A stretch of DNA of 64,000 bases. Origin: Nitrosopumilus sp. GTDB taxonomy: Archaea; Thermoproteota; Nitrososphaeria; Nitrososphaerales; Nitrosopumilaceae. The notes beneath the pieces were generated by a model. That model was not told the DNA's origin. It worked only from the letters and a program-made list of their open reading frames with translations, and did no database searches. This document shows positions 1 through 64,000 of the stretch, piece by piece. Within the stretch, counting starts at the first letter, position 1; the number at the start of each line of letters is the position of its first letter. A program made the translations under genes and the position numbers. The stretch is from positions 1,184,001 through 1,248,000 of the forward strand of contig OZ241857.1 in the NCBI GenBank assembly GCA_965203315.1. The letters run 5' to 3'.

Positions 1-505
1 AGGACCAGAGTCGTTACTGTTTGATGATGATGGTACCGTATGGATAGGCGAGCACACTGGTTCAGGAATTGCGAGGTTTGATCCTATACTAGAGACGTTC
101 AAGCGAGTTCCCGTTCTAGATCCCAATGCATTGCCGTTTGGAATGACATTCGATCGGTATGGAAACATCTGGTTTGCAGAACATACGGTGGATAAACTTG
201 GTGTGTATGACCCAGACAATAACGAGATGATCGAAGTTCCCATACCAACCAATACATCATTTGTACAGTTTATGACATCAGATGATAATGGAGATGTCTG
301 GTTTGCAGTACAGCGTGGAAACAAGATTGGAACCGTAAAGATTACAGAGAGTCTAGTTGCAGTACAGCCACAAGTGGAATCTACCAAACTTCGATATGTC
401 GAGGTCGTTACACCATTTGTCACATTAGGAATAGTAGCAACTGCATTATTCTATGTCAAAGCAGTTAACGACAAACGAAGACTAAATGAACTCATAGAGT
501 CCTAA
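1..505 (+). CDS. 3' part of a Vgb-lyase/NHL-like beta-propeller protein with a C-terminal TM helix (5' end lies outside the window)
   Basis: Repeated motifs (GMTFDRYGNIWFAEH, FMTSDDNGDVWFA); frame open back to the window edge; hydrophobic C-terminal anchor. Confidence 0.75.
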   Translation, partial: GPESLLFDDDGTVWIGEHTGSGIARFDPILETFKRVPVLDPNALPFGMTFDRYGNIWFAEHTVDKLGVYDPDNNEMIEVPIPTNTSFVQFMTSDDNGDVWFAVQRGNKIGTVKITESLVAVQPQVESTKLRYVEVVTPFVTLGIVATALFYVKAVNDKRRLNELIES

Positions 506-517
506 GTGCTATACAAC

Positions 518-565
518 GATCTCTTCGATTTACACGTACTATGTTTTACAAGACTTTTTTTCTAA
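518..565. repeat. Degenerate end of the GGATCT-TIR MITE family (see 53008-53120)
   Basis: gatctcttcgattta...ttttacaagacttttttt aligns with ggatctcttcggttta...ttttgcaagacttttttct at 53008. Confidence 0.55.
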
Positions 566-764
566 AAGTGTTTCCAAAGTCTCGGTACTTTTTCTATAAA
601 ATTCCACCTCAATGTAAATCAAAGAGAACCTTGTCCAATAGTATTGAAATTACTAGTTTAGAATTTACTACATTTATCTAACTTGAATGAGATAAATTTA
701 CAGTCGTACTTTTCGGCGTATTACATAAAAATCATTTAAATTCTGGTGTAGGCACGTAATTGTA

Positions 765-1660
765 GTGGCAACAAGAAAATTAGACCGGAGAGAGATATTG
801 GAAATTATATCACAAAGGCAAAATGGTACCAAGTTATCTGTAATAGCAACTCAATTTAGCGTCACTCCACAAAGAGTATGTCAAATATATTCACACTATC
901 TCGAGACTGGTTCCGCACCAACTCTAAAGAAGACTGGACGACCAAGCAAAGAGCCTACAAAAAAAGAGATTCGATTGGTAAAGAAAGCATACAATCGTAA
1001 ACCTCAAGGCATGGTCTATCTTGCAAGGCGTATGCGTAATTCTAATATACATATAAGCTATAATACAGTACGAAAAATAATGATCGCCGAAGGCTTTGTA
1101 ACTCCAGCACCTGGAAGGAGAAAACGTCGCAGTTAGGTTCGTTTTGAGAGGAGATACTCTAACGCCATGTGGCATGTAGGCTGACACATAATATCTGACT
1201 CAAGATGGAACTCTACCTGATTTGCTACATAGACGATGCTTCTAGATGCATCACGGGTTTTGGGTCTTTAAACATGCAACATCAGCCAACGCAGTCAGTG
1301 TGTTGAGAAAAGCTATCAAAAAGTTTGGCGTACCGGCACAGATACTATCTGATCGTGGAATATAATTTACATCTGCTAAAAAACCAAAGAACGGGCGTAA
1401 AATTACATTATTTGAAGCAGAATTAAGCAAACGAAAAATAAAACAAATACTTGCAAGTCATCACCAGACCAATAACAAGTTGGAGAGATTCTTTGGGACA
1501 TTTGAATCAGAGATTAAACATTCCAATGGTATAATGTCATACATCAATTACTAAAACAAAGACAGACTTTATTTCTCACTAGATGTCAATAATAGTGAAG
1601 TACCTTTGATTGCATTTAAAGCAAAACGTGCCAGTGCTGAAATTAGAAATAATTAACTGT
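765..1660 (+). pseudogene. IS481-like DDE transposase pseudogene
   Basis: HTH ORF 765-1136 ends at an in-frame TAG, followed by VRFERRYSNAMWHV, ICYIDDASRCITG, QILSDRG and NNKLERFFGTF integrase-core motifs broken by stops and frameshifts; 3' end approximate. Confidence 0.8.
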
Positions 1661-1683
1661 GCAAACTAAAATTATGGTGAATT

Positions 1684-2541
1684 TCAATGATTTTTATGTA
1701 ATACAGTCTTACTTTTCGTGGAATAATCCCTTCTAAGTAGACCTGTGGCCTTGGCGACCAGCGTTCCTGCTAGTAGACCCAGAGATAACAGTACAATTGT
1801 TCCTGCGGGAGCAATATTAAATATGTATGACAGTATTATTCCTACAACAACAGAAGAGACAGAATATGTAATAGATATAAGAACAGTTTGTTTGAATCCA
1901 CGACCATAAATTATTGCAGTAACATTTGGTATTACAAATAATGAAGATATCAACAATACTCCTATTAGTTGAATAGAAGTAACAACTGTTATACCAGCGA
2001 TGAAGATCAGCAGATAGTTGAGATATTTAACATTAATACCGCTGGCCTTTGCTTGCTCTTCGTTAAATGTAGAGTATAATAGTTGTCTACGAAATACCAA
2101 CATCGTTATCAATATTATTCCTACCAGTGGCAAGACCATTAGAGCATCGTTAATGCCAACAAGCAATATACTGCCAAATAGAAAACTAAAGATATCAATT
2201 GAAAATCCACCTTGTAATCCAATTATTACAAGTCCTATTGCTATCCCCGAAGACAATAGTATAGCTACTGCCGCATCACCAGAGATGTCGAATCTCTCTC
2301 GAACTTTGGTTATGGTTAATGCACTTGCAATTGCGACTATATATGCTGCCCAAATTGGGTATATGCCAGCCATCAGACCAAATGCAATTCCACCAAATGA
2401 AGAGTGAGCCATCGCGTCACCAAATAGTGAGTACCTACGTAAAACTAGAAACATTCCAACTACAGAACATAGAACAGCAATGGCGACGCCAGACACTAGC
2501 GCGCGTTGCATAAATCCAAACGTTAGTATCTCAAAGGACAT
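1684..2541 (-). CDS. znuB: Zn/Mn ABC transporter permease (ABC-3 family)
   Basis: Multi-TM; LRRYSLFGDAMAHSSFGG and EEQAKASG motifs. Confidence 0.9.
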   Translation of the reverse strand: MSFEILTFGFMQRALVSGVAIAVLCSVVGMFLVLRRYSLFGDAMAHSSFGGIAFGLMAGIYPIWAAYIVAIASALTITKVRERFDISGDAAVAILLSSGIAIGLVIIGLQGGFSIDIFSFLFGSILLVGINDALMVLPLVGIILITMLVFRRQLLYSTFNEEQAKASGINVKYLNYLLIFIAGITVVTSIQLIGVLLISSLFVIPNVTAIIYGRGFKQTVLISITYSVSSVVVGIILSYIFNIAPAGTIVLLSLGLLAGTLVAKATGLLRRDYSTKSKTVLHKNH

Positions 2542-2543
2542 GA

Positions 2544-3260
2544 TTAATGGTGATGCATATGAGTCTGCATCGGCGTCTCTGTATATTGTAACAGTAACTC
2601 TTTATCAGAAAAGAACTTTTCAGATCTGCCATGAAAGTACATCTTTTTATTCAAACATGCGACATGATCTGCAATCTGGTTTACAGCATCGAGATCATGT
2701 GATGACCAAATTATTGTAATATTTTGTTTTGTGTTCAATTCTTGTAGTATACTATAAAATAGATCAATACTAGATTGATCGATTCCTGTTACAGGTTCAT
2801 CAAGTACGAGGATCTTTGGTTTGCGTATTAGTGCTTTTGCTATAAACACACGTTGTTGTTGCCCCGCCGAGAGCTCACCAATACGTCTATTGCTTAATTC
2901 ATGAATCCATAGGTATTGTAAGATTTGATCTACGGTGTCATCATCAGTATCATGATCTAGTCCCATTTGTACAACATCCTTGACAGTTACTGGAAAGTTC
3001 TTGTCAAAGATTGGTTTCTGTGGAACGTAACCGACAGTTTTGAGATATCTCTTTGACTTGCGGATATCTGTATCAAAGAACTTGATTGTACCAGTATATT
3101 TGGTATACAGACCTAGCATTGCTGCAAATAGAGTTGATTTACCTGCACCGTTTGGACCAATTATGCCCAGAAAGTCACCCTCGTTGACTGCAAGATTTAT
3201 GTTATCGAGTACGATATCATCGTATCGTACAGTTAGATTTTGAATGTCAATTAACGACAT
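2544..3260 (-). CDS. znuC: Zn/Mn ABC transporter ATP-binding protein
   Basis: Walker A GPNGAGKST, LSAGQQQR signature, Walker B LVLDEP. Confidence 0.92.
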   Translation of the reverse strand: MSLIDIQNLTVRYDDIVLDNINLAVNEGDFLGIIGPNGAGKSTLFAAMLGLYTKYTGTIKFFDTDIRKSKRYLKTVGYVPQKPIFDKNFPVTVKDVVQMGLDHDTDDDTVDQILQYLWIHELSNRRIGELSAGQQQRVFIAKALIRKPKILVLDEPVTGIDQSSIDLFYSILQELNTKQNITIIWSSHDLDAVNQIADHVACLNKKMYFHGRSEKFFSDKELLLQYTETPMQTHMHHH

Positions 3261-4258
3261 AGTGCAACCTCTAGATTTTGGAGATTTGTAGTCATTCTAG
3301 AGATATAGTCTTCGTCAGAACTTATCTCTAGTGGAGATAGTGGCAAGACTTGTCCATCCAGCTCATCGGCGATAACTTGAGATGCTCTCTCGTTATACTG
3401 TTCTTCAGCGAATATCACATCAACATCTAGACGTTTTGCCGTCGTGATTATATTTTCAAGCGTCTGTGCAGTAACCTCACCGTGTGGGTCTAATGAGGAA
3501 AGAATATTGTGATATCTCAGACCATATTCGTTTGAAAAATATGTAAAGGCATCATGAAATGCAATATAGTCATGATTACAGTTAGCTAGTGTATTACGAA
3601 TGTTATCATCGAGATTGGCAAGTTTAGCATTATACTGTTCTGCTCTAGTCTGATAATACTCTCGATTTTCTGGATCTTGATCAGATAGAGCATCTGCAAT
3701 GTTTTGAATTTGGATCTGGGCAAGTACTGGATTTAGCCAGATATGTGGATCTCCAGCGCTGTGATCATGTCCGTGTTCATCTTTGTGGTCATCATCATGA
3801 TCATCTTCGTGTCTCTCGTCGTCGTGTTCATCATCGTGTTCGTCTCGCTCATCTTTGTGGTCATCATCGTGTTCGTCATGTCCGCCTATGATCTTGATTC
3901 CATTACTGGTATCGACTATTACTCCATTAAACTCACCCTCTTCTAGATCTTCTACCCAAGTCTCAAAACCTACCCCATTGATTACAATCACATCTGCATT
4001 CTGTAGACGCTGTACATCTTGAACGGTAGGCTCCCAGTCATGTGGTTCTGCTCCAGGAGGTATAAGAAGTGATGAATCTATCTTTGTCCCACCAACCTCA
4101 TTTGTAAACTCGTAAATTGGATAAAACGATGATATAACAGTCAACTTTTCTACCGAGTCACTAGTTGATCCACTAGAGCCTATTCCAGATATTGCAATAG
4201 AACCTACTACTACGGCTACAACTATGCCCGCAATTGTTGCCCATATCATTTTATTCAA
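3251..4258 (-). CDS. znuA: Zn/Mn ABC transporter substrate-binding protein with a His/Asp-rich loop
   Basis: EPHDWEP, DPHIWL and FHDAF motifs; long HDEHDDDH loop; N-terminal anchor. Confidence 0.9.
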   Translation of the reverse strand: MNKMIWATIAGIVVAVVVGSIAISGIGSSGSTSDSVEKLTVISSFYPIYEFTNEVGGTKIDSSLLIPPGAEPHDWEPTVQDVQRLQNADVIVINGVGFETWVEDLEEGEFNGVIVDTSNGIKIIGGHDEHDDDHKDERDEHDDEHDDERHEDDHDDDHKDEHGHDHSAGDPHIWLNPVLAQIQIQNIADALSDQDPENREYYQTRAEQYNAKLANLDDNIRNTLANCNHDYIAFHDAFTYFSNEYGLRYHNILSSLDPHGEVTAQTLENIITTAKRLDVDVIFAEEQYNERASQVIADELDGQVLPLSPLEISSDEDYISRMTTNLQNLEVALCR

Positions 4259-4349
4259 TACAGCCTTTTGATATTAGTTATTAATAAATGTAAAGAATCT
4301 TAATAAAAATAACTGTTAAACTTATAAGATAATTAATAATAATACAGGT

Positions 4350-4733
4350 ATGCCAATAGTCTCGATCTCGTTAAATGATGGGATTCTGACAGATCTGGAC
4401 AATCTACAGAATACTATGGGCTTTTCAGGGAGATCTGAAGCAATAAGAGCAGGGATTAGAGCGTTTATCGCTACAGAGAAGCAGTATGGTGATATGGTTG
4501 GGAATATACATGCGATCCTCTTGGTTGTACACAACGATGCCTTTGATGATATAGTGTCTGGAATCAGACATAGTTTCGAGGATCTGATAACAACACACCT
4601 ACACACCAAGATAGAACAAGAGAAGTGTATGGAACTCTTTATCGTCGATGGTGATGCCGAAAAGATATCTACGATGACTAGAGACTTTCAGACAAACAAG
4701 AATATGGATACAGTAAGACTTGTGATGATCTAG
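4350..4733 (+). CDS. NikR-family ribbon-helix-helix metalloregulator
   Basis: IVSISL...SGRSEAIR RHH N-terminus; HLH..C metal-binding C-domain; divergent from the metal ABC operon. Confidence 0.85.
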   Translation: MPIVSISLNDGILTDLDNLQNTMGFSGRSEAIRAGIRAFIATEKQYGDMVGNIHAILLVVHNDAFDDIVSGIRHSFEDLITTHLHTKIEQEKCMELFIVDGDAEKISTMTRDFQTNKNMDTVRLVMI

Positions 4734-6064
4734 ACGTATCGTCTAGTAGCTACTATGATACCAGTCAGAGATATTATCATGATTAAGATGGCTAGTCCTC
4801 CAAACTCTGGCACAACAACTATTCTAAACTCTGTATCTTGACCCGTATTACGAATATCTTCAAACTTGATCGTTGTGGGGCCTGTCTGTTCTTCTGCGAA
4901 TGTAAACTTTTCAAACTGACCACCTATTTGAGCAACTCCAGAGGATCGATAGAGCTCTTGATCGTTTTGTAGAATGATAAAGGTGTAGGCAGAGTTACGT
5001 AGTGGCTCATTGGTCTTGCCATCACGAATTGTAAAGACAAAGTTTGTTGGAGTTTCAGGTTCTAGTTCTATTGGATCCCATGCTAGATTGACGGCAAAGT
5101 CTTCACTTATGGTATATGCTGTGAGTGGAAATGATATCTCTTCATTTGCCTCTAGTTTGAATAACATACTTTGAGGAAGTGGTTGATCAGAACTCTGCAT
5201 ATCTCTCTTTAACAGTCGTAGATGATCTTGTAGTAGAACAAAGTGTACGATTCGCTCATCGTCTTCAGTATAGTCGTCAATAACTACTGATTCCTTGAAT
5301 AGTTTTATTCCGTTGACATAACCTGTATAGCTAGGAGACAGAAACTCTACAAAGTCGTTTGGGAAATGTATCTCTTCGTGGACTACAGGTATATGAGACA
5401 TACGATCTTCACTCCAATCAAATGGCATCTCAAAGGTGACTTGCCTTGCTGCTGGAACATAATTTAGATCATGTATCTTGTCAAAGTAAGATTTGGTACG
5501 AAACTTGACATCGTCACCTTGAGAATCTGTTTGTATAAATGATTGAACTTCGGTGACGCTTAGATCTGCATAGTAGATATCGGACTCGATGATATTTGTA
5601 GGCTCATCTATCGTTCTGATCTCGATCTCAAATGTATATAGTCCACCAGAGTTGAGTAGCGGACCTGTAATCTCTATTGGATCAGAGTTTGTTCCATGCC
5701 ATGCACCTAGGATCGAGTCTTGTGTACCATGGATCGTGATCTCGGGATCGTCTGTAGGTATTGGTGTGAGGTACAGTATACCATCTTTGGCAAAAAAGTA
5801 GTTACGAAATATCATCGTGTCGTCATGGTATAGACCTATCAGAAACGTAACATTTGGGACAGGCTCGTCAGTGTCGTCATCTGATGCGGTGATTGTGATG
5901 TATCGCTGATCTTGATCAAAGTCTAGAGGCATCTCAACCGTAATGGATAATTTGCGATCTCCTACATCAATTGAAGATATTGTATCTAGACCAAGACCGT
6001 GTCCGTATGCAGTGCCTACAGTAGTACATGCCACAAATACAAGAAAGAGATGTAGATGCATCAT
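4730..6064 (-). CDS. Secreted PEFG-CTERM domain protein
   Basis: Signal peptide; C-terminal VVPEFG + TM helix + basic residues, the thaumarchaeal sorting signal. Confidence 0.85.
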   Translation of the reverse strand: MMHLHLFLVFVACTTVGTAYGHGLGLDTISSIDVGDRKLSITVEMPLDFDQDQRYITITASDDDTDEPVPNVTFLIGLYHDDTMIFRNYFFAKDGILYLTPIPTDDPEITIHGTQDSILGAWHGTNSDPIEITGPLLNSGGLYTFEIEIRTIDEPTNIIESDIYYADLSVTEVQSFIQTDSQGDDVKFRTKSYFDKIHDLNYVPAARQVTFEMPFDWSEDRMSHIPVVHEEIHFPNDFVEFLSPSYTGYVNGIKLFKESVVIDDYTEDDERIVHFVLLQDHLRLLKRDMQSSDQPLPQSMLFKLEANEEISFPLTAYTISEDFAVNLAWDPIELEPETPTNFVFTIRDGKTNEPLRNSAYTFIILQNDQELYRSSGVAQIGGQFEKFTFAEEQTGPTTIKFEDIRNTGQDTEFRIVVVPEFGGLAILIMIISLTGIIVATRRYV

Positions 6065-6774
6065 GTTGTTTTATCCATAAAGAGTTCTTTAACCTTATCA
6101 ACTAGATTGGACATTGTCGGTGCCTCTAGTATTGGCTGTAGATCAGATGGATCTTTGGCGCCTAGAGCAGCAAGTGAGTAGACATAGTCGATGGTTGGAA
6201 TCTCGGTTATCAAATAGTACTGTTCAAGTAGATGATCAAGTGCTTGTGGATCAATAGTCTGAGGTGATGATTTGATAATCTTTTGTTTCCATAGTGCTAC
6301 AAGATCCTGCCATGTATCAAGTGTTATATTATCATCAATCTCTGGAAGCATCTGTACTCGTCCCTGAATGTACATCTTTGTATCTCGACCAATCTTGTTA
6401 TGAAGTTCAGATATGCGTTCATGTCCTTCTAGAGTATTAGGATCATAGTCTAGAGGCCGTTTCATCGGAGGCGGTATGAGCTCGCCAATCATAAATGGAT
6501 TTCGACCCATCGTCTCGATCTGTATCTGTAATCCATCTAGCCCAACATTCTCACATTTTGTAATCTTGGTAATGGTTCCTACCGCTCTGGGTGCAGTCCA
6601 GCCGTTTACAGATAATGATTGGTGATTTGCTAAACAGACTCCAAATTGTCCATCACCCAACATACAGTCATCAACCATCTGCTTGTATCTAGGCTCGAAT
6701 ATCCGTAATGGTAGTTCTTGTCTAGGAAAGAGAACTAGATCAAGTGGAAATATTGGAATTACTCTATTCAACAC
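6061..6774 (-). CDS. Lon protease N-terminal (substrate-binding) domain protein
   Basis: IPIFPLDLVLFP..LPLRIFEPRYKQMV motif. Confidence 0.85.
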   Translation of the reverse strand: MLNRVIPIFPLDLVLFPRQELPLRIFEPRYKQMVDDCMLGDGQFGVCLANHQSLSVNGWTAPRAVGTITKITKCENVGLDGLQIQIETMGRNPFMIGELIPPPMKRPLDYDPNTLEGHERISELHNKIGRDTKMYIQGRVQMLPEIDDNITLDTWQDLVALWKQKIIKSSPQTIDPQALDHLLEQYYLITEIPTIDYVYSLAALGAKDPSDLQPILEAPTMSNLVDKVKELFMDKTT

Positions 6775-6903
6775 ATATACTAGAATGCTTCTAGATATAT
6801 TGAATTCGACTAGAGATTTACGTAATCGAGTCCAAGAGTGTTAGTTATTGTAGATGACCATATGTGTACGACGCTCATCTTGGTATGGATTGATAACTGA
6901 CAA

Positions 6904-7168
6904 CAGTTTACCTAAATGTGCCTTTTTGAAAAGACATTACAATGTTTTGCTGAGATTATTGCCTGATGGGCACCATCGGCAATTTTTGCATATGCATTTT
7001 CTAATCAAAAGTTGTAATGAAAATGAAATTTCTAGACGTGAAAGTCAATCAAGCGGATTTACTGTTTGTTGATCTAAAGCAAATTCATGATTACACAGTA
7101 CTAATTGAATCATGACTTTTCTTAAGTATTGTAATATCCTCACTAAAAACACACATTTGGGTAAACTG
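6904..7168. mobile_element. 265-bp MITE with CAG-starting TIRs (ISH3/IS4-like)
   Basis: CAGTTTACCTAAATGTG at 6904 vs reverse complement CAGTTTACCCAAATGTG ending at 7168 (16/17, imperfect out to ~40 bp); flanks GACAA/GACAT resemble a 5-bp TSD. Confidence 0.75.
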
Positions 7169-7178
7169 GACATAGTCG

Positions 7179-7292
7179 TTGAATAAGAAAGAAGTGTTGG
7201 GGATTGTAAACGATTTTCAAGCTATTAATGGTGGTTCATTCATTGTTATAGGTATCATTGTTTTAGTTGGTATGATATTATCCGTTGATTAA
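7179..7292 (+). CDS. 37-aa single-TM micro-protein (not in the ORF track)
   Basis: TTG start; MNKKEVLGIVNDFQAINGGSFIVIGIIVLVGMILSVD; stop abuts the next ATG. Confidence 0.4.
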   Translation: MNKKEVLGIVNDFQAINGGSFIVIGIIVLVGMILSVD

Positions 7293-7293
7293 A

Positions 7294-7623
7294 ATGTTAA
7301 AAGCGTTGGATATTGCCATTGGTGTTCTCATTTTTGTTAGTATTTGTGTTGCCTGGCATAAACTCTATAAGGCTATGAAAAATAGTCTATTGTATTTGGT
7401 TATATTTACTAGATGTGAAAGATGCGGTATCTGTGGTGTCGTTGGATCAAGATTGCATTGGTATGGTAGACGATTATACTGTAAAACTTGTAAACCAAAT
7501 GTGAGAAAGGTAAAACCAAAGACAAGAAAGATGAGAAAGGTAAAACCAAAACCGTCAAGAAAGATGAGAAGGAATATAGATGGGATAGTGTTTGTAGAAT
7601 GGTACTACGGGCTAAATCCATAA
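7294..7623 (+). CDS. Small membrane protein with a CxxC..CxxC Zn ribbon and a basic repeated tail
   Basis: TM helix; CERC and CKTC; RKVKPK repeated; ATG at 7294 preferred. Confidence 0.6.
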   Translation: MLKALDIAIGVLIFVSICVAWHKLYKAMKNSLLYLVIFTRCERCGICGVVGSRLHWYGRRLYCKTCKPNVRKVKPKTRKMRKVKPKPSRKMRRNIDGIVFVEWYYGLNP

Positions 7624-9147
7624 TTACTGTGATTTTAACTCCTCTATCTTTTTCTTGGCTTCATTCAGTTCAGTTGTAAGTTTCTCTATCGTGAATAAGG
7701 CTTCATTCAGTTGAGATTGAGTTTGAGTAGAGTTGGTTTCTAGTATGGTAAATCTAGACTGCAGTTCAGATAGTTCAGTTCTGACGTCTTTGCATGATTC
7801 TGCTAATTGAGTCAGATGTTCTTTAGTCTTAGTATCTGTGTTAAATGCTATTCTTAGATTCTCTTTGAATTTTTGATGTTTATTTTTCCATTCGTCTTTC
7901 TTTTCTTTGAGATTTTCTCGTTTGTCTTCTAGCGTATTTGCACGATCTATTGTTTTGCTGAGTTGAGATTCGAGATCTGATATTTTTATAGCACTTATAC
8001 TATTTGATTGAGATTGATCTTTTACAATGTTATTATACATTAATTTCCAATACTCTACATCATCATTTAGATCGTTTATCATGTTAGATTTCTCATCTAG
8101 CTGTTTCCGTAGCTCATGTAATTGTTCAGCTGTACTTAGTGGTTTTAGGGTAGATGGTGGGTGTGGAGAGATATTATTTAGTTGTGAATCAATAATTTGT
8201 TGAAAGACTTCAAATGGTTGAGCTCCAGATAGTGTAACGTATCCGAGATCATCGTTTCCAATCAAAAATCCTGGTGTGCCATCAATCCCATAACTACGAC
8301 CATCATTCAGATCGTTTCCAATCTCTTCAACATATCTGCCACTAAACAAACATGAATCAAATTCCTCTTGATCAAGATTGATGGTGGTCGCATACGCACT
8401 AAACAGAGCGACAGCCTCATCTACCGAAACATTACTCCATTCAGACTGTCTATCAAATATTAGATCATGCATCATCTTGAAGCTGTCTTGTTCATCGGCA
8501 CACTCTGCAGCAACAGCAGCCGGGACAGCGTTGGGGTGAATGTTGTGTAGTGGAAAGTCCCTATAGACTAGTTTGACTTTGCCGCTGTCGATATACTCTT
8601 CAATTAAAAGTGGTAGTGTCTCTGCATTGAATCTAGCGCAAAATGGACATTGAAAGTCCGAGAACTCGATAATATTGATAGGCGCGTCAGGATTACCGAT
8701 TATTGGATCATCATCAATAGAGATGATTCCAAGTGTGCTAGAGTTATGATCGGTTGGATTTTGATCGTCATCTTGGACGATAATTGTACCAGACATCCAT
8801 GGATGAACGTAACAAAAGTAAGGCACTTCGCCTACCTCAGTTGGAGTCCATTCGAATGATTTACCTGACTGTATTAGGTTAGAATCAAATTCGTCTGTGT
8901 GTTCCTTTATTGTTCCTGACGCAAACACATGAGCAACATTATTCGTATTTGAGAAAATTACCTTGCCACCTACGTCAACCGTTGCTATCATTGGATTGTA
9001 ACAACCCTCTGGTGTATCTTGACAACCTGTAGTACTAGAGCTTGGCATTGGTTCGATCGTCACTTCAGCATGATCTGCAAATGATTCAGATAAGCCTATA
9101 GATCCCATAACCGAAATTATAATGACACTTACAATAAGAAGTTTCAT
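7624..9147 (-). CDS. Secreted plastocyanin-like + DsbA-like + coiled-coil fusion protein
   Basis: Signal peptide; type-1 Cu ligands H...CYVHPWM; EFSDFQCPFC and GTPGF thioredoxin-fold motifs; heptad-rich C-terminus. Confidence 0.85.
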   Translation of the reverse strand: MKLLIVSVIIISVMGSIGLSESFADHAEVTIEPMPSSSTTGCQDTPEGCYNPMIATVDVGGKVIFSNTNNVAHVFASGTIKEHTDEFDSNLIQSGKSFEWTPTEVGEVPYFCYVHPWMSGTIIVQDDDQNPTDHNSSTLGIISIDDDPIIGNPDAPINIIEFSDFQCPFCARFNAETLPLLIEEYIDSGKVKLVYRDFPLHNIHPNAVPAAVAAECADEQDSFKMMHDLIFDRQSEWSNVSVDEAVALFSAYATTINLDQEEFDSCLFSGRYVEEIGNDLNDGRSYGIDGTPGFLIGNDDLGYVTLSGAQPFEVFQQIIDSQLNNISPHPPSTLKPLSTAEQLHELRKQLDEKSNMINDLNDDVEYWKLMYNNIVKDQSQSNSISAIKISDLESQLSKTIDRANTLEDKRENLKEKKDEWKNKHQKFKENLRIAFNTDTKTKEHLTQLAESCKDVRTELSELQSRFTILETNSTQTQSQLNEALFTIEKLTTELNEAKKKIEELKSQ

Positions 9148-11504
9148 GGTGATTCCAATTCTTCGATCTTTTTCTTGGCTTCAGATAATTCTTGGGTAAG
9201 CTTGGTTATGGTGTGTTGTTGTTCAGTAGAGGTTGTTTCTAGAGTATTGTATCTAGATTGGAGATCGGCTAGTTCTTGTCTAAGTCTCTCTATGGTTGAT
9301 TCAAGCTCAATTATTCTAGTGTCGTCTTGAGTTGGTGGAGGTATCTCTAAATCAGTTGGTGGTTTTAGGTTGATAGATTCATCTAAATCATCGAGTGCTT
9401 TTTGAGATTCTAATTCCTCAATCTTTTTCTTGGCTTCATTCAGTTCAGTCTCTAAAGTGTTGTACCTGGATTGGAGATCGGCTAGTTCTTGTCTAAGTCT
9501 CTCTATGGTTGATTCATCTGAGTCTTTGAGTGCTTGTTGAGATTTTAATTCCTCAATCTTTTTCTTGGCTTCATTCAGTTGAGATTGAGTTTGTGTTGAG
9601 TTGGTTTCTAGTATATGATATTTAGACTGAAATTCATCTAGTTGAGTTTTTGTATCTATGCATGACTCTGCTAATTCAATCAAATGTTCCTTAGTCTTGG
9701 TATCTGTGTTAAAGGCGACTCTTAGATTTTCTTTGAAATCCTGCATTCTGTCTTTCCAGATATCTTTTCTTTCTTTCTGCTTGTCTTTTTTGGTTTCTAG
9801 TATTTCAACAGTGCCATTCATATTTTCAAGGATGTTAATCTTGGCGTTATGTTCAGATTCTAAAGTATTGTATCTGAATTGGAGATCGTGTAGAGAGGTT
9901 GTAGTAGTGTTGTGCTGATACCGTAGTGTGGTGTATTTAGATTCAAGATCAGCTAGTTTGGTTGTTTTGTTGTTATATTGAGTTTCTAGAGCATTATATC
10001 TAGACTGTAAATCATCTAGTTGAGTTGCGTTGTGTTCAGATTCTAGAGCATTATATCTAGACTGTAGTGTTTGATATCTAGATTGTAGTTCAGTTAGTTG
10101 AGTTGGATTTATTGGTCTGGTTGGTATGTGTGTTGTATCGGTTGTGAATGTAAAGTGTTCAGGTGGTTCGTAATAGTAATATCCATTGATAGAGTAGTAG
10201 GGTATCAGAGTAAATGTAAACTCGACAGGATTTTTATGAACATAATGATTTATGCGATATCGGTATTTACCGTCATTACAACCTAAATCACCGTATGTGT
10301 TAGAACCTGTATTTGATTCTAACATGTATTTAACATTAAAAGCACATGTATTGTTAGTGCCATATACTACTTGAACTTCACCAATGCTTTGATCATAGAG
10401 TAATTGTACATCTAGTTTGTAGTTGTCATAAAACACTACACTTGTTTTGTTGTTGAATAACGGTATTTTTGGTATTGTGGGCTCTGTTCCACTTACATTA
10501 ACAGTCATTGCACTCGAATAATAATATGATCTAATACTGTATTCGCCTGTTTTGCTAGGTGTGAATTCAGTGTCACCGTGATTACTCATCTGTATAGTTC
10601 GAGGATAGCTATCATGTGATACAACCACATCACCGTATATATCAAAAATCAGAGTATCGCCAAGTTGAATATTTAGTTCTCTTGGGATGGGCCTATTAAA
10701 ATCATCATCCCATGTAATTGTATGTGTGGTTTGATCTAGTGACTTGTATTTAGAGTAAAGTTCAGCTAGTTGTGCCGGAGTTAGTTGTGTGGGATGTATT
10801 GGTCTTGGCGTACTTGATGGTATGTGTGTTGTATCGGTTGTGAATGTAAAGTGTTCAGGTGGTTCGTAATAGTAATATCCATTGATAGAGTAGTAGGGTA
10901 TCAGAGTAAATGTAAACTCGACAGGATTTTTATGAACATAATGATTTATGCGATATCGGTATTTACCGTCATTACAACCTAAATCACCGTATGTGTTAGA
11001 ACCTGTATTTGATTCTAACATGTATTTAACATTAAAAGCACATGTATTGTTAGTGCCATATACTACTTGAACTTCACCAATGCTTTGATCATAGAGTAAT
11101 TGTACATCTAGTTTGTAGTTGTCATAAAACACTACACTTGTTTTGTTGTTGAATAACGGTATTTTTGGTATTGTGGGCTCTGTTCCACTTACATTAACAG
11201 TCATTGCACTCGAATAATAATATGATCTAATACTGTATTCGCCTGTTTTGCTAGGTGTGAATTCAGTGTCACCGTGATTACTCATCTGTATAGTTCGAGG
11301 ATAGCTATCATGTGATACAACCACATCACCGTATATATCAAAAATCAGAGTATCGCCAAGTTGAATATTTAGTTCTCTTGGGATGGGCCTATTAAAATCA
11401 TCATCCCATGTAATTGTATGTGTGGTTTGAGCATATACATTATCTACTAGACCTATAACGCCCATGATACTTACTGCAATAAGACTCCCAATTAGAATTT
11501 TCAC
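9144..11504 (-). CDS. Secreted protein with two identical ~204-aa head domains and a long coiled-coil stalk
   Basis: GTG start; signal peptide; duplicated QTTHTITWDD...TTHIP domain; heptad repeats ending KKIEELESP. Confidence 0.8.
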   Translation of the reverse strand: MKILIGSLIAVSIMGVIGLVDNVYAQTTHTITWDDDFNRPIPRELNIQLGDTLIFDIYGDVVVSHDSYPRTIQMSNHGDTEFTPSKTGEYSIRSYYYSSAMTVNVSGTEPTIPKIPLFNNKTSVVFYDNYKLDVQLLYDQSIGEVQVVYGTNNTCAFNVKYMLESNTGSNTYGDLGCNDGKYRYRINHYVHKNPVEFTFTLIPYYSINGYYYYEPPEHFTFTTDTTHIPSSTPRPIHPTQLTPAQLAELYSKYKSLDQTTHTITWDDDFNRPIPRELNIQLGDTLIFDIYGDVVVSHDSYPRTIQMSNHGDTEFTPSKTGEYSIRSYYYSSAMTVNVSGTEPTIPKIPLFNNKTSVVFYDNYKLDVQLLYDQSIGEVQVVYGTNNTCAFNVKYMLESNTGSNTYGDLGCNDGKYRYRINHYVHKNPVEFTFTLIPYYSINGYYYYEPPEHFTFTTDTTHIPTRPINPTQLTELQSRYQTLQSRYNALESEHNATQLDDLQSRYNALETQYNNKTTKLADLESKYTTLRYQHNTTTTSLHDLQFRYNTLESEHNAKINILENMNGTVEILETKKDKQKERKDIWKDRMQDFKENLRVAFNTDTKTKEHLIELAESCIDTKTQLDEFQSKYHILETNSTQTQSQLNEAKKKIEELKSQQALKDSDESTIERLRQELADLQSRYNTLETELNEAKKKIEELESQKALDDLDESINLKPPTDLEIPPPTQDDTRIIELESTIERLRQELADLQSRYNTLETTSTEQQHTITKLTQELSEAKKKIEELESP
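10122..11430. repeat. Apparently identical 613-bp direct repeats (10122-10734 and 10818-11430; period 696 bp)
   Basis: Identical translations; nucleotide identity wherever compared. Confidence 0.9.
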
Positions 11505-11513
11505 AAAAGAACT

Positions 11514-11531
11514 CCCCCCCCCCCCTTATAA
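11514..11531 (-). promoter_or_regulatory. TATA box followed by a G12 homopolymer upstream of the 11504 start
   Basis: Minus strand reads TTATAA-G12-AGTTCTTTT-GTG. Confidence 0.7.
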
Positions 11532-11753
11532 CAATTACTAAAATATAGCGCAGAATAGTAGGTCATATCACTACACAATTCGAAACCAAAATGTCTATGG
11601 CGTAGATGGCGTTCCCATAGAATGAATCGTTACTCACTAGTATTGATATCAAGTTGATATAACATCCAAACAAGAAAGTCGATCGTCTTATCTGATATCA
11701 TATCGAGGATGTGGAACAGCTGCACAATAGTCAAAGATAATTCCAGTTAAGTA

Positions 11754-12680
11754 CTAGAATCCATCCTTATTGCATATCAAACCTAGCAGTGCAGCTCTGG
11801 TATATTGTCCGTATGCTGCCTGTTCAAAGTACTTTGCATTATTGGTAGAGTCGACCTCGGGAGATATCTCATCGATTCTCGGTAGAGGATGCATAACTAT
11901 TGCGTCATGTTTCATCTTTTTGAGTAGATCCAATCCAACAACGTAACTACCCTTTACTTTGAGATACTCTTCTTCGTCTGGAAAACGTTCTTTTTGAATT
12001 CGTGTGACGTATAGAACATCGATATCATCTACATGATCGTCTATCGAATCTGACTCGACCAGATCCAGTTTTGTCTTGATCTCATATACAGAATCTGATC
12101 GTATTCGAAGCGATTCCGGTGAGATCAGTGTAACGTTGATGTCATAGTTTCTTAAACCGTACAATAACGAGTATACGGTTCTACCATACTTTAGATCGCC
12201 TATTATTCCGATATGCAATCCATCGATCCTACCTTTTTCACGTCTAATGGTAAAGAGATCTTGGATAGCCTGTGTCGGGTGTTCCTCTGTTCCACTTCCA
12301 CCGTTGATCACTGGTTTGTCTGATATCTCGGCTGCAAATCTACTCGAACCATCCAGAGGATGACGCAGTACAAGGATATCAGAGTATATCGACATTATAC
12401 GAATGGTATCTGCTAGACTCTCACCCTTTTGTGCTGACGATGATGTAATATCAGATATGCCTAACGAGTTTCCACCTATACTCGCCATCGCAGAGTCGAA
12501 GCTTAGACGAGTTCTAGTGGACGGTTCATAGAATAGATATCCCAATGTATTGCCTTTGCAGATCTCGTGCCTCTGTATACTATTCATCTGCATCATCTTG
12601 TCTGTATATGAAAAGATCGTCTCTAGTTGTGCCTTGTCAAAGTCTTTAATCGATATAATATCTTGATTGTAAAAGTTCAT
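11754..12680 (-). CDS. pyrB: Aspartate carbamoyltransferase catalytic subunit
   Basis: FYEPSTRTRLSF, HPTQ and MHPLPR motifs; start taken at MNFYNQ. Confidence 0.96.
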   Translation of the reverse strand: MNFYNQDIISIKDFDKAQLETIFSYTDKMMQMNSIQRHEICKGNTLGYLFYEPSTRTRLSFDSAMASIGGNSLGISDITSSSAQKGESLADTIRIMSIYSDILVLRHPLDGSSRFAAEISDKPVINGGSGTEEHPTQAIQDLFTIRREKGRIDGLHIGIIGDLKYGRTVYSLLYGLRNYDINVTLISPESLRIRSDSVYEIKTKLDLVESDSIDDHVDDIDVLYVTRIQKERFPDEEEYLKVKGSYVVGLDLLKKMKHDAIVMHPLPRIDEISPEVDSTNNAKYFEQAAYGQYTRAALLGLICNKDGF

Positions 12681-12722
12681 CCTCCCAATAATATTATACA
12701 AGTCAATATACAAACTATTCTA

Positions 12723-13184
12723 ATGGAACAGTCCGGGTTGATGGTTCGTCGCATAAAGGAAGGAACTGTGATCGACCATATCGATGAGGGAAAGGGTCTC
12801 CAAGTTCTTACTGCATTGAGGATTGATGGTACAGATGGTAGTCTGATAACCATAGCGTTGAATGTTCCTAGCGCCAAGTTTAAGAAGAAAGATATCATAA
12901 AGATCGAAGACAAGTTTCTCAAAGACGATGATACCAACAAATTGGCAGTCATAGCCCCCAAATCTACAATAAACATAATCAAAGACTACAAGCTGGTTGA
13001 GAAGCGTCGTGTCTCGTTGCCAAACGAGATCGATAGGATATTTCGCTGCTCAAACCCAGACTGTATCACAAACAGCACCGAGTATATAGAGTCCATAATG
13101 GACGTAATCGATATCAAGGGTAGAATCCTCAGATGCCGATACTGCAGCAGAGTATTGGATGTAAACGAGTTAGAGTATAACTAG
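12723..13184 (+). CDS. pyrI: Aspartate carbamoyltransferase regulatory subunit
   Basis: IKEGTVIDHI, KKDIIKIE, CSNPDCIT and CRYC; start at MEQSGL. Confidence 0.95.
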   Translation: MEQSGLMVRRIKEGTVIDHIDEGKGLQVLTALRIDGTDGSLITIALNVPSAKFKKKDIIKIEDKFLKDDDTNKLAVIAPKSTINIIKDYKLVEKRRVSLPNEIDRIFRCSNPDCITNSTEYIESIMDVIDIKGRILRCRYCSRVLDVNELEYN

Positions 13185-13217
13185 AGATAAAAAAGATTCA
13201 TAGATCTGATTCTACGA

Positions 13218-13526
13218 CTATTGTCCAAGTATGATAAACATCATTACTATACCATAGATGGCGATAGACTCGACCATACCTACAAAGATGAATACCTTTG
13301 ACTGTAATGCTGGGTTTTCACTGATTACCGCAAGACCTGCAGCTCCCACTTGACCTAGACCTATACCTGCACCAAATGCCGCTAAACCAAAAGCCAAACC
13401 TGCACCAAATAGTTTCATAGAGTCTGAACTCGTTGCTCCACTAGCATCTTGTGCATATGCAAGCCCTGTCACTCCAAGGAGGGAGGTCGCTACAACTGCA
13501 GAGAGTAGTAAAAGGGTTGGTTTCAT
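13218..13526 (-). CDS. atpK: A-type ATP synthase subunit K (c, proteolipid) with an N-terminal leader
   Basis: Gly-rich hairpin; conserved Glu in MVESIAIYG; TTAAATAT box upstream of MKPTLLL. Confidence 0.93.
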   Translation of the reverse strand: MKPTLLLLSAVVATSLLGVTGLAYAQDASGATSSDSMKLFGAGLAFGLAAFGAGIGLGQVGAAGLAVISENPALQSKVFIFVGMVESIAIYGIVMMFIILGQ

Positions 13527-13699
13527 GTTATATTCACGCCTCAATAAACTCCATATTTAAATGATACAAACAGGTTCTTGCAAACGGTTAGCCTGACAAC
13601 GATTCTTGCAGTGTTTTGAGCATTAGAGTATGTCAAGGGTTGACTTTTGTGCCAGGGTGTCATATCAACTTACACAAGTCATCAAATGCAGTTTGTGCC

Positions 13700-14333
13700 T
13701 GTTCATCGGACAGAATCGATATCTAATACTTGTATCTCTCAACCACCGGTCAGTAAATCATAGTCATGCACTTCGATCGCATGAACCACTCTGAAATCGT
13801 GCTGTATTTTCAGCATATTCAAAATTCAATATTACTCCAATTGCAATATTTTGTATCTGCTGTTCTATGTCTGGTGTAGCTCTGTCTATGTCTATTACTA
13901 TATCAAGCATCCCTGTAGATGTATCAACACCCATTCCCAACAGCGGTAGATCGCTTAGTGCTAGTTTGAGTATGATCGCAATCATCCTTGGATCATCAGA
14001 TTCAGGATCTTCAACAACTGGCAACTCTAGTATCAATTCATCTAATTCTGCATGTAATCTGTCTATTCTGTTATTGTTGTCTCGAATCATATTTTGTATA
14101 GTATTATTATTGGAAAGTTTAGCTAGTTGTTGGTTTTCAAGTTGTAAATCTAAAATAGTAGATCCTATATGGTACAAGTACTCTTGCCAATCCTCATTAG
14201 ATCTAGTGTCGTCTATTTTAGACGAATTGACCTGATCGCCATCATTAGGAGCGTCCTGCGCATGTGCCAATACAGGTAGGGTTAACATTAATGGAATAAT
14301 TGCCAGTAACAATATTTTGAGACTGTTTGTCAT
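13700..14333 (-). pseudogene. Truncated secreted protein, possibly the pro-region of an S1-type protease
   Basis: 189-aa signal-peptide ORF stops after SCDRSA; a shifted frame continues DYDLLTGG*EIQV; 3' end approximate. Confidence 0.4.
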
Positions 14334-14511
14334 TATTTTTGTCGACGTATAATTGCTTTTAAGAATTACGCAGAAATGATATGTTTCTGAGACTCGTATG
14401 AAATTGTATGTGGTCGTAGTTTCTTTAACTAGAGATCAATAACGCACAACGACCATACATCATACTCTGCTTGAATGTAATCTGGTAATGATATTTGGAC
14501 TTGTCATTCAA

Positions 14512-14967
14512 CTAGTCATATCTAGTCTCAACTACAATAATCTTGCCAAACTTGCTAAAGAGTCGTTGTCTTTCTGAATTTGTAAAGAGCCAACCCAAAA
14601 TAACATCGAATGGTAACAAGAACGCCTTTCCGAAACTGCTTACTGCCACATTCCATATCTCTGGCTTTGAGCCATCTATTGTAGTTACTTCGAGTCCAAG
14701 TATCTTTTTGCCTATGGTTTTACGTGCAGTATATTCTAATATTGTCCAGTACGCAAAGAAAGCCACACTCATAATTGGAAATGCAACGACAAAATTTGAT
14801 GCATCATCCATATCTGGAGTATACGGAACAGTATAGAATATGGACACTAGAGTTGTAGTGATTATTCCCAACAACAAGATAACAACGACAAAATCGATCA
14901 AATATGCAATGAATCTCTTTGACCAACTTGCACTTGTAAGCATCTCTGATCCGCTCATACTAAACAT
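14512..14967 (-). CDS. RDD family membrane protein
   Basis: ASWSKRFIAYLID, TIGKKILGLEV and RQRL motifs. Confidence 0.85.
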   Translation of the reverse strand: MFSMSGSEMLTSASWSKRFIAYLIDFVVVILLLGIITTTLVSIFYTVPYTPDMDDASNFVVAFPIMSVAFFAYWTILEYTARKTIGKKILGLEVTTIDGSKPEIWNVAVSSFGKAFLLPFDVILGWLFTNSERQRLFSKFGKIIVVETRYD

Positions 14968-15167
14968 TTTTACAACATATATTAAAGAATTGCGTATGAA
15001 TCGTTCATTACCATGATTTGTGATTGAATTTGAGTTATTTTACTAGATTTGTAAACTATATGATAGCAACCTAGCCTCGGACAAGAGTTCACAGTCACTT
15101 CATCGATCAAGAATGTTATTGAATAGATTCCAAAGATGTAAAGATTGTTTGGTGTTATTACCAAAGA

Positions 15168-15299
15168 CTATACTCGATCAAGAGTCTTCTTTTTGAAACT
15201 AGCAAGATCATCTTTGATAGATTTTGTAAATCTCTCATGATCTTGTTCTAGAGACTTTTTAGAGTCATCGATAATTTTACGAATCTGATCCTTTGCCAT
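15168..15299 (-). CDS. 43-aa charged helical protein translationally coupled to atpD (not in the ORF track)
   Basis: TGATG overlap with the atpD stop; MAKDQIRKIIDDSKKSLEQDHERFTKSIKDDLASFKKKTLDRV. Confidence 0.6.
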   Translation of the reverse strand: MAKDQIRKIIDDSKKSLEQDHERFTKSIKDDLASFKKKTLDRV

Positions 15300-15928
15300 C
15301 ACTTTCTACTCTCCATCGCTGCTTTTACCTTTTTTAACTTTGCAAACTCTTCTCGTTCTCGTTCTTCTAGAGTTGCAAGAATGAATCTAATCCTCTCTTG
15401 ATACTGTGGAATTATGACATTCTCTAGCGCATTCAAGAGTTTCTGAGTCTTTTCTAGTGCTTTTGCAAGACTAAATATGGAATTCTCATACTCGGCAGCT
15501 TTGCAGATCTTTGGTAGTATCTCTTTTATCTGCTTGGCTGCTCTGTCTATGGATGAGTTGGTATCTGCAAATCCATAAGGCATCGACTTGTCCTTCTCTG
15601 TTACTGCTAGTGCCGGAATCTTTACGTCTACGACTCGACGGATATTCACATCTACCTCCATTACCGGAGGAGTAGACTCTGCAACAGAGTCGACTGTGGA
15701 TGTCCCCAGAGTAAGGTATGCCTCGTTTACAGACTTGTAGATGTCTTGAAGTGGTTCCCAGATACCACCACGTGCCTTGGATGCCTCTTCTATCATCTCT
15801 TCGATGTTCTTTAACAAGACTTTGCGTTTGTCGTCTAGTATCTTTTGAACCATTGTAGCGACTTGACTAGAGCGTTTGTACTTTAATAGTTCGATCTTTG
15901 TTGCAGCAACGTTTTGACCAAATGACAT
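15299..15928 (-). CDS. atpD: A-type ATP synthase subunit D
   Basis: NALENVIIP...LEEREREEF motif; operon position. Confidence 0.95.
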   Translation of the reverse strand: MSFGQNVAATKIELLKYKRSSQVATMVQKILDDKRKVLLKNIEEMIEEASKARGGIWEPLQDIYKSVNEAYLTLGTSTVDSVAESTPPVMEVDVNIRRVVDVKIPALAVTEKDKSMPYGFADTNSSIDRAAKQIKEILPKICKAAEYENSIFSLAKALEKTQKLLNALENVIIPQYQERIRFILATLEEREREEFAKLKKVKAAMESRK

Positions 15929-15930
15929 AT

Positions 15931-17313
15931 CTACACCTTGTAAAACTTGTCTACGTACTTGTCCTTAACTTTGGTAATCTCATTCTTTGGTAGTTTAGAT
16001 ACAACCTTCCACAGTATTCCCAGCGTCTCCTCTATGTTACGATTCTCATCTGTCGATTGTGATAGAAACTCTCTCTCAAATGTATCGCCAACGTCCATAT
16101 ACTTTAGATCAATCTCGGTCAAACCTGCCTTGCCGACTATTCCAGCAAGAGCACGAACCTCTTGTGCTCGTGAGTATGCATCATAGTTTTGGTTTGATAT
16201 CTCGCCATGGTCTTCACGTGTACTGCCTTCACCTATACCATCTTTCATCAATCTACTGAGACTCATCAAAATGTTAACAGGAGGATAGATTCCCTGTCGG
16301 AAGAGATCTCGACCCAGAACGATCTGCCCCTCGGTGATATATCCAGTAAGGTCAGGTATAGGATGTGTGATGTCATCTGAAGGCATTGACAAGATCGGAA
16401 CCTGAGTTACACTTCCCTTTTTACCGATCAGTTTGCCTGCGCGTTCGTATATTGTGGATAGATCTGTGTATAGATAACCTGGATATCCCTTTCTGCCAGG
16501 TACCTCCTCTCTCGCTGCACTGATCTCTCTGAGAGCTTCTGCATAGTTTGTCATGTCGGTCAGTATAACCAATACGTGCATTCCTAGATCAAATGCCAGA
16601 TACTCGGCTACGGTTAGTGCTACACGTGGAGTAATGATTCGTTCTATAGCAGGATCGTCGGCTAGATTTAGAAACAAGACGCTGCGTTTCAGTGCTCCAG
16701 ACTCTTCTAGGCTACGCTTAAAGTACTCGGCCTCAGAGTATTGGACACCTATTGCTGCAAAGACTACTGCAAAGTCGTCATCCGTTCCGATGACACTTGC
16801 CTGTTTTGCTATCTGGGCTGCAAGCAAGTTGTGTGACATGCCAGAGCCAGAGAATATTGGGAGTTTCTGACCACGAACTAGTGTTATCATTCCATCTATA
16901 ACAGATACGCCTGTCTGGATGAAATCTTTAGGATACTCGCGTTGTTCTGGATTCATCGGTTCACCATTGATATCGATGAACTTGTCAGCTATTGGATCTG
17001 GTAGTCCGTCCTTGGGTCTACCTAGACCATCGAATACACGCCCAAGTACCTCTTTGGATACAGGCATCTCCATGACCTTGCCTACAAACTTGGCGTTCGT
17101 ACCAGAGACCGACAGTCCCGTAGTTCCTTCAAAGACTTGAACTATAGCTTTGCCGTTTCCGACCTCGAGTACTTTACCTAGACGCTTCTCACCCTCTCGA
17201 GTCTCGATCTCTACCAGCTCGTCAAATGCAGCATTCTCGATATCATCTACTATGACCAGTGGACCTTTGATCTCAGCTATCTTGCTGTACTGGACTCCAC
17301 CTTCGACCGTCAA
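15931..17313 (-). CDS. atpB: A-type ATP synthase subunit B
   Basis: [29 protein letters not shown] and [18 protein letters not shown]. Confidence 0.97.
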
Positions 17314-19088
17314 TTGGATACCTTCACTCCTGAAATACTTTGAAACTGCTCGTGCATCAGAGCCTCGAGTTGATCTAGTTTGGGCATCTCGTCGTCTTTG
17401 ATATCCATTCTTGCCTTGAGAAGTGAACCAATGGAGTCGATGGAACGGATCTCGGCTAGTGATACACCCTCTTTGAGAGCCTGTTGACCCTGTTTGTAAA
17501 AGTCTACCAATAATTGTAATAGTTTGTACTGTTTTTCTGGGCTACAGTATGTATCGACATCGTCAAATGAGTTTTGTTGGAGTAGTCCAATCTTTATCAT
17601 TCTTGCTACCTCTAGGATCAACTTTTCTTCGTCTGGTAGTGCTTCTGGTCCCAAGAGACGAACGATCTCTTTCAGTGTATCTTCACGTTGTAGAATACTA
17701 TACGCCTCACTACGCATATTCAGCCAGTTGGAGTTGATATTCTCATCCCACCACTTTGCAATGTCGGCTAGATATCCAGAATAGCTGTTCATCCAATTGA
17801 TCGATGGATAGTGACGCGAGTATGCGAGTTTTGCATCTAGCGCCCAAAAGGTCTTGATGAATCGCATGGTATGAGTTGTAACCGGCTCGGTAAAGTCACC
17901 GCCAGATGGAGATACTGCTCCGACCAGAGTTACAGAGCCATCACGTTCTGGACTACCGAGTGCACTTACACGTCCAGCTCGTTCATAAAACTCTGCTAGT
18001 CTCGATGCGAGATATGAAGGGTATCCCTCTTCTGCAGGCATCTCTTCTAGTCTTCCACTCATCTCTCTAAGTGCTTCTGCCCATCTACTCGTAGAGTCTG
18101 CTACCAGTACGACATCTTTGCCCATGTCTCTATAGTACTCTGCTATAGTTACTCCAGTGTAGATGCTTGCCTCTCTTGCAGCAACAGGCATGTTACTGGT
18201 GTTTGCAACGAGAACGGTTCTGTCCATGAGTGGTTTACCACTTCGTGGATCTTTGAGATGAGGAAATTCGACCAAAACTTCGGTCATCTCGTTTCCGCGT
18301 TCACCACAACCGATGTATACTACTATTTGAGAGTCGGCCCATTTCGCGATCTGGTGAAGTGTTACAGTCTTGCCTGTACCAAATGCACCTGGAATCGAAC
18401 CTGTTCCTCCTTTTGCTATAGGAAAGAACGTATCGATAACACGCTGACCAGTAAGAAGAGGTACGGTTGGATCATGTCTGTCCTTGTAAGGTCGTGGCTT
18501 GCGAACAGGCCATCGATGATACATCTTTAGTGATATGTTCTGACCATCCTTTTCAGCTACAACTAGTTCAGTCTCTAGATCATAGTCGCCTTCGGACACT
18601 ACACTGGTAATCTTGCCTCCAGGACTATCTGGTGGAACTAGTATCGAGTGTTCAATAAGTGCGGTCTCTTGGACGGTTCCAATTACATCGCCTGCAGAGA
18701 TATCATCTCCTACAGATACAGTTGGAACAAAGTGGTACGTCTTGGTCAGATCTACCGGAGTGGTAGTTATTCCCCTTCCAATAAACGAACCAGAAGCTTT
18801 GGACAGCTCACGTAGAGGTCGCTGAATTCCATCGTACAGTTGGCCGATTATTCCTGGTCCTAATAATACACTTAGTGGATTTCCAGTGCCTATGACTGGT
18901 TCGCCAGGCTTTAAACCACTAGTTGACTCATAAACTTGAATAAATGCAACATCACCAGTAAGTCTGATTACTTCACCTACCAGTTTTGACTCACCGACAA
19001 CTACAGTCTCGTACATCTTTGCATCTGACATTCCGTCTGCTTTAACAGCGGGGCCACTAACCCATACGATTCTACCTTGTGGAGCCAT
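17310..19088 (-). CDS. atpA: A-type ATP synthase subunit A
   Basis: [17 protein letters not shown] and [10 protein letters not shown]. Confidence 0.97.
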
Positions 19089-19091
19089 ATC

Positions 19092-19679
19092 TTAACTAAT
19101 CCCGAATTTGACTGCAATCTCTTTCCTTATTAAAGGCTTCATGCGTTCAATCCTAGCATCTAGAGTGTTGTCGAATGTGATCGTGCCATCTTTGGATTGT
19201 ACTCGAACTCCACCCAGACATTTGATCACATCTGGTGATAGTTCAGATCCTGTAGGTAGCAAGGTTTGTACAATATCACGATCTCTTTCATTTGTATACA
19301 CAACAACCTCTGATGTTCCCAAGATATTTGTCGCTTCATTGAGTAGTGATGTGATCAGGTTTGCATATTCGCCACTACGATCTGTATCAGATATCTGATC
19401 GAGTGCCTTTGTAAATACTCTGTTTACTGCATCTTCTAGTACTAGGAGCTGTTTGTTCCTTGCTTCTAGGTTGGCACTGCCAACGAGTTGCTGTGCAATC
19501 TTTTCTGCTTCCTTGTTTCCATCAGATATGATCTTGTCATACTCTTGTTCCAAGGTGGGAATCGCATCGTCTAGTGTCTTGTGCGACTCTTTGAGTGTTG
19601 ATGTTATACCAGAGAGTATGCCCTCTTTGGTTTTGTTTAAGATTTTATCTATAGTCTGCTCTAAAGCCAAGTTTGTCAA
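19092..19679 (-). CDS. atpE: A-type ATP synthase subunit E
   Basis: Coiled-coil N-terminus; LGGVRV...DNTLDARI; probable TTG start, later than the ORF-track start. Confidence 0.88.
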   Translation of the reverse strand: MTNLALEQTIDKILNKTKEGILSGITSTLKESHKTLDDAIPTLEQEYDKIISDGNKEAEKIAQQLVGSANLEARNKQLLVLEDAVNRVFTKALDQISDTDRSGEYANLITSLLNEATNILGTSEVVVYTNERDRDIVQTLLPTGSELSPDVIKCLGGVRVQSKDGTITFDNTLDARIERMKPLIRKEIAVKFGIS

Positions 19680-19825
19680 TGAGTGGCGTTTATACATAAT
19701 AGATTTTAATGTTTGGAAGTCAGAGTATAGAAATGTCATACTCTACATATCTAATGTAAGATGGAGTCGAAACCAACGGGCATTCAGAAAGATATTAAAA
19801 AGTAGAGATTGACGGGAATCTTATC

Positions 19826-21925
19826 TTGGGACTAGCAGATCTAAAGCTTGGAAGCGTGATTTTACCAAGGAGTGAGTCTCCAAAAGCCATATCCAGACTG
19901 ACCGAGTTTGAATGGTTTCAAAAGATCGATACAGATAGTGATCTGGTTACTCCAGAGATCGATGACCTCTTACTCGAAGCTCAAAAGACATATCAGAGTA
20001 TAGACGAGGTGGTAAAGGGTTTGGGTGTACCACCCACTGTTGGAATATTAGAGATACTCTTCAAAGGGACTATTATCAAAAAGAAGGACTACGAGATAGA
20101 CGAGATCGAGGCGATGGTTCAAGATCTTGTAAAGCGCTCACCATCGATAATAGACGAGCCTGCCAACCTACTAGAAGAGAGGACAAGGATACAGAGCTCA
20201 CTTGATGAATATCGATCGATAAAAGAGACGATAGAGATTGCCAAAAAACTACAGATTGATCTAACTGGGTTGGGTTTGATGCGATACTTTTATTCAAATC
20301 TATTTATCATAAATACAGCAGACTATGACGAGATCGTTAGATCACTTGAAGGGATAGATATATCAAAGTACGAGTTAGACAGCAAGGTAAAGTCGGCAGT
20401 TCTAGTCTTTGGTTCTGTTGATGATACAGATAAGATTCTAAAAGTTTTACGTAGTTTTAACGCAAATCCATTTGTAATTCCACAAGGAATACCTCAGGTA
20501 CCTTCTGAGGCGTATGTGATGATCGAGTCCAAGATCAAAGAACTTGCTGAAGAGAAGAAGAGCAATGCGAAAAAGATTGCAAGTATGTCAAAGAAGATCA
20601 GACGTGACATACTAGTATTACATGAAGAGGCCCAAGTTGCAAAGGATGTTCTAGAGACGCTACGAAAGCCTGGTGGTACCAGAAACTTTGCAGTGATCCA
20701 AGGATTTATTCCAAGCAAGATGGAGAAGCAGTTCTCCCAAGCTACAAAACTGTGGATGTCCATCACAGAAGAGATTACTGATCCGAAACTAAAGGACCAA
20801 GTCCCGACTCTGTTTGATAACAAAAAGTTTGTACGAACCTTTGAAGTGATCACCCAGAGTCAAGGAATTCCAAAGCGTGGTGAACCAGATCCGACTCCGA
20901 TGATTGCGTTGATGTGGCCCATATTTTATGGATTAATGTTTGCAGATCTGGGTCACGGTCTCTTGTTGATGGGAATGGGGTTACTCTTCAAAGTAAAGGG
21001 ACAAGGAACACTTGCAAGATGGGGAATGTTGATAGCAATATCTGGTGCAGCGTCGGCTATAGCTGGTGTAGGTGCCGGCGAGGCGTTTGGGCATCATATT
21101 GATCATCTTGCGCCGTTTGAGGGTCTGTTTAAACAAGGTGGTGCACTCTATTCGTTGAGTTGGATTGTAGGAATCTTGAGTGTCGCCGAGCTCTCATTTG
21201 ATCAGGTCATCAACATACTCAAGGTCTCGTTGTTTCTAGGAATCATACACCTTGTGTGGGCTATGATACTACGAGTACGACGACTAGCAAAAGAGGGACA
21301 CAAGATTGTATTATACATGGAGGCGATTCCAAACATTACACTCTATGGTGGAATTGTTGTAATCATGATGTGCGCCATAGGCTCACAGTATGATGTGATG
21401 AACATGTACTCTAGAGAGCATACTGAAGCTGTTCCATGGGTTACGATATTTCTTGGTGAATGGGCCCAGGTCTGGATAGTTACGAGGATTGCAGTGGTGG
21501 TAGTTATCGCATCTATGGCCATGATGATGATAGGTGGCATAATGCATGCAAAGCGACATCCTGAGGAGGGTGGCTCTGCTGCAAATGTCGTAATGGAGGT
21601 ATTTTTGGGAAAGACGGTGGAGAGTCTTGCGCATACCATAAGCTATGCTCGTTTGGGGATCATGTTACTTGTGCATGCTGCGTTATTGTTGACCGTAAAC
21701 AATGCTTTCGAGTCGTTGGGCGGAATCGAGTCTGCTGGGGCGTGGGCAATGATAATTGGTGGCAATCTGGGAATAATGATAATAGAGGGATTAATAGTGT
21801 ACATTCAATCTCTCAGACTTCACCTATACGAGTTTTTTACAAAATGGTATAGTGGTGGCGCTAATCCGTTTAGACAGATCAAACCAGAGATGCTGTACAA
21901 CGAGCTGGTCTGGAAACGTTCATAA
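19826..21925 (+). CDS. atpI: A-type ATP synthase subunit I (a)
   Basis: DPTP...GLMFADLGHG, ISYARL and SLRLHLYEFF. Confidence 0.95.
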   Translation: MGLADLKLGSVILPRSESPKAISRLTEFEWFQKIDTDSDLVTPEIDDLLLEAQKTYQSIDEVVKGLGVPPTVGILEILFKGTIIKKKDYEIDEIEAMVQDLVKRSPSIIDEPANLLEERTRIQSSLDEYRSIKETIEIAKKLQIDLTGLGLMRYFYSNLFIINTADYDEIVRSLEGIDISKYELDSKVKSAVLVFGSVDDTDKILKVLRSFNANPFVIPQGIPQVPSEAYVMIESKIKELAEEKKSNAKKIASMSKKIRRDILVLHEEAQVAKDVLETLRKPGGTRNFAVIQGFIPSKMEKQFSQATKLWMSITEEITDPKLKDQVPTLFDNKKFVRTFEVITQSQGIPKRGEPDPTPMIALMWPIFYGLMFADLGHGLLLMGMGLLFKVKGQGTLARWGMLIAISGAASAIAGVGAGEAFGHHIDHLAPFEGLFKQGGALYSLSWIVGILSVAELSFDQVINILKVSLFLGIIHLVWAMILRVRRLAKEGHKIVLYMEAIPNITLYGGIVVIMMCAIGSQYDVMNMYSREHTEAVPWVTIFLGEWAQVWIVTRIAVVVVIASMAMMMIGGIMHAKRHPEEGGSAANVVMEVFLGKTVESLAHTISYARLGIMLLVHAALLLTVNNAFESLGGIESAGAWAMIIGGNLGIMIIEGLIVYIQSLRLHLYEFFTKWYSGGANPFRQIKPEMLYNELVWKRS

Positions 21926-21948
21926 CCAGATATAGATTTAATCTGCAT

Positions 21949-22095
21949 ATGATTGATCAGTCTGTCTTTGTAGTTCTGGAAGCTCTTGTGTATTGGAAAG
22001 CAGATTCAGTCTATGACTTGGTATGGACTTTGGAAGCCAAGATGAGTGTGAAAACAGTAAAGCAATATTGTCAAGATGAGGTGTTAGTGATATGA
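21949..22095 (+). CDS. 48-aa hypothetical micro-protein
   Basis: ATG start; stop overlaps the next start (ATGA). Confidence 0.35.
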   Translation: MIDQSVFVVLEALVYWKADSVYDLVWTLEAKMSVKTVKQYCQDEVLVI

Positions 22096-22268
22096 GTATG
22101 TTTGATGGTTTACTTGGAAATAAGGATAAGTGTGTATGTGGAAATGAGTATGATTATATTATAATTTCTAAAAATTTTGGAGTGCCTATTTGTATCTGTG
22201 ATGATTGTTTATTGGAACTTATTTCAGTTAGGCTTAAGAGTAGAGAGGATAAGGATCGATATGACTAG
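22092..22268 (+). CDS. 58-aa Zn-finger micro-protein
   Basis: MSMFDGLLGNKDKCVCGN...ICICDDCLLE; GAGGTG SD-like site upstream. Confidence 0.6.
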   Translation: MSMFDGLLGNKDKCVCGNEYDYIIISKNFGVPICICDDCLLELISVRLKSREDKDRYD

Positions 22269-22344
22269 AGATATGGGATATATGATTCTGCTATCTGCAT
22301 TTGTGTCTATTCTAGTCTATGAATTACTTTACAGAAAGAATTGA
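22261..22344 (+). CDS. 27-aa single-TM micro-protein
   Basis: MTRDMGYMILLSAFVSILVYELLYRKN; overlaps the previous stop. Confidence 0.4.
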   Translation: MTRDMGYMILLSAFVSILVYELLYRKN

Positions 22345-22381
22345 GATGATGAGGAGTGGGATTCTAGTTTAGGTGTTTAGT

Positions 22382-22639
22382 ATGGGTTTTGAAGAAGATG
22401 TTCTACGAGAGCTTAGTTCTATTCAAAAGCGTCTTAGTCGTATTGAAAGTGAAATTAACGAAAAACATTGTGAATTTGAAAAACATTGTGAATTTCAACC
22501 AATTTTGAACGATTGTAAATTTCATGAATGGGATAGTTGTAAATTTGAAAAACATTGTGATTTTGAACGACAGGATTGTAAATTTGAGAGACAGGATTGT
22601 AGATATGAAAGACCTGATGGTTGTAGGTATAATGGATAG
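22382..22639 (+). CDS. 85-aa protein with a helical N-terminus and eight Cys-x-(F/Y) repeats
   Basis: AGGTG upstream; EKHCEF / ERQDCKF / ERQDCRY repeats. Confidence 0.7.
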   Translation: MGFEEDVLRELSSIQKRLSRIESEINEKHCEFEKHCEFQPILNDCKFHEWDSCKFEKHCDFERQDCKFERQDCRYERPDGCRYNG

Positions 22640-22696
22640 TTGGTAAGATGGTATGCAGGTGTCATTTACTTAACAGATTATCAATGTTCTATTGAA

Positions 22697-22813
22697 TCAT
22701 ATCTTACCAAGTCTCTCTATCTTTCTACCAAAATACGCTATGGTTCTAATCATGCCAGATATGGTATCATCAAGTTCAGTCAAGGGATCTGGCTTGGCTT
22801 TACGTTTAGGCAT
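22697..22813 (-). CDS. 38-aa basic micro-protein
   Basis: MPKRKAKPDPLTELDDTISGMIRTIAYFGRKIERLGKI; TATATA at 22836-22841 could serve this ORF and the divergent 22868 ORF. Confidence 0.4.
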   Translation of the reverse strand: MPKRKAKPDPLTELDDTISGMIRTIAYFGRKIERLGKI

Positions 22814-22867
22814 GATGGTTATAGTATCAATCTAGTATATATGGTGTTTGAGTATGGGCTTGATTTA

Positions 22868-23068
22868 ATGAGTGTGAAAAGTAAGATAGTTAGTGGGTTC
22901 ATTATTACAAGTTTTGTATTTCTAATCATGTGGATATTTTGGATGATATATGCTTTGGAAAACTATGAAGCTGATATGGGTTTTACTGTTATGAGTTTGA
23001 TTATTCCTATTGGAATAATGTGTTTGATTAGTATTGGATTTGTGATTTATAGAGTTGTCAAAAGATGA
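22868..23068 (+). CDS. 66-aa two-TM protein
   Basis: Start at MSVKSKIVSG preferred over TTG 22640; two hydrophobic helices. Confidence 0.6.
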   Translation: MSVKSKIVSGFIITSFVFLIMWIFWMIYALENYEADMGFTVMSLIIPIGIMCLISIGFVIYRVVKR

Positions 23069-23259
23069 GTGCTATTGGTTGGGTTTTGTTGTTTGTTATA
23101 CCGTTTTTGTTTATTTATGTTTTGTATAATGCATTGGGTTCTGATAAGAAAGGTGGTTTCTACTGTTGGAATTGTGGTTTACAGTTTGATTGTATTGTAG
23201 ATGTTTGTTCTAGGTGTGGTTCTGTTAGAATAAAAAAGATAAAAAAGGGATTAAGGTGA
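23065..23259 (+). CDS. 64-aa TM + Zn-ribbon protein
   Basis: TM helix; CWNC..CSRC; basic tail; ATGA overlap. Confidence 0.65.
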   Translation: MSAIGWVLLFVIPFLFIYVLYNALGSDKKGGFYCWNCGLQFDCIVDVCSRCGSVRIKKIKKGLR

Positions 23260-24039
23260 TTCTAACTCCTCAATTTTCTTTGTTGCGTTGTTAAGTTCTT
23301 GAGTAAGTTTCTCTATGGTTTGTTCATGTTCAGATATGGTTTGTAGTTGTTGAATAGAAGTTGTGTTCATGATTTGATACAGTCTTTGCAGTTCAGATAG
23401 TTCAGTCTTGGTTTGATTTAGTTCATTCGTGGTCCTTTTCTTGTCATCATTACAAGCTCCGTGTTTGTTCTTTAGTTCCTTGTTCTTTTCTTTGAGTTTC
23501 TGTATCTGTTCATCATTGGATTCTGTTGTTCTATCTGGTTGATTAGATGGTGTCAAGTTGAATGTTCTTGCTATCAGGTTTATGATTCGTTCATCAGTAT
23601 TTTCATGATGGACTATGATTCTCTTGGTTATTGAACTCCATTCTCCATCAACAATACAGTTTTTAGGTAAAAATTTGAATTCATGACTTCCTATATCTTT
23701 TGCAATGAGTAGGATATATCCATCTGGTTCTAGATATTTTTTATTAGCATTATACTCATCGGCGGTTTTAGTTTTAATGTTATCTCTGTTTAAAACTCTA
23801 TAATCAGTTTGAATAATCTCACTAGTAGAGATAGTGTTGCCTTCTTGTATATACAATGGTTCATTACTAGTGTTGATGAGTTTTAGAGAGTCATGTAGAG
23901 CTATCTCTATATCACTATTATCACAATTCTCAAATATCTCATTTAAACTGTATTCGTGTATCATTGCTTCAACATCATCAACTAGACCTATAACTCCAAT
24001 AAGAGATACTGCAGTTAGGACTATTGGCACTATGTTCAT
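23251..24039 (-). CDS. Secreted head-plus-coiled-coil protein, paralogous at both termini to 9144-11504
   Basis: Signal AVSLIGVIGLVDDV vs AVSIMGVIGLVDNV; C-terminus KLTQELNNATKKIEELESP vs KLTQELSEAKKKIEELESP. Confidence 0.8.
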   Translation of the reverse strand: MNIVPIVLTAVSLIGVIGLVDDVEAMIHEYSLNEIFENCDNSDIEIALHDSLKLINTSNEPLYIQEGNTISTSEIIQTDYRVLNRDNIKTKTADEYNANKKYLEPDGYILLIAKDIGSHEFKFLPKNCIVDGEWSSITKRIIVHHENTDERIINLIARTFNLTPSNQPDRTTESNDEQIQKLKEKNKELKNKHGACNDDKKRTTNELNQTKTELSELQRLYQIMNTTSIQQLQTISEHEQTIEKLTQELNNATKKIEELESP

Positions 24040-24085
24040 TGATTATACCCAGATTGGATAGTAAATAAGCCTTGTTTTTTGGTAT

Positions 24086-24560
24086 TTGGTACCAAGTTGG
24101 TACTATAACTAGTACTAAACTGGTACCAAGATTCTAGGCATTGTAAAGCAGTTCTGGTACCAAGTTGGTACCATTGAGCTCATGTTTGTGAGCTCAATGT
24201 CTAAATCGTGCCTAAAAACATGAGCTCAAAGTTGAGCTCAATGTGAGCTCATAAACATGAGCTCAATGACTGTTGAGCTAAAATGTTGAGCTAAAAGCCT
24301 GGATTCGTGCCTAATCTGTTGAGCTAAGATTGAGCTAAATGTTGAGCTAACTGCAGATTATCGATATGGATATCATTATGGATATCTATATGGATATCAC
24401 AAAGTAGGCATGAAAAACCATGATATCCAAATATGGATATCAGTATGATATCCAAGTTTACCCATTGGGTATAATCTATACCCAAGATCTACCCAAATTA
24501 TACCCAAAAATCTAGGCATGGTTTACCCAAATTATACCCAAGTTTTACCCAATGGGTAAA
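24086..24560. repeat. Five-module array of phased short motifs, each module centred on TAGGCA/TGCCTA
   Basis: Module motifs: RGTACY, GAGCTC, GAGCTA, GATATC, TACCC; cores at 24135, 24209, 24308, 24405 and 24513. Confidence 0.9.
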
Positions 24561-24561
24561 T

Positions 24562-24710
24562 TAGATTATAGGAATACTCTAACCCAGTCCTTCTTGCCTT
24601 GCCTAAAGAGATATTAGATGAGATTTCCTATTAGGTATGGTTGATACCTTGTGTGGAAACTTGGTATTGACTGCAAGAAGGACTGGTTATGGGGGCAACC
24701 TCATAATCTA
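24562..24710 (+). ncRNA. Candidate ~150-nt hairpin RNA or ssDNA structure
   Basis: Perfect 14-bp IR (24584-24597 / 24673-24686); outer 8-bp IR (24562 / 24703); nested inner stems; strand inferred only from G-U pairs. Confidence 0.5.
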
Positions 24711-24875
24711 CTTGATTCTGGTGTTTTGTGTAAAAGATTGTGATATGGTAGATTCTAGGCACGAAATTGGTTGGAAAGGCTTGATTTGGTTTATATGTAG
24801 AAAGTTCCTAAATAGCCTTGTCTAATTTTCTAAAAAATTATGTTGCTATTGTATATCATAGTTTGAATTGGTACA

Positions 24876-25640
24876 TCATCTCTCTACAGGTAGCTCTAGT
24901 CTATTTCCCCACTCGCCCCAAGAACCGAGATATACTCGTACGTTCTCAAATCCAAGATACTTTAACGTAAGAAAAGAGTTTGCGGCACGATATGCTCCTT
25001 GGCAGTATGTTACAATATCTGCGTCCTGTGATATATTATACAGTTTAGACAAAGAACTTGTATCCAAGAGAGTTCCGTCTTGTGTAAGATTGAGATTCCA
25101 GTCTATGTTGATCGAGTTTGGTATATGACCTCCTCGAGCTGCGCGAATTATACTGCCTGTATATTCTGCGCGTGATCTCGCGTCGATTATAATCAGATTG
25201 GGATCGTCTCGGATCTCTTCAAAACCGATAATCAGTTTAGGGTTGGTCTGTCCTTCAAATTTGGATGGACGGTATGGGTTGCCGGTCTGTTCTATGGGCA
25301 GATGAGCCCTTTGCCATGCTTGGATTCCACCATTGAGCATTGCAGTATTTTCATTTGACATGTACATCGCCATCCAAACTCCACGAGCAGCAAGCATTCC
25401 AGATGTATTATCATAAAAGACGGTCTTCCTGTGATCAGCCATGCCAACAAAAGAGAAGAGAGTTCTTGTCTGCTGATCAAAGTTTGTAATTCCATTACTA
25501 GTTGTGTCAAACCAATGAAACGCAAATAGATCTAGATGTATTGCGCCAGGTATATGACCGCTAGCATACTCTTTAAACGATCTTGTATCGACTATTAGAG
25601 GATCGTCGAGTCTCTGAAGCTCATCTACAGATATTAGCAT
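24876..25640 (-). CDS. Two-domain rhodanese / thiosulfate sulfurtransferase
   Basis: YASGHIPGA, GHIPNS, active loop YCQGAYRA, VYLGSWGEW. Confidence 0.92.
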   Translation of the reverse strand: MLISVDELQRLDDPLIVDTRSFKEYASGHIPGAIHLDLFAFHWFDTTSNGITNFDQQTRTLFSFVGMADHRKTVFYDNTSGMLAARGVWMAMYMSNENTAMLNGGIQAWQRAHLPIEQTGNPYRPSKFEGQTNPKLIIGFEEIRDDPNLIIIDARSRAEYTGSIIRAARGGHIPNSINIDWNLNLTQDGTLLDTSSLSKLYNISQDADIVTYCQGAYRAANSFLTLKYLGFENVRVYLGSWGEWGNRLELPVER

Positions 25641-25708
25641 GAGACTATTGAGTCGATCGAGCCTAAATTTATTTGGTTTCTGATAATAAAAAGAGAAAAG
25701 AAGTTTTT

Positions 25709-27274
25709 CTATTCGTTGACGTATGCTCTCTCGCCGTGTTGTGCCAGATCCAGACCAATCTCCTCTTCTTTAGGAGTTACTCTGATTCCGCCTGGCCATA
25801 CTGCATCCATTACCTTGAGGATCACTATTGTTACACCAAAGGCGTATGCAATAGAGACTGCAGCACCGAGGATACTGATTGCTTGCTGCTCATATCCTTG
25901 TGGTGTTCCGGTCCATGCTCCCCAACCATCACCTGTATCCCAGATGTGTGGACTAGCTAATGTTCCAGTCAAGATTGCTCCTGTAAGACCACCCATTCCA
26001 TGTATTCCCCATACATCGAGAGCGTCATCCCACTTTCGTGCATTCTTGAAGGCTACCGAACCATAACAGATAGTACCTGCTGCAATTCCGATGATTATAG
26101 ATGCCATTGGTCCAACCCAACCAGATGCTGGCGTGATTGCGACTAGGCCTGCTACTGCACCAGATGCTGCACCTACGATACTTGGTTTGCCGGTATGTGC
26201 CCAAGACATTAGAACCCAGGTAATAACTGCCATGCCGGTTGCCACGTTTGTAACAATCCATGCACTTACAGCAATACCGTCTACTTGTACTTCACTTCCT
26301 GCATTGAAACCGAACCAACCGAACCAGAGTATGGCTGCTCCAAGAACAACCATTGGAACGTTGTGTGGCTCCATTGGAACTTTACCAAATCCTAGTCTTC
26401 GACCAAGGATTAGAGCTCCTGCCAACGCAGAGAATCCTGAACTGATGTGGACTACAGTACCACCCGCAAAGTCTAGTGCGAACGAGGCTTCTTCGATATC
26501 TGGATTGATATCTAATCCACCTCCACCGATGAATCCGCCTCCCCACACCCAGTGGGCAATTGGGTCATACACGAATGTACCCCATAGGAGGACAAAGATT
26601 ATCAATGCACTGAACTTGATTCTGTCAATCAGACCACCGATAATTAGCACTGGAGTAATTATCGCAAATGTGCCTTGAAATGCTGCGAATAACGAATGTG
26701 GAATTGTACTAGGCCAACTATCGCCACAAGCTTCTTCAGACTTGAACTGTTGCATTTGGTACGCGTTTGCCCAAATGTCACCATCACAAGCTGTTGGAGC
26801 TCCTAGTGGTGCATAGTTTGATACCATGTTGAACCCAGCATAGTCTAGGCTACCCATGAATGCGTTGGCGTCTGGATTTTCGTTTGGTGCAAATGCAAGA
26901 GAGTATCCCCATAGCACCCATTGAACTGCCATCAGACCCATCACAATTAGAGTCATACCTAGAACGTTTGTAACGTTCTTGGAACGTGCCAGTCCACCAT
27001 AGAAGAATCCAACACCAGGACTCATGAATAGAACCAATGACGTTGCAGTTAGCATCCATGCAGTGTCACCTGTATCGATGTAACATGCAGTAAAGGATCC
27101 ATCACCATTATCAACCCAACACTCGTTTGGATTGCCGGTGTAAATTCCATGTTCGTTGTATCCGTCCATACCATCAGTAACTTGTTGTGCAAATGCCTGA
27201 GACATTGCACCAGTTGCTGTAATGGCTACAGCGGTCACAAGTAATAGAGCATACTTGTGGTTCCTAGAATTCAT
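25709..27274 (-). CDS. amt: Ammonium transporter (Amt)
   Basis: DFAGGTVVH, LWFGWFGFNAGS and DDALDVWGIHG; start taken at MNSRNH. Confidence 0.96.
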   Translation of the reverse strand: MNSRNHKYALLLVTAVAITATGAMSQAFAQQVTDGMDGYNEHGIYTGNPNECWVDNGDGSFTACYIDTGDTAWMLTATSLVLFMSPGVGFFYGGLARSKNVTNVLGMTLIVMGLMAVQWVLWGYSLAFAPNENPDANAFMGSLDYAGFNMVSNYAPLGAPTACDGDIWANAYQMQQFKSEEACGDSWPSTIPHSLFAAFQGTFAIITPVLIIGGLIDRIKFSALIIFVLLWGTFVYDPIAHWVWGGGFIGGGGLDINPDIEEASFALDFAGGTVVHISSGFSALAGALILGRRLGFGKVPMEPHNVPMVVLGAAILWFGWFGFNAGSEVQVDGIAVSAWIVTNVATGMAVITWVLMSWAHTGKPSIVGAASGAVAGLVAITPASGWVGPMASIIIGIAAGTICYGSVAFKNARKWDDALDVWGIHGMGGLTGAILTGTLASPHIWDTGDGWGAWTGTPQGYEQQAISILGAAVSIAYAFGVTIVILKVMDAVWPGGIRVTPKEEEIGLDLAQHGERAYVNE

Positions 27275-27401
27275 TAGACTTATCGAGAGATGGAATGTAT
27301 TTAAGGTTTGAATAGTATATAATAATACAAAAAATAAGTAATTTTCTTTCATTCGCTTCAGATAGTATCATATATTAAGAAAATTATGATACATATCATA
27401 C

Positions 27402-28064
27402 ATGGGAACATCAGGCATAAAACTGGCCATATTTGATAGATTCAAGAATGGAAATCTCACTACGGAGGCAAAGAGACGACGATCAATAATCATGGTTCTA
27501 GCGTCTAGTACCAACCCAACCGATCGAACTAGAATTGGCATATCCCAAGTTATTGCAAAACAACAAAAGCTAGTATGGAAGAACATCTATTCTGGAATAT
27601 TCAACGATATAGAAGAGATACTGATTCCTAGTGGACTAGTTGAGGAGAGTGGACGGCTACCATCAAAGCGGGGACCAAAGATTATGCAAGAGGTAGGAGT
27701 TCCCTTTTACCACCTTACAAAGAAAGGATTACTTGTTGTACTCGCAATAAATGATGACAGAAAGGTGTTTAGTCAATTTCTTGCATTGTTGGAATTGAAG
27801 GAGAGAGAGTTTGAGCCAACTCTTACTGCATTGAACAGGATCAGTCCAAAGTTGACTCGTACCATATTTACAAAGTATGTAAGGAGTTATTGTGATCAAG
27901 AGACCAAAGAGTTACTACCTTTTGATCTGACAAAATTGAGAGGAATCGAAGACGAGATGTTAGACATGCAGAGAGAGATGTTAGAGGCCTTTGTAAAACT
28001 CAGTAGTAAAGACAAACAAGGTGTATTGAAACTCTTTAACACGATAAGCGGTAATGTTGACTAG
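27402..28064 (+). CDS. Hypothetical protein, probable winged-helix regulator divergent from amt
   Basis: Long clean ORF; wing-like PFYHLTKKG. Confidence 0.65.
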   Translation: MGTSGIKLAIFDRFKNGNLTTEAKRRRSIIMVLASSTNPTDRTRIGISQVIAKQQKLVWKNIYSGIFNDIEEILIPSGLVEESGRLPSKRGPKIMQEVGVPFYHLTKKGLLVVLAINDDRKVFSQFLALLELKEREFEPTLTALNRISPKLTRTIFTKYVRSYCDQETKELLPFDLTKLRGIEDEMLDMQREMLEAFVKLSSKDKQGVLKLFNTISGNVD

Positions 28065-28371
28065 ATGTAGGTTCACAAATGATATCTTGATCATGAGCAC
28101 TTGGATTTGAATATCTCTAATCTTTTCGTGATAGAGGTATATCTCGCTATATTGTGTTTAGTGCCTCAGATACTAAACCGAGACGATCCGATACAGAACA
28201 AGACTCTATTCTAAAGACAAGATGTTTAGTTCCCATTAGACACAATCTAACATTTTGGACACTTGCCAAGGAGTCAAGAGATACTAGTGTCTCGAATCCG
28301 AATTACCAGAGTGATGAATAGGTGATATTTCACCAAACATTAAAATCAGTTACTCGGTAGAGAACACCAAG

Positions 28372-29403
28372 ATGGGTAAGAATATCTATGCTTCAGTAAA
28401 GTCGTACAGTCGTAGAGGACAACTACTCAAAAAGTCTGACTATCAAACTCTGGCCGAATCACGTGATCTTGACGAGTTGATGACTAGGATAAAGAATACG
28501 ATATACGATGATGCCATATCTGACGTACAGAAACCATACACATCACAGAGGATCGAGGCAGCACTACGTGGTCACCTAGCAACCATGCATTACTCTATTG
28601 CAAAGACTACAGAAGACTCGAAGATTCTTGATGCATATTTCATAAAGTTTATCATTACAAATCTAAAGCAGGTTCTCAAGGGAAAGGTTCTAAACAAACC
28701 GCAAGAAGAGATCGAATCTCACATCAATCTGAGAGCAGAAGAGTTACTCAAACAACGAGATATTATTGTAAAGGCTCTAGTTGCCAAGGATCTCGAAGAG
28801 GCAGTAGCTAGTCTCAGTACATCTCTGTTTGGTGACGAGATAGCAAAGGCAGTAACATTGTACAATGAACGAAAGAATATTCAGATCTTTGACACATACT
28901 TTGACAAGATACTGTATCAACAGCTTGGTCGTTCATTAAACAGTACTAGAGACATGGATGTCGTCAAGTTGGTTGGAATGGACATAGACTTTTACAATCT
29001 ACAGAGCATCATTCGTGGTAAATTTTGGGGGTTGGATGAAGCACAGATCGAGGATCTTATAGTTGCACAGACGCCAACTATCACAAAGGATGTACTTGGA
29101 AAGATTATATCTACAGCATCTGTAAGAGATGCCTTTACAGAGATATCAAATACTAGATACAAGAGTCTCGTTCCTGAAGTAACTAACGAGTTGGATGCAG
29201 TGACCGAGTTTGAGCGAGCATTTGAGATGCAGTTGTATCACGCTGCAGCGCGCTCCTTTACAAAGATGTTCAGTTTTGCGACCATAGTAGGTATCACAAA
29301 ACTGACTACATTTGAGGTCAGAAATATGGGAACGATATCATATGCAGTGGAACAAAAGATTCCAATAGAGACTTGCATGTCAAAGTTGATCATTGAGGAG
29401 TAA
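28372..29403 (+). CDS. atpC: A-type ATP synthase subunit C
   Basis: 343-aa helical protein; DIDFYNLQSIIRGK and FEVRNM motifs of the AC39 family. Confidence 0.85.
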   Translation: MGKNIYASVKSYSRRGQLLKKSDYQTLAESRDLDELMTRIKNTIYDDAISDVQKPYTSQRIEAALRGHLATMHYSIAKTTEDSKILDAYFIKFIITNLKQVLKGKVLNKPQEEIESHINLRAEELLKQRDIIVKALVAKDLEEAVASLSTSLFGDEIAKAVTLYNERKNIQIFDTYFDKILYQQLGRSLNSTRDMDVVKLVGMDIDFYNLQSIIRGKFWGLDEAQIEDLIVAQTPTITKDVLGKIISTASVRDAFTEISNTRYKSLVPEVTNELDAVTEFERAFEMQLYHAAARSFTKMFSFATIVGITKLTTFEVRNMGTISYAVEQKIPIETCMSKLIIEE

Positions 29404-29639
29404 TGATACGATTTCCTAAAAAGAGTGACAAGGTCTCAACTGAGACACTCGTAAATACCATATGGGTGAGTGCCTTTATGGGAATGATCTTTACAATACC
29501 ACCACTTGGAGTATTTCTTGGGTTATACTTTGGGACGGGAGAGTTACTAGTTGCCGTAATATTGGGATTTGGACTACATTTTATCATACTAGCCTTCTCG
29601 GATAGGATCTCGAAGACTTTAACTGAGATTATGCATTAG
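29403..29639 (+). CDS. Small two-TM hypothetical protein
   Basis: TAATG coupling to atpC; hydrophobic. Confidence 0.7.
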   Translation: MIRFPKKSDKVSTETLVNTIWVSAFMGMIFTIPPLGVFLGLYFGTGELLVAVILGFGLHFIILAFSDRISKTLTEIMH

Positions 29640-29654
29640 GGAGATAGATGTACA

Positions 29655-30308
29655 ATGATGGGCGATCGAGATTTTAGAAGTATAATCAAGAATGCGTTAG
29701 GGACGATTGGACGCGAACTCGAGTTAGAGATTGATCCAACAGATACAAATACGATCTATCTTGGTGAAGTTATCCGCTGCCTCAGGAGATCATACTATGA
29801 TAGAGTAGATCCTAGAGAGATCGAGAGACATGGATTTAACGAGCTGTTGACAGGACTGTTGCGAAAGTTAGAGTATGGTAGTGAGCCAAAAGAGTTTGTA
29901 ATAGACGACATAAAGTTGAGGGGTCATGCAGACATGATTGCAGATGACTCTATTCTGTTATTTAGACCAACAGTCACGGGAGAAATGGAGAGTCCTAATG
30001 GATCTGACATGTTGTATCTAAATGCGTGTTTATGGATATATGACAAGACGGATGGCGTTATAGTATACATTACTGGAGATCGACAAGAGACGACCTTTTC
30101 ATTAACTCGCAACAAAAAGATGTTCGAAGAGGTTATTAGGCGGGTCCGAGTCTTGAGTAATCTTTTAGGAGAAGGAAAGACGCCGATCCTAGAACCGTCT
30201 ACTGACTGCTCAGACTGCCAGTACTATGATCGTTGTTATGTCAAAAAGACTCATACAAAGCAGGTAACTCTGGCTGAAATGTTTGGACTCGGAAAGAAAG
30301 ACGACTAG
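29655..30308 (+). CDS. Solo Cas4-like / PD-(D/E)XK-fold Fe-S protein
   Basis: N-terminal Cys (CLRRSYY), LRGHAD and C-terminal CSDCQYYDRC. Confidence 0.75.
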   Translation: MMGDRDFRSIIKNALGTIGRELELEIDPTDTNTIYLGEVIRCLRRSYYDRVDPREIERHGFNELLTGLLRKLEYGSEPKEFVIDDIKLRGHADMIADDSILLFRPTVTGEMESPNGSDMLYLNACLWIYDKTDGVIVYITGDRQETTFSLTRNKKMFEEVIRRVRVLSNLLGEGKTPILEPSTDCSDCQYYDRCYVKKTHTKQVTLAEMFGLGKKDD

Positions 30309-30462
30309 ATATGTAATGAGCTCTATCCGACTGTAAGCGCGAAACTAGATCTGATATTTGAGCGCGATGTTTCTGTACAAATCCATACTGGATCAAGATG
30401 AAACAAGTATGATGAAAAACAGTTACAGATTTTGCTGTCTAAATATCAAAAAAGGTATGATA

Positions 30463-32043
30463 TTAGGTCTCACGCACAACTCTTAGCATTTCTTCGTATG
30501 GATTGAGTCCTTGTTGCTTCCATGTAGTTATACATGTAAAGATTGAACTCAATCGTTGTCTGCCTTTCTCAGATACGACATGTTGACACGTCTTGCGGAA
30601 TAGCACGAGTCTTCTCAGAGCACGTTCTGCCCGATTGTTTGTCGGCTCCATGCCCGGATGTGTCACGAATGTGTACAGTTCATGTGCAGCATTCTCTAGA
30701 TGAGTACCAAATTTGATATCCATCTTTTTGTATGCAGCTGCAAGCCGCAACGTCTCGCGTATGAGATCGTCTACAGCATATTTGAGATACAGGTCTACGC
30801 AATTGGGATCCTTTGCTTGTAGTCGAGTGGCAATCTCAAATAGTGCATGCAACCTCCGAAACATCATTAATGTACGTACATCACATACTGCACTTTCCGC
30901 GTGTCGCAATACGTGCGCCCAACACCGCTGCCGTATTTTAAACAAAAAATACACCGAATATCCATCACATACGAGTGGTATGTAGACAAATTTTCCAAAA
31001 TTCTCTTTTAGGAATTTCTTTCCACGTGATGGTCCTATCATAAATTGCGTACCATAATCGCCTACCAACACCCAAACCCATCCCAATGCTGCTAAAAGAG
31101 ATAGTGATGTCTCGTCCATGTGTGTATATCTTGACTTTTGGTTGCGTTCTGCAATCTTGTCCGCTTCTTTTTTGAGTCTGTCGCCAACCTCGTTTATTGC
31201 TCCAGTTACCATGTTATGAGAGATACGTGGATCCAAACACTGTAGCGATGTCGTTATTGACTTTATGCTGCTGCCACACTCTCTCATTATGGTCGCCATA
31301 CAGCCTAAATTCACGCCTAGCATTGTATTGTTTAATACATCTGGTATGTTATCTAGCGTGTTACCTGCACTGCCACAACAATTGCAGGCATATTTGTATC
31401 CGTTATGCATTATGACTTTGATATTGCACTCTAAATCCATAGATATTGTGTGTCCAGCGAACACGTTTGTCATATCTTGACTTCCACAATCATCACATTG
31501 TTCTTTTTTATGTGGTACGATCTCGTCTGCAGATATATCGTGTGTGATTCCATCATATCCCTTTGGTCGTCCTACCGGTTTTGGTACGGTTACTAGTTTT
31601 ACTTTTTTTGTACCTGATTTTGGTTTTCGTGATCGTGGAGTATTATGATTATTAGAAATCTCTCCTAGTTTCTCTTTCTCTTTGGCCTGTTCTGTTTGAG
31701 CTTTAATCTTTTCTTGTTTGTCATCTATCTTCTTTTTGGTGTTACGAATCTTGGTCTTGGATAAATTTTCTTCACGTTCAATAATGTTAATCACTTTCTT
31801 AAACGCAGTGATGCATGCAACTATTGCATTAGGTGATACTTGGAGTCCTAGCAGTGCAGTAATCAAAATCTTGTACACCTTTAGCATGTTCTTGCTCTTT
31901 TGTGCTAGTTGTGTTTGAAGAGATTCGACTGCTGCGTCACTCTCTTTCTTGGCATTCTTTAGCTGTGTCATCTCCTTAGCCATTGCTTGTTTCTCTGCCT
32001 TTAGAGTGGCTATCTGCTCTTGGTACGCAAGAATCGTAGACAT
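30463..32043 (-). CDS. IS66 transposase
   Basis: Coiled coil; CDDC..CNCC Zn finger; HMDET, VCDGY, QRCWAH and PTNNRAERALR. Confidence 0.92.
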   Translation of the reverse strand: MSTILAYQEQIATLKAEKQAMAKEMTQLKNAKKESDAAVESLQTQLAQKSKNMLKVYKILITALLGLQVSPNAIVACITAFKKVINIIEREENLSKTKIRNTKKKIDDKQEKIKAQTEQAKEKEKLGEISNNHNTPRSRKPKSGTKKVKLVTVPKPVGRPKGYDGITHDISADEIVPHKKEQCDDCGSQDMTNVFAGHTISMDLECNIKVIMHNGYKYACNCCGSAGNTLDNIPDVLNNTMLGVNLGCMATIMRECGSSIKSITTSLQCLDPRISHNMVTGAINEVGDRLKKEADKIAERNQKSRYTHMDETSLSLLAALGWVWVLVGDYGTQFMIGPSRGKKFLKENFGKFVYIPLVCDGYSVYFLFKIRQRCWAHVLRHAESAVCDVRTLMMFRRLHALFEIATRLQAKDPNCVDLYLKYAVDDLIRETLRLAAAYKKMDIKFGTHLENAAHELYTFVTHPGMEPTNNRAERALRRLVLFRKTCQHVVSEKGRQRLSSIFTCITTWKQQGLNPYEEMLRVVRET

Positions 32044-32228
32044 GACTCTAGTTGGTAAAGGCGGTGTTTAAGTTAGGATATCGCATAAAGTTGTCCTTTT
32101 AGTTTACATTTCTTGACCTACATTCAGATGATAGAAGGCATGTGAGTCGATCCAAGCGATCACCTGTAAATCGATCTAAAAGAGAAAATGCAAACGAACA
32201 GATTACCCATCTAAAAAAGAAAAACAAG

Positions 32229-33236
32229 ATGATCTATATCGGAATAGATGCACACAAGAGGTTTCTGCAAATTGCAGCAATGGATCAGGATGGCAAGCGT
32301 ATACTCAATGAGCGTGTTGCTACAGATCATGACAGTCTCAAAAAATTCTTTGCACAATTTACACCACTCAATACACGTTGTGTGATGGAGTCATCGTCAG
32401 TATGGTATTGGCTGTATAGATACTTGACAGATGAATTGGGATTTGATGTAGTACTATCGAATCCATATCAAACAAAGGCTATTGCCGAATCAAAGAAAAA
32501 GACAGACAAGGTGGATGCATGGACACTGGCAGATCTTTTAAGAGGAAATTATATCTCGCCTTGTTTTGTTCCTAGTGAATACACTGTTAAATTAAAACAG
32601 TTGGTTCGACATAGGGATGTAATTGTAAAGAGTAGAACAAAATACAAGAATCTCATACATGGGATATTACTGCAATATGGGATTAAAATACCTGGTTCAA
32701 GTTTTAGCAAGTCATTTAGAGAGGAATTGAAGAAACTTGAGGATTATAGAATAGACAACTATCTAGATATGATAACTTGCCATGAAGAAATGATTAGACA
32801 ATTGGATATTAAAATGCGTGAGGAGGTAAAGAGATCACAAGATGCACAGCTGTTAAAGACGATTCCCGGAGTTGGAAACTTTGTTGCACTTGTTGTAATA
32901 TCTAGTATTGGAGATGTCAAGAGATTCCCAACTGTTCGTAAGATATGTTCGTATGCAGGAATAGTACCATCTGTTCGTAATTCAGCTGGTAAACAAAATC
33001 ATGGACATATAACGAGGAAAGGTGATAAAATGCTTAGATGGGCATTGACCGAAGCAGTTCATGTACACATAAAATGTGAGCCCCATAGTTACATTACAAA
33101 ATTTCATAACAGAATTAAAAAGAGACGCGCGGTAAGCAAAGCAACTGTTGCAACTGCCTCCAAACTACTACGATTGATGTACCATATGCTTATAGATAGG
33201 GATGATTATGTCACACATTGTAGTCGAAATCATTAA
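32229..33236 (+). CDS. IS110 DEDD recombinase/transposase
   Basis: YIGIDAHK, VMESS, KTDKVDA, TIPGVG and GIVPSVRNSAG. Confidence 0.93.
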   Translation: MIYIGIDAHKRFLQIAAMDQDGKRILNERVATDHDSLKKFFAQFTPLNTRCVMESSSVWYWLYRYLTDELGFDVVLSNPYQTKAIAESKKKTDKVDAWTLADLLRGNYISPCFVPSEYTVKLKQLVRHRDVIVKSRTKYKNLIHGILLQYGIKIPGSSFSKSFREELKKLEDYRIDNYLDMITCHEEMIRQLDIKMREEVKRSQDAQLLKTIPGVGNFVALVVISSIGDVKRFPTVRKICSYAGIVPSVRNSAGKQNHGHITRKGDKMLRWALTEAVHVHIKCEPHSYITKFHNRIKKRRAVSKATVATASKLLRLMYHMLIDRDDYVTHCSRNH

Positions 33237-33416
33237 CGTACGGAAGATGTTTGAGATATCACTCGGCGACCTAAATGTACAGATTTTGACGAATGGACGA
33301 AGAATGATAGTGAGTTAACCACTCGAATGGATATATGTTCGCGGTCCTTTACATGGGAACACATCCCTAGCGTATGCTATGCACAATAGTCGTGAATCAG
33401 AGTAAATCTTTATAAG
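33237..33416 (+). ncRNA. Candidate bridge/seek RNA
   Basis: Non-coding end of the IS110 containing GACCTAA (target match) and ATGGATA (donor match); boundaries approximate. Confidence 0.55.
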
Positions 33417-33516
33417 CTATTCACATGGATAATATCTTACCAAAAAAGTGATTAGTAATGTGTGACTCAGAAACGACGACCCAATGAATTTACCTAGTCT
33501 AAATATCAAAAAGGTA

Positions 33517-33693
33517 GATTCTGTTAATTTGACGGGAGTTGGCATTTTCTGCACAAAATTTTCGAAAAATTTTGCAAAATATGGAAACGGTCTCATATCG
33601 GCGATCGTAAATTGCTGCTGTTTTGAGTCTCATATTGTGCGTTCTTTGATATAACATCATCACGATCTCAACCCTCGCCAATTGAACAGAACC
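33517..33693. mobile_element. 177-bp MITE with GGTTCTGTT-type (IS6-like) TIRs
   Basis: G(A)TTCTGTT...AACAGAACC; inverted homolog at 53666-53840. Confidence 0.85.
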
Positions 33694-34014
33694 TAATATT
33701 CAACTAGAACTGCAAATACTGTCCTTCTATGGCATCGTCCTTCAACCCGAAGAATCAAAAAAGAGATTACTCCTAGGTGGAACCAACTCTTTTGAGTTAT
33801 GTATAGGCTTAACTCACTGTCAATAATACTAAAGATAAGAAGGGTATTAAGTTTGGACGTGTGCTGAAGCTCGATCTAACAGAATTCACTGTCAATGAAT
33901 GCATAGGCAAACCGTGGGTTCAAATCAGCTCCATCCTATGATTAGGCACAAAATTGAAATTTTTTGACATGTGAGACAAATTTTCAATGGATGACATCTG
34001 CCAGATAGAAAACA

Positions 34015-34515
34015 CTATTTGAAACTTTTAGGTGGGGTGAACTCGGATCTATCAAGTAACTCTATAATTTCGTCAATCTCTTTTGGATATTTGACGCCTT
34101 TATTGCCTAGCATCTTTAGCAGTCCTTTCAAGTCGACATATTTTATTCCTAACATTGATGCTACTTTTTGTGCCTTTTTGTCATCAAATATACAGTATAT
34201 GTTGTTTTTATATCATCCAAGCTTTAGACAAGTCAAGATTACGTCTACTTCACCATCCTCTAACCTAGATGTACCTAGTTGGAAATTTTCTATCTCTTTT
34301 AGCGTATTTTTTTCTAATTTTGTGAGTCTACATCTATCTCTCAATCTCTGTACATTTGTACGTGTTCTACTATCCTTTAATTCATCCCACACAACATGTG
34401 GTATTGCCAACTCGTGACCCAATTGTAAAATAGCATCAAACGCTTGCGGATATTGGAATTGGCTAAATATCGCAATCAATGGCGATGAATCAAATATCTT
34501 CAATTCCCAATCCAA
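34015..34515 (-). pseudogene. PIN-domain (DUF3368-like) toxin with a single in-frame TGA
   Basis: IFDSSPLIA, LEDGEVDVI, then KLG*YKNNIYCIFDDKKAQKVA continuing in frame to TAG at 34015. Confidence 0.8.
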
Positions 34516-35132
34516 AGTAATTTTCTTTTGGCCATCTCGTCCATCATTATATGTTTAGGTATGCCAAGTAGTTCTCCTGCCTTGCCTAAACTAATCTTTT
34601 CCTCTACATACATGGAAATTATGTTTTCTTTGATATCTGGCTTGAGTTTTTCGTACGTTGTAGAACTTTTGGCCATATCTGGATACTTGCAGTACAAAAA
34701 TGATAATGCTACTGGAATAGTTAGATCGTTTATAATGTCTTTGTAGTTATGAAATACCCATGTCATCGTTAGGTTAAATGCATCTTGAAATTCTGGGAAT
34801 CCTCCTTTCTCTTCTCCAATGATTCTGGCATGCTCTGTGCTATGTTTGGTTAATTGAATAGTGTTGTCTTTTTCGACTAGTAGATCCATGTGTACTAGGC
34901 GCTCCAAAGTATCATTTAGGACAGTACTGTATGGGCCATCATCCTTTATTGTAAAATTACACCACTCTCTTATTTCTGGATATGGATCACCCAACACGTA
35001 CATCAAGACTTGGAGTTTCTGTCTGCCTTGTATAGGCTCGTCATCCACATACACAAGCAAAAGTATGTACTTTTCGAGTTCGCTGATCTCTAGAGTTGCA
35101 ACATCTATTGCCATGTATATAGTTCCGTGCAT
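34500..35132 (-). CDS. Putative antitoxin: winged helix + UPF0175-like C-terminal HTH
   Basis: GRQKLQVLMY..GPYS..L; ISLGKAGELLGI; overlaps the PIN start. Confidence 0.75.
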   Translation of the reverse strand: MHGTIYMAIDVATLEISELEKYILLLVYVDDEPIQGRQKLQVLMYVLGDPYPEIREWCNFTIKDDGPYSTVLNDTLERLVHMDLLVEKDNTIQLTKHSTEHARIIGEEKGGFPEFQDAFNLTMTWVFHNYKDIINDLTIPVALSFLYCKYPDMAKSSTTYEKLKPDIKENIISMYVEEKISLGKAGELLGIPKHIMMDEMAKRKLLWIGN

Positions 35133-35144
35133 ATATTATAAAAA

Positions 35145-35529
35145 GGCGATTAGTCGCTTACGTTTCCTAACATAAATTGCACTAACAAATTGAACAAATC
35201 GTACGCCCTGAAATTATATCGCCATTCCATCTCTTTTATGTACGGTAGAAAGGTGTCTTGACTCACGCCATGATACTTGGCCAAGTTCTGTTTTGCAAAG
35301 CTCCAGAATCCTTCGATCCCATTGGTATGTACCCCATCCTGTCCAAACGTCTTATTATGATCAACCGACTGGTGTTTGTAACCATGTATGACCAGTGAGT
35401 TCTATCCTGCCTACTTGTCAGTGTATATGGTACTAGCTTTCGCTACTGTTTAGGTTATGCTTGCAAGTAGAGTATTTGCACTGGCAACAGACCCCCTTAT
35501 TATTTAGGGGACGTAGGCGGCTAATCGCC
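35145..35529 (-). mobile_element. Internally deleted IS1595-family element
   Basis: 26-bp TIRs GGCGATTAG... (22/26); remnant HTNGIEGFWSFAK..KYHGVS..KEMEWRYN on the minus strand. Confidence 0.85.
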
Positions 35530-35900
35530 TAGATCTTTTATAGTCACGAACGGAATTGTTTTCTTGTTTACTCCTGCATATGTGTGGTCAGAGACGGAAT
35601 TTGCCTCTGGCAGAACAGATGACACCAAATTGTGACACAACACTAGGAAAATTATTATGTTCACGACTATCAGGCTCTGTCCGATGATTATTTTGAGAGA
35701 TTACATCGTTTAGGTTTTGTGATACCGTCCACGAGATAATTTGATAGTCTTGTGCCTAATCACAAGATGGAGACATCGTATCATGATTGAGTAAAATAGG
35801 CAACTCTGAATTTGTAATTATGATATCTAACGATAAGAGTGTACAGTTCCTAGTATTGACTAGGAAAATGAAAAAGGGTTGTAAAGGGTTTTCAGAACTC

Positions 35901-36011
35901 TTAGTCTAATGGTTCTGGATGTCCCTTGCCACGAAGTGCAAAAGTTACTACTGCTAATGCTATTGCAACTCCCGCTGCTGCGCCATATGCGGCCATTCCT
36001 GCTTCTGCCAT
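35901..36011 (-). CDS. 36-aa single-TM micro-protein (not in the ORF track)
   Basis: MAEAGMAAYGAAAGVAIALAVVTFALRGKGHPEPLD; TTTTAAAA box ~24 bp upstream; T-rich tract downstream. Confidence 0.65.
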   Translation of the reverse strand: MAEAGMAAYGAAAGVAIALAVVTFALRGKGHPEPLD

Positions 36012-36102
36012 ATAGTTAATCGTTCTAAACATGCTTTTAAAACTTTCTTAATAGTCGGTCTCTTAAAAATAAGTATCACAATGTATAGATTTTATGATAC
36101 AA

Positions 36103-36654
36103 TCACCGTACAAACTCAAAGTGTAGTTCATTCTCTTGACCGCTAGTCATGGAGCTCAGGTTGTAAAATAGATCGCCGGTCACCTTCCATGAAGCCGTAT
36201 CGGTCTCTAGTGCTGTCCACAATCGAGGTGTATTACCAGAGTTTTGTAGAGTGATCGTGTCTTTGAGTACTATAGAGTTCTCACCCAATAGTGTGTAATA
36301 GTTGGAGCTAAATTCAACTAGACCCTCAGGGCGACTTCCGATCTGACCTCCTGCAATCTGCTCAAACTCAGAGTAACCGCGTTCAAAGAGTTGATAGTCC
36401 ATCACCTGAACTATTACAGAGCGTTGATTTGGGTTCGATACCTCAAATGCTATATCGATTGTGGCAGAGCGTTGAGTAACCCTAGTTATCTCGATATCGA
36501 TCAGATCTATATCGAGTTGTTCTATCTGTGACATTTGAGATCGTGAGATATCATCACTAGTGTTACCAATCAATGTTGGACCAGTCAATAGTATTATGCC
36601 AAGAGCGGCAACAAGACCAACTACCGCTATACCAACAAAGATCTTTGGATTCAA
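36103..36654 (-). CDS. Membrane-anchored hypothetical protein (LEA_2/WHy-like)
   Basis: N-terminal TM; FEVSNPN motif. Confidence 0.7.
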   Translation of the reverse strand: MNPKIFVGIAVVGLVAALGIILLTGPTLIGNTSDDISRSQMSQIEQLDIDLIDIEITRVTQRSATIDIAFEVSNPNQRSVIVQVMDYQLFERGYSEFEQIAGGQIGSRPEGLVEFSSNYYTLLGENSIVLKDTITLQNSGNTPRLWTALETDTASWKVTGDLFYNLSSMTSGQENELHFEFVR

Positions 36655-36711
36655 TACTATCGTCAGATATCAGAGATGATTATTATATCATTGGTACAAT
36701 AGAACATAGAT

Positions 36712-37056
36712 ATGCAATACTTTGAAGCGGTTCAAAAAGGAAAGCAGAGGGCCAGTAAATCTCAGATGAAGATGTTTGAGGTTGCAGGGTTTGGAATGTT
36801 AACTCTAACCACAAAAAAGATCGATGGTAAATTTGAGCCAGTCGGTGAGGAAGAGTTTGCAGCTGTTATTGGTGTGGATGATGGATTCGTTGCGTTGATC
36901 GTGGACGCAGACGGATTCACAAAAGCACAGTCAAAGACACTACCAAAAGATAATGCCATGAACATATTTGTTCAACTCTGCAAGACTGGAATGACACAGT
37001 ACACAAAGGATCGTATACAGATATGGTCAGAGACTAGACCTACTGTTCATCTATAG
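36712..37056 (+). CDS. Hypothetical protein
   Basis: Clean ORF with host-like codon usage. Confidence 0.7.
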
Positions 37057-37740
37057 TTTCTTGGGAGGTAAGACCAGTTTGGTTCCAACCTCTTCACCAC
37101 ATATGGCACGTTCGAGCATCTTTGGTGTGGCCTTTAAGATTCGCGTCTTTATTCTAGAGCGTTCTATTATCTTTAAAGCGATCATATCCATTAGATCATA
37201 ACCGCCTGCTATCGAGTCTTGATGAACAAGTATGTTTTTGAGACTCTTGAGATCGATTCGTTTGAAACGCTTTGCGTCTCTGTATTGGTTTGGATCCTTG
37301 TCGTATACACCATCTACATCAGTTGCGTTTAGAAATTGAGATGCGTTGACCTTTTCGGCTACAAGTGCAGCAGTGCCGTTGGTGCTTTGGCCTGGGTATA
37401 GACCACCAGTCACTACGATTGGACTGTCATCTATTGCATGTCTGATCTCTTGTAGAGTTGTAGGAGGGTGAGAGTATGCCTTGTCTTTTAGAGCATAGAT
37501 GAGTAGTTTGGCGTTTAGTCTAGAGATCTCGATCCCTAGCTCGTCCAGTGTAGACTCGTCTGCTCCTGACGATCTTGCATGATCTATGTAATGGCGAGCA
37601 ATCTTGCCACCACCGGCAACTACGATTGGTTGGTATGTCGAGCTAACCTTCACCAACAGCTGGGCGTACTCTTTTATAGTCTTTGTATTATCCATGCTGA
37701 ATACACGACCAGATAGTTTGATCACAATTCGTGGCTTCAT
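37051..37740 (-). CDS. pyrH: Uridylate kinase
   Basis: [23 protein letters not shown] and [11 protein letters not shown]. Confidence 0.94.
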
Positions 37741-38963
37741 TCTAAATCACCAAGTATTGATCTTGCAGCAATTTCAACTTTCTTCCTATTCTGTTTTGTA
37801 TATATGCGTAGAATGTTCACAAATCCAGAGATTGCAGATGCGATTGGGATCTCAGAGATCGACATCTCTGTTATGAGTGGTTTATGCGGGTTTACGAGTA
37901 AGATAGATTTAGGTTCGTCTTTGGAAGGTGAGAGTGGAATAGATGGTGTAGCTGAGCTGTCTACAAAGATATCATCTTCATCGACTTTGGAGCGTTTGGC
38001 GATCTCGCGTCGTAGTTCGTCGTTGTAATCGGTCTTGTTGCTAGTCTTGTCTGTTATGATCCTCTCAAAGACACACTTTAGTAGATTCCTGTTCTGATAG
38101 TCTAGTATGAACTGCCTAGCTCGATCCAGTTTTGGTGTACTAGATTCGAGTATCTTGAATAGAATAAACTCATCTGTAAGTTTGATGTACTCGTCTAGAT
38201 CAAACTCTGTAAATCCAAACTCATCATCAGATATACGTAACGCCTCGATCAACATCACCTCTGCTGCACGAACCGACTTGTGAAAGTATACCGACTTGAA
38301 CATCTGGTGTCTAGAGTGGATCATCGATTCAAAGGAGTATAGTGCTGATCGTTCTAGTGCAAGTCGTCTCTTATGGACTGCAAAGGATTGTGTTATTCGT
38401 CTGTGATCTACCTTGGCATGCTCTGAACCTGTAAAGTAACCATCACGTTGGAGATAGTCCATCATATCTGCGCTGAGTGGCCCGGATATTATCTCATTCA
38501 TGAATGGGAACTTTGATCTGCCAAATGCGATATTAGCTACTAGTTGTTTATCATAGCCTACCTTGGATAGTATATCGCCTATCTCTGACTTTGTAATCAG
38601 TTCGTCTCCAAAATCTTCGTGAGACATATGCTTCTTGTCCATGACCTCCTCGAATGAGTGTGAGAATGGACCGTGTCCAATATCATGTAATAGACCAACT
38701 AGCCGCAGTAGATGAATGTCGTCACGTTTTATGAGACCCTTCTCGTATAGAGTCTGACCAGCTTGGCCTGCTATCTGCATCACACCTAACGAGTGTTCAA
38801 ATCTGGTATGTTGAGCGCTCGGGTATGTTAGATGAGCCCCAGACAGCTGTCTGATCCTGCGCAGTCGTTGAAATATAGGATGATCGATTATTGATAGTTC
38901 ATGATCATATACATGAATGAATCCGTGAATTGGATCTATGATATCTAGATCATTTGATCTCAT
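37737..38963 (-). CDS. HD-domain phosphohydrolase (SAMHD1/YwfO-like)
   Basis: [31 protein letters not shown] and DMMDYLQRD. Confidence 0.92.
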
Positions 38964-39547
38964 ATGTAATCTGCCAACTCTGTATTCTTTAACTCTTTAA
39001 GAATTAGTTTGTGTATCTCTTCTTTTGGTTGTGTTGCGTTTATAATCTTCCAGTTATAACTCTCTGCTAGTCTTTTGTAGTGAACAGCTACCTTGCTCAG
39101 AAAATCGGCATCTGCTTCAAATTTGTCTCTAGATCTATGTTGTCTCTCAAATGACTCGTTTGGAGATATATCTAAAAAAAAGACAACATCTGGTTGCGGT
39201 AACCCCGCATCTAGATTCTCAAGCCATGCTTGATCGAGATCGTTTGCAAGTCCATATGCGATATTAGATTGATAGTAGCGATTCATTATAACTATATGAT
39301 CATTGTTTACAGACGTCTCTATCTCTTTTAACTTTTCCCACCTATTTGCAGATAAGAGGCAGTGAATTACTTGTGGTGGAAAGTTGCGTCTGTTGTCTAG
39401 ATACTCTCGGATCTCGCGTCCAATAGGAGTTGTATAGTCTGGAAAATCAAAGACTGTTGTCTTGTGGTGCTTGCCTAGTCGCTCTGCCAAGAGTCGAGTT
39501 TGAGTGTATTTACCTGCCTGATCAGTTCCCTCGATTACAATTATCAC
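38960..39547 (-). CDS. tmk: Thymidylate kinase
   Basis: IEGTDQAGKYTQ and NRY..S..AYG. Confidence 0.92.
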   Translation of the reverse strand: MIIVIEGTDQAGKYTQTRLLAERLGKHHKTTVFDFPDYTTPIGREIREYLDNRRNFPPQVIHCLLSANRWEKLKEIETSVNNDHIVIMNRYYQSNIAYGLANDLDQAWLENLDAGLPQPDVVFFLDISPNESFERQHRSRDKFEADADFLSKVAVHYKRLAESYNWKIINATQPKEEIHKLILKELKNTELADYI

Positions 39548-39618
39548 TAGATATACTCAAATTGCATCTAGATTATAATCTTGATGATCATGAATAATTT
39601 GTACAATATTACAAATCT

Positions 39619-40104
39619 GGTTCTGTTAAATTGACAGGTTGAGATAATGAGGATGTTATCTCATACATCAAAGTGCAAAAGTATTTTCCAAGACGACAAC
39701 AAGAGAATGTATATGTACTTTTTATGGATGTAATCATCTTGTAATGACGACAGCGCATATGTTATTTCTATAGGCAAAGTCGTTCAAACGATGTCCTTTT
39801 GATTTCCGTAAAGATATATTCATAATTACATAAGACTGTATGTGTATTATTGAGGATGTTCTATCCCCCAATCATTAAACATGACAACAATGAATCAATT
39901 TGCCCCTAGAAATCACACATGTATGTTCCGTTGTACCTCAAAATATGTACAAGATATAAGAAATACGCATACAATCTATACATGCCATTCTACGATCTAC
40001 TTGGAAGATATTTTTGCACTGTGGTATATTTAGTTAGGAGCCAGAAATGAGCAACCCCAAGATTTATTTGTTTATACTCATACGTCCCGACAAGTAACAG
40101 AACC
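39619..40104. mobile_element. 486-bp member of the GGTTCTGTT MITE/IS6-like family
   Basis: GGTTCTGTTAAATTGAC...CCCGACAAGTAACAGAACC matches both ends of 53666-53840. Confidence 0.75.
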
Positions 40105-40148
40105 CTACACATAATGATTTATGTATAAGCATTAATTAAATATCACAT

Positions 40149-43100
40149 ATGAGATTTTTCATATTAATTTTGATTTCTGTACTGACAATCACCAGTATCA
40201 GTCAGGCATACGCAGAGGAGATAAACATGGCCGAAAAGTTTGATCCAGGGTTCTACGACAGACTCCAAATGATGGTAGACCGGCAACGAACACCACCAGA
40301 TGGAACACCCTACGGCGCCACCCAGCTAGACGACTCGTACAATGTAATAATATACGTAGCAAGACATAACGTAAATTCCGATTTATCAGAAGACACTGAT
40401 AAAAACAAAGAAAAGATTGTGTCCATACTGAACGGGATCGGCGCTAGGGACATCATGGTAGCAAAATCATTATCTTTTATTACTGCTACTGTGCCAATTG
40501 ACTCTATCGCGGAACTGGCAAAACATGATATTGTGTACCAAATCGGAGACGGTGAAGAAAGAATAGAAGCTCATGTAGATAAAGCCAAAAAGATTGTTTT
40601 AGGAAGAGCCACTGACATTCCCATATACAACGAAGAGAGAGTAACAGGGAAGGGTATCAAAGTATCAGTTGTTGATGGTGGTATAAACAGCATATATCTA
40701 AATGATAAAGTTACAAAGAGGATATATTGTCCCTCTGGAACTTGTACTGTACAGAATGGATTGTTTCATGGTCCCGTGTTACATGATTTGGGGCTATTGA
40801 ATGGTACGAGTCCCACCACACATGGTACCCAAGTAGCTCAAATAATCGCAGCCTCGGGAATGTCCCAGAACAATGGAATCGCGCCAGGTGTAACATTACT
40901 GGATGCATTAAGCAGTATAGAATATCCCAATCATAGATCCAGATCACCATATCCGAGTGGGACCGCATTCGCCCATACGCTGGATTGGTCATATACACAA
41001 GGAGCAGATGTAATAAATATTAGTATGGGATCAAGTTGGGCGTGTTATCCAGCCCCCATCGCTTCAACTCTAAATATTATAGTTGATGAGGTAGTTGAAA
41101 AGGGAATAGTGTTTGTAACATCAGCTGGTAACCGTGGATTAAGTCAAACAGGTAATGCTGAATATAATACTATTACTGCATTCAGCTGTGCTCATAATTC
41201 AATTACAGTTGGTGGAATCGATAGCAGAACATCTAGTGTTAAAATGCACCCACATTCCAGTAGAGGACCATCTCATGATAGAACACCTATACTAAAACCA
41301 GATCTTGTTGCACCCGCTGTACATTTCAATCTACTTGATTCTTCTATACGAGATAGTCACCGTAAACTAGCTTCGGGAACAAGTTTTGCATCTCCTCTGG
41401 TGGCTGGTACAGTGGCGTTAATGTTAGAAGGAAATACACATCTAGAACCACATGATGTTAAAGCATTATTATTGTTGGGTGCAAACTGGACTGGTCCAGT
41501 ACCGTGCACATCCAAACAGTTCGAACAAAATAACCCACGTGATAACTGTTCGTTTGCAAAACAGCCCACCAATAAAAACACTGCAAATGGCAAAGATGGA
41601 TTAAAGATATTAAACAATGTGGGGTTTGGCATATTGAATACAAAACAAGCTGTACAGTATGCCAATCAACCAGAGTTGTATATATCAGATCAAATAACCA
41701 GTAAAGATAAAACAAAAATGTTTACCATCAACATAACTGATACTACTAAGCCTGTAAAGATAATTCTTAATTGGCTGGTGGAACCACCAGGTGATATAAT
41801 CAAAAAACGAACAGGAATAGTTTTGTTTCCTATAATAGATCTCAACTTTAATGTACAATGTGCAAGTGGACAAACCCTTGACGCTACATCAAGATATCAA
41901 ACCACAGAGTTTGTAGTGTTTAAACCTACTGCAAAGGGGAAATGTAATATTACTGTAACAGCTCCTGATACGGGTCGCGCTGCATACTTTGAGACATTTA
42001 ATTTCCGTGTAAACAATATACAACAAGACTTTACAATTGCAAGTACTGTTCCGTTTGTAAAAAACACACCATTAACAATACCGATCCCAATACAGTGTGG
42101 TGCAGGGACATCTCTGGTGAATGGTACATGTGTATCAAATATATCAACTCCACCACAATGTGAACAGGGTAGACTGGTAGCAAACCAATGTGTACCAAAT
42201 ACACCACCTCCACAATCAAACGTTCCTACAAACAATTCTGCAGCTAATCCAGGACAACAACCTATTCCACAACCTATTAACAAACCTGTTCCTGCCAACA
42301 ACAATTCCGCGTCTTTACCACAACAAGATGATCAAATTATACAAATAAACATATCTGGTGAAAAATATGATACCAATGGAAGAACCATTGATCTGTACCA
42401 CGGTATAAACAACAGAATGCGCATAGATACCGCGTACCAAGATGGTGGTACCACATACCATATCAATGATAAAGCGTACATTACAATATTTAGAGACACA
42501 TGGATTACAAACAAACAGTTTGAAGCGAGTGGTGGACAGTACTGTTATGTGGGAGATCTATTGGTCGGTCAAGATGCGGATATATCTCAAAATCATACAA
42601 ACTCTTTAAACATACAATTTAGAAAATCTACTGATCCTGATCGATGTATTGGATCGCCTAATATTGATTTAACAGGTAAACTCGTACTTGGTAAAGAAGT
42701 ATATGTAAGGTTTGTAGGTGCGAATGGTCAGACACCATTTTATTATAATGGTTCTGATATAATAGAGATACTAAAATGTTCTAGTGCCAATTTCACCAGC
42801 ACGACAAATACATTAAAGGACAGCACAGAAATATGTTATGGTAAAGACGGAAATGATACTATATTAGTTTCAAAGATACTAGCCGTGTTTGGAGTTACGA
42901 CCAATGATATACCAAAAATAAGAATAACCCCACCACTGCCACCGCCTCCACAGTGTGAACAGGGTACCACACTAGTAGAGGATCAATGCGTACCAAATAC
43001 ACCTCCTCCACCTGTACAAACAATCAATCCCATGGCACAATTATTAGTCCAAGATTATAACACGTACAAAAATATAATAAATGGTGACCAGATCGACCAA

Positions 43101-44543
43101 GAAAAGAGTGGCATTGTACATAAAATGTTGCCAAAATGTGTTCAAGATCATTCTCCCATCAAACAATCTACAAAGATATTAAAAACAGGAGATATCCAAA
43201 TAAACTATACCAGTCCACATAACTTTGCAGATGGAACAACATTTACAACAATTAAAAACGACGCTGGAACATTTACGGCGATATCATCAGATCCTACTTT
43301 AATATCCAGCAATACAAAGAAATTCGAATATACAAATGTAATTCCATACAATACAATAAACACGGATAATGATCATCTCGGTATAAGATCATTCTTTTTC
43401 ATACCCAGTAATACAATAAACAGTACAATGATATTTAGTAATAATAGTAATGGAATGCCACTATTTTACAAAGCAGGTTCAATTGCAATACAATTACCCA
43501 ACGCTACCAGCGGTACCACGTTTGTATCTGGTACTCTTGATGGTCTAACTGGTACAGTATATGTTCCATCTGGAAATACTATAACTTTGGACGATCCAGT
43601 ATTTTGTGAGTTTGGTGTTACAAAACCAAAACAAGTTGCCAAGATATTTGATCTAGATCTAAAATTCAAAAATGTAACTCAGGGATTAGAAGTTACATAC
43701 CAGTTTGAAAAACAAACATTTCAATCTGGAACTGGTACGGTCAAAGAAGTAAAACCGAACATATTACATTGGATTGCACAGGCTGGTTCTTATTTTGCCA
43801 CAGGTGAAACGACAGACAAAATAACCAAGGACTATACATTTACAATCCCGTTAAGATTGCCAAACAATTATGATATTATAATATACGGTACAAATAAACA
43901 AGAAAGTAAAATACAAGGCATGTATAGAGATTCATCATTACGATATGGTGAACAGTTTGTAAACCCAATGCCAATGCTTCCGTTACCAGTAATTCAAATC
44001 ACACTACCCGCATTTGAAAAATATGACACCAATGGTCGAACGATCGATCTATACCACGGCATAAACAATAGAATGAGAATAGACACCGCGTACCAAGAAG
44101 GTGGAACCGCGTACCACATTAATGATAAAGCTGAAATCATAATGTTCCGCGACACGTGGATTACAAATAAACAGTTTACAGCCAGTGGTGGGCAGTACTG
44201 TTATGTGGGAGATTTACGAGTCAATCAAAATACAACTCTGGATAGTACAACTCTTAAAGTAGAATTTAGAAAATCCGCTGATAAAACGAGATGTAATGGT
44301 TCACCAGAAATAACACTTGATGATAAATTGATCCTAGATAAAGAGATCTTTGTAAGATTTGTAGGAGCAGATGGTAAAACACCATTTTATAATACTGGAA
44401 CAGATGTGGATATTCCAAAATGTTCTAATGAGAACTTTGATTCTACAAATCAATTGATTGGCAATACTGAGATATGTTATGGTAAGGATAATAATGATAC
44501 AATACTAGTCTCAAAAATACTTGCTACATTTGGTGTTAAATAA
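40149..44543 (+). CDS. Large secreted S8 (subtilisin-like) protease with repeated C-terminal domains
   Basis: Signal peptide; VVDGG, HGTQVA, SAGN and SGTSFASP; three QC..G..LV...CV motifs; ~175-aa domain at ~42360 and ~44016. Confidence 0.92.
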   Translation: MRFFILILISVLTITSISQAYAEEINMAEKFDPGFYDRLQMMVDRQRTPPDGTPYGATQLDDSYNVIIYVARHNVNSDLSEDTDKNKEKIVSILNGIGARDIMVAKSLSFITATVPIDSIAELAKHDIVYQIGDGEERIEAHVDKAKKIVLGRATDIPIYNEERVTGKGIKVSVVDGGINSIYLNDKVTKRIYCPSGTCTVQNGLFHGPVLHDLGLLNGTSPTTHGTQVAQIIAASGMSQNNGIAPGVTLLDALSSIEYPNHRSRSPYPSGTAFAHTLDWSYTQGADVINISMGSSWACYPAPIASTLNIIVDEVVEKGIVFVTSAGNRGLSQTGNAEYNTITAFSCAHNSITVGGIDSRTSSVKMHPHSSRGPSHDRTPILKPDLVAPAVHFNLLDSSIRDSHRKLASGTSFASPLVAGTVALMLEGNTHLEPHDVKALLLLGANWTGPVPCTSKQFEQNNPRDNCSFAKQPTNKNTANGKDGLKILNNVGFGILNTKQAVQYANQPELYISDQITSKDKTKMFTINITDTTKPVKIILNWLVEPPGDIIKKRTGIVLFPIIDLNFNVQCASGQTLDATSRYQTTEFVVFKPTAKGKCNITVTAPDTGRAAYFETFNFRVNNIQQDFTIASTVPFVKNTPLTIPIPIQCGAGTSLVNGTCVSNISTPPQCEQGRLVANQCVPNTPPPQSNVPTNNSAANPGQQPIPQPINKPVPANNNSASLPQQDDQIIQINISGEKYDTNGRTIDLYHGINNRMRIDTAYQDGGTTYHINDKAYITIFRDTWITNKQFEASGGQYCYVGDLLVGQDADISQNHTNSLNIQFRKSTDPDRCIGSPNIDLTGKLVLGKEVYVRFVGANGQTPFYYNGSDIIEILKCSSANFTSTTNTLKDSTEICYGKDGNDTILVSKILAVFGVTTNDIPKIRITPPLPPPPQCEQGTTLVEDQCVPNTPPPPVQTINPMAQLLVQDYNTYKNIINGDQIDQEKSGIVHKMLPKCVQDHSPIKQSTKILKTGDIQINYTSPHNFADGTTFTTIKNDAGTFTAISSDPTLISSNTKKFEYTNVIPYNTINTDNDHLGIRSFFFIPSNTINSTMIFSNNSNGMPLFYKAGSIAIQLPNATSGTTFVSGTLDGLTGTVYVPSGNTITLDDPVFCEFGVTKPKQVAKIFDLDLKFKNVTQGLEVTYQFEKQTFQSGTGTVKEVKPNILHWIAQAGSYFATGETTDKITKDYTFTIPLRLPNNYDIIIYGTNKQESKIQGMYRDSSLRYGEQFVNPMPMLPLPVIQITLPAFEKYDTNGRTIDLYHGINNRMRIDTAYQEGGTAYHINDKAEIIMFRDTWITNKQFTASGGQYCYVGDLRVNQNTTLDSTTLKVEFRKSADKTRCNGSPEITLDDKLILDKEIFVRFVGADGKTPFYNTGTDVDIPKCSNENFDSTNQLIGNTEICYGKDNNDTILVSKILATFGVK

Positions 44544-44546
44544 AAA

Positions 44547-44830
44547 GGCGATTAGTTATCTGGGCCCTAACATGTACTGAACCAATAAATCAAACAGGTC
44601 GCAATCTAGGTTATTGTATCACTACTCCATCTCCTTGACATAGAGTAGAAATTTATTTGGACTCACACCTCGATACTTTACCAAGTTCAATTTTACAAAG
44701 CCCCAGAATCCTTCCATTCCGTCGATGTGCACTTTGCCCCTCGCAAGATGTTTTGGTGATCAACTGATTCTCGCTTGTATCCATGAAAGACCAGAGTGTC
44801 ATATCCTTTCCATTTGTCTGCATTCATGCT
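44547..44830 (-). mobile_element. IS1595-family remnant
   Basis: Starts with GGCGATTAG and aligns with 35145 onward (EGFWGFVK..KYRGVS); end approximate. Confidence 0.7.
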
Positions 44831-44857
44831 TGATTATTACCGATTCATTATCACCCA

Positions 44858-44931
44858 TCTACGAGATCCTATAAGGAAAAATTACGGGAAAAGCCTTGCG
44901 GAATGTCATCCCACGTAAACCGAAAAGATCC
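44858..44931. repeat. Inverted partial copy of the GGATCT-TIR MITE
   Basis: Reverse complement ggatcttttcggtttacgtgggatgaca... aligns with 53008-53080. Confidence 0.7.
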
Positions 44932-44972
44932 GTTGAGACATATTTATTAACTAAAAATAGAGTACTGTATAC

Positions 44973-45350
44973 ATGACGTGTGTTATGAATCAAGTCATAA
45001 AAGAGATCAGTAGTAAATCTAGAGAGTTTTACGAGTTTGTCTTACCGCCAGTCGATATGTATAGTACCAAAGACAAGTTGCGTATAGTTGTAGATATGCC
45101 AGGGTTTGCAAAGAACGATATCGATCTCGTCTTGTGTGGTAATGTACTATCTATAAAGGCAATAAAGTCTGACGAACAGTCAGATACACTAATCCTAAAG
45201 CAACGACCAAATATCATAGACAAGAAGATACGACTTCCAATACACATCAAGGAAGGTCATGAAGAGATCGAGTCTGCAAAGTATGCAGAGGGGATTCTAG
45301 AACTAGTAATACCCATTGAAAAGAAGGGTAAAGAGATTACGATAGAGTAG
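44973..45350 (+). CDS. Small heat shock protein (Hsp20)
   Basis: PPVDMY, VDMPGF and AKYAEGILELVIP. Confidence 0.88.
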   Translation: MTCVMNQVIKEISSKSREFYEFVLPPVDMYSTKDKLRIVVDMPGFAKNDIDLVLCGNVLSIKAIKSDEQSDTLILKQRPNIIDKKIRLPIHIKEGHEEIESAKYAEGILELVIPIEKKGKEITIE

Positions 45351-45353
45351 ACA

Positions 45354-46898
45354 TTAGTTATTTCTGAGTAGATAGGATCCTATCATTATTATGCCAGAGC
45401 ATACGACTCCAGCAACTGCTACTAGTTCGTTTGTAGTGTATAGTATCATTGAACCAAGAAATACACTAGAAGCAAATATGCTTCCTGCTATCAACACAGT
45501 CTTTTTTGGGCGACGCATATGTTCACGAAACTCGTCGATGGTGTTTCTCATCTCTGGTCCAATCTTGATTGCAGCGTCTATAGACTTTACAAAGTTGTCA
45601 AGTGTTATCTTGATCTCTTCTACATATGCACGACTGATCAGATTCTCTTCTTCTAGTATACTTTGTAATACCTTGACGAATCTAAAGTCAACATCATGCG
45701 TCTTGTATATTCCTTCAATAATTGATGCCATTCTCATGTATAGTGCCAAATTCTTTGGTAAGACAAATGGGAAACGACTCATGGTTTGGTTTGCAAACTC
45801 GATCAAACTCTGAACCTGCATCTCGTCTGGTCTATTTCCATGCATTGCAGAAATTGATAGTTCTATTCCTTTCTCCATTACAGCTCGATTGTATCCAGGA
45901 GTGAGCATTCCTAGATCACTCATTGCATTTACAACACGAGATGGGCTCTTTTCAACTAGTGCTAGATATAGCCGGATCAGTTTGTGACGAGTCTCTTCGT
46001 TTATTCGACCTACCATTCCATAGTCGTATAAGATAAGCTTGCCATTATCGGTCACAGAGATGTTACCCGGATGAGGATCAGCATGAAATATAGAATATTT
46101 TAGCAACATGGTAAAGAATACTTTGTGTACGTCTATTACGAGTTGTTTACGATCTATTCCCTTCTCCTCGAGTGCTTGTACGTTTGTAACCTTGATGCCT
46201 GGTAAATACTCCATAGTAAGTACATTCTTGGATGAGTATTGATCAAAGACTAAAGGTACTAGTACATTATCTGACTGCTCCATGTTGCGTTTGATCCGTT
46301 TGAGATTTTTAGATTCGTTGGTATAGTCGAGCTCTTCATGGATCGTCTCGATGAACTGTGCCAACATTGCTTTTGCAGAGAAACGTAGATTCTTGTCTAC
46401 AAATCGTAGACCTAGTGGTAGGATCTTTTTGAGGATCTTGAGATCTTGTTCTACTACCAACTCTATTCCAGGTCGTTTAACCTTGATGACTATTTGTTGA
46501 TTAGAGATCACACCTCTATACACTTGACCAAGAGATGCTCCAGATATTGGATCTGGATCTATACTATCAAAGTGTTCATCGATAGGTCCTAGATCATCTT
46601 CTATTATTGGCTTCACTTGATCAAATGGTGCGGAAGGAACGCTATCTTGAAGTTTTGCTAGTTCCTCGAGATATGGTTGTGGTAGAATATCTGCTCGAGA
46701 TGACAACCATTGACCCAACTTTATGTATACCGGTCCAAGTGTAACAAAGACATCCAAAAAACGCCTAGCATGCCTACGAAATGACTCAGAATCAATCTGA
46801 TTCTCTTTGCTGTTGATCCACAGCTGTCGATCTCTGCGTAAAGCGAGGATTGATGGAAACAGTTTGACAAATACGCGAATCATTCGAATCGTCGACAT
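45354..46898 (-). CDS. ABC1/UbiB/AarF family kinase
   Basis: LGPVYIKLGQ, ASLGQVY, FHADPHPGN and DYG; start at MSTIRM. Confidence 0.92.
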   Translation of the reverse strand: MSTIRMIRVFVKLFPSILALRRDRQLWINSKENQIDSESFRRHARRFLDVFVTLGPVYIKLGQWLSSRADILPQPYLEELAKLQDSVPSAPFDQVKPIIEDDLGPIDEHFDSIDPDPISGASLGQVYRGVISNQQIVIKVKRPGIELVVEQDLKILKKILPLGLRFVDKNLRFSAKAMLAQFIETIHEELDYTNESKNLKRIKRNMEQSDNVLVPLVFDQYSSKNVLTMEYLPGIKVTNVQALEEKGIDRKQLVIDVHKVFFTMLLKYSIFHADPHPGNISVTDNGKLILYDYGMVGRINEETRHKLIRLYLALVEKSPSRVVNAMSDLGMLTPGYNRAVMEKGIELSISAMHGNRPDEMQVQSLIEFANQTMSRFPFVLPKNLALYMRMASIIEGIYKTHDVDFRFVKVLQSILEEENLISRAYVEEIKITLDNFVKSIDAAIKIGPEMRNTIDEFREHMRRPKKTVLIAGSIFASSVFLGSMILYTTNELVAVAGVVCSGIIMIGSYLLRNN

Positions 46899-46902
46899 GC
46901 TC

Positions 46903-47253
46903 TCACTTGTCTTTGAGTCTCCTAGTTGCCACATATGCTAGAGAACCAAGCAGTATTGATGATATAATCTTGGAGGGAATGGATCGATTAGGTTTCAGGA
47001 CTCCACCTAGTACTGCACATCCAAGTGCAACTAGTATCTCTGGCTCATCATGTACTAGATGACCAATCGGATCTACACGTGGATCTACTGCATCGGTGTG
47101 AACTAGAAATTTATCTGAATACTCTCTTATGTGCAAGTTTCCATAACGATACTGTCGGATCGAGTCGTTTCTATGACCAAGAATTGTCTCCTCTGCATCA
47201 TCTAGCATAAATTCTCGTATCTCTTTTGGAACGACAATCTCATCGCTTGACAT
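46903..47253 (-). CDS. Hypothetical protein with C-terminal TM segments
   Basis: QYRYGNLHIREY..VHTDAVDPRVDPIGHL. Confidence 0.7.
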   Translation of the reverse strand: MSSDEIVVPKEIREFMLDDAEETILGHRNDSIRQYRYGNLHIREYSDKFLVHTDAVDPRVDPIGHLVHDEPEILVALGCAVLGGVLKPNRSIPSKIISSILLGSLAYVATRRLKDK

Positions 47254-47409
47254 CGATCGCAATAGAGAGACTGTCGTTTATAATTCTAAGGTAAAGTTGT
47301 GTGAGATCTAGCAGACAGAGACCATTTTACTAGGCGTTGTCTGTATCACATATCAAAAGATCCACAGACGAATGTTTTAGTGAGTTGGTTTTTGATTTGT
47401 AAAGAAATA

Positions 47410-47442
47410 TCAGTGTCTAAAATTCAGTTTTGTGCCTATTCA
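47410..47442. repeat. Orphan copy of the IS630-like end
   Basis: Reverse complement tgaataggcacaaaactgaattttagacac matches 33939-33970. Confidence 0.6.
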
Positions 47443-47498
47443 TCGGACAGTGTCCTACAGCATTGAGAATTTAATAGGCAAATATTGTACAATATATT

Positions 47499-48728
47499 AT
47501 GAAGATTGGTGAGTTTATCTACCCATGGGGTGGCGGTCATTACTCTAGAATGATGAGGTTGAATGCAGTACTCGATGATCATGTTGATAATTATGAGATA
47601 CATTATGCAAGTAAGGGCCATGTGTATGAAAAGCTTCAAAGACGCTTTCCAGATGCATTAGATAAAATTCATAAAATATTGATGCCCACTCCTATTGATG
47701 GCAAGTTTGGACCTAGCATTACACTATCATTAATGAACATACTCTTGCCTGTGGCAAATAATCCTCCACTTGTAAATCAAATTGCAAATTATTTGAGAGA
47801 AGAACGTCTATTGTATGACAGGCTTCACTTTGATCTAGTCATAAATGATGGCGATATGGGCTCAAACGTTCTAGCAAACAATAGAAATATACCTAGTCTC
47901 TTTATCACGAACCAATTTCGTCCCAAGCTGTATAGTACAAGAATGTATCTCTATCCGTCAGCTGTATTTATTGCAAAGCAGATAAGCAAGGCTACAAAGA
48001 TTCTTGTAGCTGACTCGCCGCCTCCATATACAATCTGTAAATACAACCTAAACTTTACTGATAATATTAAAGATAAAGTGGTATATGTAGGTCACTTTAC
48101 AGAATCAACAGAGATCAAACGCAAATCAGAGACAGATTTGGAGAAATTAATCAAAGGTAAAGAGTTTGGGTATTGGATGCGTACTGGTAACAAATCAACA
48201 AATGATGTAACCGGACAGCGATATGACAAAATATTTGCTGATCAAAGAATGATACGTGAATGTAGAATAGTCTCCCATGCGAGAGATGATTCTAGCATAG
48301 ATCGTGTAATTGGTAAAGATGGCAAGATATACACAGTATCAGATGCTCTAGATAAAGACATAGATTGGTTACAGATCGATATAGGATTTTTAACTGACCA
48401 AGAGAAGGACTCGGTTCTAAACGAGTCTAGATATGTTGTGATAAATGGATCACATACAGTAATGGGTGAGATTATTGGAGGTAAGGCAAAGCCGATAATT
48501 GGAATGCCCATATACGATGAACATACAAACAATATCAAATGGGCCGCAGAGCAAGGACTAGGCGTACTTGCTACAAGGACCAACACTGCGATCGGTGCAA
48601 TACATGAGATAAAGACAAATTATGAAAAGTTTGAAGAGAGTTTAGCAGATTTTGTGAAAAATTTTGTCTCTACTGGTGCTACAAACTCGGCAAAGATAGC
48701 AGCAGAGATGTTGGAAGAAAAGAGATAA
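47499..48728 (+). CDS. GT-B fold glycosyltransferase (GT28/MJ1255-like)
   Basis: PWGGGHYSR, DLVINDG and GSHTVMGE..GK.KPII..P..DEH. Confidence 0.8.
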   Translation: MKIGEFIYPWGGGHYSRMMRLNAVLDDHVDNYEIHYASKGHVYEKLQRRFPDALDKIHKILMPTPIDGKFGPSITLSLMNILLPVANNPPLVNQIANYLREERLLYDRLHFDLVINDGDMGSNVLANNRNIPSLFITNQFRPKLYSTRMYLYPSAVFIAKQISKATKILVADSPPPYTICKYNLNFTDNIKDKVVYVGHFTESTEIKRKSETDLEKLIKGKEFGYWMRTGNKSTNDVTGQRYDKIFADQRMIRECRIVSHARDDSSIDRVIGKDGKIYTVSDALDKDIDWLQIDIGFLTDQEKDSVLNESRYVVINGSHTVMGEIIGGKAKPIIGMPIYDEHTNNIKWAAEQGLGVLATRTNTAIGAIHEIKTNYEKFEESLADFVKNFVSTGATNSAKIAAEMLEEKR

Positions 48729-48750
48729 TAGAATATCTGTATGTGTTTGG

Positions 48751-48825
48751 TATGTCTGGCACGCGGGATGTTCGATGGGCGAACTGACCGCAAGGGATGA
48801 CGAAAAAATCCGCGTGTCAGATGTA
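48751..48825 (+). ncRNA. Candidate GC-rich small structured RNA with a CTGA/GATGA K-turn-like motif
   Basis: Terminal stem TCTGGCACGCGG / CCGCGTGTCAGA; GTTCG/CGAAC hairpin; CTGA-CC-GCAA-GG-GATGA. Confidence 0.5.
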
Positions 48826-48888
48826 TTAGCATATCTCTAAATTTTGAATAATGTAAATTATCTAAAAATTTGTAAAATATAGAATATG

Positions 48889-48939
48889 ATAGCACGTATG
48901 ATAGCATATACAATAGCATATACAATAGCATATACAATA
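48889..48939. repeat. 12-bp tandem repeat ATAGCATATACA (three perfect copies + one degenerate)
   Basis: Read directly from the sequence. Confidence 0.85.
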
Positions 48940-48998
48940 AATGAATTGTGTAATTAACTTTGTGTGTTTTTGGTTTTTAGTACTATTACTAGAAAATC

Positions 48999-50694
48999 GT
49001 ATGAGGTTAGGTCTCACGCACAACTTTTAGGAGTGTATCATAGACGTTGAGACCTTGTTGCTCCCATGTTGTTACACATGTAAAGATATTGCCAACTCGT
49101 CGTTTACTCTCCTCAGATACAATACGTTGAGTTACCTTGCGGAATAGCACCATTGATCGTATAGCTCGCTCTGCTCTGTTGTTTGTGTATTCCATACCAT
49201 AGTACAGCACAAACGTGTATAGATCATCTGCAGCATTAGCTAAATGAACTCCAAATTTGCGACAAGCTTCGTTGTCTAGTTTCTTGTACTCTGCTGCAAG
49301 TGATAATGTCTTTTGCACTAGATCATCTACTCTGTATTTTAGGTATATGTCCACATGATTGGGATTGTCCACCTGTAGTGCTTTTGCAATTTCAAGTAGT
49401 TTTTGTAATCTTTTGTACATTAGTACAGTATGTACGTCACACATTGTATCTTTTGCATTTCGCAGTATGTGCGCCCAACAACGTTGCCGTACATTGAATA
49501 GCTTGTACACGGCATATCCATCCGACACGAGTGGTATCAGAATATACTTTTTGAACGTTTTTTCAAGAAACTTTTTTGTACGATCTGGCGATATGATAAA
49601 TTGCGTACCATAATCGCCGACAAGAACCCAGACCCATCCCAATTTCGCAGCAAGGGACATCGACGTCTCGTCCATGTAGATTACCTTGGATTTTAGGTTC
49701 ATTCTCTCTATTTTTTTGACATATTTGTCTAGTTTATCGGCAATCGTGTCTATTGCACCCGTTACCATCTTTTTAGATATACATGGGTCTAGGCATTGAA
49801 GAGTACTAGTTATTGTTCTGATACTACAGCCATTCTTTCTCATTATGGTTGCAATCACGCCTAGAATTGGGCACAACATTGTGTTGTGTAGTATGTCTGG
49901 GATGCTGTCGAATGTATCGCCTGATGCGCCACAATCTCTACAGTTGTAAAAGTATCCTATATGGAGTATGTGCAATATTATGATCTGTATGTCAATCGTT
50001 CTCTTTTGTCTAGACCTCTTGTTGTCAACATGCTTACTGCCACATCCATCACACTTTTCTTTTTTATGATGTTTTGTCTTGTCTGTTTTTATGTTGTCGG
50101 AAACTCCTTTGTGACCCTTGTCTTGTCCTGCTTTTTTCCATTCGCTTTTAGATTTTCTTGTACCCTTTTTTACATGATCTGGTTGTTTTGATGACGGTAC
50201 GTTAGAATTGTCGAGCTGCTTGCGTCTCGTTTCTTTGTTCTTGGCCTGTGCTGTTTGTACCTCTATCTTTTCTTTTTTACCCTCTATCTTTTTTCTGGTG
50301 TTACGAATCTTGGTCTGTGATAGTTGTTGACCACGTTCTATTATCTTGATCATCCTTTGGAATACATTAAAACAATCATTGATTGAATTTGGAGATACTT
50401 GAAGTCCCATAATTGTAGCAAGTAAAATCTCGTACAGTTTCATATTCATTCTCTCATGCTTTGCAACTTGTTTTTGTAGACTCGTAATGGTCTCTTGTTG
50501 TTGTTCGATGGTATCATTTTGCTGCTTGACAGTATCCTCTAGATCTGCTATCTTGGTAGCCGTCTCTCTATCTTTCTTGGCCTTTTGTCTCGCGATCTGT
50601 CTAGACATTGTCATAATTGGTAATGTTTGGATTTAGCCTAGATTATCTAGAAAAGTTGTCCCTTTTGGTAGATCTTTTAAACCTAACCTCGTAC
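48999..50694 (-). mobile_element. Complete IS66-family element
   Basis: TIRs GTA(T/C)GAGGTTAGGT (13/14); perfect 8-bp TSD AGAAAATC at 48991 and 50695. Confidence 0.93.
49007..50614 (-). CDS. IS66 transposase
   Basis: YMDET, VSDGY, QRCWAH and TNNRAERAIR; paralog of 30463-32043. Confidence 0.92.
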   Translation of the reverse strand: MTMSRQIARQKAKKDRETATKIADLEDTVKQQNDTIEQQQETITSLQKQVAKHERMNMKLYEILLATIMGLQVSPNSINDCFNVFQRMIKIIERGQQLSQTKIRNTRKKIEGKKEKIEVQTAQAKNKETRRKQLDNSNVPSSKQPDHVKKGTRKSKSEWKKAGQDKGHKGVSDNIKTDKTKHHKKEKCDGCGSKHVDNKRSRQKRTIDIQIIILHILHIGYFYNCRDCGASGDTFDSIPDILHNTMLCPILGVIATIMRKNGCSIRTITSTLQCLDPCISKKMVTGAIDTIADKLDKYVKKIERMNLKSKVIYMDETSMSLAAKLGWVWVLVGDYGTQFIISPDRTKKFLEKTFKKYILIPLVSDGYAVYKLFNVRQRCWAHILRNAKDTMCDVHTVLMYKRLQKLLEIAKALQVDNPNHVDIYLKYRVDDLVQKTLSLAAEYKKLDNEACRKFGVHLANAADDLYTFVLYYGMEYTNNRAERAIRSMVLFRKVTQRIVSEESKRRVGNIFTCVTTWEQQGLNVYDTLLKVVRET

Positions 50695-50753
50695 AGAAAA
50701 TCTAAAGATTGTGTAGAACGATATGTAGATTTGCCACAAACTCTAGTAATCAT

Positions 50754-52718
50754 TCAGTCAAATCTCTCATCATTAATAATATCTGGATATGATCTCGGAT
50801 CTTCATTTGTATCTAAATATGTATCTGCCTCAGGATTGAGAAACAGACTTGTATCAATACTAAATAGAGCTCGTCTAACTCGTTCATTTATTGGAAGGTC
50901 TTTCATACCATAGCGCTTACATGCAAATTTTAGCATTCTAGGTGTGTATGCAGTCATAGAACCAGAAGGATGTATTGTATTCTGAATCTCTGTTGACTGG
51001 TAGATCATTTCACCAAATTTAATCTCCATCGCAGAGTTAATGTCCTCGTCTCGTAGAATAGGTAGTATATAATTAATATATTCACTAAATCGCTGACGTA
51101 GTATCTGACCTGTATTTCTACTAAGCAAGAATTCAGCAAATACTTCACCACCCTCTGATTTACACCTAACACTAGGAAATCCGCAGAACATTTTGACTTT
51201 GTTCTTCTTAAATCCCCATACAGATCTACCAATCATCTCTTCTGACTGATCTGGATCAAAATCTGCCTCATCTTGTAAAGTCTCAGATATCGTGTCATCT
51301 AGATACCACACATTGTGTTGTTTATCATACCAGCAGTTGTTGTAGATATCTTTTTTATTCGTGTTGTCCGGATTTGAAAAATCTTCTAATACTTCTCGTG
51401 TGTTATCTCTATTTGATAATAAACCAGATAATTGCTCATAATCAACGCATTTTACATCTACAGGATAATGTCCTTCTGGTGTATCTAATCTATCTATCAT
51501 ATACTCGATCCATTCATCATCGTATTCATCCGTAAAGTTTTGTAATGGTTCATCTTTACACCATAATTTGTATAAAAGTTCAACTCTTTTATCATAGTAT
51601 CTAATAGACTCTGCTCGGTTTTTATTAGTACAAGCTGCAACTAGTACCAACTCGGAGTTATTGTCTCTAATATAGTCTAGTTTCTCTTTAAGGTCTAAAA
51701 AGTTTTCATCTTGTTCTAATCTAGAACGAACTTTATCAGAGTTGTCGTCGAATTTAGCAAGTGCTTCTAGATCTTTTTTATATTTACCCAGTCCTTTTTC
51801 TATAAAACGTGCTAATCGTGTATGTCTTTGAGAAAATGCACGTTGGCGCTCTTCTGCATCTGTTATAGATGTGATCAAATTTATGTCCCAATCGTTTAGT
51901 TTACACGCCATAATTAGATTAAATTCTACATCTGAAAAATATGGAGAAAACTTTCCAAAAGTGAATTTGGTATGATCTTTAAGATAATCTACAAAATCTT
52001 CATCCATACTTCTAGCTAGTCCATATAGTTCATTATGACTAAGTTTAGAATAATATTCATTTATTTCTGAGAAACTATATTTTTTCTTGTAATCAAAATT
52101 TGTAAATTGTTCTCTAATCGATAAAGATATTGAATCACGATCAGCTATTTTTGGCAGAACTAGATCAAAAGAGAAGACAGGATCACTAAGGATGGGTAAT
52201 GTATTGTCCCATCCAATGGTAATACCATTTTTACGATCTCTGATAAACATTACATGTTCAAAGCTCACATCAGTCGATATTCCCTTGGCAGTCTCGTGGA
52301 CAATACCTTTGTTTGTAACATATAACAGCCCTTTCTCTTTATCGATACTAACATTGGGACATGTAGATACGATGTGCTCATTTGGTCGAAGATATAACAA
52401 TCCGTCCTTATTCTTTGATATTATCTTTTGTGATACAAGTTCATCAAAGATCTTGCTACAAAGTTTTGCTGATTTGATCTCATCTGTACCTAGATTGAAC
52501 ATCTCTGTCTCACATCTGGTTGGATCGGAATCGTCTTTTTTATAATATATGCGAATTCCTGTATCTTTTATCGGTACAATAGAACGGACAGTCTTTATGG
52601 GAACAGACCATACAGTCTCTTCATCATTGTAAACTTTGATCAATGAGGGTGTAATCTCTAGTATCTGATCACCTCGTATTGGGACATTAATAAGCATTTT
52701 TTTTCTAGCCAATCTCAT
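50754..52718 (-). CDS. 654-aa hypothetical protein with possible PH/GRAM-like N-terminal domains
   Basis: Long clean ORF; LRPNEHIV...GLLYVTNKGIV...VSFEHV pattern. Confidence 0.65.
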   Translation of the reverse strand: MRLARKKMLINVPIRGDQILEITPSLIKVYNDEETVWSVPIKTVRSIVPIKDTGIRIYYKKDDSDPTRCETEMFNLGTDEIKSAKLCSKIFDELVSQKIISKNKDGLLYLRPNEHIVSTCPNVSIDKEKGLLYVTNKGIVHETAKGISTDVSFEHVMFIRDRKNGITIGWDNTLPILSDPVFSFDLVLPKIADRDSISLSIREQFTNFDYKKKYSFSEINEYYSKLSHNELYGLARSMDEDFVDYLKDHTKFTFGKFSPYFSDVEFNLIMACKLNDWDINLITSITDAEERQRAFSQRHTRLARFIEKGLGKYKKDLEALAKFDDNSDKVRSRLEQDENFLDLKEKLDYIRDNNSELVLVAACTNKNRAESIRYYDKRVELLYKLWCKDEPLQNFTDEYDDEWIEYMIDRLDTPEGHYPVDVKCVDYEQLSGLLSNRDNTREVLEDFSNPDNTNKKDIYNNCWYDKQHNVWYLDDTISETLQDEADFDPDQSEEMIGRSVWGFKKNKVKMFCGFPSVRCKSEGGEVFAEFLLSRNTGQILRQRFSEYINYILPILRDEDINSAMEIKFGEMIYQSTEIQNTIHPSGSMTAYTPRMLKFACKRYGMKDLPINERVRRALFSIDTSLFLNPEADTYLDTNEDPRSYPDIINDERFD

Positions 52719-53007
52719 AATGATGAGACATGCTGTAGTTTTAATATTTTTGTATTACATCTGATACTCTGATGTGTTCTTTACAATGTCTCAGATTGCA
52801 ATTCTATTTGATTGGAATACAGATTACTCTGCCGACAACGTATTTTTGAAGGGTTGTGTATATGCTTCACATACCAGATTCTTTAGTAGAGTTTGTAGTA
52901 TGGGTGTTCATGTAACATTAATTTTGAACAGTATAGATGTAAATAAGATAGAGAATGTTAGGTTTGTGCAATGTATTGTAATTTTCTGACACTAGAACTC
53001 AACTCTA

Positions 53008-53120
53008 GGATCTCTTCGGTTTATATGGGATGACATTTTGCAAGACTTTTTTCTAATTTTCCCTCATAGAATCTTGTAGTGTTTTTTCTGTAACCATTCT
53101 CACATAAACCGAAAAGATCC
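53008..53120. mobile_element. 113-bp MITE
   Basis: TIRs GGATCTCTTCGGTTTAT / ATAAACCGAAAAGATCC (16/17). Confidence 0.8.
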
Positions 53121-53320
53121 ATGCAGAGAACTAGTGATCCAGCTGATCTATTCATGAAATAGTACAACGGTGATAGGCCACACATGTCTCTAAAAGATGG
53201 TCATAAAGACCAGCAGACGCATTTATCAGGAAACAATCTCCAAAGGGAGTAGTCATTGATGGGTCGTCAGGGGATGATTATTATGTAAGATGATGTGGTG
53301 AATGACTTTTCATATCCCAC
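53121..53320 (+). pseudogene. C-terminal remnant of an IS481/IS3-like transposase
   Basis: FMK*YNGDRPHMSL; boundaries approximate. Confidence 0.5.
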
Positions 53321-53322
53321 AA

Positions 53323-53660
53323 CTAGCTATCAATATGTTTTGGCATCCTGAAACCACCTTTTTTTAATAGGTTGAAAATTTCGCTGATCTCATCTGGACT
53401 CTTAATTCTACGATTCTTTAATATCTTTAATAGTCCTATAAGACCAGTATATCTTATCCCTAATTCCGATGCTGCACTTCGTGCGTCTCCATCATCCAAA
53501 ATACAGTAAATGCTGTCAGTGTATTGGCTTAGTTTTAGATAAGTAAGGATCACATCTGTCTCATATGGCTCTAATTCTGCATAAATTTGTCGAAAAGAGT
53601 TAATTTCTTCAAGCGAGTTTCTTTCTAAGCGTTCAAGTTTATGCTATAGACTGTATGCGT
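53323..53660 (-). pseudogene. 5'-truncated PIN-domain (DUF3368-like) gene
   Basis: LERNSLEEINSF..LEPYETDVILTYLKL..YCILDDGDAR, paralogous to 34015-34515; N-terminus missing next to the MITE. Confidence 0.75.
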
Positions 53661-53665
53661 ATTAT

Positions 53666-53840
53666 GGTTCTGTTCAATTGACGGGGGTTGAGATCGTTAC
53701 GACGTTATCTCAAAGAACGCACAATATGTGACTCAAAACAGCAGAAATTTACGATAGATAATGAGACCGTTTCCATATTTTGCAAAATTTTTCGAGAATT
53801 TTGTGCATAAAATACCAACCCCCGACAAATTGACAGAACC
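53666..53840. mobile_element. 175-bp MITE with GGTTCTGT TIRs
   Basis: GGTTCTGTTCAATTGAC...AAATTGACAGAACC; inverted homolog of 33517-33693. Confidence 0.87.
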
Positions 53841-54032
53841 ATGCCAAGTATGCACCAATTGAGTGATTGAGAGGACTCAAAATCTGACAAGTGTCAGACG
53901 CAAGTTTGTATGAATTCCTCTATGGATTAGAATGGCTCGATCTACAAATAGACAAAAGGTGAGCGATCACTGGTTGCTGTGAGAATACCATATTGGTAAG
54001 GCTTTTATGGAAAAAATTTTGTGATTTGGATA

Positions 54033-54344
54033 GTGCCTAATTGTCCAGAGTGTACCGCAAGGGAAAAGAAAAAGATCCAAACTAGATATGAGGTAGAGAC
54101 GCCAGAAGAAGAACGCAACAGGGATGATCTCTACAAGATGTTCGATCAGATAGATATTCCAATGGAGATGGATGAGAAGAACCGTCGCCACTTTATATGC
54201 AAAAGGTGTGGTTTGTATGCAACTAGAGAAGAGATCTCTGATATCAAATTCCGCCTGAATCAACGGGAAAAGACACGCGAGGATAAGCATTATGACTATC
54301 TAGACTGGTGGTCAAAGAGTAAGAAAGAAAAGATAGAGAATTAG
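54033..54344 (+). CDS. Zn-ribbon hypothetical protein
   Basis: MPNCPEC...ICKRCG; GTG start preferred. Confidence 0.75.
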   Translation: MPNCPECTAREKKKIQTRYEVETPEEERNRDDLYKMFDQIDIPMEMDEKNRRHFICKRCGLYATREEISDIKFRLNQREKTREDKHYDYLDWWSKSKKEKIEN

Positions 54345-54355
54345 GGTTTTGAGAT

Positions 54356-54736
54356 ATGACAGGCAAGGATGATATCCCAGAATGGGTTGAAGATGAGATA
54401 CAGAACGCAAAATTTCGAAAACCGCAAAAGCTTAAACGAACTGGGTACATACTCGAGATATATGATACTGACAACAAGATCGATGCTCAACTGTACGACG
54501 CGATCGAGGATGGTCGTCATATAATTACAATGGATCTAGGCAAGAACAAAACAGACCAGTTAGAGAGAGGGGTGGTCTATGAGTTTGTGTTTAATCAGCA
54601 TAAAGCACCTCTGAGCAAGGAGGTTACAGAGTATCTGGCAACAGAGAAAGGGATAGAGATGGAAGCAATATATCAGTTTGAGTTAAAGTCGCTTGAAGAG
54701 CTCGATATGGAATCAGAGTCTGTAGATGACGAATGA
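54356..54736 (+). CDS. Acidic hypothetical protein
   Basis: Clean ORF directly downstream of the previous gene on the same strand. Confidence 0.72.
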   Translation: MTGKDDIPEWVEDEIQNAKFRKPQKLKRTGYILEIYDTDNKIDAQLYDAIEDGRHIITMDLGKNKTDQLERGVVYEFVFNQHKAPLSKEVTEYLATEKGIEMEAIYQFELKSLEELDMESESVDDE

Positions 54737-55530
54737 GTCGATCTTAGCTTTGAACTAAACATACGACCAAGTATTGGATTTATGATGAAAGGGACTGTGT
54801 GTTTTAGCCAGACTACTGTACGAGATATGGAAGGGACTACTATCTCGAGTCTTGACGAGTCTGCTGCACGTACAATCGCCTTTGCGACAGTCTTTGCATC
54901 AAGAGATATGTTAGATTTTGGCATGGATGTAAAAGACTCGTGATCAAAGAACTCTGTTTTGACCATTATTGGACTAACGACTGTTATATCTACTCCTTTA
55001 CCAGACAGCTCATGTTTGAGACCTTCTGAGAATCCAAGCATTGCAAACTTTGAAGCACAATATGGTGCAATTCCTGGCAACCCAAAGCTTGCAGCAAGTG
55101 ACGCAACGTTTACAATATGACCAGAGTCTTGTTCCAACATTGATGGAAGAAATGTTTTGGTACAGTATATCATACCTAGATAGTTTGTAGCCATCTGAGA
55201 TTCAATATCATCAATAGATAGATCAGATGCAGATCCATAGATAGCAAATCCTGCATTGTTTACGAGAATATCAACAGTACCAAATGTTTCTAAAACGATC
55301 TTGGACATCTCTAATACTTGATCCTTCTTCGAAATGTCGCACGTATATGCAAGACATTTGATATTGTATTGTTTTAGTTTTTCTGCAAGTTGATTCAATC
55401 TAGTCTCTCGTCGTGCGACAAGGATTAGATTTGCTCCTCGTTTGGCAAACTCGATCGCAGTTTGATATCCAATCCCAGAAGATGCTCCCGTAATCAAGAC
55501 TGTTTTATCTTTATACTTCATTGTACACAA
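54673..55530 (-). CDS. Short-chain dehydrogenase/reductase
   Basis: TGASSGIG, NNAG and YCASK. Confidence 0.93.
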   Translation of the reverse strand: MCTMKYKDKTVLITGASSGIGYQTAIEFAKRGANLILVARRETRLNQLAEKLKQYNIKCLAYTCDISKKDQVLEMSKIVLETFGTVDILVNNAGFAIYGSASDLSIDDIESQMATNYLGMIYCTKTFLPSMLEQDSGHIVNVASLAASFGLPGIAPYCASKFAMLGFSEGLKHELSGKGVDITVVSPIMVKTEFFDHESFTSMPKSNISLDAKTVAKAIVRAADSSRLEIVVPSISRTVVWLKHTVPFIINPILGRMFSSKLRSTHSSSTDSDSISSSSSDFNSN

Positions 55531-55562
55531 AGCATCGAGTAGTGATTAAAGTGCTTTTGTTA

Positions 55563-56180
55563 TCATGATGAGGTTTGTGTGACATCTGGCTCGATGAATT
55601 CATCTTTGTGAAAGATATATTCGAGTTTGATCTTTTGCTCGATGGTTTGTAGCTGTGTATCAGTTCCTCTAAATAGGATGCATACTAGTGATCTGCATTC
55701 ATATCCCTCTGATTTTATCGCATCAACGGCCGTTAATGCTGAATTGCCACTAGTTATAACATCATCAAGTATTACACACGGAGATGATACTATACCCTCA
55801 ATCCGTTTAAGAGTTCCGTGTGATTTTTGTTGTTTTCGTACAAAGAATGATGTTATCAAGGGATATGAGTCGTCTTGATTATGCTTGATGTAACTATACT
55901 GGGATACAGCTGTTGCCATAGAGATCGAGCCCGACTCTAGTCCACCCACAGATCTGATACTAGGTATCTTGATGATGTTATTGTATAATATCTTGCCCAC
56001 TAGACTAATGCCCTGTGGATCGGCATTGAGTAGTCGCAGATCAAAATAGTAGGGACTAGTATCGCCAGATGCTAGTTGAAATGGTTTGTTGGGTGAGTAT
56101 TGAAAAGCTTTGGTCTTGGTCATGACATCTCGAAGTATACGCGTATCTTGTCTATTGAACATTATTGATAGTATCCACAT
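55563..56180 (-). CDS. pyrE: Orotate phosphoribosyltransferase
   Basis: FQLASG..SPYYFD, VRKQQKSHG and ILDDVITSG. Confidence 0.88.
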   Translation of the reverse strand: MWILSIMFNRQDTRILRDVMTKTKAFQYSPNKPFQLASGDTSPYYFDLRLLNADPQGISLVGKILYNNIIKIPSIRSVGGLESGSISMATAVSQYSYIKHNQDDSYPLITSFFVRKQQKSHGTLKRIEGIVSSPCVILDDVITSGNSALTAVDAIKSEGYECRSLVCILFRGTDTQLQTIEQKIKLEYIFHKDEFIEPDVTQTSS

Positions 56181-56451
56181 ACAGATAATAAACCATCAAG
56201 AATGTAGTTCGTTTGATTGATGTAAGAGGTCATCATCACGACCATGGTTTGGTTGGGAATCTAACATTTGTCTAGTCATCATACACTTGTATTGTACGAA
56301 AATTATTTAAATTCATCAGAATTTTTGTTTGTCCAGATGTGATTCTTGCTAATTTTAGCGCGTCGTGTTTCTTTCTAAATGCCAACGTATATTTGCGAAC
56401 AATGTTATCAATCTACACCAATAAAGTCAATCACATATCTAAAAATGATAT

Positions 56452-57468
56452 CTAGGTAATCTCTGATTTTGATATATTACTGAGTGCTAGTTTTACCAAC
56501 AATAACCACGTAATTACAATAGGTACATAATACGTTGCAACACGCCATCCAATAACTGCATTCCAAGCAATGTCTCCTTGAGGTACATCAAAGTTAAATG
56601 GATCTAGGTCATTTAGATATGCAACTATACCAAACTCGGCAAGACCAGAACCGCCTATAGTGATCGGTAGATTTCCAATTGCGTTTGCTCCCATTACTGC
56701 CATGATCGAATCAAATGCACCAACCATATAGCTAACACCAAGAGCTATTATCATAAACGATATACCATAAAATATCCAAGATGCAATCGAAAATAGAAAC
56801 GACACCACAAATACTCTCTTAGACTGCGATGTCTTGAGATTTGTTCGACTCATCATACATATCTCTCGCATCCAAGAGTTCGCCTCTTCTATGTATTTAG
56901 TGCCCTTGGTCTTTCCGAATCGTTGCACAAGGCTTGCTAGCACTTGAGGAACTTGAAATGTTCTCTTTGATGATAAAAAGAATAAGACCATCCACAAAGA
57001 AGTTACGACAATACTAGTACCAAGAACAACTCCTGCAACGACATATGCTCCATTCAGTAGAGCGATAACACCTGCAATAATAGATAACAGACCAGCTGCA
57101 AAGACCTCGGTTACAATATCCATAATTGCGATCCAGGTTGATTTAGACGGCTTGACCCCCTTTTTGTGTAGATAGTATATTACGACAAACTCGGCACCAA
57201 CAAACATTGGTGTTGTAAATTTTATAAACTCACTACCAACTCGTACACCAACTAGCTTCAATACGGAATCAAATTTGGGCAAGTATTGTCGTGTGATATA
57301 TGCAAATTTAATACCTTGCAATCCCAATTTTGCCATCATTGCAAGAACAGCTGCAATAAACGGAATTATCCCAATTGCTAGAATATCTTCTAGCTGTATA
57401 TCAAACTGGATCGCTATGATAATTATTGGAATTAGTGTTACAGGTATAACTGCTAGTCTCCAGTTCAT
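56452..57468 (-). CDS. Flippase-like / lysylphosphatidylglycerol-synthase TM domain protein
   Basis: Multi-TM; TTPMFVGAE, LPITIGGSGLAE and WRVATYY; start at MNWRL. Confidence 0.82.
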   Translation of the reverse strand: MNWRLAVIPVTLIPIIIIAIQFDIQLEDILAIGIIPFIAAVLAMMAKLGLQGIKFAYITRQYLPKFDSVLKLVGVRVGSEFIKFTTPMFVGAEFVVIYYLHKKGVKPSKSTWIAIMDIVTEVFAAGLLSIIAGVIALLNGAYVVAGVVLGTSIVVTSLWMVLFFLSSKRTFQVPQVLASLVQRFGKTKGTKYIEEANSWMREICMMSRTNLKTSQSKRVFVVSFLFSIASWIFYGISFMIIALGVSYMVGAFDSIMAVMGANAIGNLPITIGGSGLAEFGIVAYLNDLDPFNFDVPQGDIAWNAVIGWRVATYYVPIVITWLLLVKLALSNISKSEIT

Positions 57469-57563
57469 TAGCTGAATGCTAAATGTAGTAAATATGAAAG
57501 TTGAGTGTAGTCTAGATGTGCATCTCTTCAAACTTGAAATATGAGAGGTAGAGAAGGAGGTCT

Positions 57564-58322
57564 GTGAAGACCATCTATGTGTCTGGAACAGCCGGTGCAG
57601 GTAAGTCACTCCTTACTGCACGACTACACGAACACTATACAGCAAATGGCGCATTTGCAGCTGTCTTGAACTTGGATCCAGGAGTACTGAATTTACCATA
57701 TACATGTGATGTAGATGTAAGAGACTATGTCGATATTGTATCGATAATGGAACAATATGATCTTGGACCAAATGGTGCATTGATCATGGCTAGTGATCTT
57801 GTAGCAACAAAGATAGACGATGTACGAATCGATATAGAACGAGTGAATCCGGATTATTTGATAGTTGATACGCCTGGTCAGATAGAGTTGTTTGCATATC
57901 GCAGTAGCGCAAAGTTTCTAATAGATAATCTAACAGTAGAAGACAAGACAAATGTCTTTATCTTCGATGGTTCATTGATTACAACTCCAACCAACTTTGT
58001 ATCGATAGCATTGCTTGCTACGTCAATTCGATTACGATTGGGTCTTCCAACCATCAATACGATTACAAAGACAGATCTCATAGGTGATCAGATAGAGACG
58101 ATACTGCGATGGTCAACTAGTTTGGTAGATTTGGAGAATGAGATTGCAGCTACAACAGATGGAGATATGTATACGCTTGTGACAAATATACTACGAGGAA
58201 TAAACTTGGGTGGTTTCGTACAAGGAGTGATTCCAATATCAAATGTTAGTGGAGATGGCTTTGTGTCCCTAGAAGCAGCGCTGAGTAGAATTCTAAATCT
58301 AGGTGAGGATGTAGAGGATTAG
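57564..58322 (+). CDS. GPN-loop GTPase
   Basis: GTAGAGKS, NLDPG, LGPNG and DTPGQIE. Confidence 0.93.
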   Translation: MKTIYVSGTAGAGKSLLTARLHEHYTANGAFAAVLNLDPGVLNLPYTCDVDVRDYVDIVSIMEQYDLGPNGALIMASDLVATKIDDVRIDIERVNPDYLIVDTPGQIELFAYRSSAKFLIDNLTVEDKTNVFIFDGSLITTPTNFVSIALLATSIRLRLGLPTINTITKTDLIGDQIETILRWSTSLVDLENEIAATTDGDMYTLVTNILRGINLGGFVQGVIPISNVSGDGFVSLEAALSRILNLGEDVED

Positions 58323-58324
58323 AG

Positions 58325-59251
58325 ATGCACGTAACTGTACGAGCTCCTTCGACTACTGCAAACTTGGGTCCTGGATTTGATGTGTTTGGATTGGCAATGA
58401 ATGCATTCTATGATACAGTAACACTTGCAAAGACTAGATCAGATATCACTATAATCACAGAGGATGATATTCCAACAAAACCAGACGAGAATACAGCAGG
58501 TCTGGTAGTAAAGAACATGATGCAGAGATTCAAGATTAGTGGAGGAGTCGAGATCAGAATACAAAAAGGTGTTCCAGCTGGATTTGGTATGGGAAGTAGT
58601 GCAGCGTCAGCAGCTGCAGCTGTTGTGGCATTTGATGAACTCTTTGGATTACATCTAGATAACAATAGATTGGTAGAGATGGCAGGTATAGGTGAGGAGG
58701 CTAGTGCAGGTATAGTTCATTATGATAATGTAGCAGCAGCTGTTCTTGGAGGATTCGTTATAGTACAGACAGATCCATTAAATGTACTCCGAGTATCACC
58801 ACCTAGAGATCTATGGATGTGTATAGGAGTACCAAAGATCAAAGTTCCAAAGAGAAAGACGCAGGTGTCTCGTGGATCACTACCAAAAAAGGTCACATTT
58901 GAAGACAGTATTACAAATCTCACTAATGCTGTAGTGATAGCTGCCGGATTCATCAAGAAGGACTCTAGTATGATATGTAATGCCATAAGAGATGTAATAG
59001 TCGAACCTGCTAGAATGCACATGATACCAGGATTTACATCAGTGAAACAGAATGCACTAAAGGCAGGAGCTGCAGGCGTTACGATTAGTGGTGCAGGACC
59101 GTCAGTTATAGCATTTACATCAGAGTCTGCTAATCTTGTAGAGATCGGTACAGCAATGTCGCGTGGTTTTCAGTCAGTAGAGATAGATTCGCAGATAATA
59201 CATTGTAGACCGAGTCGTGGCGCCATACATATGAAGAGGTATGTACGTTGA
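58325..59251 (+). CDS. thrB: Homoserine kinase
   Basis: ANLGPGFD, PAGFGMGSSAAS, HYDNVA and ISGAGPS. Confidence 0.95.
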   Translation: MHVTVRAPSTTANLGPGFDVFGLAMNAFYDTVTLAKTRSDITIITEDDIPTKPDENTAGLVVKNMMQRFKISGGVEIRIQKGVPAGFGMGSSAASAAAAVVAFDELFGLHLDNNRLVEMAGIGEEASAGIVHYDNVAAAVLGGFVIVQTDPLNVLRVSPPRDLWMCIGVPKIKVPKRKTQVSRGSLPKKVTFEDSITNLTNAVVIAAGFIKKDSSMICNAIRDVIVEPARMHMIPGFTSVKQNALKAGAAGVTISGAGPSVIAFTSESANLVEIGTAMSRGFQSVEIDSQIIHCRPSRGAIHMKRYVR

Positions 59252-59919
59252 AGTGTGCAGTCATTGTGTTTAGTGGTGGTATCGATTCTATATGTACAGC
59301 ATCTCTCCTCAAAGAGTATGAACTGTACGGAGTATCGTTCTCGTATGGTCAACGCGCAAGCAATGAGATACTAGCTGCAAAGTCTTTTGCAGAGAGATTA
59401 TCTCTCAAAGAGCACAAGATAATAGATATTGGATTTATGAAGTCTCTATATGGCAACTCTAATGTCCTAACTAGTACAGAGAGTGATATTCCATCTAGTT
59501 TTGACTATTCGATCGTAGTTCCCATAAGAAATGCAGTCTTTCTATCGATCGCTACAGCGTGGGCGTTTACTATAGATGCAACATGTGTAGCATATGGTGC
59601 TCATACAGGTGATCAAAACTATTCTGACTGTAAACCCACATTTGCACACAAGCTGGAACAAGCATTAAACGAGGGTGAGAGAGATGGAATTCGTTTGGGT
59701 CTACGATCAGAGATTGATATCTGGTCTCCATATATGGATGGTTTATCAAAGAGTGATCTACTCCAAGTTGGGATTAAAGAGTTTGGAGATATGATATTCG
59801 AATCATGGAGTTGTTATGCAAACAAGCGATATCATTGTGGTACATGTGAATCATGCAATAATAGAAAGATTGCATTTGTAGAGGCAGGTATTCAAGACAA
59901 GACTAGATACATGTCCTAG
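59248..59919 (+). CDS. queC: 7-cyano-7-deazaguanine synthase
   Basis: SGGIDS, VPIRN and SCY....HCGTCESC. Confidence 0.93.
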   Translation: MKCAVIVFSGGIDSICTASLLKEYELYGVSFSYGQRASNEILAAKSFAERLSLKEHKIIDIGFMKSLYGNSNVLTSTESDIPSSFDYSIVVPIRNAVFLSIATAWAFTIDATCVAYGAHTGDQNYSDCKPTFAHKLEQALNEGERDGIRLGLRSEIDIWSPYMDGLSKSDLLQVGIKEFGDMIFESWSCYANKRYHCGTCESCNNRKIAFVEAGIQDKTRYMS

Positions 59920-60167
59920 TAGCGATTCTCCATTATCTTTCTTTTAAAGACGAATCCACGAATTCCAATATACCAAATTAGAAAGATTATACCAACTATG
60001 CCCATGAATGTATAGTTTTGAATATCTGGCGCCATCTCTGTAAAAGAGTTTGTCACCTCACGTGATATCAACATCGATACCGCTAAAAGTATACCAAACT
60101 CGATCGCATACCATGTCCAGCTAGGCCATGACTCTTTTGGAACATGAACATTTGGATGTGAGCCCAT
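59916..60167 (-). CDS. Small two-TM hypothetical protein
   Basis: MGSHPNVHVPKESWP; two hydrophobic helices. Confidence 0.7.
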   Translation of the reverse strand: MGSHPNVHVPKESWPSWTWYAIEFGILLAVSMLISREVTNSFTEMAPDIQNYTFMGIVGIIFLIWYIGIRGFVFKRKIMENRY

Positions 60168-60202
60168 ATTACTGCTCAATATATTGATTATTTAATTTTT
60201 GA

Positions 60203-60757
60203 CTAGAATTGGCTGTGATGTCGTCTATGTACCAAAGTCAAGATGCTTTGCTTCTGTTTTGCGTCCTCATATATACCACGAAACGCAGATGACTCTAGAA
60301 TTGCATCGCTACGCACTCCTCGCATCTTCATACAGAGATGTTCGGCGTCGGTAAAGACTGCTACGCCTTTGACACCACAAGCATACAGCTCATCAGCTAT
60401 ATCTTTGGTCAGTCGTTCTTGTATCTGTAGGCGTTTGGAGTGTTTCTCTACCAATCTGACCAACTTTGATATCCCAAATACTCTACTGTTCGGCGCGTAT
60501 GCTATGGTGATCTTGCCAAAGAATGGCAGTATATGATGTTCACACATCGAGTAAAACTGAATGTTCCTAGCAATTACATTATCAGAATCTTCAGAGAATT
60601 GAACCTCTAGCTCCGAGTTCGAGTCATATCCAGAAAAGATCTCTGCGTACATGTCTGCTATTCGTTTTGGGGTGTCCCGAAGACCTTCGCGAGTTGGATC
60701 TTCACCGATCTCGATTATCAACTCACGTATTAATTTCTGGATTCGCACAGGATCCAT
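60203..60757 (-). CDS. folE: GTP cyclohydrolase I
   Basis: REGLRDTPKR, CEHHILPF, QIQERL and HLCMKMRG. Confidence 0.95.
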   Translation of the reverse strand: MDPVRIQKLIRELIIEIGEDPTREGLRDTPKRIADMYAEIFSGYDSNSELEVQFSEDSDNVIARNIQFYSMCEHHILPFFGKITIAYAPNSRVFGISKLVRLVEKHSKRLQIQERLTKDIADELYACGVKGVAVFTDAEHLCMKMRGVRSDAILESSAFRGIYEDAKQKQSILTLVHRRHHSQF

Positions 60758-60821
60758 CTAACAGTAAAGCCCAGAATACTATTATTTGAATCTAGAGTAG
60801 ATATATCTACAAGTGACAATA

Positions 60822-61529
60822 CTAGGGAGCACCTATCAGTTTGTGTAGCTGTGGAACAACTTTTACGTCGTTGTATTGTGGATATACTGTATCATAGATC
60901 TCTAGCAAGAGTTGTAACGATGGTTCTGATATTCCGTATGTTGGTTGGATTACAAATCCCTTGATATCGGATGGCTTTATCTTGGCAAATATACTTGATG
61001 CTATACTGCTGATCTCGCTTGGGCGAGTCTTGGAGCTTGCTACAATCTTGATAAAGGTCGTCTTTTCTGCTTGAACTGCAGCTATCAGACATTCCAAGGC
61101 TGCATCTAGGGTATGATGACTCGAGTCTACAAACTCTGAGTCACTAGTCTTGAACTCTATCTTGATCATGTCCATGAATGGCAATACATGACGAAACCGC
61201 TCTGCATCAAAACAAGAGGACTCTAGATATGTGGGCACTCTTAGACATTGTACGTGACTTGCAAGTTGAGCTACTGCTTTGTGTTGAATTAGAGGATCAC
61301 CTCCAGTAAAGTTGACCTTGTATGTGTTTGGTTGTATACTAGAGTCGATCAATTTTATAGCATCTTGTATCGAGTACTCTGTACCAGAGTCAAGAGGGAG
61401 TGACTCTTTTGTGTCGCAATAAAAACAAGAGAATGGACAACCAGCTAGTCGTACAAAGAGAGTCTTTGTTCCATAGAGTATCCCTTCACCTTCAACTGAT
61501 GTGAATATCTCAAACAGTCTTACCTTCAA
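60822..61529 (-). CDS. queE: 7-carboxy-7-deazaguanine synthase (radical SAM)
   Basis: EIFTSVEGEG, FVRLAGCPFSCFYCDT, TGGDP and PQLHK. Confidence 0.93.
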   Translation of the reverse strand: MKVRLFEIFTSVEGEGILYGTKTLFVRLAGCPFSCFYCDTKESLPLDSGTEYSIQDAIKLIDSSIQPNTYKVNFTGGDPLIQHKAVAQLASHVQCLRVPTYLESSCFDAERFRHVLPFMDMIKIEFKTSDSEFVDSSHHTLDAALECLIAAVQAEKTTFIKIVASSKTRPSEISSIASSIFAKIKPSDIKGFVIQPTYGISEPSLQLLLEIYDTVYPQYNDVKVVPQLHKLIGAP

Positions 61530-61565
61530 GCACTAGATAATTTGATGTATGATTATTTATCAGTA

Positions 61566-61760
61566 TTAGTGAAGTACAGGCTCTTTAGCATAAAAGAGTC
61601 CACAGATGAAAAAGATTACGCCCAAGACTCCGATTGTGCTGCCTACCAACTCGATCTGACTCTGATATACATCACCAAATGGTGCCCAAAGCCATGCCAT
61701 CAGAGCACCAACTACAATCATAGGAATTCCCACTCCGACTGAGAGTGATTTGGATGCCAT
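61566..61760 (-). CDS. Small two-TM hypothetical protein
   Basis: Start at MASKSLSVG. Confidence 0.65.
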   Translation of the reverse strand: MASKSLSVGVGIPMIVVGALMAWLWAPFGDVYQSQIELVGSTIGVLGVIFFICGLFYAKEPVLH

Positions 61761-61888
61761 ATATCGTGCAGTTTGTAAAATGTATATGTATTTTATGAAT
61801 GGTATATTTGGTCGGACACCATTCAAGAACGAGAATCAGATGTTTATTGAATAGTGATCCAATGTGACATGCACTTTACAATTGCACT

Positions 61889-62974
61889 CTAGCGGTACCT
61901 ATGATATTTGCTTAGGGTATCTGCTCGTATATTTTGAATCTGTTCGTCTAGATAGTTGGTCATGTATCGTGCGGTATTGTATTCGTTATTTTGTATATGA
62001 TGTTTGATCTTGTCGAGGATAACTCTCATGTTAGTAAGTTGTTCTAGACTAGTATCATTGTTTTGATTCAATCGAGATATAGTTTGTTCCAGGTGAGTAA
62101 CTCTGGCCTCTAGTCTATGTTTTTTAGACTTGTCTAGATGTTCGCTGACTAGAATGATCTTTTTGATCTCTAGTACGATCTCATCGGTGGTGTTTGCTGA
62201 TTTGATACGTTCTTTTATTATCTTGATCTCTGTAATCATGGCGTCGGATATCTGTCGACCTTTGAGATCGAGGAGGATTGAGTCGATCTCTTTGAGATAT
62301 ACATCTGCAAATGCTCTAGCTCGCTCAAACTCTTGTCCTATTGCCTGTTCATCTAGATGTGTCTTGATCTCTTGAATCGACTCGTCGATAGATTGTACTA
62401 TACCACCTAGACTCTCAATGTCATTTCTCTCTATAGCCTGAGTGCCTTGTGCGATTAGAGTATCGATGGTAGTAAAGTTAAGTTGAATGTTATGATAGTT
62501 CGACATGATCTTGAGACTTGTAACTTGGTTTTGTAGTCGATAAAACATATTCACCGTATGATCTGTGTAATATTCGGATTCGGATGTTGTTGGACTCTCT
62601 GGAGTTTGTAATTGTATATCTGGTTCGAGTTTGCTGTTTGATGCAGTAAACTGCATCTCTTCATCTAGTGTAGTGGTCTCTATTGAGATCTGTTTAAAGA
62701 TGCCCATCGCGTTGATGAAGTGTAGTTTGATAGACTCGATATCATCTGTATCGATCGCTGTCTTGAGTTGATCAACCTCTGCCCTCCCCATCTCTACAAG
62801 TTCTTTGATCTCATCGTCTGTATCAGCAGGTAGTTGACTCTTGACTTGAGTTAGTGCATCTCTTGTAATCGTTAAAAGTAGTTTGGTATCATACTGTGAT
62901 GTATTCTGTGCCAATACACTACTAGATCCGATAACTGTTGCAACAAACATTATGCATAATACAATGTATCTCAT
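61889..62974 (-). CDS. Secreted all-helical hypothetical protein
   Basis: Signal peptide; amphipathic helices; ATGA coupling. Confidence 0.75.
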   Translation of the reverse strand: MRYIVLCIMFVATVIGSSSVLAQNTSQYDTKLLLTITRDALTQVKSQLPADTDDEIKELVEMGRAEVDQLKTAIDTDDIESIKLHFINAMGIFKQISIETTTLDEEMQFTASNSKLEPDIQLQTPESPTTSESEYYTDHTVNMFYRLQNQVTSLKIMSNYHNIQLNFTTIDTLIAQGTQAIERNDIESLGGIVQSIDESIQEIKTHLDEQAIGQEFERARAFADVYLKEIDSILLDLKGRQISDAMITEIKIIKERIKSANTTDEIVLEIKKIILVSEHLDKSKKHRLEARVTHLEQTISRLNQNNDTSLEQLTNMRVILDKIKHHIQNNEYNTARYMTNYLDEQIQNIRADTLSKYHRYR

Positions 62975-63984
62975 CTGATATCCTCCTTGAGTTTCACGAG
63001 ATTTTGCATATCTCTCTTTGTTATCTCTACTATATCACGTCGCTCTAGTCGTTTGACTGCACGCCACATGGTTGTCTTTGGTTGCAGAAATCTTTTACGC
63101 AGATCACGTTCCAAGACTTGACCACCGTTATCCAAGATAAACTTGATAATTTTTTTATCGTCTTCGCGTATCTCTGGATCTGCAAGAATTAGATCTAGTC
63201 GAGATGGTGGAGTTACAGTTGGAGTCTCTGTTGTACTGTCTGTTGTACTGTCTACAAGTGTAGATGGAGTAGATTCTGTGGGTGCCGGTATTGCAGGTTT
63301 AGAGACAGTATCAAGAGCTTTGGGTTTGTGTGATAGACGTCTTAACAGATAGATAGTAACTACAGCTATACCTGCAGATATAGCTGCAATGATCACATAC
63401 ATGTACGGTATATCATCAGACTCTTCTATAGCTAGATTGATAGGTGTAGATTTGATAACATATCTTATCTCATACAGACCAGGACCAAAACCAAACTCTA
63501 GTTGATTGTTGATGGATCTTGTACTTGTAGGAAATGCATCCATGTGCTCGATTATAGTATTTGGAGGCAGTAGTAAAGTATGATTTGTGGGAGAGTCGAA
63601 CGAGAAGGTCCATGTGCGACCCTTCTTTGAGATTAGATCGTGTATATCATAGTGTATAGTAATATTGGTTGTACCGAGAGTAGTAATTGTAGCTAGATCA
63701 TCTTGTATCTCACTAGACAGTGGAGTACCATCTTTATCAATCGCAAAAAAGTTGTCGATATTGGGACCAAAGAGATCGTGTTGATGATCCGGTGATAGTG
63801 GATCGACATTGACTTCAGTCCGCACATTAGCTACACCATCATCATAGACTACAATATCAAGTGATCTAACAGTTGCTAACGATGGTTGAACATAAAAAGT
63901 CAAGGCCGCAATCAGTATACTAGTGACTAACAATGATGCTCTAACCATTGCGTTATGGATATTTCCACGCCTTACAAAAAGCAT
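62971..63984 (-). CDS. Membrane-anchored protein with an extracellular domain and a C-terminal winged HTH (COG2512-like)
   Basis: Signal peptide; TM; GGQVLERDLR..PKTTMWRAVKRLER; true start probably downstream of the ORF-track start. Confidence 0.8.
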   Translation of the reverse strand: MLFVRRGNIHNAMVRASLLVTSILIAALTFYVQPSLATVRSLDIVVYDDGVANVRTEVNVDPLSPDHQHDLFGPNIDNFFAIDKDGTPLSSEIQDDLATITTLGTTNITIHYDIHDLISKKGRTWTFSFDSPTNHTLLLPPNTIIEHMDAFPTSTRSINNQLEFGFGPGLYEIRYVIKSTPINLAIEESDDIPYMYVIIAAISAGIAVVTIYLLRRLSHKPKALDTVSKPAIPAPTESTPSTLVDSTTDSTTETPTVTPPSRLDLILADPEIREDDKKIIKFILDNGGQVLERDLRKRFLQPKTTMWRAVKRLERRDIVEITKRDMQNLVKLKEDIR

Positions 63985-64000
63985 TCCATCGTCTATGGAT

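Follow-up and report, generated by a model that had tools for sequence, protein, structure and literature searches.

What kind of site is formed by 475 non-coding bases that fall into five abutting modules, each with its own repeat and all with a common TAGGCA? This phased array lies in the genome of a Nitrosopumilus sp. (here G000; 2.47 Mb, 38.6% GC, 7 contigs), in a neighborhood of V-type ATPase genes, an Amt ammonium transporter, and a two-domain rhodanese. The window referred to below is the whole 64-kb stretch of DNA that was analyzed (G000:C1:1184001-1248000), and bare coordinates are positions within it. The array may be a bank of sites at which DNA-binding proteins dock, one without a described precedent as far as we could find. 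We tentatively read it as a nucleoprotein lattice at the DNA level, of the plasmid centromere or iteron kind, with exchangeable specificity in the arms and a common keystone site.

Organization of the array

The array and its immediate neighbors are listed first.

21926-24875, low-GC species-specific insert between the convergent atpI and rhodanese genes
23251-24039, minus strand, gene for a 262-aa secreted coiled-coil protein, bordering the spacer
24040-24079, minus strand, promoter and 5' region of the secreted-protein gene, 95% identical to that of a paralogue
24086-24560, phased array, inside an 836-bp spacer (24040-24875)
24876-25640, minus strand, rhodanese gene, its 3' end bordering the spacer

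Below, the unit that contains TAGGCA is called the keystone and the repeats on its two sides the arms. The modules (M1 to M5) and two further features are as follows.

24086-24175, plus strand, M1: units TGGTACCAA/TGGTACTAT/TAGTACTAA, four on the 5' and two on the 3' side; RGTACY at 24088, 24099, 24111, and 24122, then at 24156 and 24167; keystone TCTAGGCAT with TAGGCA at 24135-24140
24172-24268, minus strand, M2 (inverted): palindromic units TGAGCTCA(A/T), four on the 5' and two on the 3' side in core orientation; GAGCTC at 24176 and 24190, then at 24222, 24234, 24245, and 24259; keystone TTTAGGCAC with TGCCTA at 24209-24214
24271-24352, minus strand, M3 (inverted): non-palindromic units TTAGCTCAA, three on the 5' and two on the 3' side; GAGCTA at 24275 and 24288, then at 24321, 24332, and 24344; keystone ATTAGGCAC with TGCCTA at 24308-24313
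24362-24455, plus strand, M4: three units TGGATATCA on the 5' side and TGATATCCA/TGGATATCA/TGATATCCA on the 3' side; GATATC at 24369, 24381, and 24393, then at 24422, 24436, and 24447; keystone AGTAGGCAT with TAGGCA at 24405-24410
24457-24560, plus strand, M5: direct repeats (T/C)(A/T)TACCCAA on both sides; TACCC at 24459, 24479, 24490, and 24501, then at 24524, 24535, and 24546; keystone TCTAGGCAT with TAGGCA at 24513-24518
24600-24665, possible decayed module, read from the sequence: TGCCTA at 24600-24605
24754-24763, plus strand, solitary sixth keystone TCTAGGCACG with a TAGGCAYG core at 24756 and no phased arms

A regular-expression search of the window returned all 29 motif positions and all five TAGGCA cores that the first-pass annotation had reported. 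The palindromes that it had placed at both ends of M5 are present (TACCCATTGGGTA and TACCCAATGGGTA). Within the arms, 15 of the 20 spacings are 11-12 bp, in line with its description of mostly 11-12 bp, and the remainder are 13, 14, 14, 14, and 20. The nearest 5' motif lies 6-7 nt from TAGGCA in all five modules once M2 and M3 are read in inverted orientation, and the arms are in frame across the core (34, 32, 33, 29, and 23 bp). In the possible decayed module, TAGGTATGGTTGATACC at 24632-24648 resembles TAGGCATGGTTTACCC of M5 and is followed by GGTAT/GATACC half-sites.

The two arms of each module are homotypic (5/5 modules), while the type of arm varies between palindromic, inverted, and direct. 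The orientations of the six cores, including the solitary one, are + - - + + +. Identical two-unit blocks flank the core in M1 (TGGTACCAAGTTGGTAC) and M5 (ACCCAAATTATACCCAA), and TRF found 100%-identical 13-bp copies in M3; because of these identities, the arms should be younger than the cores. The adjacent and co-oriented modules M2 (TTGAGCTCAA) and M3 (TTGAGCTAA) differ by one base per unit, a resemblance that would be expected as the outcome of a local duplication.

The keystone and its register

The core itself sits in register as one slot of the lattice, which the earlier description had not included. That description had fitted the motifs to a common frame, TTG-N4-HAA; a common frame exists and is better written T-N5-CA-W, which the keystone nine-mer xYTAGGCAY fits as well. 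Measured start to start, the keystone unit follows the nearest 5' unit at exactly 12 bp in every one of the five modules. These steps run from 24121 to 24133 in M1, from 24228 to 24216 on the minus strand in M2, from 24327 to 24315 in M3, and from 24391 to 24403 in M4, where the register was taken by hand from the coordinates; the scripted scan picked another frame there. In M5, the keystone is the fourth slot of an unbroken chain of seven units spaced 11-12 bp apart (TATACCCAA, TCTACCCAA, TATACCCAA, TCTAGGCAT, TTTACCCAA, TATACCCAA, TTTACCCAA). In M2, a decayed keystone-like unit, TTTAGACAT, at +11 fills the slot between the keystone and the 3' units.

When the modules were aligned in the orientation of their cores, columns 0 to 5 were invariant, T at -14 was found in five of five modules, and C at -8 and A at -7 and -6 in four of five each. 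The extended core TAGGCAYG, which had been proposed for the array, holds for M2 to M5, while M1 deviates from it and reads TAGGCATT. No TATA-like box was found in the core in this alignment. The central five bases of the units differ between modules, the edge positions T...CA are common, and little information (mostly 0.3-1.1 bits) is seen in the columns for the unique spacers next to the core. The 3' units resume after 22, 20, 21, 17, and 11 bp. The fixed 12-bp step on the 5' side and the variable resumption on the 3' side therefore describe an oriented composite site. The keystone and its register appear to be under selection, because the adjacent unique bases have diverged; slow change in single-copy sequence would have conserved both. 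The exact register, the retained edges, and the exchanged centers, together with the array from another genus described below, bear out the earlier proposal that geometry is conserved while specificity is exchanged.

The same alignment bears on two rival explanations. A single protein might read only T-N5-CA-W and the period, in which case the centers would be neutral, the arms would be the product of slippage of a founder unit, and no exchange of specificity would have taken place. The edge positions common to all module types, the two-unit blocks that are the same on both sides of the core in M1 and M5, and the identical 13-bp copies in M3 are consistent with it. We nevertheless consider it unlikely: a strict T.....CAA chain of four or more is absent even from the array, and the relaxed frame gives 219 chains against 79 in the reversed control, with perfect tandem repeats making up just a few of the longest. 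It also leaves the homotypic arms and the invariant keystone unexplained.

The second explanation, a functionless cluster of minisatellites that arose from one ancestral unit through duplication and replication slippage, is improbable. It would suit a genome rich in short-period tandem repeats and the perfect duplications of units within the arms. Against it, the unique spacers beside the core have diverged, yet the core of 6-8 bases and the 12-bp register are invariant in five of five modules, and the keystone recurs in repeat structures of genomes from other genera (G337, G077, and G154).

Phasing, uniqueness, and stability

The autocorrelation of base identity over 24086-24560 was 0.37 at lags 11 and 12; in 500 shuffled sequences, the mean was 0.288 and the maximum 0.333. 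We scored each of the 801 TAGGCA/TGCCTA sites in the genome by the 6-mers repeated on both flanks. The five modules, with flank scores of 9, 6, 6, 6, and 6, are among the top seven; scores of 3 or less were given to 779 of the 801 sites. A search of the whole genome for in-phase hexamers returned 58 regions; the array locus is the richest of these and the sole one with several different motifs.

The genome has 83 copies of TAGGCAYG (~0.024 per 700 bp). Five of them, those of M2 to M5 and the solitary core at 24756, fall within 550 bp, for which a Poisson estimate is ~6e-11 per interval. Genome-wide, the motif is not enriched (83 copies versus ~99 expected from base composition), and solitary TAGGCAYG sites show no consistent distance or orientation relative to genes. 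The array holds the only genome copy of TTGAGCTCAA (1/1), six of the 20 copies of TGAGCTCA, five of the 15 copies of TTGAGCTAA, and both copies of each of two 13-mer palindromes (2/2). Thus, the array motifs are essentially confined to the array, and there is no host regulon. The phased array is real and far beyond chance.

The array stretch is free of differences, indels, and alternative joints in Logan contigs from three studies, a comparison in which one contig set may be the source assembly and contigs hide rare variants. Because the contigs of three studies are identical over it, the array is not an assembly artifact; for the same reason, no ongoing turnover is visible.

Genomic context

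The insert that contains the array (21926-24875) also holds orphan small ORFs and the secreted-protein gene. Its GC content is 0.31-0.37, versus 0.39-0.49 for the flanking genes. The atpI and rhodanese genes are convergent in relatives from the same genus. In G000, the gap between them is 2950 bp; in the 20 loci of relatives with both genes it is 17-1172 bp, and its cargo differs per relative: a secreted protein, a methyltransferase-like gene, or small ORFs. A phased 6-mer chain was found at none of 29 same-genus loci around the rhodanese gene. The gap is an insertion hot spot; because of the low GC content, the orphan ORFs, and the variable gap with its differing cargo, the array is part of the accessory DNA.

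Pfam scans found no DNA-binding domain in the ORFs next to the array, and RHH_1 had no match in the whole genome at E<=0.01. The insert contains no integrase, rep, or par gene, and the only recombinase genes within the 64-kb window encode IS66 and IS110 transposases. Among the genes searched, no candidate for an arm- or keystone-binding protein was found.

The first-pass annotation had suggested, among other roles, a control region for the adjacent secreted-protein gene. The array begins directly past the promoter, 47 bp upstream of the start codon; the genome has many other intergenic tandem arrays with periods of 7-13 bp, within the 58 phased regions, and the M5 unit resembles GGGTATAAT in the 5' region of the secreted-protein gene. 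A bank of sites at which host transcription factors activate or silence the promoter at 24040-24079 would account for this placement. The case for it is weak, and we regard it as possible at a low probability. A 39-bp match to the promoter lies at G000:C5:306904-306942, in front of a paralogue of the secreted-protein gene. The upstream similarity between the two genes ends exactly at the array start, and the array is absent upstream of the paralogue despite the common promoter. The sole full-length paralogue (C1:613915-614688) likewise has no array. In addition, the motifs lack further targets elsewhere in the genome, there is no adjacent regulator gene, and the related array in G337 is located downstream of genes, away from a promoter. 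To our knowledge, 475 bp with five specificities is far beyond what known archaeal promoters use. In metagenomes, the secreted protein had one weak match, with 43% identity over 58 residues.

Comparison to known classes of sites

Phased repeats around a core are an already known kind of site. The parC site of plasmid R1 consists of in-phase clusters of ~11-bp direct repeats that flank a short unique core and are bound by ParR. It is a single module whose core is the parMR promoter, with parM and parR adjacent. Each site of the array resembles parC in the two in-phase ~11-bp clusters around a core, at a size of ~100-160 bp. The array differs from parC in having five modules with different repeats, an in-register core that is not promoter-like, no par genes nearby, and no RHH_1 protein in the genome. 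The likeness to plasmid centromeres and iteron origins had been pointed out before. As far as architecture is concerned it stands; as a class assignment it does not, with no par, rep, or recombinase gene adjacent. A type II partition centromere was rejected, with neither a partition NTPase gene nor a ribbon-helix-helix gene next to the array and no TATA-like box in the core.

In the parS sites of phages P1 and P7, ParB box A and box B arms surround a central IHF site; these sites are bacterial, occur once per replicon, and have adjacent parA and parB genes. Here too, a constant central site for a host factor is flanked by boxes that set element-specific recognition, and the comparison of P1 with P7 parS may be the closest parallel to a common keystone with exchangeable arms. 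These sites differ from the array in having no 11-bp lattice of many identical units, and the factor that would bind the keystone of the array is hypothetical.

Iteron, rolling-circle, and CRESS origins combine a conserved nick site with replicon-specific iterons. They resemble the array in that phased, replicon-specific repeats lie beside a short sequence that is conserved across related replicons. Unlike them, the array has no rep gene, and no long AT-only unwinding stretch was seen in reading its sequence. An iteron replication origin was rejected, since 21926-24875 contains no rep-like gene to go with the repeats. We know of no five replication origins in tandem. The chromosomal oriC is 75 kb away, at G000:C1:1282880-1283170, with the single orc1/cdc6 gene and ORB boxes of the GTGGAAATGAAGGGG type around an AT-rich stretch; the keystone is absent from these boxes.

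Other classes were rejected as well. For REP/BIME or MITE elements, there was no DNA match elsewhere in the genome except the 39-bp match at the promoter paralogue. The array is non-coding, as had been stated: the longest ORF across it is 53 aa, and a period of 11-12 bp is no consistent multiple of three, which excludes a coding repeat, including a decayed one.

The earlier suggestion of a link to restriction-modification or methylation found no support. The arm centers include GGTACC, GAGCTC, GATATC, GTAC, and AGCT, and a cluster of such sites could in principle act as a decoy or a methylation sensor. We consider this highly improbable. None of these palindromes is avoided in the host genome (observed/expected 0.82-1.10: GTAC 1.04, AGCT 1.10, GATATC 1.07, GAGCTC 1.06, GGTACC 0.82), and they rank 25th to 56th of the 64 six-base palindromes from most to least avoided. 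Moreover, the units of M3 and M5 are not palindromic sites, nor is the keystone a palindrome.

An RNA reading was weighed as well, in which a multi-hairpin transcript would show UAGGCAYG in single-stranded loops, similar to a protein sponge. Compared to shuffled sequences, M1, M2, M4, and M5 fold stably (z = -6.3, -10.6, -5.5, and -4.3), the core is unpaired in every minimum-energy fold, and in the G337 array the cores sit between inverted half-sites. Against this, M3 is unstructured (z = +0.4), M2 and M3, read on the same strand, would show the complementary sequence in place of the motif, and any array of palindromic units folds well. A search of Rfam 15 gave no match at the gathering score; the palindromic arms give only sub-threshold noise of the microRNA type. 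Because M3 does not fold and two modules lie on the other strand, an array of RNA hairpins is unlikely, and we assign this reading a small probability.

Searches in relatives, viruses, and plasmids

Using the 836-bp spacer as query against 40 relatives, we found nothing longer than ~45 nt and nothing better than E = 3.9e-4, and blastn gave no match in PLSDB plasmids or GenBank phages. In IMG/VR, the M2 and M4 patterns had no matches, while the patterns of M1, M3, and M5 matched 14, 28, and at least 102 stretches, respectively. Among the matches listed, these were unrelated phage or giant-virus repeats; none of the 173 IMG/VR matches listed shared the architecture, and four had TAGGCA within 80 nt. 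Units similar to TTGGTACCAA and to TACCCAA form phased arrays in unrelated phage contigs, and some of these arrays lie near tRNA-like or DnaA-box-like sequence. By analogy, this suggests that such units serve as protein-binding iterons elsewhere. A GTDB-wide pattern of three cores matched at least 111 stretches, mostly CRISPR or tandem repeats of unrelated taxa. Two of the matches listed were from the same phylum, both from the family-wide search described next.

We screened the family (401 genomes) for pairs of TAGGCAYG cores that lie on the same strand at a distance of 80-110 bp. This pattern matched in 24 of the 401 genomes, and the reversed control matched in 11 genomes, so most single matches are chance. 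The search gave four kinds of non-random TAGGCAYG structure. The first is the G337 array; G077 carries CTCTAGGCACGAA in at least 15 copies, along with a small hairpin, in a 48-bp tandem repeat, and G154 has a 100-bp repeat with TTCGTGCCTAGC. The fourth, a G-string-bearing locus (TAGGCAYG...TAAACCCCCC), is found in G000 at C1:323840-324200 and in three genomes of the same genus.

Comparable modules thus occur elsewhere: among the 401 family genomes searched with this one pattern, G337 has the sole array with a common keystone and different arms. G337 belongs to another genus of the family.

L084:9979-10407, array of TAGGCACG in non-coding DNA of G337

In the G337 array, TTTAGGCACGTGA is found in four to five modules, which follow one another at steps of 70, 42, and 74 bp (42-74 bp). 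The half-sites differ per module (TTTACG/CGTAAA, TTTCAC/GTGAAA, and TTTACC/GGTAAA) and form a lattice of ~10.5-11 bp. The two arrays are alike in the TAGGCACG keystone, in the different half-sites of each copy, and in being non-coding. They differ in the arms, which in G337 are much shorter (2+1 half-sites only; flank score 3 versus 6-9 for the G000 modules), in the gap between half-site and keystone (2 nt versus 6-7), in the co-orientation of all G337 cores, and in the island around the G337 array, which bears a tyrosine integrase (E = 2.7e-10) and a MazE/AbrB-like gene. Beyond the keystone, there is no sequence homology between the two arrays, and the proteins of the G337 island have no relative in the G000 genome. 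A 277-aa gene next to the G337 array encodes a protein with 30 relatives, all unnamed or hypothetical, and none in viral contigs. The loci of its homologues in four other genomes have no arrays, and the gene is therefore not tied to the array. The keystone appears to be common across genera yet tied to no identifiable gene.

The island raises the question of recombination. The cores might be crossover sites of a site-specific recombinase, as in att sites, shufflons, or fim switches, with the arms as sites for accessory proteins; inverted cores would then permit inversions that reshuffle arms. The cores do occur in both orientations, and G337 has its tyrosine integrase. Thaumarchaeal integrated elements are described as having short att sites (median 17 bp), with 15 of 68 elements in intergenic DNA (PMC6563490). 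We hold this reading, including its arm-reshuffling inversions, to be rather improbable. No recombinase gene lies near the array in G000, and all five modules are homotypic, so that no past exchange of arms is visible. The contigs of the three studies contain no alternative joint, with rare variants dropped from such contigs, and no direct repeat with TAGGCA flanks the G337 island.

The passages returned by full-text literature searches contained no account of such arrays or of an archaeal factor that binds TAGGCAYG. Literature matches to the motif strings were primers and DtxR boxes. As far as these passages go, a tandem bank of sites with an in-register invariant unit, changing arms, and a counterpart in a second genus is undescribed.

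A nucleoprotein lattice with exchangeable arms

We return to the reading that we tentatively prefer, in which the array comprises five adjoining nucleoprotein assembly sites acting at the DNA level. Each module would be a lattice on one face of the helix, with seven to nine slots of nine bases that follow the frame T-N5-CA-W at 11-12-bp intervals. The invariant keystone, xYTAGGCAY(G), would take one slot per module, always a single 12-bp step to the 3' side of a module-specific unit, and the other slots would hold a module-specific center: GGTAC, GAGCT, TAGCT, GGATAT, or ATACC. A factor common to all modules would bind the asymmetric keystone; it is probably host-encoded, because the keystone recurs in another genus. 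Small oligomerizing DNA-binding proteins would cooperatively cover the arms, all on one helical face, polymerizing from the slot 12 bp beside the keystone. The resulting complex may resemble the assemblies of ParR on parC, of ParB and IHF on P1 parS, or of Rep on iterons. Recognition of double-stranded DNA fits better than recognition of RNA because the orientation of the cores and the symmetry of the arms vary, and recognition on one helical face is the most economical reading. The five arm types may be read by five paralogous proteins or by one tolerant protein, or they may act as decoys.

The modules were probably born by duplication, and their arms would have been turned over through duplication of 11-12-bp units and of two-unit blocks, with selection keeping the keystone and the register. 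The location of the array and its sole relative in G337 point to an origin in mobile DNA, and the role would be in partition, incompatibility, silencing, or operator control and not in housekeeping. We say that the array would work like centromere or iteron sites, and not that it is one, because its gene content does not fit membership in these classes.

Several results weigh against this lattice reading and keep it tentative. Neither the neighboring ORFs nor the RHH_1 search supplied a binding protein; one pattern run over 401 family genomes gave a single comparable array, with shorter arms; TAGGCAYG is no more frequent in the genome than expected, with solitary copies at no consistent distance from genes; and the identity of the array in three studies leaves the proposed turnover invisible. 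We know of no single plasmid or virus that carries five specificities in tandem.

A more specific version, to which we give a slim chance, is a keystone-and-arms code, in which a conserved factor reads YTAGGCAYG and cooperates at 12 bp with interchangeable arm-binding proteins. If so, the array would be a bank of five orthogonal assembly sites. As a centromere or incompatibility locus with multiple specificities, it could titrate the partition or replication proteins of invaders and would then be an anti-plasmid or anti-virus decoy of a new kind. A set of orthogonal silencers is the other option.

In ammonia-oxidizing archaea, descriptions of DNA-binding proteins and of the cis-acting sites that serve partition, plasmid control, or gene regulation are very scarce. 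This locus offers five natural variants of one architecture side by side, with the keystone as an internal control, and the array could be used directly as bait for proteins and for studying the exchange of specificity at constant geometry. Even as nothing more than an upstream regulatory region, the array would be unusually elaborate for archaea; if the arms are cognate sites of proteins from mobile elements, it would represent a new form of interference with mobile DNA.

Occurrence of the TAGGCA core outside the array

A second cluster of TAGGCA cores, the unit shared by all five modules of the array, was found in the Nitrosopumilus genome at C1:323840-324200, within a gene-free stretch of 1.27 kb. 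Here the cores are joined to G-strings (GGGGGGTTTAGC...TAGGCA), and three congeneric genomes (L070, L071, and L066) contain similar elements. At C1:558480-558660, a phased TTTCAC/TTTCAG array is present twice, once on either side of a 45-bp centre that contains TAGGCA. This layout resembles that of the array modules; however, its period is 9-10 bp, and the 12-bp register between the core and the nearest 5' unit is missing. Two tandem repeats were found in other genera of the family:

G077:C1:743699-744186 (L054), unit of 48 bp, at least 15 copies
G154:C2:1055198-1055406 (L060), unit of about 100 bp, 3 copies

The units of both repeats are arranged around the same core as the array modules (CGTGCCTAG / CTAGGCACG) and also contain a short hairpin.

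Other repeats

Many tandem arrays in the intergenic DNA of the Nitrosopumilus genome repeat every 11-13 bp, with units that are unrelated in sequence; long perfect arrays and heptamer arrays are also present:

window:48889-48939; C1:563546, C1:654476, C1:970071, C1:1907286; C6:52557; C5:143650, period of 11-13 bp
C1:665779 and C1:1264231, long perfect arrays, 16 in-phase copies each
C1:243863, C1:723163, and C5:239172, TATCCAT heptamer arrays adjoining a repeated element

Just past the five-module array is a perfect 14-bp inverted repeat (CCAGTCCTTCTTGC / GCAAGAAGGACTGG, window:24584-24597 and 24673-24686), whose arms are separated by 75 nt. A conserved element, about 105 nt long (GTATGACGTTAGGTC...TTTAGGCAYGAAAAA...GATCATGCCTGAC...CATCATACC), is present several times in unrelated contexts:

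C1:9352, C1:1072079, C1:1123518, and C5:288879 (and C5:9352), copies of the ~105-nt element

The ends of this element are mutually complementary, and it had no match in Rfam; possible identities are a MITE or a small RNA gene. In the first ~9.4 kb of contigs C1 and C5, the same motif matches occur at 5077 and 9352. Because the matches, their coordinates, and their flanks are identical, the two contigs appear to start with the same sequence, perhaps owing to a repeat or to duplication of a contig end during assembly.

Genomic context and viral contigs

The otherwise housekeeping region of the window is broken up by transposase genes:

window:30463-32043, 32142-33236, and 49007-50614, IS66-family (two) and IS110-family (one) transposase genes

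Across the whole genome, CTAG occurs more often than expected (observed/expected 1.53), contrary to the usual prokaryotic pattern. Among 4-base palindromes, GGCC is avoided most strongly (0.64). The canonical replication origin is located outside the window, at C1:1282880-1283170, where ORB boxes of the GTGGAAATGAAGGGG type are found on both sides of an AT-rich stretch adjoining the genome's sole orc1/cdc6 gene.

In unrelated phage contigs (L044, L047, L049, and L293), TTGGTACCAA-like or TGTACCCAA-like units occur in phase in at least three copies, in places adjoining tRNA-like sequence or TTATCCACA boxes. Such short units therefore serve elsewhere as iterons or arm sites.

Follow-up and report, generated by a model that had tools for sequence, protein, structure and literature searches.

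A foldback unit beside a core-bearing repeat array in a Nitrosopumilus island, tentatively read as a sixth DNA module

The non-coding block at the right end of a small accessory island in Nitrosopumilus sp. consists of five tandem repeat modules, each built around a TAGGCA core, followed by a 103-bp foldback unit, H. Judging from the sequence, we tentatively regard H as a sixth module of this array, one that would act as DNA and serve as a docking site for a putative host protein binding the TAGGCA core. A preliminary description of this DNA had proposed that hairpin and array belong to one system, which agrees with the two cores carried by H, with its size of about 100 bp and with its perfect terminal inverted repeat; since the latter two are like those of modules 2 and 5, H is best read as a sixth DNA module. 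The core also recurs in a conserved chromosomal element of about 190 bp, and the flanks common to array and element point to a host DNA-binding protein. The array together with H is without a second example in any collection searched, and selection on the array is unproven.

The island and its repeat array

The window, that is, the whole stretch of 64,000 nucleotides analyzed, corresponds to C1:1184001-1248000 of a 2.47-Mb genome in 7 contigs, whose gene content, with an A/V-type ATP synthase, an ammonium transporter and a single cdc6, suggests an ammonia-oxidising archaeon. Coordinates without a contig name are those of the window. The island (~2.9 kb) lies between a gene that, from its translation, we take to code for ATP synthase subunit I (ending at 21925) and a rhodanese gene (ending at 24876). 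Among the corresponding loci of 29 relatives, the gap between these two genes measures 17-1255 bp in 20, compared with 2950 bp here; eight others lack the subunit I gene inside the locus and one is uninterpretable. Such a variable gap marks an insertion hot spot. The nearest rhodanese found among 150 genus genomes is 67% identical, indicating a lineage without close relative in the collection. The island ORFs gave no Pfam or PHROG family above cut-off, and relatives of island proteins (P0010, P0013-P0015) were found in ENA assemblies. Contigs of runs X1, X2, X4 and X5, which come from three studies, one of them possibly the source, span the block with 0 differences, which argues against an assembly artefact. 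The features of the island outside H are as follows.

21930..24860, no strand: accessory island with small orphan ORFs, the 262-aa gene and the non-coding block (edges approximate)
23251..24039, minus: 262-aa gene with hydrophobic N-terminus and coiled-coil C-terminus, member of a lineage-specific paralogous family
24062..24077, minus: BRE/TATA promoter of the 262-aa gene (left TAAATAAGCCTTGT, minus-strand reading; score 7.3 at the modal -38)
24087..24173, plus: module 1, GGTACC repeats, core at 24135, 87 bp, 9-bp terminal inverted repeat
24172..24268, minus: module 2, GAGCTC repeats, core at 24209-24214, 97 bp, 16-bp perfect terminal inverted repeat
24270..24352, minus: module 3, TTAGCTCA repeats, core at 24308-24313, no fold (z about -0.3)
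24364..24453, plus: module 4, GATATC repeats, core at 24405
24457..24560, plus: module 5, TACCCA repeats, core at 24513, 104 bp, 15-bp perfect terminal inverted repeat
24750..24763, plus: seventh core, AGATTC-TAGGCACG, 12 bases identical to module 1, without surrounding repeat lattice
24809..24824, minus: right TAAATAGCCTTGT copy, promoter-like, not above background (score 3.8; scores of at least 4 occur at about 1.1% of background positions)

Seven exact cores are found in 630 bp, where 0.2 would be expected. The seventh, AGATTCTAGGCA, is present at 24750 and, as previously described, in identical form in module 1 at 24129. In modules 1-5, the repeats are centred at -35, -23/-24, -11/-12, +20-22 and +33/34 from the core. 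H (103 bp, 14-bp repeat) is comparable in size and terminal repeat with modules 2 (97 bp, 16 bp), 5 (104 bp, 15 bp) and 1 (87 bp, 9 bp). Of the 56 perfect terminal repeats counted outside contig C3, three lie in this 520-bp stretch; the remainder are for the most part members of two dispersed repeat families. The z values of modules 1, 2, 4 and 5 range from -2.9 to -10.6, and module 3 does not fold. It follows that the modules conserve spacing, not fold, and, because the neighbours of H fold strongly too, that strong folding in this block does not by itself denote an RNA.

The words TAAATA(A)GCCTTGT, noted in the preliminary description at both ends of the block, do lie at 24062 and 24809. A promoter matrix was built from 1011 upstream regions of this genome and has its maximum 38 bases before the start codon (-38). 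The left copy, in minus-strand reading, stands at just this distance from the ATG of the 262-aa gene, with a score of 7.3, and is thus its BRE/TATA promoter; the right copy has a background score, and the pair is not shown as element ends. In paralogs belonging to the 262-aa family, poly-G tracts stand between TATA and start (C1:1195480 region, window about 11490-11530; C5:122900; C1:644370). Beside another paralog of this secreted family, C1:645000-655000 is a decayed provirus- or plasmid-like island with small zinc-finger ORFs and ORFs presumably MCM-like and GINS-like, in which no modules were seen.

Searches for relatives of the block were negative in every collection. By blastn against 60 relatives, the best outside match of the block spans 40 bp (E 3.8e-4), and a single-sequence covariance model of H gave 0 matches in 149 genus genomes. 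The lattice pattern matched nine times in 400 family genomes: the five loci examined are a ribosomal-protein gene leader and low-complexity stretches, and the other four share near-identical matched text. Successive searches of viral contigs returned 7 tandem or coding matches, then 0, then 2 coding matches, with no relative of H or the array, and none was found among plasmids and phages. The 40 matches in GTDB contigs are bacterial by title and none has a module; the four in metagenomes all lie in one bacterial permease gene. Used as handles, the island proteins revealed no loci in viral contigs, metagenomes, 300 family genomes or 150 genus genomes.

Other repeats and small ORFs were recorded. 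A copy of a very abundant inverted-repeat element of ~175 bp, present in dozens of copies, occupies window positions 33519-33693, and two more dispersed inverted-repeat families measure about 140 and 115 bp. IS66 (window 30463-32043) and IS110-family (32119-33432) transposases lie side by side, a pair that recurs at C1:231859-233843. A long, near-perfect intergenic hairpin (z about -7) at C1:583703-583813 is unrelated in sequence to H. Within the island, an 88-aa ORF (window 22373-22639) has Cys-rich heptad-like repeats and overlaps an Rfam match to an HDV-like ribozyme that is probably spurious (25.8 bits against a cut-off of 38). The 62-aa ORF at 24637-24825 was considered as a small toxin and rejected: it is not a called protein, has neither PHROG family nor paralog, and is probably a chance ORF. 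A 17.8-kb segment is duplicated at 99.98% identity (C5:1-17756 and C1:1-17756), so that assembly layout and distances need care.

Fold and cores of unit H

24562..24710, no strand: weaker outer stem TAGATTATAGG / CCTCATAATCTA, lost to local helices once the fold is extended to 24790
24584..24686, no strand: foldback unit H, 103 bp, proposed sixth module, with a perfect 14-bp inverted repeat (helix P1, 24584-24597 / 24673-24686)
24600..24637, plus: arm P2, in which the reverse core TGCCTA(A) at 24600-24606 pairs with TTAGGTA at 24631-24637; 6-nt loop at 24616-24621
24608..24624, plus: GAGAT pair, its words placed -24 and -12 relative to the degenerate core, which are module lattice positions (noted post hoc)
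24632..24639, plus: second forward core, degenerate (TAGGTATG, differing from TAGGCATG by one base) and overlooked in the preliminary description
24639..24672, plus: arm P3, 10-bp helix with G-U pairs, U-U internal loop and 6-nt loop at 24653-24658

The words on which the preliminary description built its hairpin are all in place: TAGATTAT at 24562 and ATAATCTA at 24703, the exact 14-bp pair CCAGTCCTTCTTGC (24584) and GCAAGAAGGACTGG (24673), and further inside TTTCC (24624) and GGAAA (24655), AGGTAT (24633) and ATACCT (24644), and TGCCTA (24600). The fold is strong but not simply nested, the plus-strand optimum being a three-way junction of P1, P2 and P3; the two inner helices TTTCC/GGAAA and AGGTAT/ATACCT belong to the minus-strand optimum and not to that of the plus strand. 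TGCCTA, which had been placed unpaired in a bulge, is paired within P2: in the RNA ensemble of 24562-24710, all six core bases are unpaired with a probability of 9e-5 on the plus strand and 3e-3 on the minus strand. The mean unpaired probability of the core is 0.03 (plus) and 0.36 (minus) with RNA parameters and 0.33 and 0.58 with DNA parameters, so the core is predicted to open just partially as single-stranded DNA. In the folds of the modules, the cores are mostly open (mean 0.41-0.87 in nine of ten RNA folds; 0.02 for the minus strand of module 5).

Measured against shuffled controls, both strands fold beyond chance. The segment 24580-24690 reaches z -8.5 (plus) and -6.0 (minus) as RNA and -6.0 and -5.5 as DNA, and the inner 75 nt by themselves -3.85 (plus) and -2.55 (minus). 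For background windows, taken from the plus strand of contig C1 and scored with 25 shuffles each, a z of -8.5 was attained by none of 260 random non-coding 111-nt windows, and a z of -3.85 by 3 of 449 windows of 75 nt. Five G-U pairs add 10 kcal/mol on the plus strand, versus 2 kcal/mol on the minus strand; when G-U pairs are disallowed, the strands fold equally (-36.5 and -35.6 kcal/mol). With 26 G to 18 C, the plus strand is G-rich, a composition conducive to G-U folding.

H carries two cores, TAGGCAAG and TAGGTATG, each one change from the consensus, arranged head-to-head 26 bp apart. Its inner 75 nt hold five near-copies of the hexamer of modules 1 and 4, where 0.95 are expected (p 0.0008, for a pattern picked post hoc), and a GAGAT pair at -24/-12 occurs at 17 of the 1829 TAGG[C/T]A sites genome-wide. 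Several features speak against H as a module: both its cores deviate from the consensus, its lattice amounts to a single GAGAT pair, its 14-bp arms are unique sequence whereas those of modules 2 and 5 consist of repeats, and its inner arms have RNA-like features (G-U pairs). H is single copy in the genome, neither blastn nor the covariance model having found a second one, and hence it is not the dispersed MITE that the preliminary description had named as the outcome that would undo its proposal.

A conserved chromosomal element with the same core

The conserved element is about 190 bp long, with four cores and three G-string boxes; the copy of this genome is intergenic at C1:324010-324200 (L178), and other copies are among L160-L185. 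The whole element is present in 141 of 200 family genomes, including 36 of 37 in the genus, with one match in all but three. The shorter pattern RTGCCTA-N4-6-TAAACCCC was found in 21/31 genus genomes and 25/74 family genomes, against 3/251 for the reversed control, and outside the family in 3/176, where the two examined are inside ORFs or unrelated. In 22 aligned copies, the cores occupy four fixed columns, a 1-nt indel occurring in four sequences only, and compensatory changes affect 1 of 22 and 1 of 16 predicted pairs on the two strands. A nearly gap-free alignment with almost no compensatory change fits a DNA lattice, and the element has no Rfam family.

The link between array and element was found through a search for the core; the search for paired cores itself showed no real excess, with matches in 11 of 150 genus genomes and in 8 for the reversed control. 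Three of its matches are one intergenic locus that is present in this genome too, at C1:324010-324200. TAGGCAC ranks 826 among the intergenic words of the genome and is thus not a top word. When this genome was omitted from training, the seven array cores agreed with the flank consensus of the element (Y-Y-TAGGCA-Y-R-A) at 27 of 35 positions, where 17-18 are expected (p 0.0009; 0.005 when GC-matched; 0.02-0.04 with wider flanks).

In 11 single-contig genomes, the element lies at 0.40-0.48 of the chromosome from cdc6 (0.47 in G153). It usually adjoins a ribosomal-protein cluster, and synteny alone could therefore explain its position opposite cdc6. We consider it a candidate terminus or segregation platform. 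Three other assignments were ruled out. The core is not a promoter element, as it is not enriched before start codons in this genome. It is not an ORB, because the ORB-like boxes upstream of cdc6 (C1:1283000), labelled by what we take to be the ORB consensus, differ in sequence and are without core. Nor is the element a dif site, since the 11-6-11 arrangement is missing and no Xer-type recombinase was found in the closed genomes G010 and G206, which carry the element and returned no match to a tyrosine recombinase, resolvase or serine recombinase. No paper on the element was found in open-licence full text, and a prior description is possible.

Units made of a solo core plus a G-string occur in variable regions of other genomes (L163, L179, L180), and a core cluster in the variable region of another genome (L152) adjoins an ORF that we assume to be primase-helicase-like; these solo units and clusters look as if mobile DNA had borrowed the core site. 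A seven-copy insertion sequence with a 295-aa ORF (C1:446121, 510204, 597418, 661138, 1484403, 1503780 and 1926717) has TAGGCAC 16 bp inside one end, and two further small repeat families are also centred on TAGGCAC. In one other genus (L248-L253), GATTCTAGGCAC lies between TATA and start of a gene presumably coding for ribosomal protein L2, an arrangement that is not general in this genome.

Known systems, rival readings and a possible role

Plasmid iteron platforms with an embedded host-factor site, such as P1 parS with IHF, R1 parC and tubC, resemble the block in their short repeats, 11-12-bp lattice, two arms around a constant central word and about 100 bp per unit. Modules 1-5 have the phased 11-12-bp repeats in two arms of plasmid centromeres and iterons, and H has one repeat pair. 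Unlike these platforms, the block combines five repeat types in tandem with a foldback unit, and is chromosomal and not shown on a plasmid; the island is without partition or Rep gene, no family of an adjacent binding protein with motor or Rep having been found among its ORFs. Integron attC and CTX-phage attP are folded single-strand recombination sites that rebuild a double-stranded protein site, and H is alike in that its single strand is predicted to refold so that P2 rebuilds the core. No RYYYAAC/GTTRRRY ends were seen by eye in the block, and there is no ORF of at least 70 aa between units. The island has no integrase, and the two tyrosine recombinases of the genome are 260 and 795 kb away.

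Among archaeal systems, the centromere-like SegB and pNOB8 AspA sites each consist of one palindrome immediately upstream of the respective gene; like the block, they are short site-specific words in archaeal non-coding DNA with a proposed role in nucleoprotein nucleation (PMC5120986), whereas the core of the block is asymmetric and has no gene of this kind next to it. The bridge RNA of IS110 elements is located in the IS110 ends and pairs target and donor DNA through internal loops; it shares with H a multi-stem structure of about 150 nt and a 'core' word (PMC11208160), but H has no large internal guide loops, lies outside an IS110 end and has no flank complementarity. The nearest IS110 element (about 32119-33432) has its own ends, and the inspected ends and flanks are without core. 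The conserved element is like an archaeal Xer/dif site in being single copy and on the chromosome side opposite cdc6, and differs from the 11-6-11 bp rule quoted for that site (PMC8371274) in its length of about 190 bp, four cores and G-strings. With archaeal origin recognition boxes it shares repeated boxes with G-strings (PMC4010727), although the core is not part of the ORB-like boxes upstream of cdc6 (C1:1283000). The passages on repeats, origins and relaxases in a survey of thaumarchaeal mobile elements report no relaxase candidates and nothing like the block (PMC6563490).

Of the properties of a MITE, H has terminal inverted repeats (14 bp, perfect); multiple copies or cognate transposon ends were not found in the genome by blastn or the covariance model, and reading of the flanks of H disclosed no target-site duplication. 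The Y1 transposase of REP/REPIN or IS200/605 (HUH) systems (PF01797) is absent from five genomes including this one (0/5; control 6/14). A single-strand origin or recombination hairpin, also considered in the preliminary description, is conceivable: the single-stranded DNA fold is strong; nothing Rep-like was recognized among the island ORFs, and neither an HUH protein nor a serine recombinase nor a linked integrase was found. A search of 21500-25200 against Rfam for a structured RNA produced 12 matches at E up to 5, all far below cut-off, of which H meets a single one (0.8) by an 11-base overlap. Hammerhead, C/D and H/ACA readings of H were rejected, as no boxes were seen by eye and no Rfam match was obtained. 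On the whole, the block resembles a composite iteron-plus-host-factor site with a folded form of the attC type, and fully fits none of the families tried.

That H is instead a small RNA gene on the plus strand, from about 24584 to 24690 or possibly to a U-rich tract near 24727, and folded as the three-way junction, is the main alternative, though less probable. P2 would then reproduce the core as double-stranded RNA and might capture the core-binding protein as a decoy or sense it, just as 6S RNA mimics a promoter. The plus strand does fold more strongly than the minus strand (z -8.5), its inner arms are significant alone (3/449 windows), it has the five G-U pairs and the U-U internal loop, and a promoter-like word at 24548 would, with the -38 offset, lead to 24586 at the start of P1. 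However, this word scores 3.8, a value seen at more than 1% of background positions, the G-rich composition of the strand favours G-U folding, neither an Rfam family near cut-off nor a structural homologue in the 149 genus genomes was found, and the adjoining DNA modules fold equally strongly. A guide or bridge RNA pairing with the module cores to direct a recombinase or nuclease, as envisaged in the preliminary description, is largely refuted and now very improbable. In its favour are the core within H, the position of H next to the array, an IS110-family transposase at a distance of 7.4 kb and the tendency of the module cores to be unpaired when the modules fold. Against it, the core within H is itself paired, and the longest accessible run of H is 6 nt on the plus strand, which has no larger loop, and 12 nt on the minus strand. 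The longest match of hairpin to array, 9 nt compared with 8.3 in shuffles (P 0.36), shows that matches to module flanks are not beyond chance; moreover, the ends and flanks of the IS110 copies, as inspected, have no core, and no rearranged modules appear in the contigs of the four runs, which drop rare variants.

It is unlikely that H is an unrelated or decayed foldback insertion, be it a MITE-like relic or the product of an inverted duplication, with no current role. The genome is rich in small inverted-repeat elements, the island is itself a relic in an insertion hot spot, and by an estimate from base composition about two 14-bp repeats of such spacing are expected per genome by chance; set against this are the single copy of H and the failure to find cognate element ends in the genome, the lack of a visible target-site duplication on either side, the two cores, the module size, and inner arms that fold beyond the terminal repeat. 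Less probable still, the whole block would be an unusually long control region of the 262-aa secreted-type gene, in which each module, H included, binds a different regulator. Module 1 begins 10 bp upstream of the BRE/TATA of this gene, and a paralog on contig C5 (C5:306850-306946) still has the promoter and, in decayed form, the left arm of module 1 (p 0.003 by local alignment), but three other paralogs show no such repeats in their upstream 300 bp, H is 500 bp from the promoter, and the core is not enriched near promoters.

If H is a sixth module, as we prefer, one host protein would bind the core in both the array and the conserved element, and in modules 1-5 this core would be set inside an 11-12-bp lattice whose repeats differ between modules and would be the sites of partner proteins; a host factor among plasmid iterons may serve as a model for this arrangement. 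Duplex H would offer two inverted cores; in single-stranded form, as in a cruciform or an intermediate of replication or transfer, it would refold, and the two cores would become one double-stranded site. Most likely, the block would be the cis-acting maintenance region of a relic mobile element, forming a nucleoprotein platform of the partition or origin type whose protein partners have been lost from the island; alternatively, it could be a bank of decoys for such proteins. A bolder proposition, which we hold to be improbable as it stands, is that the ammonia-oxidising archaea of this family organise their chromosomes with a sequence-specific protein not yet described, which has its home site in the rigid lattice of ~190 bp opposite the origin. 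The island would then be a bank of six captured modules coupling this site to different repeat codes, and H a strand-state switch with two inverted sites as duplex and one rebuilt site as single-stranded DNA or RNA.

Should this be true, such a module bank would let a mobile element hitch onto several element-maintenance systems at once, or let the host jam them. An archaeal example of docking that depends on strand state would be at hand if the single strand of H rebuilds the core site; if the unit is just a relic foldback, the hairpin would be minor and the conserved element still of interest. The segregation and completion of chromosomes in these abundant archaea is still an open question, and archaeal centromeres have been named as one such question (PMC5120986). 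The core word, common to the island block and to an element widespread in the family, would be a concrete bait to identify the protein.

What the first reader, a model, noticed from the sequence alone, without database searches (positions are those of the whole stretch)
30447..33448. Archaeal IS110/IS1111 inserted precisely into an IS66 terminal inverted repeat, with matching guides in its non-coding end
SEEN: removing 32121-33431 rejoins GACCTA + ATATCTTAC. The result is a 14/15 inverted match to the other IS66 end, and it restores the 8-bp TSD CAAAAAAG. TA is present at both IS110 junctions. The 3' non-coding end contains GACCTAA (33268-33274, equal to the left target + core), AGATAT (33254-33259, antisense to the right target) and ATGGATA (33327-33333, equal to the element's own end + core). 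The recombinase retains DEDD and the catalytic-Ser motif. KNOWN: IS110-family elements use bridge/seek RNAs, and IS4321/IS5075 target transposon TIRs in bacteria. INFERENCE: this is an RNA-guided hyperparasite of IS66 in an archaeon that probably immobilises its host element, and a candidate programmable recombinase with a TA core.
Basis: partly seen in the sequence, partly recalled or inferred. Interest (0 to 1): 0.8.

Follow-up and report, generated by a model that had tools for sequence, protein, structure and literature searches.

The report
Archaeal RNA-guided IS1111 inside IS66 end
A small jumping gene of the RNA-guided IS110/IS1111 kind sits exactly inside the end of another jumping gene in an ammonia-oxidising archaeon, and sister copies in the same genome show its guide RNA changing in step with its landing site; it is a clear new example of a mechanism already known from bacteria.

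Summary
Removing 32121-33431 restores a 14/15 IS66 inverted repeat and the 8-bp duplication CAAAAAAG. The insert is an IS1111-group element (IS110 family) with DEDD and Ser residues intact, in a Nitrosopumilaceae genome.

The genome holds 11 full-length copies in four subfamilies (A-D) plus a more distant fifth (E), each with its own target. The 3' non-coding end folds into two look-alike loops.
- The left-target guide, GACCTAA (33268-33274), is right.
- The donor guide, ATGGATA (33327-33333), is right.
It lies in the apical hairpin and does not change when the target changes. The true one is AAGATGT (33244-33250).
- Across 21 guide families, guides fit their own targets better than any of 20000 shuffles.

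Further corrections:
- The window copy lacks the first 28 bp of the canonical left end, including the left sub-terminal repeat and the likely start codon. It is probably crippled.
- Only 3 of 6 copies of this subfamily sit in IS66 ends.
- Other subfamilies hit an IS6-like end and an IS5-like transposase gene.

This is a new member of a known kind. The extras are inferred only: an archaeal-style junction promoter with a leaderless start, and an unexplained guide copy in the left end. No expression data exist.

The parts
30447..30454 (.). Left copy of the 8-bp IS66 target-site duplication, CAAAAAAG
30455..30469 (+). IS66 left terminal inverted repeat, GTATGATATTAGGTC. On the minus strand it holds an unoccupied GACCTAATATC target (30459-30469).
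   Evidence: It is one of only 3 empty GACCTAATATC sites in the genome.
30463..32043 (-). IS66-family transposase ORF, 526 aa, intact
   Evidence: DDE_Tnp_IS66, 3.3e-28. A second copy at 99% identity lies elsewhere in the genome.
32115..32120 (+). Inner part of the split IS66 right inverted repeat (GACCTA). This is the left half-target plus the TA core.
32121..33431 (+). IS1111-group insertion sequence, 1311 bp. This copy lacks the first 28 bp of the 1339-bp canonical element, including the left sub-terminal repeat ATGTGAA and the GTG at left-end positions 8-10. The boundary can equally be drawn 2 nt to the left because of the TA.
   Evidence: The junction is bridged by contigs of 4 runs.
32128..32134 (+). 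'LE-internal' ATGATAG: a same-strand copy of the donor-loop 5' strand. Its function is unexplained.
32229..33236 (+). DEDD/Ser recombinase, 335-aa core from MIYIGID. The frame is open upstream to 32103. GTG 32142 is the first start left in this copy.
33238..33280 (+). Target-binding loop of the predicted seek/bridge RNA. It has a 4-bp outer stem (GTAC/GTAC), an internal loop and an apical hairpin.
   Evidence: All 4 outer-stem pairs show changes on both sides.
33244..33250 (+). Right-target guide AAGATGT (AAGATAT in the other five A copies). It is antisense to ATATCTT of the IS66 tip. The G would make a G:T wobble.
33252..33265 (+). Apical hairpin TGAG-ATATCA-CTCG.
   Evidence: It is the same in B and is replaced by other sequences that keep a hairpin in C, D and E.
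33268..33274 (+). Left-target guide GACC + core TA + A
   Evidence: B has AAGTTAA, C has AAAATAA, D has TCACTAA and E has AACTTAA, each equal to its own left flank.
33295..33340 (+). Donor-binding loop. It has an outer stem GGACG/TGTTC and an apical hairpin at 33311-33325.
   Evidence: RNAalifold pairs with compensatory changes. The target-loop model also hits this loop in two relatives.
33304..33310 (+). Donor-loop 5' strand ATGAT+AG. ATGAT is antisense to the canonical left-end tip ACCAT with one mismatch. The overlapping GAATG (33302-33306) is antisense to CATTC, the tip of this truncated copy.
33327..33333 (+). Left-donor guide ATGGATA, equal to the last 7 nt of the element
   Evidence: identical in 23 of 23 combinations (16 ATGGATA, 7 ATAGATA).
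33368..33379 (+). Conserved small hairpin TAGC-GTAT-GCTA (loop GTAA or GAAA in relatives)
33409..33415 (+). TTTATAA, a TATA-box-like motif 23 nt before the right end and facing outward
   Evidence: a TATA-like motif at that distance in 20 of 24 right ends.
33420..33431 (+). Right sub-terminal repeat TTCACAT + GGA + TA
33432..33440 (+). Outer 9 bp of the split IS66 right inverted repeat, ATATCTTAC (the right half-target)
33441..33448 (.). Right copy of the IS66 target-site duplication, CAAAAAAG

Best explanation
What it is: 32121-33431 is a copy of an IS1111-group insertion sequence (IS110 family). It sits in a Nitrosopumilaceae archaeon, inserted at a TA dinucleotide 9 bp from the outer tip of the right inverted repeat of an IS66-family element.

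How it most likely works: like the bacterial seekRNA/bridge-RNA elements. The 3' non-coding end is transcribed into an RNA of about 110-150 nt with two look-alike loops.
- In the target loop, the 5' strand (33244-33250) pairs with the top strand of the right half-target ATATCTT. The 3' strand (33268-33274) pairs with the bottom strand of the left half-target GACC plus the TA core.
- In the donor loop, ATGGATA (33327-33333) pairs with the element's right tip plus core. ATGAT (33304-33308) pairs with the left tip ACCAT.
- The DEDD/Ser recombinase then exchanges strands at TA between a circular copy of the element and the target, without making a duplication.

Shown versus inferred:
- Shown here: the anatomy, the precise insertion, the catalytic residues, and the co-variation of guides with targets and ends.
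- Inferred: that the RNA is made, that it binds the recombinase, and that a circle forms.

This particular copy has lost the first 28 bp of the left end (tip, left sub-terminal repeat, probable start codon). It is most likely a defective descendant.
For: Family:
- Pfam domains and catalytic residues aligned to IS621.
- Long non-coding end 3' of the gene.
- A 7-bp sub-terminal repeat ATGTGAA/TTCACAT, with a 7-nt left extension (TAACCAT) and a 3-nt right extension (GGA), in 10 of 11 copies. This matches the IS1111 layout described in PMC11187229 (passages). PMC11208160 gives 7-17 bp for the sub-terminal repeats.

Natural retargeting inside one genome:
- A: GACC-TA-ATATCTT.
- B: AAGT-TA-AAAGAAC.
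- C: AAAA-TA-TTTTCGA.
- D: TCAC-TA-GAATTAC.
- E: AACT-TA-ACCGGTT.
- Each carries guides GACCTAA/AAGATAT, AAGTTAA/GGTTCTGT, AAAATAA/TCGAATA, TCACTAA/TAATTC and AACTTAA/TACCGGT at the same two places.

Wider test with 21 guide families and 29 element/flank rows, including relatives from other genomes:
- The four variable left positions match in 3.39 of 4 for own targets against 1.03 for others.
- The best right 7-mer match is 5.28 against 4.2.
- 0 of 20000 shuffles reach either value.

Guide order: the top-strand-complementary guide lies 5' of the bottom-strand one, as reported for IS1111 seekRNAs (section 9 of PMC11187229).

Guides lie in loops between co-varying helices:
- 90.1% of cells are paired, against 69.9% in shuffles and 38-53% when partners are slid.
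- 6 of 8 pairs show changes on both sides.

Donor guide: it is identical to the right tip in 23 of 23 combinations, with one co-varying position.

Copies with the same non-coding end sit at the same or similar sites, and copies at other sites have other guides.
Against: - There is no evidence that the RNA is expressed. No RNA run was listed and only assembled contigs could be laid.
- No circle junction or empty-site joint was seen.
- Rfam has no matching family.
- The single-sequence fold is no more stable than shuffles (z +1.49), and the minimum-energy fold differs from the model. Only the centroid shows the target loop.
- Right-guide pairing is imperfect. B and C have one true mismatch near the core.
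- One A copy has two extra bases between the core and ATATCTTAC.
- Two relatives (L021, L024) have right flanks that do not fit their guide.
- The 5-nt guide for the left tip has one mismatch in subfamilies A-D.
- The families compared are kin, so the shuffle tests overstate independence.
- The alignment used was fitted to the model and includes two donor-loop rows.
Confidence: 0.85

Rival explanations
1. The window copy is still a mobile element. It would use TA|CATTC as its left end. It would have arrived in the IS66 end as an already shortened circle with junction ATGGA-TA-CATTC.
For: - GAATG (33302-33306) in the donor-loop 5' strand is a perfect antisense match to the new tip CATTC next to a TA. 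The canonical tip ACCAT is matched only 4 of 5 in this subfamily.
- Two other copies show left-junction variants bounded by TA: 14-bp and 53-bp flank duplications. Left-end choice is therefore loose.
- The recombinase core and the whole RNA region are intact.
- The same junction is present in contigs of 3 studies.
Against: - It is the only one of 11 copies with this end.
- It lacks the left sub-terminal repeat, which defines the group.
- It lacks the in-frame GTG at left-end positions 8-10, which 23 of 24 left ends keep.
- A 5-nt match is weak. TA|CATTC is not conserved in subfamilies C and D.
- A simple 28-bp deletion after insertion explains it equally well.
Confidence: 0.2
2. Landing in other insertion sequences is not an adaptation ('hyperparasitism'). 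It would be a by-product: any 11-13-nt sequence present in many copies offers many targets, and insertions there are tolerated because they harm no host gene.
For: - 3 of 6 A copies lie outside IS66, at look-alike sites.
- Only 3 of 48 sites of the B target are occupied.
- C and E have single, apparently non-repeat targets.
- The genome is crowded with repeats.
Against: - Three of the five subfamilies target three unrelated IS families. A hits the IS66 end, B hits the end of an IS6-like element and its small derivatives, and D hits the DDE_Tnp_4 transposase gene.
- A and B both hit 8-9 bp from the tip of an inverted repeat.
- The same habit is known in bacteria. IS4321/IS5075 target Tn21-type ends (title seen in reference lists). 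ISEc21 targets IS3 transposase genes (section 12 of PMC11187229).
Confidence: 0.4
3. Target choice is made by the protein alone, and the matches in the non-coding end are coincidence or shared ancestry.
For: There are no expression or binding data. Single-sequence folding is unremarkable.
Against: Guides change with targets in 21 families, with 0 of 20000 shuffles as good. A and B recombinases are 93% identical yet use different targets, and their RNA differs at just the two guide segments in the target loop.
Confidence: 0.03

Closest known systems
IS1111-family elements with a seekRNA (ISEc11, ISXne4, ISPa11, ISKpn4; Siddiquee et al. 2024, PMC11187229)
   Same: - The non-coding end lies 3' of the DEDD transposase gene.
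- There are sub-terminal repeats with 7-nt left and 3-nt right extensions.
- Two short target matches are present, with the top-strand-complementary one 5' of the other.
- There is no target duplication.
- Close relatives are naturally redirected by changed guide segments (sections 9 and 10 read).
   Different: - The host is an archaeon (Nitrosopumilaceae).
- The sub-terminal repeat is at the short end of the range (7 bp).
- The core is TA.
- Five co-resident subfamilies sit in one genome.
- The recombinase frame appears to start inside the left sub-terminal repeat.
- Nothing here is tested at the bench.
[quoted passage not shown]
   Same: They insert at one fixed position inside the inverted repeat of another mobile element. 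An IS4321 copy next to a Tn3-like transposase gene was fetched for comparison.
   Different: - The recombinase is only 25% identical.
- IS4321 has a 12-bp sub-terminal repeat, and no same-strand copy of a 3'-end segment in its left end.
- The host element is IS66 rather than Tn21.
- The Partridge & Hall 2003 paper was seen only as a title in reference lists. Its details are recalled.
IS621 bridge RNA system (IS110 group; Durrant et al. 2024 PMC11208160; Hiraizumi et al. 2024 PMC11208158)
   Same: - Two-loop RNA, one loop for the target and one for the donor.
- Each loop pairs with both strands around a 2-nt core.
- DEDD plus Ser composite active site. All five residues are conserved here.
   Different: - In IS621 the RNA is in the left end and the guide order is reversed.
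- The IS621 core is CT.
- The recombinases match only weakly (phmmer E 5.6e-10).
- IS621 rebuilds a bacterial sigma-70 promoter at its junction. Here the only candidate is a TATA-like box.
ISEc21 (IS110 family) targeting the DDE region of IS3-family transposase genes
   Same: Subfamily D of this genome sits inside the DDE_Tnp_4 transposase gene of another IS. Three further uninterrupted copies of that site exist. This is the same habit (section 12 of PMC11187229).
   Different: It belongs to a different group (IS110 proper), has an upstream RNA, and is bacterial.

Membership tests
IS110 family (DEDD transposases) | N-terminal RuvC-like DEDD domain and C-terminal Transposase_20 domain | tested here: met
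   PF01548 at 2.5e-29 and PF02371 at 8.7e-24, both above the curated cut-offs.
IS110 family (DEDD transposases) | Catalytic D, E, D, D and Ser present | tested here: met
   D7, E54, D93, D96 and S252 align with IS621 D11, E60, D102, D105 and S241. The Gly after the Ser in IS621 is Ala here.
IS110 family (DEDD transposases) | Site-specific insertion without a target duplication, around a short shared core | tested here: met
   TA lies at both junctions of all 11 copies. Removing the element with one TA restores the IS66 repeat.
IS1111 group | The longer non-coding end lies downstream of the transposase gene | tested here: met
   There are 195 nt between the stop codon (33236) and the right end. 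The left end is short and appears to be coding.
IS1111 group | Sub-terminal inverted repeats (7-17 bp) with asymmetric terminal extensions (7 left, 3 right) | tested here: met
   ATGTGAA/TTCACAT with TAACCAT and GGA in 10 of 11 copies. The window copy itself has lost the left repeat.
IS1111 group | Transposase groups with IS1111-type transposases in a tree | not tested
   No tree was built. The only data are 25% identity to IS4321-type proteins and weak phmmer matches to ISCro4 and IS621.
seekRNA / bridge RNA systems | Guide segments complementary to both strands of the target that change when the target changes | tested here: met
   (0 of 20000 shuffles).
seekRNA / bridge RNA systems | Guides lie in internal loops of a conserved structure | tested here: met
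seekRNA / bridge RNA systems | Donor loop complementary to the joined ends | tested here: met
   The right-tip guide is identical in 23 of 23. The left-tip guide is perfect in 10 of 23, has one mismatch in 12 and fits poorly in 1.
seekRNA / bridge RNA systems | The RNA is expressed, binds the recombinase and is needed for transposition | not testable with these tools
   No RNA holder was listed, and only contigs were available.
IS66 family (the host element) | DDE_Tnp_IS66 transposase, terminal inverted repeats, 8-bp duplication | tested here: met
   It has a single 526-aa ORF and no separate accessory ORFs were seen.

The most novel reading that the evidence does not exclude
In this thaumarchaeal clade the expression switch of IS110-type elements has been rebuilt in archaeal form.
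- A TATA-like box sits 23 nt before the right end. The recombinase frame opens right at the left tip, with a conserved in-frame GTG at left-end positions 8-10, inside the left sub-terminal repeat.
- Only the circular junction would then place promoter and start codon together. The spacing fits a leaderless mRNA that starts at the GTG.
- In addition, the donor-loop 5' strand of the guide RNA is repeated on the same strand 30-42 nt inside the left end, and its variable tail co-varies. This could be a site where the RNA-recombinase complex pairs with the template strand and shuts off its own gene.
Probability: 0.35. Interest if true: 0.6.

Novelty: new member of a known kind. Interest (0 to 1): 0.45.

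Why it matters
- It gives a clean natural experiment. Five related elements in one small archaeal genome have their guide segments rewritten for five targets, three of them other insertion sequences. This supports the view that RNA-guided target choice in IS1111 elements extends to archaea, which the seekRNA paper asserts but did not test.
- The A and B pair is a ready-made swap experiment. Their recombinases are 93% identical, and the RNA differs essentially at the guides.
- A TA core and an AT-rich, mesophilic archaeal recombinase would widen the set of programmable recombinases.
- The pattern bears on how mobile elements police each other in a genome crowded with them. All copies of one IS66 type have split ends, while a sister type whose ends escape the guide has nine intact copies.
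- None of this changes the known mechanism.

Tried and rejected
- Rfam, at a permissive threshold over 32000-33600, gave no family.
- Single-sequence folding of 33233-33400 gave z +1.49. The minimum-energy fold does not show the model, so it is not informative.
- A MAFFT alignment of the whole RNA (A1) misaligned the target loop. RNAalifold found only the donor loop and the small hairpin. I therefore cut out the target loops, aligned them (A2), built model R1 and re-aligned.
- Sequencing runs: no RNA holder was listed. Contigs of 4 runs showed no joint, so there is no circle junction, no empty site and no expression evidence either way.
- I asked whether copies A2, A4 and A6 sit in decayed IS66 copies. 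There is no IS66-like coding sequence next to them and no inverted-repeat partner. It remains odd that A4 and A6 keep the full 9-nt ATATCTTAC, two bases more than the guide covers.
- I looked for a complement of the donor-loop 5' strand elsewhere in the elements and found none. Only the same-strand copy in the left end exists.
- I asked whether the left-end copy is general to IS1111. It is not seen in an IS4321 copy. The Archaeoglobi, Thermoplasmata and bacterial relatives have differently built ends.
- Orphan RNA genes: model R1 finds 13 places in the genome. Twelve are the 12 copies and one is a decayed rearranged remnant on another contig. A second decayed 3' fragment was read.
- Literature: a search for IS1111 + archaea + 'TATA box' + 'circular intermediate' listed no paper holding both IS1111 and 'TATA box'. 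A search for IS110 + archaea + bridge RNA + Thaumarchaeota listed no study of a thaumarchaeal element.
- Supplements were closed. Supplementary Table 5 of PMC11208160 and the supplementary figures of PMC11187229 may list archaeal elements, even this one, and ISfinder could not be consulted. I therefore cannot say the element is unnamed.
- Recounted from the output, the figures are 23 of 24 and 20 of 24.

Full report
**1. The observation.**
- The IS66-family element runs from 30455 to 33440 and is flanked by CAAAAAAG on both sides.
- Its left end is GTATGATATTAGGTC. Its right end is split into GACCTA (32115-32120) and ATATCTTAC (33432-33440).
- Joined, these are 14 of 15 identical to the reverse complement of the left end.
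- The insert carries an ORF with the two Pfam domains of IS110-family transposases. The host ORF (526 aa, minus strand) is a DDE_Tnp_IS66 transposase.
- Aligned to the solved IS621 recombinase, the four acidic residues and the serine that PMC11208158 names as catalytic are all conserved.

**2. Other copies.**
- The window's genome has 2.47 Mb in 7 contigs and 39% G+C. Its kin genomes bear Nitrosopumilaceae or Nitrosopumilus record titles.
- A DNA search gave 18 matches, of which 11 are full length: six at 98-100% (A), three at 93% (B), one at 71% (C) and one at 67% (D). A further intact relative at 51% protein identity is E.
In 10 of 11 copies the element begins 28 bp further left, with TA|ACCATATGTGAAG..., and only the window copy starts at CATTCAG.
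- The canonical element is 1339 bp. It has a 7-bp sub-terminal repeat (ATGTGAA/TTCACAT), a 7-nt left extension if the TA is counted (TAACCAT) and a 3-nt right extension (GGA).
- This is the layout that PMC11187229 gives for the IS1111 family. It lies within the 7-17 bp range of PMC11208160.
- The truncated junction of the window copy is bridged by contigs of four public runs from three studies. It is therefore real DNA, though one of those runs may be the source.

**3. Targets.** TA is the shared core throughout.
- **A:** GACC-TA-ATATC(T/A)T. Only two copies of this IS66 type exist in the genome, and three of their four ends carry an A copy. The window copy holds one. The other IS66 holds one at each end and is flanked by the duplication CACTTTTT.
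  - The remaining three A copies are at GACCTA^ATATCAC, TACCTA^ATATCTTAC and GATCTA^GC-ATATCTTAC, with no IS66 coding sequence beside them.
  - Nine copies of a sister IS66 (66% nucleotide identity) have ends GACCTAACCTCGTAC. These share the left half-site but not the right, and all are uninterrupted.
  - Only three empty GACCTAATATC sites remain in the genome. One is the left end of the window's own IS66.
- **B:** AAGT-TA-AAAGAACC, 8 bp from the tip of a 1469-bp IS6-like element (DDE_Tnp_IS240) and its roughly 170-bp derivatives. There are 45 empty and 3 occupied sites.
- **D:** TCAC-TA-GAATTA, inside the DDE_Tnp_4 transposase gene of another repeat. Three further uninterrupted copies exist.
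- **C and E:** single sites.

**4. The guides.**
- In the alignment of the 11 copies, the 3' non-coding ends of A and B differ in the target loop at only two short segments, and these follow the targets.
- The segment at 33268-33274 reads GACCTAA in A, AAGTTAA in B, AAAATAA in C, TCACTAA in D and AACTTAA in E. Each equals its own left flank plus TA.
- The segment at 33244-33250 reads AAGATAT in five A copies and AAGATGT in the window copy. It reads GGTTCTGT in B, TCGAATA in C, TAATTC in D and TACCGGT in E. Each is antisense to its own right flank, with one mismatch in B and C.
It belongs to the apical hairpin, not to a guide.
- The order matches what PMC11187229 reports for IS1111 seekRNAs, and is the reverse of IS110 proper: the top-strand-complementary guide lies 5' of the bottom-strand one.

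**5. Wider test.**
- A protein search of 101 genomes of the family found matches in 21, in 9 of 27 genera. A scan of named genome records added more.
- From these I extracted 29 distinct element/flank rows in 21 guide families.
- Own guides match the four variable left positions in 3.39 of 4, against 1.03 for other families' targets.
- The best right 7-mer match is 5.28 against 4.2.
- No shuffle of 20000 reached either value.
- The families are related, so these are not independent trials. Two relatives have right flanks that do not fit.

**6. Structure.**
- RNAalifold on the whole RNA recovered the donor loop (outer stem, apical hairpin) and a small conserved hairpin, with compensatory changes.
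- A covariance model of the target loop (R1) found all copies.
- On its alignment, 90.1% of cells are paired, against 69.9% in shuffles and 38-53% when partners are slid. All four outer-stem pairs and two of four hairpin pairs show changes on both sides.
- The alignment was fitted to the model and holds two donor-loop rows. This also shows that the two loops are built alike.
- In the donor loop, ATGGATA (or ATAGATA) is identical to the last 7 nt of the element in 23 of 23 combinations.
- The 5' strand is antisense to the left tip perfectly in 10 of 23, with one mismatch in 12 (including A-D) and poorly in 1.

**7. What this copy is.**
- The window copy keeps the recombinase core (100% identical to sister copies) and the whole RNA region.
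- It lacks the left tip, the left sub-terminal repeat and the GTG discussed below. I read it as a defective descendant.
- Two other copies also have left-junction oddities bounded by TA. These are a 14-bp and a 53-bp tandem duplication of the left flank ending at the core.
- Choice of another TA on the left during circle formation would explain all three.
- GAATG in the donor loop is antisense to the new tip CATTC. That keeps open the rival view that the shortened form arose by an RNA-guided event and may still move.
- PMC12288879 reports several kinds of circle for another IS110-family element (abstract and section 13).

**8. Extras, inferred only.**
- In 23 of 24 distinct left ends (about 17 families; D is the exception) the recombinase frame is open from the second base of the element, with GTG at positions 8-10 in frame.
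- Several families have no ATG before the conserved (I/Y)(Y/F)(V/I)GID.
- A TATA-like motif begins 23 nt before the right end in 20 of 24.
- An archaeal TATA box centred about 26-27 nt upstream of a start is recalled knowledge. It would place the transcription start at left-end position 6-8 of a circle, at the GTG. This would be an archaeal counterpart of the bacterial junction promoter.
- Separately, the 7-10 nt of the donor-loop 5' strand recur on the same strand 30-42 nt inside the left end. The 7-mer is exact in 12 of 17 rows. The variable tail matches at 1.67 of 2 against 0.96 shuffled, with 0 of 20000 shuffles as good.
- I found no account of this feature in the passages I read. It is absent from an IS4321 copy.

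**9. Comparison and verdict.**
- Everything that defines an IS1111-group, seekRNA/bridge-RNA element and could be tested on sequence is met. Expression and dependence on the RNA could not be tested.
- Insertion into the ends or genes of other mobile elements is already known for IS4321/IS5075 and ISEc21.
- PMC11187229 states that IS1111 elements of bacteria and archaea use such RNAs (Discussion passage), although only bacterial ones were tested.
- The finding is therefore a well-supported new member of a known kind.
- For two papers I saw only the abstract and outline (PMC13626964; the 2025 bioRxiv preprint on two pathways). Neither bears on the conclusions.

Noticed in passing
window 48999-50694: A full copy of the sister IS66 type (66% nucleotide identity to the one at 30455). 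Its ends are GTATGAGGTTAGGTC / AACCTAACCTCGTAC and its 8-bp duplication is AGAAAATC. It is uninterrupted. Nine such copies exist in the genome, and none carries an IS1111 insert.
   Followed up: partly
window 30437-30452 and 33497-33512: GTCTAAATATCAAAAA occurs only twice in the whole genome. The two copies bracket the IS66/IS1111 composite as a direct repeat, and the right copy lies about 50 bp beyond the IS66 duplication. This is unexplained. Contig depth rises about 5-fold or more from about 33492 rightwards in all four runs, which suggests a high-copy repeat starts there.
   Followed up: partly
window 32128-32134 versus 33304-33310 (and the same places in relatives): A same-strand copy of the donor-loop 5' strand lies inside the left end, and its variable tail co-varies across families. 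It also lies in the apparent N-terminal coding extension (peptide S-D-G or S-D-D).
   Followed up: partly
G000:C1 left flanks of the copies at 231870-233180 and 1707923-1709227: The left flank is tandemly duplicated (14 bp and 53 bp), ending exactly at the TA core. Together with the 28-bp loss in the window copy, 3 of 11 copies have a variant left junction.
   Followed up: partly
G000:C1:673039-674349: This subfamily-A copy has flanks GATCTA and GC-ATATCTTAC. Two extra bases lie between the core and a perfect 9-nt IS66 tip, and there is no IS66 body on the other side.
   Followed up: partly
L052 and L055 (a Nitrosopumilus genome record): Relatives are inserted into the RNA gene of another copy of themselves. 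One sits right after that copy's own left-target guide and one after its donor guide, giving nested or tandem arrays. The guide sequences, being same-sense copies of target and end, are themselves targets.
   Followed up: no
conserved stretch around window 32186-32204 (AATGCAAACGAACAGATTA): This stretch is nearly invariant at the nucleotide level across relatives whose recombinases are only about 50% identical. It lies in the left end upstream of the conserved catalytic domain. It reads N-A-N-(K/E)-Q-I-T in frame. Conservation at third positions suggests a role in DNA or RNA.
   Followed up: no
G000:C1:936468-936653 and G000:C5:139414-139700: Decayed fragments of the element. One is a 3' piece with a degenerate RNA region. 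The other is a rearranged remnant with an inverted left-end piece.
   Followed up: yes
whole genome G000: The genome is very rich in repeats for a 2.47-Mb Nitrosopumilaceae genome. Many IS families are present at 97-99% identity, among them a 1256-bp element in at least 7 copies and a roughly 1250-bp one in at least 8.
   Followed up: no
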